Positions 1-64,000 of a stretch of DNA of 64,000 nt are shown here, piece after piece. The number at the start of each line of letters is the position of its first letter. Position 1 is the stretch's first letter. The notes below the pieces were generated by a model. The model did no database searches. It had not been told where the DNA came from and was given only the letters and a program-made list of their open reading frames with translations. A program made the position numbers and the translations under genes. Source of the DNA: Aplysia californica (lineage: Eukaryota); NCBI RefSeq assembly GCF_000002075.1, contig NW_004797676.1, positions 505,853 to 569,852 on the forward strand. The letters run 5' to 3'.

Positions 1-424
1 ACCCCCACTCCTAAAAAATTTATACGTGATTATAATTTATAACATTCTGCAATGTAGATTTAAATGTCTTGTCAACACTGAACTGACTTAATTACTGCTT
101 TGCTTTTAGGCATAGATCTAGATCTAGATATCTAGATTTTTTAGATCTACTTACTTCTATTGCCTCTCAATACTTTTCAACAGTGCCATGGACCATGGAT
201 GGATGGTTGACGGTTGGATCAAGTGACTTGAATTTGTCGATACTATTTATTAAATGAACCCAAACCCCACTTAGCCCACTATCTAGCCTATACTTTTTGA
301 CTCAAGATCTAATATCTAGATCTAGATCTAGAACTAGATCTAGGCCTACTGACCTACTCAGTGACTTGCAATTATGTTTTTTTGTAAGTATGCCACCTCT
401 ATAGTGAAAGGCCACCTCTATGGA

Positions 425-1310
425 GTCTATTCTCACCCCGGGTGAGAATAGCGCAGACGAGTCTTTTGGCTATTCTCACCCGGTGTGCGTTCACCATGTT
501 TTTAGCCTTGGCCAACCAGTGTAGCGTTCACCCTGAATCACAGGATTCTACACCGACACCGTGATAACAGAACTGTAAAATACTGTGCCGTGAACAAATG
601 TTCAATTACTACTGTTAGCCTAAATGCGTGCAATTTCGTCTGTGGGCAGTGGAGACGAGAGAGAGAGGAGTAGGCCTATGGCCCATGGCGAGAACTTCCG
701 GGCAAAATAAAATGACGACCCGCGTAGTTCGGCTCGATTCGAAAAGTCAAATAGCATTAGTAGCATCTTTGTAGATGACCAAATTAATTTACTTTTTTGT
801 GTTTTAATATCATTTTTTAACTTTGCTTTGGTCAATTTGATCGTCCACACCAATTCAGAAAGAGACAGAGAGAGAGAGGGGAGGAGTAGATCTTGCGAGA
901 ACTTCCAGGCAAAACAAAATGGCGACCCACCTAGTTTGGCGCGATTTGAAAAGTGAAATAGCCATAGCGTCTATACTGACGATCAAATTATAATCTTACT
1001 TTTGTGCTATAACGTCATTTTTTCTTAGCTTTTTATCAATTTGATCATCCACACCGATAGACAGTATTCCGAAATGAGGAAAAACATGTCTTGTTTCACA
1101 CCGGGTGAGAATAGCCAACGCTGGCAAGTCTCAACCAGGGTGAGAGGTCGATTGTCTTTTTATTCTCACCCCGGGTGAGGATAGCCACTTCCATACTAAA
1201 AATAGCACAGGCAAGCCTTATGGCTATTCTCACCCGGTGTGCATTCACCGTGATAGGCCACCAGTCTTGCGTTCACCGTGATCAAACATTCCAGCGCTCT
1301 TGTGTTGAAA
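425..1310. repeat. Palindrome-bounded repeat with two ~215-bp internal tandem units (partial second copy ~2915-3440)
   Basis: CTATTCTCACCC(C)GGGTGAGAATAG palindromes. The unit GGCGACC..GTAGTT.GGCTCGATTCGAAAAGTGAAATAGC occurs at ~715, ~920, ~3025 and ~3225. Confidence 0.7.
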
Positions 1311-1323
1311 GCGTGCTATTATC

Positions 1324-2905
1324 GGGAGGACTTCCGAAACGAGCGACCACTTGAGGGGTAGGGGAAGGGCTAGGGTTATGGAAGGACTTCTGTAACGACT
1401 GACCACTCCAACCTACGCAATAAAGAAGGGACTTTTGAGTTGACTATGTAAAAGACAGGACAGGGTTTAGTATTTGGTTGGACAATAAAGAAAGTAAAAC
1501 TGCTTTCGTATTTCCTTGTGTTCTCTTGCCTTCCACTGTCTGTCTACCTGGAATGTATATTATTATATTATTAGTTAGTTAATGTTAACATCTATCTGAA
1601 AAACATACATAATATGACATGATTGGAAAAATCCATATTTCGATGTGACCGTGATTCGAACCTGTGAGTGAGAGAAGCAAACATGATTAGTAATCCAAAA
1701 ACGTACCACTATGCCTATGCCACTAGGCTGTTGACACAAAAAGGTTTAAAAAATTCTTAAGAACCTACTCAAGTTTAAGTGGGAGTGTATCACCTTTAAA
1801 AATTACCAAAACGCAATTATTTTATTTCAGGATTTTGCTGAGGTTCCGTCGCAAAATTACGACAGCTGATGCGATTGGCTTTAAAAAAAATATTTTAAAA
1901 AGTACATTTCTGAGTCGAGTCTACGTAATTTGCATAAAAGGGGGGACCTTCATTGTTTGAGTTGCCACTGGACAAACGGGGATTTCTCCTTACCGGCCTA
2001 CCTTTATTTCGTTTTTTTAGTACGCCCGTGTCGCTGTAGGGGATGAAGAGAAAAATTAACCAATTTATTATAGCCATTTCATTTCACACATATTTTGAAC
2101 GAGAGAAAAAAAAAGAAGAAGAACTTAAAAAACTAATTCTGTGGCAACCAATCGCGACCTCAGTGCTTTCTTGTTCCACCTCCATTTTATAATTTTATCT
2201 ATTGCTATCCCTACCACTACCTTTACCTTTACCCCTAACCCTTACACTACCCCCTACCCCTACCCCTACCCCGACCCTCACCCTACACCTATACCTACCC
2301 CAACCCTAACCCTACCCCAAACCATACCCCTAATAAACCCTACCCCAAACCATACCCTTTATAAACCCTACCCCTAACCCTACCGTTAATCCTACCCCTA
2401 CCCCCTACCCTTGAACTTACCTCTACCCATAATTACCCTAAATCTACCCCTAACCCTACCCTGGATTAACCCTAACCCTAACCATAGCCCTACCGCTAAC
2501 CATACCCTTAACCCAAGCCTAACCCTAACTCTTAAATCGCAGTTCTACCCTGTTTCATAGTGGTCGCTCGTTACTGCTTTAATAATAATGTGTTTTATGG
2601 GAGGACTAGTCTAGATGAGAATTTGGTTACTAAACAAACCGACGAAAACCTGGCAAACCAGGGTTCCCAAACAGCGGAAGTAAATAAAATCTGCAGGGTT
2701 AACAATGGCCGCATCTAGACGAAAGTCTACTAATCCCCGACTCAGATCTTCAAAACTTTGAAATGGGCCTAAAAATATGTAAACTGCCGTAAGTTTGTCG
2801 TGATCAGGTGGTACAACAGTGGCTTTCGGTCTTCCATCATGATTTTGATGGCCATTGAGTATAATCTAAATTTTATAGTGGTCGCTCGTTACGGAAGTCC
2901 TCTCC
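1324..2905. mobile_element. TIR element carrying degenerate telomere-like repeats
   Basis: GAGGACTTCCGAAACGAGCGACCACT vs AGTGGTCGCTCGTTACGGAAGTCCTC (1 mismatch in 26); CCCTAA/CCCTAC array at ~2209-2530. Confidence 0.7.
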
Positions 2906-4590
2906 AATATTTTATCTATGGGCAGTGAGAGAGAAAGAGGGGGGGGGGGGGGGGGGGGAGGGGGGGGGGGGGGGGGGGGGGAGAAGGAGTAGATCTAGCG
3001 AGATCTTCCGGGCAAAACAAAGTGGCGACCCACGTAGTTTGGCTCGATTCGAAAAGTGAAATAGCCATGACATCTCTGTAAACGGCTAAATTAGTTTACT
3101 TTTGTGCTATAACATTATTTTTTTCTTTGTTTTTTGTCAATTTGATTGTCCACACCGATAGACAGTATTCAGAGAGAGAGAGAAGGGGTAGATCTGGCGA
3201 GAACCTATCGAGAAAAACAGAATGGCGACCCGCGTAGTTCGGCTCGATTCGAAAAGTGAAATAGCCATAGCATCTCTGTAAACGATCAAATTAGTTTACT
3301 TTTGTGCTGTAACATCATTTTTTTCTTTGTTTTTGTCAATTCGATCATCCACACCGATAGAAAGTATTAAGAAATGAGGAAAAAGCCGGTCTTGTTTCTC
3401 ACTGGGTGAGAATAGCCAACATTGGCAAGTCTCACCCTACTAATAGATGTCTAGTAGAATAGTACTGAACCTCAGATAAGGTAAACACTCTTCTGGACCC
3501 AAAGAGTTCACTTTAAGCGGACTCCACTGTACACACTAACTTTGCACCAGCATATTTTATTCCCACTTGTGTATTAATTATGCATACAGTCAGCGACATT
3601 TATGATTTTACTTTTGTCAGCAGCCACAACTACACCCCTGTGAGTAACATACTTTGCATAGAGACACAGAAATTTTGGAAAGGTCAAAAACAGCCTCAGG
3701 CATACACCACTCACCTCTGCAACGATCAATACCAAAAAATGTAAATTTTTATGGAATTTTTTTTCGCTGATGGCTTAATAAATCAACGAAGACATGGACA
3801 TGACAAGAAAGTAAAATGGTTCCATCATGAATAACACTAGACTTTCAGTGGAATTTCATTGTCCAAATAATATTTGACAGTAACACTTAGTAAGGCAAAA
3901 TGAAAATATCTATTTTACCAGTTAAGTTTGTCAGTTTCAAGAAAACTGGCAAAGTTTGGTGATTTTCAAAGCTTGAGACAAGAGTTCTTGAAACTGTAAA
4001 TTTACCATTTTTGTGACTTTAATTTTAATCGTTTTTCAATGTGCCTAAGCCACACCGCACCTTGTTTTTAAATGGACATAGATCTTAACTCTGGAAGCAC
4101 GCAGGCCCTATATTTTATGTCCACCCCAGTTTTTGTTTAGTAAATTGTGATCTAAAATATGGAATCTTAGCCGAATGTAGACCTTCAGAGTGAATCAGAG
4201 CTGGGTCTTAGGAGTGACTTTAGTGTAGTATAAATTCTGCTTTCTGAAAACAGCGGGGTTTTAGGCGAACCAGGATCGTAAGCGGTGGGCTCTTTTGTGG
4301 AGACTACTGTACTAAATTCCTGGATGTATTAAAGTCCCCCTATCCCTGCCTTTGTTGTGCTTTTTGTCTCTTGTTTTCTTTCCCTTATTTATTATAAATC
4401 GAGTAGTTCCCCTCTTTTAACTTTGTTGAATGATGGTTCTTTCCTCTCTCACCCAGTTCTTTACAATACATTTGATCTGTATCTTGACTAAGAGTATAAC
4501 CAGAGACCATATTTTGACGTTGATTCTGATCTCCTAGTTAGGTTTCTTTTTGCTAATATTTTCAAGCACATTATTCATTTTTATTCCCAG

Positions 4591-7500
4591 GTTGACTCGA
4601 TCCTTGAGCAACGAAAAAGGAAAGGGGTTTTAGAATATTTGGTGCGTTGGAAAGATGCTGACGCAGGAGAAGACACTTCATGGGAACCTGCAGACTCAAT
4701 AATTGCTGACTGTGCTCAAGCTGTCAAAAGCTTCTTGAAAGCGAAAAGTGCTAAGGTAGGTATGGTTACACAATACATGTTATCTATGCTGTCCCCATCC
4801 CATCCCCTTTTTTAAAAACAATGTTCATAACTTGGCTCTTTAGCTAAGCAGATTTTGTGCTGCACATTAATAATAAAATAATTTGATGGCATCTTTTGTG
4901 TATTTATTTTTACTAATATTCTAGTCTCACATCTGTCTTTTTCTTGACACTAATATGGTCACTAAGCTCTATGTTCTTTACTCTGCAAACTTTCTTCTAC
5001 GGTACAAACAACTAAAGCTGTTATTTAATTTCAGCTTTAAAAGTTTATAATTATAATCATCTCAGCTTGAAAGGAAAATCATGTGTGTGCATCACCTTAG
5101 GAAGTATCTGTAGTTTCTTGAGAAATTTGTCATCATGCGTTTTCACTTTTGCAATATTTTGTATTTTCTTATTTGAAGTTGTATGTTCTGAAAGAAATTC
5201 AAAATTTATTTTTAAAGGTGGGACTTAGCTTTTTTGCAAGTCTGTCAGGGGTTGTTTTGTCTCCAGTTGTCAATACAAAGTGCTAATATATCTATGTACG
5301 GTATCTTGTCTTTTCATTGATCAGAGGTCGTCGTCAAGATCAAGAAAGTCTTCTCGTTCAAGGTCAAGATCTTCATCCCGAAGTCGCAAGGCGACAACGA
5401 AAAAAGAAACAACGAAAACAGCTGTTAGGAGGTCCTCAAGGTCCCGATCAAAAGGCAGATTGTCCAAAACGTCCACAGAGGAAAAGAAAGACGTTGAAGA
5501 GGTCAAAGAGAAGGCCCCTGTAAAAGAGAAAAGTCCTGAAAAAGTAACCGTCGTTGCAAATAATTCTTCCTCCACTGTGGTTGCAAGTGTTTCTACTAGC
5601 AGCACTACTACTCAAAGTGCTATGGCAGAAAAGGTATGGAAATAGTCACTATGTGTTGTATACTGAAGATTTGTGAAAATGCTTTTAGAAGTATACTGAC
5701 ACATGTATGGTTTGTCAGTTTTGTTGCTTAAATTTTTTAGTTATAAATATTGTACGGTCTAAGAAAAAAAAGTTGTTTTTGTTTGTGTATTTATTTAAAG
5801 TTTTTTTAGTTGTTTTTTTTTTTTTCCCTAATGGTTTGTTTTTGTGTTTCTTCCAGAAACGTTCAGCGAGTCCGGAGCAGGGTCGAGTGCTGAGGTCATC
5901 TACAGTGGCAGCCAGAGAGAAGTTGGAGGTTCAACGTGTACACAACGAGCAGCGACCAGTACGGGAAGACGACAACCAACCCCGCAGTGCTGTTTGGAGG
6001 GTGGCAGACTATGCTGTCATTGTTCTGTTCATCATCTCTGTCATCGCTGCTATCTTCCTGTTTGTTGAGAAGTTTGTCGAGTAAGTTCTGAAAAACAACT
6101 TATTTATGACATTACTCATCATCTATACAGATGTTTCATAATGATGACTGTTTCAACTCCTCTGGCCAACCCATCAGTGCATTAGTATTGCACTTTACAT
6201 CATGTTTGAATCAGTTTTTGAGCTGTGTAAAGTGTACATACATTTTTCCTTTACTTCAGTATTTAATTAGTATTTAGCGGTGGTTAAGAAGATTTTATGT
6301 TACACTCTATACTGTAGTGTACCCCGCATGCGGGGTCACATGCTTTCGGAGTCTCGCGGAAGGATTGATGAAAAATAATTCCAAACTGATTACTTTATTC
6401 TAATAGAAAATGAACTGATTTTTTAATTGATATATTTTTCAAGCCAATATTTTACATATTTTGTGTAAAAAGTGATCTTGAAACATTTTTACTGTAATTT
6501 TAAAAGCTTTCTATTTAGACGCCAACGGTCAAATATATACCACAGGAAAGCCTGTTTAAAGCTGTACAGTTCTCCGCCAATGAAAAGACGGTATTTAATC
6601 ATTCCTCGTTATGCGAAGCATTTGAATGCACGCGTGTCAATTTTTCAGCCAGCCGACCATGCATTCCGACCACGAGGGGCTTCGCTTTCGTCGGCGATCC
6701 TCCAGCTCCTAATAATGGGACATAAAAACAACTTACACCATTGTAACGAGGAAAAGCTGAACTTTTACAAGGTGTACGGCATTTGGTGTTTTATAGCGAA
6801 AGAGAAAAGAAACAGCGATCAGAATTACCCTGATTTCACTGATGCCACCCTGTCGGAAGGCCGCGGGGCCGTGTTTACGCTACCTAAATAAAGTCGTGGG
6901 CTTAGAATTATTTTGCATCAATCTTTATGCGAAACTCGGAAAGCATGTGATCCCCCTCGCGGGGAGACATAATTATGTGGGGCCGACCGGGTTAACGCTC
7001 GGTGTTTTTGTCGAAATAACGACTAATCATCGTGTTTGGGGCAATAAAATACTGATTTGTAATGATCTTACAGTCTTGAAAAAAATTAGGCTCCATATCT
7101 ATGTATAGTGATTGTACTCTGTTAATGTAGAGATGTTTGGTGTACTTAATACACTTTTGTTGTCTGTCAAACATGAGGTTGCAGCCAGTTAGCAATTAAG
7201 CAATATTTGATCAAATTTAAAACAGCTGCCATTTTCTTAAAAATTTACTGAGAGGTAACAGAATGGTACCAAAATTCCCTAGAGACTTCGGCCTTTCATA
7301 TGGAACAAATAAATTTGGCATACTGCTGCTTTGAAAATTTAGTTTCTGGTACCTACTATTCTTATTCAAAGCACAATGGTACTGGTGAGGTTTTTTTCTG
7401 TGAACAAGGGAGGTTTACTTTTAGTTATGTAGAATACTTTGTTTGCTTGTAAATTGTCGTACATGAGTGTTCTTTCCATCTCAGACCTGGCCTTTTGGTT

Positions 7501-8222
7501 CTGCTGGTCCAGTAGTGAACATGTGATGAATAGAAAGTGAAAGATATTTTTTATTGGCATGCATGTCCCACATTTTCTGTATTCTTTTGAAGATTATTCT
7601 AAGTTAAGGGTGAGTTGGACTGTCAATAAATCTCATTATATCTGCACTAACCAAAATATACATTTTTTTTTATTAATGTAAAAAAATTGAGAAGAGTATT
7701 TGTGCTCCTGGTTGCCCCAGCTGTCTTGGTTTGGAATAGTATGGGCCAAAGGAGTTGAGATGTCAACGGTCATGCAGAGAGACAACATCCTTATTCTTTA
7801 AAGTTACCCATATTTCTGACATTAGCTGTTATGCTGTCAGTATGGATTTTATAATTTTCTCCCATTTCCATACTTCATACTGGCTGGGATTATGAATGGT
7901 AGAGTTTGTTCACACTTAATTTGTGTTTCCTTTTAGTGTAGGATTTTGGGGTAGTAAAAGGTAATGTGTGTCAAGCGGTGAAAGAAGATTTTGGCAACCT
8001 TTTTGTAAACAATATTTCTTTTTTGTCTGCAGTTTGGAGGACTTCAAGAAACAAGCATTCCCCAACATGAATGTCTTGAAGGCCCGTCTCATTGCAGCTC
8101 AGCAGAACCTGGTGGAGGTGGTGCAGACCCTTGTGGCCCGCGTCTCCCAGGTCTGGCTACACATCGTTGACTCGGACAGCGCTGGACATGCCCCACAGCA
8201 GTCAGTACCCACCAAGCAATAA
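4591..8222 (+). CDS. Chromodomain + RS-rich + single-pass transmembrane protein; 5'-partial, visible exons 4591-4755, 5325-5633, 5857-6080, 8033-8222 (295 aa visible)
   Basis: All junctions are AG/GT with matching phases (0,0,2). Exon 4591-4755 reads VDSILEQRKRKGVLEYLVRWKDADAGEDTSWEPADSI, matching the chromodomain motifs EYLV.W and T/SWEP. The next exon carries RSSSRSRKSSRSRSRSSSRSRK. The third carries the hydrophobic helix YAVIVLFIISVIAAIFLFV. The last ends ...SVPTKQ* at 8220-8222. The start-codon exon was not found and is probably upstream of the window. Confidence 0.85.
6318..6969. mobile_element. MITE in the last intron of the chromodomain gene
   Basis: ~38-bp imperfect TIR: CCCCGCATGCGGGGTCACATGCTTTCGGAGTCTCGC vs GCGAAACTCGGAAAGCATGTGATCCCCCTCGCGGGG. 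Confidence 0.75.
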
Positions 8223-9929
8223 TGTCTGTGTCTTGGTTTTTTAAAAATAATTTAGCAAATTGTATAGACAAGCTGTTCTTGTTGGATTATAATGCATGTT
8301 CTGCAGTGATGTCCAATTATGAATTTATAATGGAAATGAGTCTGAGATGGATGAAGGATCATCGTTTCTAGCACTCGAGAGAACAAAGGACAAGGCTCTG
8401 GTTGTCATGATCAGGTATGGTTTTGCTTACAGGCTTCCAGTTTAATGGTGAAGAGGTTGTGAGATGTTCTACTTGGGATCAAAGATGACCTGCCGAAGCA
8501 CATCAAAAGAGTTTTTTGTATTACCCTTTTTGTTCAGCAGAGACTCTTGAAAGGGCATCAGTACATCAATCAAAGAATTTCTACATGGTTCAGTGTATGA
8601 GAGGATAGTCCCTTGCTTTTGAGTAAGCCATGTAATTGAATTGTTGTCCTATCACATATGAAATACTATGACGCAGCCCGTGTAGCTGGCCAAAGCTCTG
8701 TCTAGGGTACCTTGCTAGACGGATTTGTTAGTTTGTGACCATTCATTCCAATTTGAAGATGACTTAATCCCAAGATGTTCACTTCAATGAGCAAAGAACC
8801 ACATGTTGAAAGATAAAGATGCTTTGTAACAAAGCCAGTACGTGTCCCAGACAGAATTCTTGTTTTCAGTCGGATTTGTGAAATGCTTTACTTTAGTATG
8901 GTGCCCTTTATTGGTTGTGCATTGAGGGCAAAGCTGATAAGTGTGACAGCATCACATGGTGCAAAGATTATGGAGTAATGCCATAGGTTCGTGAATGGTG
9001 AAATGCTTGTATATTTTTTGTATATTTTCTCTAATACTTTGAAATTAGTATGTTAAGAAACGCCTGTAAATGGTTTGGAGCAAGTTAATCCACCTACAGT
9101 ATTTTAGGAAAGAATGTTATGATGCCAACAAATCGCTTTATATGCATAGTAGTATATTTGAGATTTTTTATTGATCTATGCTCTTCAAAAGATGAATAGA
9201 TGAAATATTACTTTGAGGCAGCATTTTAAGAGAGGTATCATGGCTTTAGTTTTAGCATAACATTGTCTCATCAAAGGCAGAACATTTAGGGACATGTCCA
9301 AGAGGATTTCACCTGAAGAGCAGAGAAAAATTGAGAGCCTGACGTGCCGCCGATAGAGAACAAAGTAGTCTATATATGGCTGTCTGCAGACCAGGTTCGT
9401 CCCCGGTTTTGGAAATCCTTAGTTGGCATTCTGTTGCTCCAGTTCAGCAGACCCCTGAATGGAGGTGTATCACTTGGTCTGATTGTATCACTCTGTGTAT
9501 GGCAGTGGTGAAATGTTGATCATTCTATTTTGGAAGGTGTTGTCTTTAATGCATGCATGCAGAATAGCCTTTCATGTTTCTAGTATCATTTATGTGTTTT
9601 GTTATGCGTTGATGCATTTTGTTTCTCATTTTTATCTTCAAGTAGAGCTTCTGTTTGGACTATTTTGCAATTGCTGGCTGTACAACAAATGGGGTTCCCT
9701 GTTTCTGAGCCTGAATTAATTTGATATTTTGTTCAGATACTCACTGATGCACATCGAAACATTGAACAGAAGTCTTTGCCTATGCCCGCAGTGCTCAGAA
9801 GGGCTCATAAGTGTACATTAAGTGAACCTTAGCGAAGAGGGAAAGGAACACTACCATGTCATTAAAAATGTTTTAGTGATTACATACCTCGGTGGGGGGG
9901 GGGTATACGCCTACCCCTGGTCACAAAGC

Positions 9930-10240
9930 TGACACAGCTACTCAGCGTCTTCCGGAGTACACACCTGGTCATGTGTACAATGCCAATGAAACAGGGCTGT
10001 TTTATAAAGGAATCTCTGATCATGGTTATGTCTGCAAAGGTGTTGAGCTGAGTGGTGGAGAAAAGAGCAGAAATACATGATTGCTGTACTGATGTGCACT
10101 AACATGTGGGGACAGGTTAAGTTGTAATTTTTGTTCATTGGAAAAAACACTTGGCCACGTGGCTTTCCAAGTGACTGCTCCGGACTAGTTGTCATCTATT
10201 GCAACTCAGAAAATGCTTCGATGACATGAGACATTCTGAA
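9930..10240 (+). pseudogene. Tigger/TIGD-like DDE transposase relic
   Basis: YTPGHVYNANETGLFYK...SGGEKS, then IAVLMCTNMWGQVKL*FLFIGKNTWPRGF...VIYCNSENASMT*, with stops and a frameshift. Confidence 0.75.
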
Positions 10241-13200
10241 ACCTATTTCTGTGGTAGTTTTTGAACAAGTATGCAATAAGTTTCTCAAGTTCAAGTGTAA
10301 CTGATCTCTTGACTAAATTGTTAAATTTATATATGCATATTTTAATGCTGTATAACAAAAACAACCACGCTTGTTGCACATCATAGGCCTAAGTATTCAA
10401 TCAGTGACCATGTAGAGACCTTCCTTCAAAGGTGTATTTTGAGTGACTAATCGAAACATTTCAAGTCAGTCACCCAATCGTATCTCTCACCCAAACCAAT
10501 GTCCATGGAGAGCTGGTTGGGAAAACACTTTCACTGTGATGCGTGAAAGGCAGTCTTGCCAAATTATATGATTGTCGACACTCGTCTTTGTGAATGATGC
10601 ACACTGCCTCAGTTGTTACAAAAAGTTTCTGCTTGTCAAGCTTTACCTGTCAGTGTGTTTCACGCATTGAGGCTTATGTTTAGGGGAAGTGACCATAGGT
10701 TTGTGTGTCTAAATTATATAAAAACATTTTTTTTTAAAGGTTTCGCTTGAAAGGCTGTACATTTATATGGCATGTGTTCAGGCAGAGACTACTGTAACTT
10801 TCATATGTCTGTAAGTTAAACTACCACTCCAATGTTGAGTTGATGATCGCAGGTGATTCAATCATACTTTATTTACATGTCGTGTACATTGTATGGTCTG
10901 AGTGGGTTTTTTTCATTTTCTGCTTAATTGCTTTACGGAGTTGGTGGTGTATGCTGCTTGCTGGTGGTTGAAAAAGGAGCCACTGGTGGATCCCACTTCT
11001 TTACTGTTCCATCGATATTTTTGTCTGAAATGCTTGGTTTTTCTCAGATAGTCGATTTTGGGCCCATGTGCTTCTCTTTTACTAAAACATTGTGTTACTT
11101 TTTGGCTCTGAGTCACATATAATAATTAGGCTGCAGTCTTCTGTTATTAAGAATGAACATTATAAATTATAATAATTTTTTTTCTGTACATGACCAGATT
11201 CGCCGATTGATGTGTGTCTGGTTTGTATTATAATTATAACAAAATTAACATTACCTGATGCTAGGACCAAGCTCAGTTTCCTATGACCTTTTTTTTTCAG
11301 TTGTAGTTGTAGGTAGATGTTACAACAATAAAGATGGGTTGTTTTTTTTTGTACATTCCTGATATGTTTCAAAATCAAATTGTGTACATGTGAAGGACAT
11401 AGAGAATCTAAGAATTTTCTAGACTAGTTTTTTAAATTAAAAAAAAAAGAATTTTAGTTAACTCCATAATAAATTCAACAGTGTCATTACTTTGAAATTT
11501 TTTGTTTGTTCTTTCACAATCTTTGCATTCTGTTTCTTGTTTAAATTAGAAATATTGAAACTTTTGTCAAATTGTCTCCTGTCACTGCCTATTACTATTA
11601 CATTACGTTTTCTGTCTTAATGTTTTGTCTATAGTTGGCCTGTAAATTTTATATGCCCCTGTTGTCTGTTATAATAGTTCTGCTTTTTTCCTGCACTGTA
11701 TAACTGAATTTAGTTATCATATCAAAATCTGCATGATGTAGCTGGTCTTGTGAAACCTATACTGGTACTTTATTGATATATATAACATATTTTGTACTCC
11801 CATCTATCTTTGTGTTTGACAATCTCAAGGATTAGGATGCCAGTTGTGTCGGTGACATTGTCTCCCATGTTGTGCCCTGACTCTTGACTGGATTTAAGTT
11901 GTTTATAAATGGAAACATCTGTTGTCATACTCTTGCAGAGTCAGAGCTATGAGAGGATCAGTTTTTTATGGGTTTTGCCTCATAATGAGTCATACTCATA
12001 AAATGAGTTACAAATTCTGAACCAGTTCAGGTTGTTTAATTCTAATACTATCCAGTGTAACGTTAGTATGTTCTACTCTGGAGTTCACTGGCAGGGTGTT
12101 GCTACACTACTGCTGCATGGCAGGGGATTTCTCTTTCAGAGCTTTATTGACTGTGTCATTTTTTTTGTTTCCTTCTGGCTAGTTTTAGCTTGACATGATA
12201 AGTAAAAATGGCAAACATGAGAGCTCGTATCTCATCTTCTTTTCTACCCATTGCTAGTCCCACAAAACACTTTTCTGCTCATGTTATCTCACAGCAAAAT
12301 GTTTCAAATGACAGTCCTCAGGCATTTCATTACCAGTATTGGTGGCAAGTATTATTCCTTGCCATGACTGTCTTTTTGTTTGTGGAGAGAGGACAGAGCA
12401 TTGTGTGTTTCTGATGATTTGTCTTTTTTCCAAATGTTCAAAGCTAAACATTGTAGTTTGGTCATGATGAAAGCCAAATAATTTTCTAATTCATTTTTTA
12501 TCTAAAATAAACACTGTATTATCACAGACAGCTGGAGAAATTTGATGATGTTGACTTGAGTTCTTTGATTTCTTATATATTGCAATTCCCTTTCTGAATG
12601 TCCATTTACATAATATACAGTCTGACCAGCACAAACCACAGAAAACTCGAAATCAGGGTTAGCTCGTACATTTTGCCTTTCACTGACTTTAAATTTTCCC
12701 CAAAATATGGACAAGTTGGACACATTTGAGTTATTCGTGCTCAACTGGTTGAAAGAAGACAGGTCTGCCTCATTTTTTACTCTTTTCAAAGGTTCATGGG
12801 CTGATTTTGATTTTTTACAAAAAATGCCAATTGAAATTTTAGAGTGGAAATTGAGTCCTGCCTAAATCATTCCATTCTCAAATGAACACATTACTTTTTG
12901 ACACTCACTCACCAATGTCTTTTCTGCAAAGACCATACGTTTCTATAGTAGGCCTACTTGCTTTTACTTTTAGCATCATACAATCATGACTATGTAACCA
13001 ACACAGGTTAGACAGATCATGCCTGCCTCCCTTCTTGTGTAATCACCTCCCGATCTATACCTTCACGTTCAAAGAATCCCATGCACACAAACATGATTCA
13101 CACACGTTAGTACCATACAGCCCAATGTAAGGCCACTCTCTGTCTGTCTTCAATCACACCCCACTACCCAACCTCACAGATTCACAAAACTAAAAAATTC

Positions 13201-13668
13201 AAATTCAAGGAAGTTCAACCACCTTACGCTCGCTACAGGTAATGTGCTGTGATGCATTTCAACACAATACCAGCAATGTATCACACGAATCGCACCATTT
13301 TGGGGCAAAATCTTGTGGGCTCATCTAAATTGATACTGATGGGTGCATTTGATTTGTTTTCTCTCCTGCTAAATTAAAAGGTGATTTCAATTCAAGACAA
13401 TTGTAGGAAAAAATTGATCAAGCTTTTGAGAAAAGCTGTTTGACACATCCGTGCACTTGTTTGAGAATACACTGCTACCAAGTAACAGTACAAAGAAAAT
13501 ATGTAGTACGATAGTTCATCAGTAAGGGAATGGCATAATGTTTGAGCTGTTTGTGAATCCGAGTTTTAAGTGTTCAGGTTATCCATGCTCAACTACTACT
13601 GTACTTAGTTTAGTGGAACTTATTATTACATATTTGCACAAGCCTCCTTGCTCACTTAACAAGTGATA

Positions 13669-13850
13669 GTGGGTGGTTGGCGGGTGCTTTGTTGTGGTTT
13701 GCTTCTTCTTTCCTGTCAAACATCTATTGTCTTTATCTCCCCTCCTTCTTTTTTGTGTTTGTTACTCTCTTGTAACTCCTCTAATCTTCGGCACTTATAT
13801 GACCTTATTGTGTTGCGAGTGCCGTAAAACATTTAGTAAAACAATAACAA
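13669..13850 (+). repeat. Short retroposon-like repeat sharing the SINE 3' tail (other copies 17127-17310 +, 20848-21067 -, fragments ~29500-29570 - and ~19415-19490 -)
   Basis: GTGGGTGGTTGGCGGG...TGTTACTCTCTTGT...GGCACTTATATGACCTTATTGTGTTGCGAGTGCCGTAAAAC recurs at these positions. Confidence 0.75.
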
Positions 13851-13860
13851 GTGATATGGC

Positions 13861-14280
13861 ATGTGAAGCATTGTGGTGAAATCAGACGCTCGTCAAAATA
13901 ATGACATTAAAGAAATAGGCATTTTTCCGCCAGTTTGGCAATTTTTTCGAATTTTTGTTTTTTTGGGCTCTACACCTTTTATGCTCGAATAACTCATTTC
14001 TGTGTGAATTTTACTGCAAAACGTTGTAAAGGCACAAGATATGTATTTTCAGTTTTCAAAGACTCTCAAGCTATTAAATTTACCAGACTTTGGCGGCCAT
14101 TTTCTCACTAACTTTACCCCCGACACCGGGTGACAACCACCTTCTTCAATTGCAAATATCTCGACTTCTATTCTAGATAGATGGGTACTTTTTTGTCGAA
14201 AACAAGGCAAATGAACCGGCTTTTAGGTGATATACCGGTAACTCCACATACCCAAAAATTGACCAGCGCCTGATTCCACA
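13861..14280. mobile_element. MITE (second copy ~42627-43047)
   Basis: TIR GTG(A/G)AATCAG(A/G)C..GTCAA / TTGAC..GCCTGATTCCAC; shared interior CTTTGGCGGCCATTTTCTCA and TGCAAATATCTCGACTT. Confidence 0.8.
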
Positions 14281-14305
14281 GCGTCGTGACCCGAATATAT
14301 ATATA

Positions 14306-15107
14306 CAGTGGCATCCTGTTATAACGAGAGGGAGGGGACCGGTGCGAAATGTCCGTTATAGCAGGATTCTCGTTACAAGGGATCCAGTAATAAATTCAAG
14401 GGAAATAGTAAAGTAGGCCTAATCTATGAGTTTTGCGTTCTGTTTATTCCTTTTTGTATTTCCCTTGATGATGATTTGTTCAACATGATCTCAAGGTCTT
14501 ACATGATCAAAAATCGAATCAGGTTTCTTTCTCTAGCACTAGCAATGTTGACAAATAGGCCTTGGCGATCAGAAAGAAGGGGCTTTGGCTCTAGGCTAAC
14601 TCGCCCGCAGTGTCGTCCCCCATCCCACCACACACTGTGGTGCGTTGCGTCTGCTTGCGCACGTCACACATTCACTCCATCCATCTATCACAGACTTGTG
14701 ACCTCTCCATCCTGCACCAGAAAAGTGAGTATGCCTAGTAGTAGATAATCTAGACTGGGCTGGCCTATCACGCGATGCATTCTGCTTGTGTCTCCGAAAG
14801 CCACACCCTCCCCACTCATTCGCTCCGGCCTTCATTGTTTGTTGGCGTGGGCTCTCCCACTCTTTGTTTCCTTGGATCACCGACAACTTTCTTAACTGGC
14901 AAGGTTTTATAATAATGCTTAATTGGTCTGTGCGCTGTGCACAGCAGCAGCAATATTCCGTTATAAACGACTCACGTGACGGTCTGATTGCACAATAGCA
15001 GTATTTTATTTACAAAGATAAAGAAGCAAAAAAAACGGGGTTTTAGAACAGTGTCTTTATAACAGACTTCTTGTTGCTTCAGGACTCGTTATAAGTGGAC
15101 TCCACTG
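14306..15107. mobile_element. Tigger-like MITE, copy 1
   Basis: TA-flanked 23-bp imperfect TIR (CAGTGGCATCCTGTTATAACGAG / CTCGTTATAAGTGGACTCCACTG); colinear with 17333-18149. Confidence 0.88.
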
Positions 15108-16639
15108 TATAAAAATGTAAATTGTAACACTAAGGTACCTTAGGTATTTACAGATTTTTTATTAATTATCATTATACTACTGAAGAATGCGACCTATCAG
15201 CAGAACCTTAAAAAAAAAAAACTAGTTCAATGAGCTGAGGGTTGTAAAAGTAGGCTACCGGTATATGTGTTTAAAAATTTTTTTTTATTGAAGTTGAAGT
15301 CATAGTCGTCAACGTACATAACAAATTAATGTGCATTTTATATGTAACATTATACTTATGTTATAAAAAGCAAAAATTCAGTCAATTGATGGAATGAAAT
15401 GAAACATAAAACGGAACAAGTTTGTTACACAATTAATGGGTCTTGCAGTGAGTGGGCAATGGAGACATGGGTTGTATAGTATGACTGTGGTGATACGATG
15501 CGGTGCCTTTATTCGTTGAGTCTGTGAAGCATGGGAAAATGTAGTCCGAGTGTATCTTTTAGTATTAGAATGCTAGTCATTTAAAGTTTAAAACATATTC
15601 ACAAAGCAAACAATTTATTCCACAAAACATGACACATCTGAATCATGGTCTTATGATTATTCATAACCCAGTGGAACTTGCCGTGTCTGAAAAAATATCT
15701 TCATCTGTCCGCTCTCCTTACTCGATCATCAGTGCATACTTAAGGTACCGGTAAAAAACAATAAGTTATTAATAGAACAAGACAGGATGATGACAGTAAG
15801 GGTAGGGGGAATGCCATAAAACAAAATAGTGCACTCATCATGACTGTGAATGTGAAACCTGTAGTCTTCATTACGGCAGCAGGGTTCTAAAAATATCGAC
15901 AGCTGAGCGCAAGAAGTGACTATTTCCACTTTTTATAGTTTCAAGAATAACGATTTTGAAATCTCTATAGCTATAACAAAGTAAAAAAAAAAACGTAATA
16001 AAATATCTCGATACTGTTGCTATAGACCGGGATCAAGTTTAAGAATAAGAAGATACTCTCCGTCTAATGATCAACAAATCGGATTATTTTCATTACATAG
16101 GTTATCCCCTGCCAGTTTATCAATTATTGCTCCTTTCTTTTTCATATTTTTTGTTTTGTTTTCACCTTTCCTTTTCCAGTATCTTTGTCCCAGTGGAGGT
16201 TAATTAATAAACAGGATCAGAGTCGCATGGGTAATTATAATTGCTTCACAACTATAATAATATTTACATATATATCAATAATATGTATATTTTTGTAATT
16301 GAGTAGTTGCCACAGCAGGGAAAAGGAACATGTATCATAAAGATGTGCAGTAGGTCTGGCACCCAGTCATTTATTGATTTATTCCCATTACAAGTTTCGC
16401 CATCCCATCTGGAGACAATGTAGTGCCAGACCAAGATCATGCTTAGTCTGTGACTGGATAGCTGTGTCAACACCAATGTGCATTAAGTATGATTCAGCTC
16501 TATACCCCCCCTCCCCTCCCCTGCACAGTTTAATATATGTTTATGTGTTGGACACAGTGGGTCATCGTTATGTCAGTGTGCAATTCACCATGTTTGATAA
16601 TGTTAATAATAAGAATAATGTAAATGGGAGTGTTTATTT

Positions 16640-16950
16640 AAATAGCATATTTGCATAGAGCATATCCCCACTCAACAGCAAGCTCTATGCTGTTTACAAT
16701 CTGTATTATCCACTCTGCAAACCCAATGAAAATCAGAGACATCAGCTTCCCACGAAGCATAAAGTGCAAGTAGCCGATTAAGCCCTGAACTTTAAACACT
16801 AATTGACACGGTCTTCCACTCTTTGTTTATAGCCCAGTTCCCGTTCCAATCTTGGTGAAGGTGAAGTGAGGAAAATTCACATAAAGTGCTTTTCCAAAGT
16901 TCGAACCCATGATCTTTCAGTTGCAGGTCCAACATCTTAAAAAACCACTA
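16640..16950 (-). mobile_element. Degenerate tRNA-derived CORE-like SINE
   Basis: Minus strand has CTAGTGG...GGGTTCGAAC, then AAAGCACTTTATGTGAATTTTCCTCACT, and an L2-like tail. Confidence 0.45.
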
Positions 16951-17332
16951 GATCTAGACCACTAATGTTTCACTTCCTATCCGTTTGTGGGTTATTCAGG
17001 TTAATGTCAAGTATGTTATGTCCAAATGCCTGTTATACTATAAAAGAACTGTACACTTTTAAATATAAATAAGAGACTCAACTTGGGGATTTATTATTGC
17101 TAAAGCTAAAATCCCTTTATATAGCTGTGGGTGGTTGGCGGGAGCTCTCGTGTGGTTTGCTTCTTCTTTCCTATCAACTATCAAACATCTATCGTCCTTA
17201 TCTCCCCTTCTTTTTTATGTTTGTTACTCTCTTGTATCACCTCTAATCTTCTGGCGCTCATATGACCTTATGCAGTTGCGAGAGCCGTAAAACTTCTACT
17301 TCTACAAAAAGAAATTTTTTATAAACTTTATA

Positions 17333-18149
17333 CAGTGGAGTCCTGTTATAACGAGAGGGAGGGGACCGAGGCAAAATGTCCGTTATAGCAGGATTCTCGC
17401 TATAATGGATTCAGTGATAAATCCAAGGGAAATAGTAAAGTAGGCCTAATCTATGAGTTTAAAAGTTTAATGTTCTGTTTATTCCTTTTGGTATTTCCCC
17501 TGATGGTGATTTTGTTCAACTTAATCTCTAGGACTCTAGGTCTTAGTTGATAAAAAATTTAACCAGGTTTCTTTTTCTAACACTAGCAATGTTGACAGCT
17601 CGGCGTTGGCGAACAGAAAGAAGGGGCTCTGGCTCTAGGTTGACACGCCCGCTGTGTTGTCCCCCACCCCACCACACCCTGTGGTGCGTTGCGTCTGCTT
17701 GCGCCCGTCGCACATTCATTCCATCTAACACAACATTGTGACCTCTCCATCCCGCCCACAGAAGTGAGAGGCACGGTATGCCTAGATAATCTAGACTGGG
17801 AGGGCCTATCAGTATCACGTGATGTGTTCTGCGTGTCTGCGCGAGCCACACCCTCTCCACTCATTCGCTCTGGCCTTCCATTGTTTGTTCGCATGGGCTC
17901 TCCCGTTCTTTGTTTCGGGATCCCCAACGACTTTCTCAACTGGCGAGTTTTTATATATATGTTTAATTGGACTGCGCTGTGCACAGCAGCAGCAATATTG
18001 CGTTATAACCGACTAGCGTGTTTGTCTGATGGCGCTATAGCAGTATTTTATTTACAAAGATAGAGAAGGGAAAAAAACGGGGTTTTAGAACAGTGTCTTT
18101 ATAACAGACTTCTCGTTATTTCAGGACTCGTTATAAGTGGACTCCACTG
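17333..18149. mobile_element. Tigger-like MITE, copy 2
   Basis: TA|CAGTGGAGTCCTGTTATAACGAG ... CTCGTTATAAGTGGACTCCACTG|TA; same orientation as copy 1. Confidence 0.9.
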
Positions 18150-21100
18150 TATAGCTAAGACTCATGCCATAATCATAGGTGGAGCCCGCTGTACATTGGT
18201 CTTTTGGGGGTAAACAAGCAATGACTTATTATGAAGGAACAAAACAAAGTGAGGGGTCATAAGAGAAATGAAAAATGTCAACACTTTTGATCAATTTATT
18301 AATAGTGATTCAGTGGGGTTGCCAAGTTGTGGTTTGTGGCAAGTCAGCATGACAATAGAGGCGCATGTTCCCACACAATATAACATTTGAGAAGCAACAA
18401 CATGACAAAATGAGGCGCTAGTCAAAATCAGCTGTTGTGCGAGAGATGTCAGTGTCAGGCAAAACCTTTTATTTTCTCAAAGCTTTGTGTTTCTGATTCA
18501 CAAACTTCAACAGATTGTAACTTTGGAAGCTTTTACTAAAATTGTCTTCACTCATTTGAAGGGTTTCACATTGATGAACAAATCTTACATTACTTGATAC
18601 CCAAGGTTATTATATTGTACAAATATGACATGGGATTCATTTTGTCATGTTGCCACATATTTGATATTGTAATAGTAATAGTAATACTCAAATAAAAAGA
18701 TACGCAAGTATAAAGTAATGATTCCTAATGAGCAGTAAAAGCGTTTAGGGGGACAAAATTCCGATGTCCATCTTGTTTCATTTTAACCACGGCACAATAT
18801 GAAAAAGTATATATGTACAATATCATTTTTTTTAATGTAAAAAAGTACAAGTACATAGTTGTAAACAGTAGCCCACATAAGAACTGTTTCCAACCAAAAA
18901 AGCTCATCAAAATATGTTTTTAAAAAATGTGTAAAGAAGCTTTGATCTTCGCTGAAAAATTAAACATGAATATGACCTCCCAAAAAAGTAACATAAAAAA
19001 AAACCAAATCCAGGAGAAAATTGTATACTATCACTGTGATATTATTATCATTATAAACTCATACAATACCAGTAAATGTATAGTCCAACGCCAAGCACAT
19101 ACATCATGTACCTGATTAAAATTTGCCTTCATTCCAAGACAATAGAGTGACCAAATGAGGCTTGGTCGGTCATTTCTTTGAAACATTCCCATTAAAAAAA
19201 AAAAAAAAGTGATTTTTTTAACCATGTAATCCATTTCATTTAGATCACACTTAGTTTACAAGCCGAATTCAATCAGCTGGGACACTCTTGAGCACATAAA
19301 AAAACAACCCCAGTCACTTGATGAGAAAGGTCAAAATCAAAAGTTGTGCTTTGGCATCATTTTGGGATAAAACACAGAAGTTGAATTTGATTGTGTCTAT
19401 GAGGTGGCCATCTGGTTTTTTTTAGTTTTAGGAAGAGTTCTATGACACTTGCAACACAATGAGGTCATACATAAAAGCCGTTCAGAATGTTGCAGTCTGA
19501 CGTAGCGGACTGAATGTATTGTGAGTACAATTAGAATCTGACAGGTTACAGTCAGAGTGGTGGCAATGGTGGCCTCTCGTGTCATTGAATAGGAAATGTA
19601 TGTGTGCAGTACCTGTAGTAGGAAGAGATCCATTGACTCCTTGCACCACAGGAATATTTTCTTAATATTGCTTACAATTATACCTGAATAGTTTATTCAA
19701 TAATTATCATTTCATTTGTTCTCTTATCCTTCTCTTCCCAACTTCACAGTAAAATTTAAACTTATATAAGCACTGTTTATTTGTTTGAGTAAAGAGAAGC
19801 ACATGGACACATTAATAATACATGTACATGTTTGGTCATTTAGAGCACAGAAAAAGTAAGACAGACAGAAACAATAGAGGGGACAGAAAAGAAGTTCTAG
19901 TTCCCGGTGGCACCCTCCAACCACCCACAATATATACATGGAAAATGTCACTTATTCTACAAAACACAGAGGGGTCATTGGATGGGCAGGACACGAAGAT
20001 AATCACAGATGTGTAGCTTTCTAATAAACAAAACTTTTTTAAGTACACAGGATAGGACTGGAGGGCGAAGTTTGTGTTTGCTTGTGATTGATTGTAATTG
20101 TACATGTATATATATATATACTACATGTAGATCTATGATCTATGCCCAAAACGACACAATCTAGATAATTTAGGTTGCTTGACCCTGCCTGTCAGGTACA
20201 TCCAGGTTGAGTGGGATACAGCATTCCAGCAAACGGACGCACATACTCAGTTCAAAGAACTTCCTCATGTGGAAACAAACTCGTGTCTTCTGCATGCAGC
20301 AGTGATGAATCTAACAATCTAACCATCACACCGCAGATACCAGTCTACTTGACTTGTCTGGTTCTGTTCTGCATCTCTAAATGATTATGATAAGTAATTC
20401 AAAGTCTGTTTATCTTAATGTCTACCATCTGACTTCATACAAAAGAGATCATTTTGAAATTCGAAATTCAAGTGCTTTATTTGGTCTCCTGATATGAAAT
20501 GAAGTAAAGACGTCTAGTGGAAATTTTGCAGGAAAGACAAGAAGAACTGACTCAAGAGGCGTATAGGTCAAGATGTCAACTGATGGAGCCGCAGTGGCCA
20601 ACACCGTCCAGTCAAGAGTGGAATAAGCTTTCAGCAGCACAAGGTCAAGGACATTTAGTAGCCTGCTGCCTCAGAGGACTTGTCACACTCCTTTCATAAC
20701 GCTCACAGAAACACTTGAGAGACAAGAATGAAAAAAAGGAAACAATATTCAATACATGTAACAGTTCAGAACGGCCCTATATATGGTAGATGAGATACCG
20801 GTCTTCAAGTGTGATGCAATTGAGAAGAAGATGTAAGTTTGTAACAGTTTCGTTTTGGTAAGAGTTTTACGGCACTTGCAATACAATAAGGTCATATAAG
20901 TGCCGAAGAATAGACGTGTTACAAGAGAGTAACAAACACAAAAAAGGACAGATAAGGACGGTAGACTTTTTAATAGGAAAGAAGGAGCAAATCAACAGAT
21001 AAGGACGATAGACTTTTTAATAGGAAAGAAGGAGCAAATCATACCAGAGCACTCCCCAACCACCCACATACATATATATATATATATATATGTAACAGCC

Positions 21101-22476
21101 ATATTTTGCCAGAAATAGATTAGAATAACAATAACAGAAACACTTAACATGATGTAAAGAAACACCCTACATCAGAGCGCGAGCAAAGTGGATTAAGCAA
21201 TGTTTCTGCCTTCCTTTCTCACTCTCCATACACTCGTACACAATGTTAAAAAAACATACACAATAAACCTACAACAAATAGATCTATGCTCATCAGACTG
21301 CCACTGGTCAGTGAAAACAATCACTTCATTCTTCAAACCAACATGAAAAGGAAAACAGGATTGAATTATGTTCTGACATTTTCCCAAAAATATTACACAA
21401 TACTTTTGTTAGCTTTCAGTTTAAAAGTTTCACTCACCATTAAGACAGACGGCCAGTGGAAAACCTTTGAACTCAATGTTGAGTTACAAAAATACATCGA
21501 ATTTTGATGAATACTGCTGCTGTACTGTACTGTAAACTGTAAGTTGTAAGACAATCAAATTTCTAAAGTCTTTTCTTCACAAATTTTTACAACCGTCAGG
21601 TTGCCACACTCTCTTGGTTCTCCCATGCATTAAAAGTGACATGTCTGGCTGGCTATGATGAAACCTGAAGTTTGTAAGAATCGACTGTTCTCAAAATCCA
21701 AATAAAATCAAATTCTACTGACATACAGGCATATTGTATTATATTCAAACCTGTTCATTGAAAAACTTCAGTACAGAAGAATAAAATTTGCAGTACCAAC
21801 ATCAGTAAAAAAAAAAACAATTTAAGCAGTAATGTATTGCAATTGAAACCAAAGTACTGCACAGCAACACATATTTACTGGGATAAACATCAGATGGAAA
21901 TGAATAAATGAAACAAATTTTTTCTGGCTTTCGTTGTCTGCCATAGTTTAAACATGTATAGGTCGAACACAGAAGACTCTAAATCACGCATCCATCGAAC
22001 TGTGCCTATGGTCCCATTTTTTCTTCTTCTTTATCTTTTTAAGATATTCCTTGAACTGGGAATCCCTTGGACTACCGAGGCCAGTCTCGACAAATTCGAG
22101 CTATCCGTGTTGCACTGTATAAAAATATACCTGCAGATATGATTTCATGGAAATACTCTGACGCAAACTCACAAGACGGGCAAAATATCCCAGAGCAGCT
22201 GCCAATAAAAACACTGTCTCTTCATCATCAGGTAAAGCGCAATGTCTTTCCAGTATGAGACTGTCAATCTAGGACCAATCTTTGACATGCACACAACATG
22301 TAATTAATAGCCACACACTTTCACTCATATAGCTGTACTTAGGAAGCACATACCTGTATTCAGTTCAAATTAAGAAAGCCGTCAAATCAAATTTTTGGTG
22401 GTAAAGTTACAATGACAACAACTGTACAGTGAGCAAAACACAGGCAACAGTCCATACAAGTAAAGCATTGTATTTT

Positions 22477-22656
22477 CTATCCTCGTGGTTTTATGCACTC
22501 TGCATAATTTAACCAAATTTGATCAATTTGCTTCATTTCTAATTATTTTCCTTTATCATTCTTTGTTAAAATTATCAGAATCACATTATAATTTCACATT
22601 TTTGGGCTCAGTTTGCATAATTTCCTAATTTTTCTTGCATAAAACCACGGGGACAG
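22477..22656. mobile_element. 180-bp MITE (inverted copy at 25757-25936)
   Basis: TIR CT(A/G)TCC(T/C)CGTGGTTTTATGCA / TGCATAAAACCACGGGGACAG. Confidence 0.75.
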
Positions 22657-22779
22657 TATTTTACATTATGACCCTTCATCTACACAATATCTGCGGATGC
22701 CTTTCTAGGAAACACAGTATCTATTTGCAAATCGAATGCATGTTTTTATATTTTTCCGCTTTATCTGTATTAAAGTCCT

Positions 22780-24783
22780 TCATTGTTTACGTCTGCGAAG
22801 GAAGGTATTTCGCTCGGCAAGCTTCATTAGCTCATCCGGATCCTCCCACTGGGTGGAGCTGTCCACCTTTAGAGTAAGTCGTGACCGACAACAACGGTGG
22901 GTCAGGTCACAGGTGTTCCGCTCACACGGCTTATAGTAGAACAGAGAGATGGGTTGTTGTCCATTACAAGGGGAACCAGGCTTAGTGAGAGGCCCACGCT
23001 TCGGCCTCACAGAGTGACCACCATGTCTGTGGTCATCACCAAAGAATTCATCACCAGTAGCAGCAGGTGGTGGGCTGTGGTAGAGACTGTACGTCCCAAA
23101 CTCATCCAAGTCTCTCTCCAGCTCAATACTAGGGTCCAAAGTAATTTGTGAATCAAACTTACGGTAAACAGGCTCAATCATTTCATATTTTGTGCACATT
23201 TTACTGAGATACTTCATCTTATATTTCTTTTTATGGATTTCTTTATCTTGATTTGAATGAGTCTTTGATTGATCTGTTGGCTTCCTAACTTTCGCTGCAG
23301 TTGTCTCAGCACGTTCAGCTGTTTTCCTTTTTAAAGTCAAAACCGCGGAATTTCTTGAAGCAGAACGAAGCGGTTTTCTGCGAAAAGTTCTCTCTGCATT
23401 ACTGGAAGACTCTGACTTCTCTGTCTTTGGAAGAGATGATGATCGAAGCTTTTGCACACAGTTCCTTTGATAAAACCTCTCTTTATTCAGTTTATGCAGT
23501 CTCTTCAAGTGCCTAGCTCGTTTTGACGACATCCCAAGCTCTTTGTAAGTTCTTTGTTTCCCAGGTCTAAAATTCTTTTGTGTCAATTTGTTAGCCCTGC
23601 ACTGACGTTGTTTTTCCCCGTTATCATCATTGTTATTGAGTATTTGTTCCCCAGGCTGAGTATTGACATTAACCAGTTTTTCATGAAGTCGGGGCTCCTC
23701 TCTTTTCGCTGTGGCTTCCTCCGAACTACATTTTTCTGACTTCTCGCTTTGCACAACATATAATTTTCTTTCCTTACTACAGCTACCTTTTTCCCCCTGT
23801 TGGGTTAAGTTCTCCTCAGCCTCATCTTGACATTTCCGAGTTCTGACACTCTTCCTTCCTGAAGCAGTTTCCTCCCTTTCAGACCGATTGCTTTTTGGTT
23901 TAGTCTTCGTCTGTCTCAGTGCACAAGTTTCCTCCTTTGATTGTTCCCTGGACCTAGTTTGTGTACTTAAACTCAAATGCATGCCGACAGCTTTGCTGCT
24001 GTCTTCTCCACGTGGCAGGGAGGGCGGCTTTTGTTTGACCCCTGATGGTTGGTGGCCAGTTCTAGACTCTGACTTCCCCATAGAAACCTTCCCTTGGGAG
24101 AGGCTTTCCTTCCGACTTATAAACTTTCCTAGGTTTCCCTTTTTTGGAGGGTCAGTCCTGTTTATCACATTTCTTTGACTACTGCCCTGCTTTTCCAAAC
24201 CTTTAGCCTGTCGACACTTTCTCTGCTCCCGATAAAGCTCTGCGCTTCTTAGAAATTTCTGACCAAAAATTTGATTGACAGTTTGATATGGTTTCTTATG
24301 AACACCTGAAAGTGGCCTGTCAGAACTATTTTTTACAAGAGAGGACGGAGCAGACTTTTTGCACATGGTGACACAAATACCAGTCTTCTCAGACACTTCT
24401 CCATGCTGTGCCTCAAGAGCTCTGGTTGTAGCTATCAAACCGATCTCTGACACGGGAATGTTTGGGTGTTGTTTGCTAGCAGTGACTAAAGGAATGTATC
24501 CTTTCTCCTCATTCACTGTGCACCTAGAAGATGAACTTTCCATACAATCTGAATTTGAGGGACCTTGGCGAGATGAGTCCGGACAAGGACATGTCGTAAC
24601 ATTACTGCCATTACTCTCATTTGATGATTGTGCTTTGAATGATACATTTCCTCCATCAATTTTCTTCTCCATACAAAACTTGCTGCTCGTGTCTGACAAG
24701 ATTTCGGTACTACTGGACACCATTTGGCGTCCGTTCAGATCTTTCATGGAAGGATCCAAAGTGAGGTTGCCAGAAGTATCCAT
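22780..24783 (-). CDS. Uncharacterised 667-aa K/R/S-rich protein, single coding exon
   Basis: A 2-kb stop-free frame in AT-rich DNA. First ATG is at 24783 (the ORF track starts at TTG 24828, with an in-frame TAA just upstream). It has several basic NLS-like clusters and a more ordered Cys/His/aromatic C-terminal ~130 aa. A candidate acceptor near 25299 and donor near 28668 suggest non-coding 5' exons. No domain recognised. Confidence 0.7.
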   Translation of the reverse strand: MDTSGNLTLDPSMKDLNGRQMVSSSTEILSDTSSKFCMEKKIDGGNVSFKAQSSNESNGSNVTTCPCPDSSRQGPSNSDCMESSSSRCTVNEEKGYIPLVTASKQHPNIPVSEIGLIATTRALEAQHGEVSEKTGICVTMCKKSAPSSLVKNSSDRPLSGVHKKPYQTVNQIFGQKFLRSAELYREQRKCRQAKGLEKQGSSQRNVINRTDPPKKGNLGKFISRKESLSQGKVSMGKSESRTGHQPSGVKQKPPSLPRGEDSSKAVGMHLSLSTQTRSREQSKEETCALRQTKTKPKSNRSEREETASGRKSVRTRKCQDEAEENLTQQGEKGSCSKERKLYVVQSEKSEKCSSEEATAKREEPRLHEKLVNVNTQPGEQILNNNDDNGEKQRQCRANKLTQKNFRPGKQRTYKELGMSSKRARHLKRLHKLNKERFYQRNCVQKLRSSSLPKTEKSESSSNAERTFRRKPLRSASRNSAVLTLKRKTAERAETTAAKVRKPTDQSKTHSNQDKEIHKKKYKMKYLSKMCTKYEMIEPVYRKFDSQITLDPSIELERDLDEFGTYSLYHSPPPAATGDEFFGDDHRHGGHSVRPKRGPLTKPGSPCNGQQPISLFYYKPCERNTCDLTHRCCRSRLTLKVDSSTQWEDPDELMKLAERNTFLRRRKQ

Positions 24784-26149
24784 TGGTGGTAGGGAGTGAA
24801 CAACAGTGATCGTGTTTGTGTAAGACAAGTGTTTCCATACACCTTACCGACTTATTCTCAGAACCCACACTACACTACTACACAGTCACAGCTTTTATCA
24901 AAGGTGAAGAATTAACTTCTCAAAGCACCTTTCGAGGCTCATATGGCACTTCACATTGCAAGATTAAGAGATTTACAATTTTAAAAAGTTGACGAATGCC
25001 ACTCTCTGTCGGCTCGGCCACAACTATAAGGTCGTTGATGCCTGCTCTGTGGTCTGCGATTGAGTCTGACTCCTGGGATTAGCTGTAATTGACAAAAACT
25101 TTTTCAGCTTTGTCTGTGATTCAACAGACCATCATAACCATCGAGTAATGAAGACACAATATTGTTTGGTGCTACGACTCTTGGAGAGGCTTTTACTAGA
25201 CTTAAGTCTTCATGTCACTGAAGAAACAAGGGAGCTTGAATCTGTGACTAGAGCCCTCCTGAGACTCCCTGGTCTGCACTCATCAACACGTGAAGAGTCT
25301 GAAATAGATTTACAACCACATAAAAAGTGAGCAAGATCAAAGGCAAAAGAAAACAGCTACTTTTTTCCTTTTTTACAGAATAAGATTAGATACAGTCAAT
25401 CTTTACTGTCCAGGCGCTGGCTTTTGTGTTTCACAGTGTGAGCACACATGCACACACACTACACACACACAAACATTATAGAGGCACTTTCAAAAATTAT
25501 TACACGAGATTTGTTTGTTTGAGTTTGAGTAAAGAGAAGCACGTCAACACAATAACTGTCATAAAGTGCAGGGAATAAGCAAGACAGATAGACAGAAACA
25601 ACCAAAGAAAAGAAAAGAAGGACTTATCAGTGGCGCCCTCCAACCACATGATGCACAAGACATATTGAGTAAAGGAAGCAGCCAGAACAATACTGAGAAA
25701 AGGGGACCACAAAATGTATTTATACAGGACTAGGGGGGGAAAAAAGAATAATAAAGCTGTCCCCATTGTTTTATGCAAGAAAAATTCTGAAATTATGCAA
25801 ACTGAGACCAAAAATGTGAAATTATGCAATTCTGTTAATTTTAGCAAAGAATGATAAAGGAAAATAATCAGAAATTATGCCAAAAAATGATTAAATTTTA
25901 CTTAATCTGGCGGGGTGCATAAAACCACAGGGACAGAAATAAAGCAAGTTTTGGGGGTTTTTTCTTGACACAGCTGCTCAACAAAAAGCTGGATCCGTAA
26001 ACACGGATGAGACCTTCAATGTGCCATTGTTGTAATATACAGCAGAATTCTACCAACGCGTTGATGGTGTGTAAAAGTCTGTCCAATAAATTCTTATGTT
26101 GCAATTGAACTTCAATGCGTTTGCTTTTCTTCTGTGAATAAGGTTCTGT

Positions 26150-26696
26150 TTTTTTGTTTTTTGGGGGGCGTGGTACCGGTAGGTGTTTTACGGCACTCGC
26201 AACTGCATAAGGTCATATGAGTGCGTGGGACACATTAAACATTTTCAGTTTCTTGGAAAAAAAAATTATTTTTGCCCGAGTGGCGGCCAAAGCCTACTCG
26301 ATTTTGAATCCACCAAGGGATCTTTAACTTAAACGTGCGCAACTTGCACACAAGACCTCCGAGATTTTTCGCCCTGGTCTGAGAAGGCTAGGTGTAGATC
26401 TTTCCTACCATAAGATCAGGGGTGTGGCTGAAAGACTGCAGTAAGAAGGAGCCAAGGAGGAGCAGTAGAAATAGAAAGACAGCAGAAAGAGTCAGGAGCC
26501 CAGAGGATGGGGCAAAGGAGGTGAGGGCAGAAAGTGGAGAGGAAAGAAGACAACATAGCATAGCTGAAGAGCAGGAAAGGAGGTGAAAGGAGACAATTTT
26601 TTTAGAGAAGAAAAATTTCCTTCGCTATCCAGATAAAAACCCCGGGACTTATTGAAAGAGAGGCAAACACCTTAACATTTAGCCGTCACATCTCGC
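26150..26696 (-). mobile_element. Same SINE family
   Basis: Colinear with 54287-54775 along its full length. Confidence 0.78.
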
Positions 26697-26924
26697 TGAT
26701 CAGCGATGTTTACTACCCAGTTTCTTTGGATTTCCCCCCAAAATGTCTTTTTTGCCTTTGATGGCAAGGATTTTTACTATATATGAGCCTTGTGATGGCA
26801 AATTGTTAACCTCTAGACCACGATCTTGAGAGCCCCCTGAACAAGTTTAGTCTATCAATATAATTATTGTCTTGAATTTTCAAAATACACACACATATGC
26901 TTCTTTTTGTGTTTGGTGAATAAA

Positions 26925-27030
26925 GTCGTGGGTTCGAATCCTGGCCGGGTCAAACCGAAGACTTAACAATTGGTATTTTGGTAGCTTCCTCACTTGACGT
27001 TTGCATTATGAGGTCAGTGCCACGACAGGT
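26925..27030 (+). mobile_element. Meta-domain SINE fragment
   Basis: GGGTTCGAATCC B box followed by GGGTCAAACCGAAGACTTAACAATTGGTATTT..GCTTCC, resembling the recalled MetaSINE core. Confidence 0.5.
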
Positions 27031-29028
27031 CTACAGATCTAGGGGGAGAGTTGTGGCAGTAGGGTGAGTGAAGTCATAGGAAAATAAGATGGATTTATTT
27101 ATCTAGACCAATCACCAATCAGGCATGAATGAAGTTCACACTGTCCAACATTGTTTACTTTTTTTCTTTTCACCATCAGTCTAGTGTTCAGCACACCTTA
27201 GTAATTATTCAGGTTCAAATACATGCAAGTCAGTAAGGCACCTTTTGGTTTTGTCTGAAATACAAATACTTTAGGCATTGCAAACTAAAAATTTCATTTA
27301 CAATTCAGCCATCAATATTAAGTACGGCTAGACTGACAGTCTAGCCGTACTTATCTTAAGCCCTATTAACATTAGAAAACAGGAGGTTTAAAATACATGC
27401 ACTGTCATTAAGGCACCTGGTTTCGTCTCAAATACAAAGACTTTAGGTACTGCACACTAAAAATTTATGTTTACAATTCAGTAGGCCTTTTTTTTATAAA
27501 ATGGTCAGTCTAGCCATCATATTAAGAATAAGTACGGCTAGACTGCCAGTCTAGCGTACGGCTAGCCAACCAGTCTAGCCGTACCTAAGTACAGCTAGCC
27601 TCTTCCTAAGAACAATGTCTACTTGGCACTTCGGCATACGCTTTTATGCTTTCTCCCGATGATCGTGCAAGCCGACATGGACTGTATAGATTTGGATCTC
27701 TAAAAGTACCAGAGATTAGATCTATTATATATATATAGATCTATATTTTTTTATTTTTTTTTCTGACTGATGTATATTATAGAAATCTAGATCTAGATCT
27801 AGATCTAGAAAATCTAGTTTTCTTTCCAAATACGCAACAAATTACTAGATCTGGATCTAGATCTATTCTAGATCTAGATATCTAGGATATACTGATACTG
27901 ATATGTTGTTTCAATTTTTCTGTAGGCCTAGATCTACATAAAACATGAAATTTCTTGTTGAAAAAAAGGGTATTTTTTTACTTTCCCTCCCGTCTCACAC
28001 TCAGCTACCAGTTGTCTACTTTCTACTAAATATTGATGCGCTGAACACGAATATCAACTTCATTTCCATCGCAAATTAATGGTTTTTGAAATATTTGATT
28101 GTTTTTAACCGAGATAGACATGCTTTGGACCAATCGGGGGGTTCCAGGGGGGCCTGCCCCACTGGGGTAAAAGAAAATCTGGGGGTTACAGGGGGGCATG
28201 TTTTTACACCCATAATTTGATATTTTACAGTTAGATTTGAAATTGTCTTGAAAATAATTGATTTGCGACAGTTTTAGTGGCTTTATGTGTGATCTGCAGC
28301 AAACAGTACAGCAGTTTGACCCCTGAAACAGTGCATCTGTGTGCGGGAGTGAAAGTAAAAATTTACCCAAAAAAGTGCAAAACATGTCGCGAATGATGTT
28401 ACGATAACTTGCATAATTTTTACATAATTTTGCTTTTTTTGTGCATAATTTGGCCATCTAAATTTGCATAAATTTGCGGGGACAGGTAATGGTATTGATT
28501 GCAGTTGCCAATGATGGTATCGACAATTACAATTTATCAATTGGATCCTAGAATCTAGATCTAGAATCTAGAATCTAGTCTAGACTGGTCTCTAGATCTA
28601 GATTCTAGATCTAGTTCAATTTGATAGTTAGATCAAGATCTAATCTAGAATCTAGACGAACATGTTACCCCAAGAATTTCAAGTACTGGCGTTGTTTTCA
28701 AAAGTGCAATTGACCATTGACGAACATTCACTCTCATTCAGCTTCCGAGCAGTTAGCGAAGGATCTAAACAGTTCACCAAGGGTCCCAGATATATTAGAT
28801 TTCTATCACCCTTTTAGCCCAGCTTGAAATGGAAAGCGCTAAATGTGACCGTGGAGGTTGAGAGCAGTCTAATCTTCTCATTTCATTGTCAAAAAGTAGA
28901 CAAATAGTTTCTCATTTTAACTCCTTTCTGTTAGCAATACTGTCCTTTTTGAGAAATGTCTCTCATGTTTCATTTTCAGTTTCAAAATCGGCTTTCAGCT
29001 TGGCTTTCTTCTATTTCATACATGTAGT

Positions 29029-29031
<3 letters not shown>

Positions 29032-29080
<49 letters not shown>
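29032..29080. repeat. (AC)n microsatellite
   Basis: Directly visible perfect dinucleotide run. Confidence 0.95.
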
Positions 29081-29081
<1 letters not shown>

Positions 29082-29726
29082 TCATTCATTTTCGACTTCT
29101 TGAAACAATGTAATATTCACCCATTCATTTTTCTTGCTGCCTTACTTCTGAATTACTCATGAAGGCCTCCGTATACTTTTGTTTTCCGCTATGTACTGGT
29201 GTGATGGTCTCTTTTCGAATTCCCCTGATGTCGATAACGATAGTTATCACCTTACTTGATCTCTTGATTCTGGGAATGATCTTCCGTCTTCCTCTTACTC
29301 TTAAATTGTGTTGACAAGTGGGTAATTCCTCCCTGTCCTCTCTCGTGGTGCTTTTTTTCCCGTAAACGTGCGGGAGAACATCAGAGCTGCCCACTTTCGG
29401 GGGAAAAAAGCAACTGTGAAAGCCGCGTAATTTTTTTTACAATACAATATTAGATTACCGTATATCAAAACCAATACATTGTACAGTATCATCCGTTTAG
29501 TAGTAGTTTTAGTAAGAGTTCTACGGCACTTGCAGCACAATAAGGTCATGTAAGTGCAGTATCACCCGCCAATACATGTAGGCCTATAGACTGCAATGCA
29601 TAATATATAATTGATCAATAATCAGATTTTGAATTAAATCAATAACTTGTCAGGTATGAAAACATATCTACCGGACAGGGGCGATTTTTAGATCAGGCAG
29701 CATAATTTTTTTGCTCCTTTAAGATA

Positions 29727-29917
29727 CAGTGGAAACCATATATAACAGGCCCGGTAATAACAGGGATCCGGTAATAACAGGGATTTTTTAAATCCCCGTT
29801 TTGTCCTACTCTTTGTCTCTATTAAAATAAAAGTTATCGGCAATAACAGGGCCTCATCGGAGCCCAACCGGTTATAGCAGGGACCAAGGCTCGTCAACTA
29901 TAATATATGAGTAAAAA

Positions 29918-30006
<89 letters not shown>

Positions 30007-30587
30007 ACGCAGTGATGGAGCCCACGCAAGCCATGCCACTGCAAGCACACGCAGCGTGTGAAGGGAGAGAGGGCTGCGGTGTGCTGCAGACCTCGATCTA
30101 GCCAGAAACCTAGCAACACGCACGCATAATGTGTCACCAACGATATCAAGCGCGAGAGAAAATGCCTTTCAATTGACAAAAATACGAAATAATCCAGGCT
30201 GTTGACAAAAAGCAATCTCCACTGGCAGAGATTTGTCGTCAGTTCGACATTCCACAAGGGTCGATTCACACCATTATCAAGGATAGAGAGAAGATAGTGG
30301 CAGCATACTCCAATGAAAAGTTTGCTCTGGATCAAAAGAAGATGAGACTACCCTATGCAGATGCCCTGGACCAAGCTCTTCTGATGTGGTGTAAGGAGGC
30401 AAGGAGAAAATTGGTGCCAAAACCTCTGTTCGTGGGTACTTGTGGCAAGGGAAACTACCCATAAATAAGTACAGCCGGATTAGTCCACAAATGCTTACTT
30501 TCCTTTGCATTTCTGATTTAACAGGGATCGGATATAACAGGATATTTTGTCTACTACCACCATCCCTGTTATATCAGGTTTCCACTG
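29727..30587 (+). mobile_element. Internally deleted Tigger-like element retaining a CENP-B-type HTH remnant
   Basis: TA|CAGTGGAAACC...GGTTTCCACTG|TA. Bases ~30148-30410 read KRERKCLSID/YEIIQAVDKKQSPLAEICRQFDIPQGSIHTIIKDREKI...LDQALLMW with one frameshift. Confidence 0.85.
29921..30004. repeat. (AG)n microsatellite
   Basis: Directly visible perfect dinucleotide run. Confidence 0.95.
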
Positions 30588-30920
30588 TATAAAGATTGAA
30601 GGTGTGACTGTGAGACGTGTCCATATGTGTGTAGGGCCTACATATTTGCTTGTAACACATTCTCTCTCCCTCTTTCTTGGTACATGTAGTGCCTCTCTTT
30701 TTGGTTTGTTTTTAGTTTCAGCTTAGAAATGGTCTGGAAGTCTCTTAACGTCTCCAGAAAGACGGATATAAATCTACATATTTGGATGGGAACTGTGCCT
30801 AGAGTAATTTTGTCAAGGGGATTGTAGCCGTTGGGTGGAGTCGGCAATCTAATTGTGTCGATTTCATAAAAAGTGCGCTGCTCTGATAGTTTCCCAAACG
30901 TGACGCTGAGCGCCGCTTTC

Positions 30921-30952
<32 letters not shown>

Positions 30953-31026
30953 TGTGTGTGTGCATGTGCGTGTTTTACCCATGTCGTTTTTAATTTGCGA
31001 TTTGTTTAGTCTCCCAGTGTCAATTA

Positions 31027-31057
<31 letters not shown>

Positions 31058-32577
31058 GCGTGTGCGTGTGTGTGTTTTACCCATTTCGTTTTTAAGTACC
31101 ACTTGATGAACCACGGTCTACTGCAATCTAGGCTGTTTTTTAAAATTTTTAGTATAGCTCAAGTCTCGCCTGATTCAATGGCCACGGTAAAGTAAAGACA
31201 GCGCTGGGGGCATTTCGACCAAAAGCGGTGGCGTTACACAACATAATGTAGTATGTAGGTGGGTGGATTGCTTTTTAATTGCTTCATTTTGCTGTGATAT
31301 TTGTTAAAAGAATTTTTCAGGGGAAAAGATTATAAATACATGTAATTATTTTCAAGTAAGCCGAGACAGCAAGCAAGTGACCAGATTTCTCTAGAGTACA
31401 GATTTTAATTTTACGGTCTTCAACATGTACCATGCACATTGACATACACGTACTTTGAATAAATAAAAATTTGAAGAAACTTTGCATCCAACTAACTTTA
31501 CTGGTTTTACTGATTTTTAGAGCTTTTTAGCTTTGAGGTGAGGCACTTTTCTGTCTAACAAAAATATAAGTCCATCCGACAGGCTCTGTCGGTGGACAAC
31601 TTTCTTTTTCGCCTTTCTTCGGGGTTTTCGCCCGTCTGATCGTTTGGTAGAAACAGAAGTGTTCAGACTTCAAGGCAAAAGAGGAAGAACTTGTTGCGCA
31701 GTTAAAAGTATGCGTGAGTTGACACCATAAGCACTTTAAACTGATAATCCTCAAAAGAAGACAGTCTTAATAAACTTAAATTAAAATGTGTCAGGTTGGG
31801 CGCATTGGGAAGGTAGAGACCTATGTCCAAGACAGCCTGCACCCCCTCCCACCCCCCACTTTCAATTTCAAACTCTCACTCAAGTGTAGTCTTGTACTTC
31901 AAGCGAGTGATGTTCCCCTTTGTGTTGGTCATTTACAAAGTGGAAGACCAATCTGAAATGCAAGCGTATTGATGTCCTTGGAGGCTCTGAAGGTGATCTT
32001 TGTTATTATTGCACTGTTCCTTGTCCTAGTACTATGGAATCTTCTACAATTACTACATATGTACTTGAAGTTGGAATGAGTTTCAGTGCCAAGGTTTTCC
32101 TTTTGTTTCTTTTTTGTTTGTTTGTTAGGTAAGGTGACAGGTGTTAAAAAAGGAAAATTAAGTTCTAAAATGTGCCCTGCATTAAAATTTATAGTAGGCT
32201 AATGTAATACATTTACATTCTAATTATTACTGAGAACTCAAAACTTTCCCGGTGAGTGTGAGCGTGGAAAGACATATACAGTCCAGTGATAACAGCCTCT
32301 GTTATTATAGGAACTTGGATTATAACAGTGATAAATCAAATCCCCGTTTTTTTCCCTCTAATAAGTCTAAGTAATATGAACATGGCTAAACTATAACAGG
32401 GTCCTAATTACACAGACTCGGATAGCTTTAACTTGTTTTCGATCCGTCAAATTATTAAAATTTGTCTCAACCAAGACATTTCACCTGTTTGTATGATCGC
32501 TTACCTAACCCCCCCCCCCCCCCGACACAAATGGTGTCGCGGTCCTTGATCGATTGTGTCTCAGTGTCAGCAAAACA

Positions 32578-35500
32578 TCATCATCATCATCATTGCCTTT
32601 CTCACCCTGCACCAGGGTATAGGCCACGGACAAACACCCCCCACTTTTCTCTATCCTGGGCTAGCCTCTTGATGTTATTCCATGTCTTCCCACTTTTCTG
32701 TAAATCGATTTCTGTGATTCTTCTCCAAGTTCCACGAGGTCTTCCTCTTGATCTCTTGCCCTGTGGGTTCCAATCCAAAACTTTCTTTGCTATGCAGCTG
32801 CCTGACTTCCTGAGAGTATGTCCAATCCATCGCCACCGCCTTCTTCCTACCTCATCTCTGACTGGGATCTGTCTTGTTTTCCTTAACACTTCCACATTGG
32901 TGACCCTGTCTGTCCATCTGATCCTCAGTAACTTTCTTAGACACCTGTTCAAGAAAACCTGGATCCTCTTTATACAAGTCTGCGATGCGTTCCATGCCTC
33001 ACATCCATACAACAGGACCGACTTCACGTTTGAATTGAAAATCCTCAGCTTTGTTCGAAGTGAGATCTCTCTGGTCTTCCAAATCCTATCCAAAGATATG
33101 AAAGCAGCCCGTGCTTTTCCAATGCGGGACTTTATTTCAGCACCTGTTCCTCCCTCTCTGTCTATTATGCTCCCAAGATAACAGAAGGATTCAACGTTTT
33201 CTAGGGCCTTTCCTTTTAGTGTGACCTGCTCCTTTCGTTGTGCATCTGTCCTTAGTACCTTTGACTTTCCGGGGTGGATCCTCAATCCAACAGACTCCGA
33301 TAGGTTGTTTAATACTGAAGTCTTTGCTTGTATCTGTTCCTGGGTGTGCGACAGAAGCGCCAAGTCGTCTGCGAAATCCAGATCGTCCAACTGTGTCCAT
33401 GGTGTCCACTGTATACCATTTCTGTGTCCTCTGGTGGTTTCCTTAATCAGCCAGTCGATTGCCAATATGAAGAGGAACGGTGATAGTAAGCATCCCTGTC
33501 TCACTCCAGTCTTGATGTCAAAGCTGTCCGTTAGCTGGCCATCATGTACAACCCTGCAACTTGTCCCTTCGTACATGCTTTTGATGAGGTTCACCAACTT
33601 CTGTGGGATTCCGTGGTGTCTCATTATCTTCCATAGTGTCGCTCGGTCTATACTGTCAAAGGCATTCTCGTAGTCAAGGAAGTTGACAATCAGCTGGGAG
33701 TTCCACTCCAGGGACTGTTCCACAATAATCCTCAGCGTGGCAATCTGGTCGGTGGTTGAGCGATTTTTCCGGAAACCGGCCTGTTCATCCCATAGTCTTG
33801 GATCCGTTCCTGTCTTGATTCTTTCCAGAACGATTCTGTTGAAGACCTTACCTGGTATTGAGAGAAGAGTGATCCCTCTATAGTTGCTGCAGTTGCTGAG
33901 ATCCCCCTTTTTTGGAAGCTTCACGAGGTGCCCTTCTTTCCAATCCTTTGGGAACTTGCTCTCATTCCAGATCCTGGTAAACAGTGGGAGTAGGATGTCT
34001 GCCGTCACATTGGCATTTGCTTTTAGGGCTTCAGGTGGAATCTGGTCAGGACCGGCCGCTTTACCTTTGTTCAGCTTCTTAATGGCATCCAAAATCTCTT
34101 GTTTTGATGGAGCATCACAGCAGATAGGTAACTCATTTCTTGCTGGCAGTATGTTTGGTGGGTTACTCGGTGGTGGTCTGTTCAGGAGACTGTTGAAATG
34201 CTCTACCCATCGCTTAGACTGAGCTTCCTTTCCAAAAATGCTTTTCCCGTCTTGGTCCTTTACAGGTACTTCAGGTTTCCCATATTTTCCAGCAAGTGTC
34301 CTTGTGGTCTGGTAAAGGATTCGCATGTGCCCTCCTATCGCTGCCTCCTCTGCTAGCCTGTTTATGTATTCCTCCTTGTCTTTTCTTATTGATTTCTTGA
34401 CATCTTTAGCTGTTGTCCTGTACTGCTCCACTACATCCGCTTTTGCTCCTCTTGTTCTACTTGCATTCGCTTCTGCCTTCAGTTGTCTTCTTATCCTAAT
34501 TAGATCCAAAGAATGTTGGCTAATCCATTCCTTGTGCTCCCATTTCTTCCCACCGAGTACTTCTTGACATGTTGATGTAAAGACTTCTTTGACCTTGGTC
34601 CAGTGTGTATCCACCTCCGTGTCCTCCCCGTCAAGATCAGCCAGAGGTTGAAATCTGTTTCTCAGCTGCAGTTGAAACTCTTCTTTCTTGTGTCCGTCCA
34701 AGAGACTTACTTGGAACTTGGTTCTTTTGATTCCTGTGCTGGTTCCGTGCTTTTTGAGTCGTAGCTTCAGTTTTGCCAACAGCAGATGATGATCCGATCC
34801 AACATCTGCCCCTCTCTGTACATTGACATCTTCCATTGAACACCTGAACTTACGAGAGATACAAAAATGATCTATCTGGTTCTCCGTCACTCCATCTGGC
34901 GAAACCCATGTGGCCTTGTGGATCCTCGTGTGGGGAAAAACAGAGCCTCCAATAACAAAACTGTTGAAAGCACATATATTTGCGAATCGCTCCCCATTCT
35001 CATTCATTTGTCCCAAGCCATGTTGTCCCATAATTCTTTCATACCCAACGTTGTCCTGACCAATCTTGGCATTGGCATCTCCATTATGATGTTGACATCC
35101 TTCCTTGGTAGTTTGTCGATGACCCCCTGGAGCTGGCTGTAAAAGGCATCCTTGTCTTCATCTGAAGCATCATTTGTTGGGGCGTAGATCTGTACTATAT
35201 TCATGTTGATGTTCTTGCTCCTTGTAGTAAATGAAGCCATGATGATCCTTTCCCCGTGTGGTTCCCATCCTCTAAGTGACTTCTGTGCATACTTACTCAA
35301 AATGATTCCCACTCCCTCCTCATGGTACTTATCTTCCCTCCCTGAATACAATACTTGTTCCCCCGAGCTGAGCTGCTTCTGTCCAGACTGTATCCAGTGT
35401 GTTTCGCTGACTCCTAGTATGTGCAGCCTGTATCTCTTCATCTCTTGTACTACTTGAGAACTCTTTCCTGCTTCATACAAGGTGCGAACATTCCACGACG

Positions 35501-35809
35501 CAATCCGGAGAGACTTGTTCGACAGAGAAGGTTTCGGGTCAGAAGAGTCCTTTCGGCTTTGTCCGCTGTCCTTCATTGTTCCTGCTGATACAGAAGCTCC
35601 TCCATCTCCCAAGATCGAAAAATAAAAAGCTGTGTTTGTCCGTGTTTCTGTAACTTACTGTTTTTTTTACTGGGTTGGGTAGTTGGCCCTCCGCAAACTG
35701 GCACTTTTCGGGCGATCAGACCTATGCACTTTTAGTCGCCTCTTACGACACGCAGTATCACGCAGGTGTATTCTTTGCTCCCCCATAGTAAAACTATGGG
35801 GCCCCCCAC
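32578..35809 (-). mobile_element. Near full-length RTE-clade non-LTR retrotransposon
   Basis: APE endonuclease (IASWNVRTL, LGVSETHW, QIYAPT, NQIDHF, GSDHHLL) and RT (NYRGITLLS, GVRQGCLLSP, DFADD). (ATG)n 3' tail at ~32578-32593. Flanking direct repeat CAGCAAAACA (32568-32577) / CAGCAGAACA (35810-35819). Confidence 0.93.
32602..35576 (-). pseudogene. RTE endonuclease-reverse transcriptase ORF split by one frameshift near 35081
   Basis: ORFs 35004-35612 and 32602-35031 join into ...NIIMGDANAKIGQDNVGYERIMGQHG... if one G is added at ~35081. Likely ATG at 35576 (MKDSGQSR). Confidence 0.85.
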
Positions 35810-38013
35810 CAGCAGAACAGCCCACTGGAAAAGGATCTGCGGTAATCAAATATATATTAAGCTGAAGGTGCAAAGGTACCGGTAGTTTCCCTTGATAACA
35901 TTTGTAAGTTAAAACAGGACTCGCTTGTAACAGGGAAAAACTGTCTGCCCTGTTACATCCGAGTTTGACTATAAAGGCAAAAATGACATTCTCAGAGTCA
36001 GTTATCAAGTTATGTGGAATGGTTCTGAGTAAACAATTGAAAAGCAACAATCTGTGGTACAGTCAGATAGGAACATCATCAAAACAGGAAAGTTGTGAAA
36101 TCAAATAAGTTCCATCAAAATTCTTTTGCCTACAAATATAGTTTTCTTCTCTAGTTAACACTTTGCGACAAGTCCGTTACAGTCGCTCACCTGGCAGGGT
36201 GACCAGATGGGGTATTTTGTACTGCTGGCCGTGGGACTGCAAAGTGTTTAAGTTTAAGTCCTATGACTGTGAGTGTCAAGGGGTAGTGTGCTCAACATTC
36301 AAAACAATGGATTAGGATCCAGTTGGGTGTGGTGCACTTCAATGAAAACAAAGCACATACGATGCATGTACAAAATATAATTTTTAAAAAAATGAACGTA
36401 GAGAAACCATTGTCTTGAGATATAAAATTGTTTTATTTTTGACATTTGTATACATGATAAGTCCACCAGCATCTCCCCATATATTGACAAGCAAAAGAGA
36501 AATATACATGTAATACCAATAGGCCCCTAAAAGCATCAGCAAATGTTAGGATTCCAACCCAAGCAGTTAAAACACAAGAAATTTGCTCCTCTTTTTAAAC
36601 AAAGACAGAGATATTTTAAAACGGAGTTGATAACAATCAGGTTAGGAATGCACTTGGGATGTGACCAACCAGATGTACCACCTGTACTCGGAAGAAGGAT
36701 CATTTTCATACTAATCAACTATGTAAATCCGCACCCATTGGCTATGCGAGCCTCACAGGCTTGTTAAGCACTGCAGGATTTCAGAAAAAGGGTCGTTCAT
36801 TGTTACCCCCTCCTGTACTATTAATATCTTGATTTAACAGAACTAGAGAATAATAATGATGTAATATGCAAGCCTGATGGCCATAACAAAAATGAAAGGA
36901 CAGAAATAAATTCATAACATTTCAACCTGAATCTATTTGATGAGTGAAGAGCGCACAAACTTCCAATCTAAATCAATTATCCTTCCTCAGATCTCATTAA
37001 GAATAGAACTAAGATGTTAGTTCCAACATGGCCCTGAACGATTAGACAAATATTTGACTTGCTGGTACACAACTGAAAACAGATAGAAAAGGATGCTCAG
37101 GAGAGGCTTCCCTGGAGTAATGCTGTTGATGGCCTGTGCTCCACTGGGAGTTAAACAGGGCAAGCGAGAGAGAGAGAGGTAGGTGCACAACTGGCTTTTA
37201 TTAGAAAAAGAGAAAATTGCATTCAACAGCGATACCGTCAGAGGGGCTGGTGAACAGACATTCAAGTATTGTAAGTTGATAACAGGTCAAGGCAACTGGC
37301 AGAAAGGACTTAACAAAAACCCAATTCAAACTGCTGAACAATATTACAGTTTCCAATAAAAGAACATGCAACTGCAATAAGATATCTCTAACATATTGCA
37401 TTTGTATTTATTGTAGTACAGAATTATATGAACATTGGAAAGAGCAAAGAATAAAAAATACCAGAAGGTCCTTGATTCATTATATTTTTTTAAACTTCTA
37501 TCAAAATGACATATTTTGCCACCAGTAACAGAAACTTTTACAATCCCAGAAATGCAGTCACAGAACATACAAGGCAATGAGACCTTTTTCAGAACACCCA
37601 ACAAAGAAAAGATACACCACCTGAATGGTAGACAAAAACTCATTATACTATACTCCGTTCTTTCATGCACTTAAAAATTTAATCACAAACTCACAAGGAA
37701 ATAATGGTAGTTATTTAAAATGTTCCAATAACTGTAATACCATTCCTTGAAGCATGCTGAATGATATAAAAAACTTGAGCAACTTTGAATGGGTAATTAC
37801 ATGTAACCCAGAACCTAGACTATTAGAAAGAGAAGCAACGCTGAATGAACGCGTGTGAGATTTGAACTACAACAGCGAGCAATAAAAACTCACAAGAGAC
37901 TGGTAAAAATAGAGTCCAGACAAAAAATCAGAATCAAGGTTCTAAGCAAACAGGAGCAGTAGAACTTATGGAAGCATTTATAGTTGCAAAGTAATACAAT
38001 TCTTATATAAAGA

Positions 38014-41000
38014 GTGCCTTGCCCAATGCGCAGCGCAGCCCCGATGCGGCACGGGTTTCACTTTCTCCCTTCATGTAGTTATGAACATAATTTGTAGATT
38101 GGTGTGATGTCCCTTTGTGTGTTTTGATTCCTTATTTCCGGTTCTGAATTCGTTTTTCGTCTTCCCGTGAGAGGCAGTTGAGTCTGTCAGTAGCACAAAA
38201 CATCGATTTGGAGAATTCAAGGTAAGATGTTTGCCTTCTTTTTTCTTGTTGCCAATAGCTTCTACAGCAATGTTTATCCATTTGAATGCTGGAAAGGATG
38301 TAAATCCGTTCAGGTGGCCATTCAAAGGGGTGCCGTGCCGCGCATTGTCAAGGGTTTTGACGAGGATGCCCAAGCGCGGCGGTAGGGTGCCGCGCTTTGG
38401 AACAGTTTTATACACAGCATCTAGGATGCCCAAAGTGCGGTAGGGTGGGAGAAAGGATAGATAGGCCTAGATCTAGACAATCTATTAAACTACTGTGCTT
38501 TAATTTAGATGGCGACACCCCCAAAAAGGACCAGGCCAACCAAACAACCAGTTCAGCCCAGCATGGACAGATGGTGATTTGAAAACGGCTATGGAAGCTG
38601 TGTTGAGTGGCGCCATGTCTCAAAGCAAAGCAGCAAATGTATTTGGTATTCCAAGGTCCACCCTCTTTGATAAACTGTCAGGGAGGAGGAAAGTGGTTCC
38701 CTCATCAAAAACTATGCCCTCCAGAGAACTTGAAGAAGAGATAGCCTGTTGAATTGTAGCCATGAGCAACGCTGACTTTGGGTGGGTTAACAAAAGCCAA
38801 GCTCTTCAAATCTGTTAAGACTATGTTGGACAGCAGAGGTATTACAACATCTTGGGTCAACAACAAGCCTAGCGAGAAGTGGTTTAGGTTGTTCAGAAAA
38901 CGCAACCCCAAGTTTGTCACCAGGAAGCCTTGGAAAATCGGCAACATGCGTGCCGCTGTCCCTCGTGAGCAGATAGTGGCCTGGCACGAACAATTTGTGA
39001 AGAAGTTAAAGGAATTGGATGCTACAATTCTTCTAGAACAAGATCGCATTTTCAACTGCGATGAGTCAGGATTTGCCATTGATGCAACAGCGAACAAAAT
39101 TTTAACTGACAGTCAGTCCAAATACACATACCAGGTTGGGAGTGAAACTCACACGATGATAATTGCCTTGGTGTGTTTCATCAGTCCCATGCTAATGTAC
39201 CCCTGAACTCAATTTAGAAACTTTCGACCAGAGGATGTGTTCAAAGAATCCTTCATCGCGAAGAGTGAAAAAGGACAGATAACACAAGATCTGTTTAGTA
39301 CATGGCTGGAGCAGAAATGTCCCTGACACCGCCCACCTGAAGAAACCGGTATTTCTCCTGGTAGATGGCCATGTCAGCCAGAAGTCCACGAAAGAGCCTA
39401 CCAAGGTCTGCACAGACGACCAGGTCATCCTTTACTGTCTTCCTGCCACATCTTGCAGCCACTTGATGTTGGCGTGTTTCGGACTATGAAAGCTGAATGG
39501 AGAAATGCTATTAAGGAACACACCAGTGAGACAAACCAAGTTGTCACGAAATGAGGAGTTTACGAGAGGATTCTAAAAACTCAACTAGCTCGCTCAGCCG
39601 TTCGCAAAAGTGGTATTTTCTCACCTGACTTCATGAACGTGGATATGTCCAAGGTCGAGGCCAGCCCTGTACCATCGAGTCCTGCTGCAACTCCACCACC
39701 ACTTGGGCCATCAACTCCCCAAACTGAACACCCCCCCGGCAGCAACTGTGTCAGCTACTACCAGCAGTGGACAGCAGAGTACCATTGAGAGCACATTATA
39801 CAAATTTGCTGTGATCTGCAATCAGCTGCAAGAAGAGACATTGAATCTGTACTTCAAACGGTTGGAAGATGGCGCAAGGGTAACAGATCCTATGTATGAT
39901 TTATGGAAGGTTTATCATGATGAATTGAAAAACCAGAATAGAAAATCTGAATCAGCAACCGTTTCCAAACTCATCCAGGATCCTCTCCGGGCACCCATTC
40001 CAATGATACAGTCAAAGAAAGGCAAGATGAAAAAGACAGTCAGATTTCCTGATTTTATGACAGGCGACGAGATGCTGGCATTACTTGAACAAAAGGAGCA
40101 GGATATTGATAAAAAAAAGAATGCTGGAACAAGAGAGAAAGAAGAAAGCAGCCGAGGAACGTAAGAAAGAAGTAGAGGTAAGAAAGAAGTAGAGGTGAGA
40201 AAGGCTCAGCAGCTCGAGGAGAAAAGGAAACAAAGTGAAGAAGCAGAAAAGATGAGAGAGGAAATAAAAGAAAGGAAGAAGCAGCTTGCACAGAAAAGGA
40301 AGAAACAGAGAGTGGAAGCAGAACAGAGGAAGAAAAGGCGATTGGAAGAAGCAGAAAGAAAGAAATTAAGCGACAAAAGCATTTGGATAGCATCTCGGGG
40401 AGAGTGAACAAGGGGGAAAAGGAAATTTTTTAATGAGTCAACAGACAGTGAGGACGAAAATGTTCAGATGGTCCTCGATGACGACTCAGATGTTACACTG
40501 TCGGAACCAGACAGTCTGTTTGACGAAATGGAAATGGCTCAGACTCTGAGTGATGCACTCTGCCCTGTTTGTGGGAAAGACACAGCTGACAAGTGGATCC
40601 AGTGTGACGGCTGCAACGCATGGTTTCACTATGGCTGCATCCAACACATCAATTTGGCCACACTTACACAGCAGGAGGTAGAAGAGATCTCCAGCTTCAG
40701 GTGTGACTTTTGCCTACAATCCACCAGATGGAAGGACAACTTTGTACATAGTGTATATAGAAATTTAGGTGAGGCCTCAATTTCTATTGCCCACATTTCA
40801 TTTGCTCCTGTTGTGTCAAGGTTTTCCTTTGAAGTTGTATTCAATGGTGATGTTTCAGTTCAGAAACTGTTATTTTTATCTTTGTTCTGTGTTTTGACTC
40901 CATTAAAAACGTTTCTGTTGCATTCCAATGCTGTATGGTAAGTGCAGAGACTGTTCTGTTTGTTATGAAAAAGGCAAGGTATGGCCTTGTTTTAACACAT

Positions 41001-41081
41001 GGACGCTAGTTTTTGTTAATTACTGCAAGCAATAAGCAACGGTGGCGTTGTGTTGATAACCTGCCGCGCTATGGGCAACAC
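38014..41081 (+). mobile_element. Degenerate pogo-family (HTH_psq + DDE) DNA transposon with C-terminal PHD finger
   Basis: Frameshifted fragments from ~38509: psq HTH (AMEAVLSGAMSQSKAANVFGIPRSTLFDKLSG), IFNCDESGF, FLLVDGH, ILQPLDVGVF, a K/E-rich coil, then C4HC3 CPVC..WIQCDGC..WFHYGC..FRCDFC (40561-40713). Imperfect terminal inverted repeats TTGCCCAATGCGC / GCGCTATGGGCAA. Confidence 0.85.
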
Positions 41082-41889
41082 AATCTACATCTATGTTAAC
41101 CTTTCCTCAATCTCTTTGTTGCCTTTAAGACGTGTATGACACTGTAATAAAAATGCTCAATTTTTAGCGTTTTCCACAGCATTGATATCCTAGAAGTTGC
41201 CAAAATTTGCAGTTCCCTGTTGCTCATACCCATAAGACGTTACACATACGCCCCACTAATCATCTAACTCTAATTTTTCTGCAATGAAATTCGCCACAAG
41301 CGCTGCATAAATTCGTCTTAGTAAAAAAAAAAAGCTCACACCTGTAACATAGTTGCTATCTAGAGTTACTTTGCTGCTAAGCTCACAAGTGATCTACAAA
41401 CACAGGTCTACTCTTGCAGACCAAAGCATGCTTCCACAAAACGTAAATACTATAATGACTGAAAAAAGGCAACAAAGTTTTGCCTTTTGACTATAGACTT
41501 GCAATTTTTAAAAATGTGAAATTCAAAAGTATATTTGAAATCTGAATCATATAAACTTTCAGAATATAAATTTATGTATAATTTTAAAGAATTATCTTCA
41601 AATAACAGGCCATGCACATACCCCCCCAAAAAAAAATCTGTGAAAAAGCTTAGAAGTACATTGCTGTCTGAGTAGTAGCTAATGAGCTTAGCTGAAAATC
41701 AGTGCTGACAGTAGAAATGCACACCCCTGGCAACAAAGAGGTTAATAACCATGTTAAGTGCAAATTAATTAAACAAATTAAGACTCATGACAGACAGTTC
41801 CAGACTTATAAAAAAAAAAGAAGACAAGATCAAGTAATACATTCAATGGAAGCGCAAATCCCTCCCCTCCCAACAAAACTGCAAATCGG

Positions 41890-44800
41890 CTATTTCCTGG
41901 CTTTGACTTGGTTGAGGATGCGGCTGGATATGGCCTGTGTGTCCACATTCTTGTCCAGCTTAACGTACTTGCCTCTCTTAATTTCCACAACGGAGAGTAA
42001 CTCTGGTGCCAGCTCCTTCAGTAAGCTGATGTGCTGCTCTACATCACCTGTGGACCACCAACAACATTTGTTGAGCTGCATTTTGAGGAATGGAAACATT
42101 TTATCACAAACAAGAGAGCAGACAAGAAATAGACCAAGTAGAAGCAGACCAACTGGTCAATCAATGGGGGGGGGGGGGGGGGGGACGACATCTATTTTAT
42201 ACAGGAGGGAGAAAACAGCCTCACCTCACTAATATGCATTGTCACACAAAAGGGCACAACAGTGTTTGTTGTCAACGTCATTTAGAAAAACATTGGTAGT
42301 GCACACTTGTGCTACAGCATCAATTCAATACAGCGACATGTGAAAATCACCCTGCCGGCCCCAAGTTAGAAGTGTGAACAACATTAAAAGAGCAGCGGGA
42401 AAGAAATGCCAGTGATTTAATTCTGATAGCAAACGGCAGCACCCCAACTCAGTGAATGATGCACTTTTCTAATTTGTAACTCCCAGCAACCCTGTATGAA
42501 AAAATCAACAGGGTGTTGTAGCCAGTCCAAAATAGAGAAGGGTGAATCTTAAAAAGTAAATTACATTTTTTGTCAAATATGTATAGCTAAAAATCTGCGC
42601 TACATATTCTCTAGGAAGGAGAACATATGTGAGGCAGCGTGGTGGAATCAGGCTCTTGTCAAAATAATCAAAGTGAAGAAACTTTTTTCCGCAGGTTTAT
42701 GAATTATTATCAAATTTTAGTTTTTTGGCTCAACACCTTTCGTGCCCATTAAAGAACTAATTTCTGTCTTGATTTTTCTGAAAAACGTTGATTAAAGGCA
42801 CAAAAAAAGTAAATTTTCAGTTACCACAGACTCTTAAGCTAAAGAAATAACTAATCTTTGGCGGCCATTTTCTCAATAATTTTACCTCTGAAAACAGGTG
42901 ACTCTCACCTACTTCTTTTGCAAATATCTCGACTTGTATTCAAGATAAACGGATATTTTTTTCATCCAAATAAAGACAAGTGAACAAGCTTTAGGATGAT
43001 ACCAATAACTCTACATGCCCAAAAATTGACGAGAGCCTGATTCCACCTATGCATTCCTGGTAGATTACTACAATTTATTTTTTTTAGAAGAAAACCAAAT
43101 GTGAAGATCAGACGTGTAAGTGGCCCTGAGTATTACGAAAAAGACGACGCATTTCCAGCCACTATTTGCATTTCCATACGGCTGTAAAACGAAGGTGTAC
43201 GCAGCAAATGAATCCATGGCGGCCGGAAATGTGTTGTCTTTTTCCCAGTTCGCATTTAATTTCGTTCTTATATTGCCAAAATAGTAAATTTCGCCTGAAA
43301 ATTTTTGCAGGCAGGAGACATTTGGTCGGAAACACCGCTGCCGGAAAAATTTGAAACAGCCAGAACACTCACACATCTGGAAGATGTAGAAGCAGAGGGG
43401 CTAATCATGGATGGATGAAGAGAAAGTGAGTGAAGAGGAGAGTGTGAAAAACTTTCAGATCATCACGGAAGAACAGTTCAAGTATTTCTATTACTAAAAT
43501 TTTCTTTTGAACCAAAGAGTTTGCACATCATGTTACATAATTTAATGTATGCCAAGATTCTATGTATTCACGTGAAATGAAAAATTGCCATCAGATTCTG
43601 AATTGAATATTTCATCTAGATCCCTGCATCCATTTTCTAGATGTTTAGAGCAAATCGTATGCCTCAACTTTCTCAGAGGTAAAAGAAGACAACAATCTCC
43701 ATAAGTCTGCCAGACACAATTTGTGCATATTTATCTCATTTGATACAGAGCTACAAAGGACATTACTTACGTAGAGAAATACCGCTTTTGTAACTTTCTT
43801 GCAACTTTTTATACACTGAATCAAGAGGCAGGGCTGGCTTTTTTTCTGTAACAAAATATCTGTCAATAGATTTAAGGAATATAACATTCAAAGAGACACA
43901 CCCAATGCAGCATTATCACTCAAGAAGCATAGTGAAATCTTACCACGTAAAAGTTCAATCGACTAGAAACGAACAGAAGCACATTGACAGGATAACAATC
44001 AAGCCGGGAATAGAAGAATCGAAACAGAATCAGCAAGGAAAGAGAAAGAACAGGACACCCGCCCCCTCTCCCCCCCCCCCAAAAAAAAATCTAATGGATA
44101 CCAGATATAAACAAAATAAAAAAAAAAAAGAAACAATAAAGTTATCTGTTCAGCTCAAAGTTGCTATAAAAAAAAATGAACACGCATCAAAAAGACAAAC
44201 ATTTGTGATTGAAGGATACGATCGTATAATCCTGATGATGTCAGGGAGATGACCCATCATCCTCGTCTTGTCGTCTTCTGCTGGGTCACGGGTCATGGCT
44301 TCCTGCATCTTTAAGGCTTCTTTTGCTCTGATCTGTTGGAAGAGGACAGGGACATTGAGTGTGAGAAAAAGTTTCTTGTTTTTTAAAGCTTGAAGTCTCC
44401 CAGTAACTATGTGTCTGCTATAATCCCTATAATATGCACAGCATCTAGCCCCCCCCCCCCATACCTCCACTCTCTTTACTGCTTCAGAAAAAGTGCTTGC
44501 GATTGTATATGAACACTTCGCCACAGTAGGATGCCAGGATTTTTCTTAGGATACAGTGGTGTTTGCCGAAGTGCAATACTCTTGGGAAGCAAAGCTTGGT
44601 TGCTGTTGGGCGGACATTGCAGCTAACTGAAGTTCCTGAGGGCACATTTTGATCGGTCCTACTCAAGAAAGCCACATTTTTTTTTCAACAATGGGTGACC
44701 ATTCAACAATGGGTGACCATCTTAAATAATTTTGACCATACTATGGCATGAGAGGCAAGCACCTTGCCACTAAACCACTAGTCCAATTAAAATTTTTCAG

Positions 44801-47800
44801 AAAGTTCTGAAAAAAATCTAACTTTAACATTCTCAGAGGTAAAAATGACAATGACAATTTCCACTGATACGCCTTTTCAGTTTTGTTACATACGAAACAT
44901 GTCGAGCAATACCTTCGCAAGCAATGCAGGTGGGATTCCCTTCAGGGACGGAGTATTCTGTGATGACGATGGTGATGACGACGAGGACACACTAGACTGA
45001 GAAGATGATGTGCTAGGAGTCGAGTTCTGTTTGACATGTTCTGTTTCTGATGTTTTGTTTGCGTCTGCTACCCGGGATAGTGCCGCTTCCACCTGTCAAG
45101 AAAAAATGGAAAACATTTAAGAGTCAAGTTTTTGAAATGGTACTCTACACAGTACAATTGGTTCATAGACAACATTTTATGAGAACAAGAGAAGCTATTG
45201 GTTGACAGGATCGTCTCCATTTGGCCATTACAAAAAAACAGTGAACAGAACAGGAAGAATATATTTTTCCATGGAGACTAATTCAGCTTTGGGGAAAATC
45301 AAAGTTCAAAATTTCCTTTTTTACTAAAAGACTGATTGATCTACTAAGAATAAATAACCTGTCCTCAGAGGAATTTGCGCCCACAACCTGCAACTTGGCA
45401 CGCAACTTTTGCTGCCATTTCCCACAAAAGTTGGGAAAATAAAAATAAATTTTTTTAAATAACTGAAACCAGACCTGCCACCCATCCCAAGACACCTCGA
45501 TTTTTTTCTGCCCCAAATCTCAAGCATCCCGATTTTGACCAAGTGTATCCTTATTTTTTGTCCCAGTCTGTTGTGCCAGATTTTCTGAAAATTTACTGTC
45601 TTCCGCTCTATTGCGGGAAGCACCCATTGAACGTTTTGTTAGTAGAAACTTGGAATAGAATTCCTTCACAATACAGTTACCCAGTGAATACCCTCATTTT
45701 CCACAATTTTCACTTCTGAATGTTGCATGTCACAACCTCGGAACACCACTTCAAATTATTCTTGATTTTCATAGTTTTAGCAAAACTTCTTTCACTGTGG
45801 CCCTTATCGCGTTCCCTTGCTGTAGAATCTTTGCATTAGTAATATCTCTAGATCTAGACAATAAATTTGCAAACAAGTTTCTTTCTGACAGTAATTTCCT
45901 GTCTAAGATCACAAGTCAATTTACTTGATCAACGCGCATATTTTCCAGCCGTGGCAACAGTTCGAAGATAGACGGAATGAGTGAATGATAGAAAGGAGGA
46001 AATTGGCACAAAAAGTTTGCCAGATTTTGATCAATCTGCAGGTAAAAATGTACTGCCGACCAACCAGCAATGAAATCATGGGGCACAGCCTAGGCTTTAC
46101 CGAGAAAGCCTAGGGCGTAGCGGAATAATGGCTGATAGCAGGAAATGCGCAATCTCTCTGTAATTTTAACGTATTGCCGAGAGAATTGCTGTAAATACCC
46201 GTAACTTATGCAAGACGATACGAAGGCGAGAACGGATCTTTTGCTACGAAATTTCGGTAATCCTACGAAGTCGCAGTTTTTTTACGGTGGGAGTTGATAA
46301 TGATGGAGGAACAAGTACGAAACTGGCAGAAAGTACTGATTTCCGTAAAAATACGGAAGAGCAGAAGCACTGCTATTGGTTGGTGTGTGTGTGTGTGTAT
46401 GTATGTGTGTTTAGACATGCGGATTAGGAGTGTTTGACGTGATGCTTCAGGATTAAAACAAAATAATGATAAAACACACACAGGGCATATCTATTTATGG
46501 ACACCCCTGGAGAAATGTTTACGTCAGTTTGGCAGTCACCTTGGTGATTTGCAGTTGATCCCGATTTTTTCCATCCAAATCCCCATCCCCCCAAAGATTC
46601 TGATTTTGAGATTTCATAGAGTGGCAGGTCTGCAGAAACTTTCTTCCACAAGCGGATTACGGAGAGAGAGAGAGAGGCATTCACTTGAACTGAATCATTA
46701 TCTAGCTAGATTTAGATCTACAGTAAATCAATTGTAAACATGATGTTGTGCCATCCTTTTCTGGTGTACCTTTGCATTACATTTTTACCACATGCACATC
46801 AGCTGACATGGATCGAAGCTCTCTCTACAAACTGTTGGTTAACTGTAGAAGCAGGTCTCAGTCAGAAGAAACAATCAAGTCCCCTTTTATTCCTGTATTA
46901 CAACCACTTTGCAGATTTTGATTTTTCCAACTTAATTTTTCATTTTGTATCTATATCTAGACCTAGTCTACTTTGAATCCTGCATAGAGACATTTCCAAC
47001 AAGCATTTTTATCTGCATAAAGACATTTCCAACAAGCATTTTTATGACAATCTATGTGAATAGACTTCTATATTTCATACATATGACATTTGCTAGTGCA
47101 CAAACCAGTTTTTTTATAGACACTCACATTTACTTTTGATTTTGATCTAACAAAACTAATGTTGGTTACTTTGATCGCAAAGAGTATACCAACAATGAAT
47201 TCCATGACATTTTTTTTTTTAGCTATACCCGTCTTGCAACTTTTCCTAATTTTTCTTGCAACTTTTGCTATTTTTAAAAGCAACTTTCTACGGAGACAGA
47301 ATAATGGGGAAAAGAAAAGTACATACACGTGGATTCAGCTTCCCCCGCTGTTTTTCTAAAACATCTTTGGCAGAGTGATAGACCAGCACTTCTGGGGGTT
47401 GAGGTAGAGGTGACACAGCCACCTCCGGAACTTTATCCAACTGGAAACGTGGGTGCCATCTAGTGATTTTGTCATCGGGTATGACAATTGGTGGGCTCAA
47501 GCTGGAGAGAAATGTCTGGGAACAGAACAGTTAAAGTGTTAAAAATATGTTCAATCTAAATAAGAGAGTCCACACTCAACTACTGAAAAAAGAGTAACAA
47601 TAATTACCCCGTCATGTATAATACGAACATATATGTTCATGTAAGCTTCTAGGGGTTAATAACAAAATGATTTAAGTTGCAGATTCAACAATGTGCACCC
47701 ATCAAAGGAGTTGTCTTTAAAAAAAAAATCCAGGTTTCCAGTACTCTTTCCAAATGTAAGTCTAGATCTAGGGGGTAGCAGACTAAAGACAAGACTGGAA

Positions 47801-50800
47801 TAGCACTGAGGAGACTGATTAACAAGGCACACTTTTTTCTGATTCAGAGCTACTTTTTGAGCCTGACCAGCAGAAAGCAGATTATCAGCAGGTACACCAG
47901 AATTGTCAAACTTTACTCCAGAAAATGCACCTTCTCTAGCCCCAAACTCTTCTGATATATCAGAGACGTTTTGAGGCCATTTTCACCCCTGTAGTTCACT
48001 GTTCAGTCTGTAAAGTTTCAGCATTGAGGAAACCATTCCTACTTGTGAGAGTCTCGCAACAAAACAAAGTGTTAACACCCCGAAAGCAATGGAACTTGAA
48101 ATGAAACTAGCCTTGTATCATTCACACATGCATGGGGCATGGCAGTGCAGCCAGTGGCCCCCCTCGCACCTGTGCGGGATCTGACTTAAGCGATTAAATT
48201 GAATAAGAAATTCAAAATAATTAAAAGGTTAAAAACTCTGAGAACACAAAAGGCAATGTCTTATTATAACACAATTGTGAATCAAAGACCACACTGTCTG
48301 TACCTACATTTTGTAGTATTACATTTTATACATGGGAAAAAAAACAAAAACATCAAAAGATAGGGGTTGAGGGAAGAAATACCTTGTGATGTTGCTTGAC
48401 ACGGTCCACCAATCTCTTCTTGAAATCATTTTTCCTTTTGAGTAACATACTAGCAGTAAACACTGGCTTCCCCTCTGAATTTGTTTGTCCCATTTCTGTA
48501 TCGGTACCAGCATCTGAGTGGAAAGAAAACAATAATAAGAACATACACACACCAAAAACAAAAAATGGTAAGCACATTATAAGTTTCAATATCAGACAAC
48601 TTTTTTATCAGCCCACCCTTATTTTATAATAAATACAAAGAACATTCCATTACAAAATGTTATTACCCTAGCGAGTGGAAAGTTTGTATACACAGCCTTA
48701 TGCAATTAATATCCGCATCATGACAAGACAGAATTTTAGCTACACTTCATAGTTTTTGAATGAAGGCAGGATTTCGAAATCTAATATTTTACTATCTAAA
48801 AGCAATACATTTTGACTATTACAAAATTCTATTTTTCTATAAAAGTCAGTTGAAAATTTTCAAGCCAAAAGCCTATCGGTACAGAGCCATTAACGTAAAC
48901 AATATGCTGTAAAAAATTGTATAGGTCTAGGGATAAAGTTTTTCAAGAGAGTTATTTTTTTTATAAAGCATGCCGTAACAAAACACAATTTTGAGAAAAA
49001 CAACCCCTCCAATTTCTATGCACAAATTTATCTATTTACAAATTCAATTAGGGTCCCCTATGTGTCGGTCTCAGGTTTCCAACGATACTTTTAGATACGA
49101 ATGGCATGCAGATCAATGAATTGTGTCAGTTCCAACGACACTGCATAAAAGTACTTTTTGCTCTGCAGGAGGACTTGTTTCTGAGGCTCAAATTTCACTA
49201 ATTTTCTGAGCGTTTACAAAACACACTATATACGCTTGAGCAATTTTTCAAGTTTTATGAACACTTTCATGCAAAACATGGGAAATGGATTCTTTATACA
49301 ATTTCAAGCCAGAGAAGATCAAAATAAGTCTCTTGATATCTTATCACCAGACCAGTACTTCACTGGTGTGTTTTCCTAGGATTGCATTAAGCAGACCTGC
49401 CACACTATGAAATCTAAAAATCAGGATCTCAGTTGGGAAAAATCGGGATTAACGACAAATCACCAAGGTGACTGCCAAGATGACTAAAATTTTCCAGGAG
49501 TGTCCATATCCATGTATGCCCTCTGAGTGTGTGTGCGTGTGAGTGTGTTTTGTCATTATTTTTGGTCCAAGTGTGTGACCACACCCCACCCCCCAAGTCT
49601 TGAACTTCCATCAGCGGACGGTCCCCAATGCGCATGGAACCACACACCTAAGTCATGTGATGCAAACGTTCGGTAGAAACAGTTTTACGTTTTTAAAGTA
49701 ACAGGTTCTGAACTATGAATAGTATTGATCATTTGTATGCGCAATTGAAACAGTTATCAGGCCATCCAACACAACTTGGGGCGAGTCAACAAACTAAATC
49801 CAGCATAGATATTTTGGAAAAGAGTGCTCCGAGCTCCTGCTGACAAAAAGTTTAACGGGTGCTTCCCACAACAGAAAAGATGACATAGTAAGTTTTTAGA
49901 AAAATCCAGGGCAACAGACGGCACAAAAAATTGGGATATACACGATCGAAATCGGGTTGCTTGAGATTTGAGTGGAAAAAATCAGGATAACCCGATTAAA
50001 TCGGGATGAGTGGCAGGTCTGCTTAAGCTAGAAAAGACAACAAAGCTATGTGTTTTCCACAGCCCATGAAAGGCAAAGTTAAAGACTGCAAAAATTTTTT
50101 TGAACACTTCACTGTGAATAAGTTACCTTTGTTGCCCAGGTTAGGCTCCACAGTTAGCTGATATCCACTGACTTTTTTACCAAAAGCTGGAACATTTTTC
50201 TCTTGCCGAAATGTATATGCTTCAGGAGTGATTGTCTTTATCTGGCCTGCAGTCTTCTGTTCAAAATTCCTGAAAAAAAGATTAAATAATTGAGATAATT
50301 CATATTTCTAACAGATCAAAGAATCTTGAGATGGCACAATGTTCACACTACAAGAACAAAGTATGGTGAGTCTTACTCCCATTGCAACAAAATATAATTG
50401 AAAGAGGCAGTATCAGCAAATGTAATTTTCTCCTTTCACACCACAGATGAGGAGCTACTCTCCACTTGACATATAAGTGCAGTTGTTTCCTCACTGGGAG
50501 CTGAAATTAAGATGCATACACTGTAGTCAAATATCAAATACAGCCAATAGAGTAGAAACTTGCATAATAACACAATAAGTCCATCAGAGAATGGTCAAAA
50601 AAGAGGAACTCGTTGCCCCACAAACAAGCACAAAAACAACCCCCCACAAAAAATTTAATTACATTTGGTGCCAAGACGAATAAAAAGATGGTTTACACTT
50701 TTACCCCATCCGTACATCGTGTTTTACAACGTGGGGAACTCTGTGTCCCCACTTTTCAAAGAGGAAATTTATTCGTTAATCCGATCTGTACGCTTCGCAT

Positions 50801-63289: not shown

Positions 63290-63795
63290 GGAGTTAAGGT
63301 GTTGGCCTCTCTTTCAAAGATCTCGGGTTCGAATCCGGGTAGTGACCCAAGAATTTTCTTCTCTAAAATTGTCTCCTTTCACCTACTTCCTGCTCTCTAG
63401 CAATGTTCTTTCGTCTGCTTTCGTCTCCTCTTTCTACCCCCTCCCCCTTACCTCCTTTGCCCCCTTCTCTGGGCTCCTGACTCTTTCTGCAGTCTTTTTA
63501 CTGCTACTCCTTGGCTCCTTCTTACTGCTGTCTTTCAGCCACACCCCTGGTCTTCTGGTAGGAAAGATCTACACCTAGCCTTCTCGGACAAGGGCGAAAA
63601 ATCTCCGAGGGCTCTTGTGCACATTGCACCCATTAAAGATCCCTTTGTGGTCTAAAATCGATAAGAGTAGGCTTCGGCCGCCACCCGGGTAAAATTAAAA
63701 AATTTCCTGCAAACTGAAAATATTAGTGTGTGTCCCGCGCGCTCATATGACCTTACGCAGTTGTGAGCGCCGTAAAACACTTACCAAAAAAAAAA
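63290..63795 (+). mobile_element. Same SINE family (5' end in gap)
   Basis: GGTTCGAATCC B box, ATTAAAGATCCC core, tail ...CGCCGTAAAACACTTACC(A)n. Confidence 0.8.
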
Positions 63796-64000
63796 GTTAA
63801 TAAATGTGTTATGTTAGAGTGTGTCTCTACCAAAACCAATAACTGACACTGGCAGGCCCCTTGTGTGTGACTCCAAAACTTACATGTAATATCCTGTACT
63901 TTTTCTTGAAATACACACGTTTAGGGTTGAAACATCCAGTCTTCAGTTAGGTGGACACACGCCCTTATTTGCTAATTTTTGTTGTTGTTTATGTGCTATT

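What the first reader, a model, noticed from the sequence alone, without database searches (positions are those of the whole stretch)
4591..8222. Membrane-anchored chromodomain protein: candidate chromatin-nuclear envelope tether
Seen: a cleanly spliced product ordered chromodomain, RS-dipeptide tract, basic/S-T-rich linker (with KRSASP), one ~19-aa hydrophobic helix and a ~65-aa tail. The chromodomain exon is missing from the ORF track. Known: lamin B receptor uses Tudor + RS in front of a multipass sterol reductase; emerin and LAP2beta use LEM + linker + one TM helix; C. elegans CEC-4 anchors H3K9me through a chromodomain without a TM helix. Inference: this is a hybrid architecture I do not recognise as a described family, and may be an inner-nuclear-membrane chromatin tether regulated by RS phosphorylation.
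Basis: partly seen in the sequence, partly recalled or inferred. Interest (0 to 1): 0.85.

Follow-up and report, generated by a model that had tools for sequence, protein, structure and literature searches.

The report
Membrane-anchored chromodomain protein of molluscs
This sea-hare gene really does encode a histone-reader-type chromodomain joined to an arginine/serine tract and one membrane-spanning helix, and it belongs to an unstudied family found across molluscs and in a ribbon worm that could pin chromatin directly to the nuclear membrane, though where it sits in the cell is untested.

Summary
Four + strand exons (4591-4755, 5325-5633, 5857-6080, 8033-8222) are joined at GT..AG introns. 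Single RNA contigs from three runs span all four, so the chromodomain and the membrane helix lie on one transcript. The product equals RefSeq XP_012941238.1 of Aplysia californica (320 aa), auto-named "cec-1".

Exon A is a canonical chromodomain (Pfam E 2.6e-11; AF2 pLDDT 81-96; TM 0.89 to the MPP8 chromodomain). The first exon is not in the readable DNA. N blocks lie just upstream and were left unfilled. Its 25 residues carry the first cage aromatic and no signal peptide.

New here: this is a conserved family in gastropods, bivalves, a chiton and a nemertean. All members have an N-terminal chromodomain, a conserved RS block, a variable linker and a C-terminal helix. The chiton and nemertean proteins end 4-6 residues after the helix, so they are tail-anchored. 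Aplysia's 67-residue helical tail occurs only in gastropods.

Heterobranchs, including Aplysia, replaced the third cage aromatic (A48), so methyl-lysine reading is uncertain in Aplysia. No paper describes the architecture.

The inner-nuclear-membrane tether reading is plausible (about 0.45) but untested. Aplysia also keeps an LBR-like gene, so this protein adds to LBR rather than replacing it.

The parts
4591..4755 (+). Exon A: chromodomain (residues 26-80 of the 320-aa product), phase 0 at both ends. Cage residues W45 and A48 lie here.
   Evidence: (PF00385 E 2.6e-11). Acceptor and donor confirmed by RNA contigs.
4756..5324 (+). Intron, GT..AG
   Evidence: table 5: joint in X7, X12 and X6 contigs and in 5 raw reads of X21.
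5325..5633 (+). Exon B: RS tract followed by a K/E- and S/T-rich disordered linker (residues 81-183)
   Evidence: AF2 pLDDT is below 50 for most of this stretch.
5325..5459 (+). RS tract (residues 81-125). Its core block 81-103 is the best-conserved segment of the family.
   Evidence: R93, S98 and R101 are invariant, and R87, S90, S92, R95 and S96 are nearly invariant; identity 0.82 to heterobranchs and 0.66 to other molluscs.
5634..5856 (+). Intron, GT..AG
   Evidence: table 5.
5857..6080 (+). Exon C: KRSASP site, conserved pre-membrane segment (LEVQRVHNEQRP...), TM helix. Ends in a split codon (phase 2).
5857..5874 (+). KRSASP, one of two S/T-P sites (S188-P189), a candidate proline-directed kinase site
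   Evidence: Kinase use is inferred only.
6010..6066 (+). Transmembrane helix YAVIVLFIISVIAAIFLFV (residues 235-253), preceded by invariant D234 and followed by near-invariant E254
   Evidence: (KD 3.08), (helix 226-256, pLDDT 86-91).
6081..8032 (+). Intron, GT..AG. It contains a repeat-derived element with 78-nt inverted arms.
   Evidence: table 5.
8033..8222 (+). Exon D coding part: C-terminal tail predicted as one long helix (residues 259-308), stop TAA at 8220-8222
8223..8399 (+). 3' UTR. It continues past the laid stretch: the X12 contig runs 1127 nt further, to about 9526 if unspliced.
   Evidence: table 8, record 1. The end point is inferred.

Best explanation
SHOWN. This is an expressed, single-copy Aplysia californica gene. 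Its product has, in order:
- a canonical chromodomain at the N-terminus;
- a strongly conserved Arg/Ser block;
- a disordered, variable linker;
- a conserved pre-membrane segment;
- one very hydrophobic helix;
- a 67-residue helical tail.
It has no signal peptide. It belongs to a family present in gastropods, bivalves, a chiton and a nemertean. The shortest members of that family are classical tail-anchored proteins.

INFERRED.
1. The helix inserts into the ER membrane, with the 234-residue (about 26 kDa) chromo+RS part facing the cytosol or nucleoplasm and the tail in the lumen.
2. A domain of this size can diffuse through the pore membrane to the inner nuclear membrane. There it would be retained by the chromodomain binding a histone tail, most likely H3K9me or H3K27me in members with a full cage. 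The RS block would add self-association or DNA binding, as it does in LBR.
3. The protein would thereby tether chromatin to the nuclear envelope.
4. Phosphorylation of the RS block by SRPK-type kinases, and of the S/T-P sites by CDK-type kinases, would release it at mitosis.
5. In heterobranchs such as Aplysia the third cage aromatic became Ala/Asp/Ser/Glu and the loop grew by 1-4 acidic residues. Ligand preference has probably shifted there.
For: Gene model:
- In-frame GT..AG junctions carried by single contigs across all four exons in three runs.
- The product is identical to P0154 / XP_012941238.1.
- Single copy in the genome.

Chromodomain:
- Pfam 43.7 bits and PDB sequence matches to HP1, CDYL, CBX and MPP8.
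- AF2 gives beta 26-35, 38-45, 54-58 and helix 67-81 at pLDDT 81-96.
- Foldseek TM 0.80-0.89 and rmsd 1.2-1.6 A to H3K9me3- and H3K27me3-bound chromodomains.

Family and topology:
- 31 tabulated proteins from Mollusca and Lineus all carry chromo, an RS block, an Asp before the helix (S/A-D in all but Dreissena), and a helix of KD 2.1-3.1. Glu follows the helix in all but Dreissena, P0180 and Lineus. The C-terminal flank is net neutral or acidic in all but Patella and Lineus.
- The chiton and Lineus proteins end 4-6 residues after the helix.
- There is no hydrophobic N-terminus.

Selection:
- Identity to heterobranchs / other molluscs is 0.82/0.66 for the RS block and 0.60/0.46 for the chromodomain, against 0.22/0.15 for the linker.

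Analogy:
- LBR combines a histone reader (Tudor, H4K20me2) with an RS domain. That domain multimerises, is phosphorylated by SRPK1 and CDK1, and controls envelope versus ER localisation (PMC5617974).
- CEC-4 shows that a chromodomain at the inner nuclear membrane suffices to anchor H3K9me chromatin (PMC4783997).
Against: - No localisation, binding or phenotype data exist for any member.
- In Aplysia the cage is F24-W45-A48, not three aromatics. Biomphalaria and Bulinus also lack the first aromatic, and Lineus has Cys at the third position. Cage mutations abolish binding in CEC-4 (PMC7111258).
- Aplysia's helix lies 67 residues from the C-terminus, so it is not a strict tail anchor.
- Aplysia keeps an LBR-like gene with an RS exon, so there is no vacant niche that demands this protein.
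- The best PDB sequence match is cpSRP43, whose chromodomains bind non-histone partners.
Confidence: 0.5

Rival explanations
1. It is an ER or other endomembrane adaptor. The protein stays in the general ER (or another organelle membrane), and its chromodomain binds a non-histone ligand: a methylated or basic motif in a cytosolic or membrane protein. It would then act as a protein-protein module with no role in chromatin positioning.
For: - The third cage aromatic is lost in all heterobranchs, and more of the cage is lost in Biomphalaria, Bulinus and Lineus, yet the domain stays conserved.
- The top PDB sequence match is cpSRP43, whose chromodomains bind partner proteins.
- Structural neighbours include MPP8-DNMT3A K47me2 and CBX7-SETDB1 K1170me3 complexes, so non-histone ligands are common.
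- The helix and its flanks are more conserved than simple anchoring requires.
Against: - Most lineages (bivalves, chiton, caeno-, veti- and patellogastropods) keep the full F/Y-W-F/Y cage typical of histone readers.
- The RS block and basic patches (QRKRKG) are typical of nuclear proteins.
- The small nucleoplasmic domain and ER-type anchor match known inner-nuclear-membrane tail-anchored proteins (established knowledge: emerin, LAP2beta).
Confidence: 0.25
2. It is a membrane-tethered RS-domain regulator. The conserved RS block is the working part and the chromodomain is accessory. The protein would dock SRPK/CLK kinases, transportin-SR or SR splicing factors at the ER or nuclear envelope, and so buffer or localise RS-dependent processes.
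For: - The RS block is the most conserved segment of the family: 0.82/0.66 identity, three invariant and five nearly invariant R/S positions.
- LBR's RS domain is a bona fide SRPK1 substrate and docking site (PMC5617974).
Against: - The chromodomain is also under clear constraint and always present at the extreme N-terminus.
- RS tracts alone do not need a histone-reader fold.
- No RRM or other RNA-binding domain is present.
Confidence: 0.1
3. It is a latent chromatin factor released by intramembrane proteolysis. The type II or tail-anchored helix would be cut, for example by an SPP/SPPL-type protease, freeing a soluble chromo+RS protein that enters the nucleus on a signal.
For: - The orientation (N-terminus in the cytosol) is the one such proteases accept (established knowledge).
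- Many members have a conserved Pro at the start of the helix (S-D-Y-P in bivalves).
- The flanking charged residues are conserved: invariant D234 and near-invariant E254.
Against: - Nothing in the sequence marks a cleavage site.
- Heterobranchs, including Aplysia, have Ala instead of that Pro.
- The long conserved lumenal helix in gastropods is not needed for such a mechanism.
Confidence: 0.08
4. It is a gene-model artefact: the chromodomain exon and the TM exon belong to different genes or to a chimeric assembly.
For: - The first exon cannot be found in the readable genome.
- The raw-read run X21 covers only exon A and the start of exon B (table 2).
Against: - Three independent RNA assemblies each carry one contig through all four exons with no mismatches (table 8).
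- The same architecture recurs in about 30 species.
Confidence: 0.02

Closest known systems
Lamin B receptor (LBR)
   Same: Both have a histone-reader domain at the N-terminus, followed at once by an RS tract and then membrane anchorage. Both carry S/T-P sites near the RS tract. In LBR the RS tract multimerises, is phosphorylated by SRPK1 and CDK1, and governs envelope versus ER distribution (PMC5617974).
   Different: The anchor is one helix, not an eight-span sterol reductase. There is no second globular (HP1-binding) domain. Aplysia has a separate LBR-like gene with its own RS exon.
C. elegans CEC-4
   Same: Both are chromodomain proteins proposed or shown to sit at the inner nuclear membrane. 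CEC-4 binds H3K9me1/2/3 directly and anchors heterochromatin without HP1 (PMC4783997).
   Different: CEC-4's chromodomain is internal. Its envelope targeting depends on a disordered C-terminal domain, and no TM helix or RS block is reported for it (PMC7111258). Orthology was not tested here. RefSeq's 'cec-1' and 'cec-3-like' names for family members are automatic.
Tail-anchored inner-nuclear-membrane proteins emerin and LAP2beta
   Same: Both have a small nucleoplasmic chromatin-binding domain, a disordered linker and a single C-terminal helix with few or no lumenal residues. The chiton and nemertean members end 4-6 residues after the helix.
   Different: No LEM domain was detected, so chromatin contact would be direct through a histone reader rather than through BAF. 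Gastropod members have a 56-77 residue lumenal extension.
HP1 / CBX / CDY / MPP8 chromodomain proteins
   Same: The chromodomain has the same fold at TM 0.8-0.89 and 33-41% identity. Most family members keep the full aromatic cage.
   Different: There is no chromoshadow, CBX7_C, enoyl-CoA hydratase or ankyrin domain. The protein is membrane-anchored. It has a family-specific QRKRKG signature in the first beta-hairpin. In heterobranchs the third cage residue is small or acidic.
cpSRP43 chromodomains
   Same: This is the highest-scoring PDB sequence match, with a shared EYLVRWKD motif and a non-aromatic third cage position.
   Different: It is a plant chloroplast protein with ankyrin repeats and three chromodomains, with no RS tract or TM helix. 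The similarity is confined to the domain and is probably convergent.

Membership tests
Chromo domain (Pfam PF00385) | Profile match above the curated cut-off | tested here: met
   Exon A alone scores 43.7 bits against a cut-off of 25.1, E 2.6e-11, profile positions 3-52 of 53.
Chromo domain (Pfam PF00385) | Three-stranded antiparallel sheet packed against a C-terminal helix | tested here: met
   The AF2 model has beta 26-35, 38-45, 54-58 and helix 67-81 at pLDDT 81-96. Foldseek gives TM 0.89 and rmsd 1.2 A to the MPP8 chromodomain.
Methyl-lysine-reading chromodomains (HP1/Pc type) | Three-residue aromatic cage (HP1alpha Y20, W41, F44) | tested here: not met
   Aplysia has F24, W45 and A48. A48 aligns with F44 of CBX5. 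Bivalves, the chiton and non-heterobranch gastropods have the full F/Y-W-F/Y cage, apart from Dreissena and P0180, which have Met at the first position.
HP1 | C-terminal chromoshadow domain | tested here: not met
   No Chromo_shadow match outside the chromodomain itself (E 0.15 on the same residues).
CDY / CDYL (a name given to several members by RefSeq) | Enoyl-CoA hydratase domain after the chromodomain | tested here: not met
   No ECH match on any exon. Family members carry PF00385 only.
Lamin B receptor | N-terminal Tudor domain (PF09465) | tested here: not met
   The N-terminal domain is a chromodomain, and no LBR_tudor match appears on any exon.
Lamin B receptor | RS tract next to the reader domain | tested here: met
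   Residues 81-125 hold the RS run, and the core block 81-103 is conserved family-wide.
Lamin B receptor | Multi-pass ERG4/ERG24 sterol reductase body | tested here: not met
   There is a single helix and no PF01222 match. The genome's PF01222 genes lie elsewhere, on C965 and C1027.
LEM-domain tail-anchored proteins (emerin, LAP2beta) | LEM domain | tested here: not met
   No LEM match at E up to 10 on any exon.
Tail-anchored membrane proteins | Single helix within about 30-40 residues of the C-terminus, and no signal peptide | tested here: not met
   In Aplysia 67 residues follow the helix and there is no signal peptide. The feature is met in the chiton (4 residues), Lineus (6) and bivalves (29-40). 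Aplysia is therefore a derived type II single-pass form.
CEC-4 | Orthology of the chromodomain, and envelope targeting by a disordered C-terminal domain | not tested
The literature reports no TM helix for CEC-4.
Inner-nuclear-membrane chromatin tether (functional class) | Nuclear-rim localisation and chromatin binding | not testable with these tools
   This needs tagged-protein imaging and binding assays.

The most novel reading that the evidence does not exclude
Molluscs and nemerteans possess a dedicated, membrane-integral histone-mark reader: a tail-anchored chromodomain-RS protein. It would staple methylated chromatin directly to the inner nuclear membrane, with no lamin, HP1 or BAF as intermediary. 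This is the kind of direct anchor searched for in mammals since CEC-4 was described. Heterobranch gastropods, Aplysia among them, later remodelled the cage (third aromatic to Ala, Asp, Ser or Glu, with a longer acidic loop) and added a long lumenal helix. That would retune which mark is read and would couple the tether to the perinuclear space.
Probability: 0.35. Interest if true: 0.8.

Novelty: new variant of a known kind. Interest (0 to 1): 0.62.

Why it matters
How heterochromatin is held at the nuclear periphery is only partly solved. LBR reads H4K20me2 through a Tudor domain. CEC-4 reads H3K9me but has no obvious homologue outside nematodes. Reviews state that direct mark-reading anchors remain to be found (PMC4783997).

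A conserved protein that puts a canonical H3K9/K27-type reader, an LBR-like RS switch and a tail anchor in one small polypeptide is a minimal tether that can be tested directly.

The family also offers a natural experiment. Full-cage members (bivalves, chiton) and reduced-cage members (Aplysia, Biomphalaria) can be compared. So can members with lumenal tails of 4 to 77 residues.

It also shows that the RefSeq names for these proteins (CDY-like, CBX-like, cec-1) are misleading.

Tried and rejected
- **First exon.** The 27- and 20-base patterns taken from the RNA contig's loose end found nothing in the window, the fetched upstream loci or the whole genome. A scan of 20 kb upstream for an ATG...aromatic|GT exon found only simple-repeat ORFs. 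The upstream locus has N blocks at L003 27-243, 4923-7248 and 8311-10000, the last abutting the window.
- **Joined model.** The joined spliced model was never typed or sent. Exons were searched one by one by reference. The full-length work used P0154, a database protein returned by a tool.
- **ESM Atlas.** The search with exon C gave only unrelated small bacterial and archaeal membrane proteins scoring below 0.9. The search with the whole protein gave no feature hit and only chromodomain families at TM below 0.35.
- **First AF2 run.** With 18 sequences the chromodomain did not fold (pLDDT about 45-54). A 63-sequence alignment fixed this.
- **Complex prediction.** No result exists, so it is evidence neither way.
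- **LBR_tudor (PF09465).** No match in the genome. The control genomes are prokaryotes and the domain may be split by introns, so this does not show absence. A regex scan upstream of the LBR-like gene also found no Tudor-like exon.
- **Beyond Mollusca and Nemertea.** The two profile searches returned only ordinary chromodomain proteins of fish and oomycetes. These searches are word-seeded and capped at 8000 candidates. Absence from annelids, brachiopods and cephalopods is therefore not shown.
- **P0143.** This triple-chromodomain protein with a hydrophobic C-terminus has a different architecture and was set aside.
- **Raw reads.** X21 covers only exon A and the start of exon B. I treat this as low or uneven coverage, not as an isoform.
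Full report
**1. Observation**

- Exon A, 4591-4755, follows a polypyrimidine tract and AG, and ends before GTAGGT. It encodes VDSILEQRKRKGVLEYLVRWKDADAGEDTSWEP...
- Exon B, 5325-5633, encodes RSSSRSRKSSRSRSRSSSRSRK... and then a K/E- and S/T-rich stretch.
- Exon C, 5857-6080, encodes KRSASP..., a charged segment and YAVIVLFIISVIAAIFLFV. It ends in a split codon before GTAAGT.
- Exon D, 8033-8222, completes that codon (Asp) and encodes 62 more residues and TAA.

The phases agree.

**2. Are the exons really joined?**

Yes. Reads and contigs of four runs were laid on 2400-8399.
- The joints 4755|5325, 5633|5857 and 6080|8033 are all GT..AG.
- Each is carried by one contig that crosses all four exons without a mismatch: X7 record 12, X12 record 1 and X6 record 6. 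These come from three studies under two organism labels.
- Five raw polyA reads of X21 cross the first joint.
- The X12 contig continues 1127 nt past 8399, which gives a long 3' UTR.
- The raw-read run covers only exon A and the start of exon B. I do not read an isoform into that.

**3. The missing 5' exon**

- The X7 contig has 52 more letters before 4589. The 30 shown translate in frame to ...NFSDDEKLFE (table 7).
- That sequence is absent from the window, from 20 kb upstream and from the rest of the genome as served.
- The upstream locus contains N blocks, one abutting the window start.
- The database protein P0154 (below) starts MGTNSDFPTFDLKMANFSDDEKLFE. Orthologues start at the second Met (MA[NS]FSDDEK...).
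- This N-terminus has no hydrophobic stretch: the highest 9-residue Kyte-Doolittle mean is 0.38.
- It also supplies the first cage aromatic (F24).

**4. Identity of the gene**

- Searching exon A against 1.84 billion representatives gave mostly multi-chromodomain proteins.
- A few single-domain hits of 239-341 aa had 55-75% identity: P0041, P0045, P0097 and P0129. All have an N-terminal chromodomain, an RS tract and a hydrophobic helix near the C-terminus.
- A search seeded with P0041 returned P0154, [quoted passage not shown], XP_012941238.1. It sits on a contig of 723,572 bases, the length of the window's contig.
- Apart from the 25 N-terminal residues, its sequence equals the four exons joined. 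So the genome is Aplysia californica, and the model already exists in RefSeq under an automatic name.
- I never typed or submitted the joined model. Exons were searched singly by reference, and the full-length steps used P0154.
- The gene is single-copy.

**5. The chromodomain**

- Exon A alone scores 43.7 bits on PF00385, against a cut-off of 25.1. It matches PDB chromodomains of cpSRP43, HP1/CBX1/3/5, CDYL, CBX2/4/6/7/8 and MPP8.
- With a 63-sequence alignment, AF2 folds residues 21-80 at pLDDT 81-96 into three strands and a helix.
- Foldseek places the model on MPP8, CDY1, CBX7, CBX4 and HP1 chromodomains, most of them solved with H3K9me3 or H3K27me3 peptides, at TM 0.8-0.89 and rmsd 1.2-1.6 A.
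- Of the aromatic cage, F24 and W45 are present, but the third position is Ala48. It aligns with F44 of CBX5.
- It also aligns with the Gly of the engineered CBX1 "bump-hole" mutant 6d08. In that mutant a small residue at this site enlarged the pocket without destroying peptide binding.
- Aplysia therefore fails the strict three-aromatic test. Binding may be weaker or its specificity may be retuned.

**6. The family**

- Two profile searches and sequence inspection give about 31 proteins.
- They come from heterobranch, caeno-, veti- and patellogastropods, from pteriomorph, palaeoheterodont, heterodont and protobranch bivalves, from the chiton Liolophura, and from the nemertean Lineus.
- Every one has the same order of parts:
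  - an N-terminal chromodomain with a family signature (I/L)L.QRKRKG..EYLVRW;
  - an RS block;
  - a variable linker;
  - an Asp before the helix (S/A-D in all but Dreissena);
  - a helix of Kyte-Doolittle mean 2.1-3.1;
  - a Glu straight after the helix in all but Dreissena, P0180 and Lineus.
- Conservation is modular. Identity to heterobranchs / other molluscs is 0.82/0.66 for the RS block, 0.60/0.46 for the chromodomain, 0.22/0.15 for the linker and 0.75/0.26 for the helix.
- The tail after the helix varies by lineage:

| Lineage | Residues after the helix |
|---|---|
| Chiton | 4 |
| Lineus | 6 |
| Bivalves | 29-40 |
| Gastropods | 56-77 |

- The short-tailed members are therefore tail-anchored, and the long helical tail of Aplysia occurs only in gastropods. 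AF2 models it as helix 259-308 at pLDDT 82-91.
- The full F/Y-W-F/Y cage is kept outside Heterobranchia, apart from Dreissena and P0180, which have Met at the first position. All heterobranchs have A, D, S or E at the third position and a loop longer by 1-4 residues. Biomphalaria and Bulinus also lack the first aromatic. Lineus has Cys at the third position, and its isoform X3 restores the first Phe.
- No member was found outside Mollusca and Nemertea. The searches are word-seeded and capped, so this is a lower bound.

**7. How it most likely works**

Shown:
- the architecture and its conservation;
- the lack of a signal peptide;
- an ER-type anchor (high hydrophobicity, and a neutral or acidic C-terminal flank in all but Patella and Lineus).

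Inferred:
- The protein inserts into the ER with the N-terminus in the cytosol, by the post-translational route in tail-anchored members.
- The 26-kDa extralumenal domain passes the pore membrane and is retained at the inner nuclear membrane by chromatin binding.
- The RS block adds self-association and a phosphorylation switch, as in LBR. LBR's Tudor reads H4K20me2, its RS tract multimerises, and SRPK1 and CDK1 phosphorylation disperses it to the ER (PMC5617974).
- CEC-4 shows that a chromodomain at the inner nuclear membrane can anchor H3K9me chromatin by itself (PMC4783997). CEC-4 relies on a disordered C-terminal domain for targeting, and no TM helix is reported for it (PMC7111258).

I put the tether reading at about 0.45-0.5. 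The structural statements stand above 0.9.

**8. Rivals**

- An ER or organelle adaptor whose chromodomain binds a non-histone ligand (0.25). The eroded cage in heterobranchs and the cpSRP43-like motif favour it.
- A membrane-tethered RS-domain regulator (0.1).
- A latent factor released by intramembrane proteolysis (0.08).
- An artefact (0.02), refuted.

**9. Context**

- Aplysia has an LBR-like gene on contig C965. It has multi-exon ERG4/ERG24 matches preceded by an exon encoding ...SKSASRSRSRSSGRKTK... and a juxtamembrane exon.
- The chromodomain protein therefore adds to LBR and does not replace it.
- LBR_tudor was not detected, which is weak evidence.

**10. Known or new?**

- Six full-text searches found no paper describing a chromodomain with a transmembrane or tail anchor, and none on this Aplysia protein.
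- Pfam, PDB and the Atlas recognise only the chromodomain.
- The RefSeq names (cec-1, cec-3-like, CDY-like, CBX1/2/5-like, TSPY-like) are automatic. The membership tests contradict them: there is no chromoshadow, ECH or CBX7_C domain.
- I class it as a new variant of a known kind. It is a nuclear-envelope chromatin-tether architecture built from known modules in an undescribed combination, and its function is unproven.

**11. Steps that gave no result**

Noticed in passing
window 6322-6399 and 6887-6964 (intron 3): 78-nt inverted arms, 79% complementary and 487 nt apart, flank a 139-aa mechanical ORF (6472-6891). The region has very high, mismatched RNA-contig depth and 'opposite strands' joints. 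It looks like a MITE-like or foldback repeat with many copies in the genome.
   Followed up: partly
window 699-1084 and 3009-3384: Four copies of a roughly 126-nt unit plus an adjacent 89-nt unit, in two pairs 2.1 kb apart. RNA depth is high on both strands with consistent base differences, so this is an abundant, transcribed dispersed repeat and not part of the gene.
   Followed up: partly
window 2210-2530: About 300 nt of degenerate CCCTAA/CCCTAC-type units, which resemble an interstitial telomere-like repeat. It is followed at 2941-2990 by a G run of about 50 nt.
   Followed up: no
L003 (G000:C406:495853-505852) 27-243, 4923-7248, 8311-10000; window 51275-51802 and 63126-63289: N blocks. 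The one ending at the window start is the likely home of the gene's first exon.
   Followed up: no
G000:C965, about 129.5-140.8 kb (L009 5946 onward; L005-L007): An LBR-like gene. An RS-rich exon (…SKSASRSRSRSSGRKTK…) and a juxtamembrane exon lie upstream of multi-exon ERG4/ERG24 matches. No Tudor exon was recognised.
   Followed up: partly
G000:C1027:60676-61797 (L004 1498-3036, minus strand): An intronless 512-aa ERG4/ERG24 ORF (E 1.6e-66). It looks like a 7-dehydrocholesterol-reductase-type sterol reductase. An uninterrupted gene is unusual in this intron-rich genome.
   Followed up: no
window 4600-5400, run X21: The raw polyA single-end reads cover exon A and the first 75 nt or so of exon B, but not exons C or D or the 3' UTR. 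All lie on the + strand. This may be a 5'-biased library or simply low depth.
   Followed up: no
P0143: A 275-aa protein with three chromodomains and a hydrophobic C-terminal segment, source unknown. It has a different architecture, but it is another possible membrane-anchored chromodomain protein.
   Followed up: no
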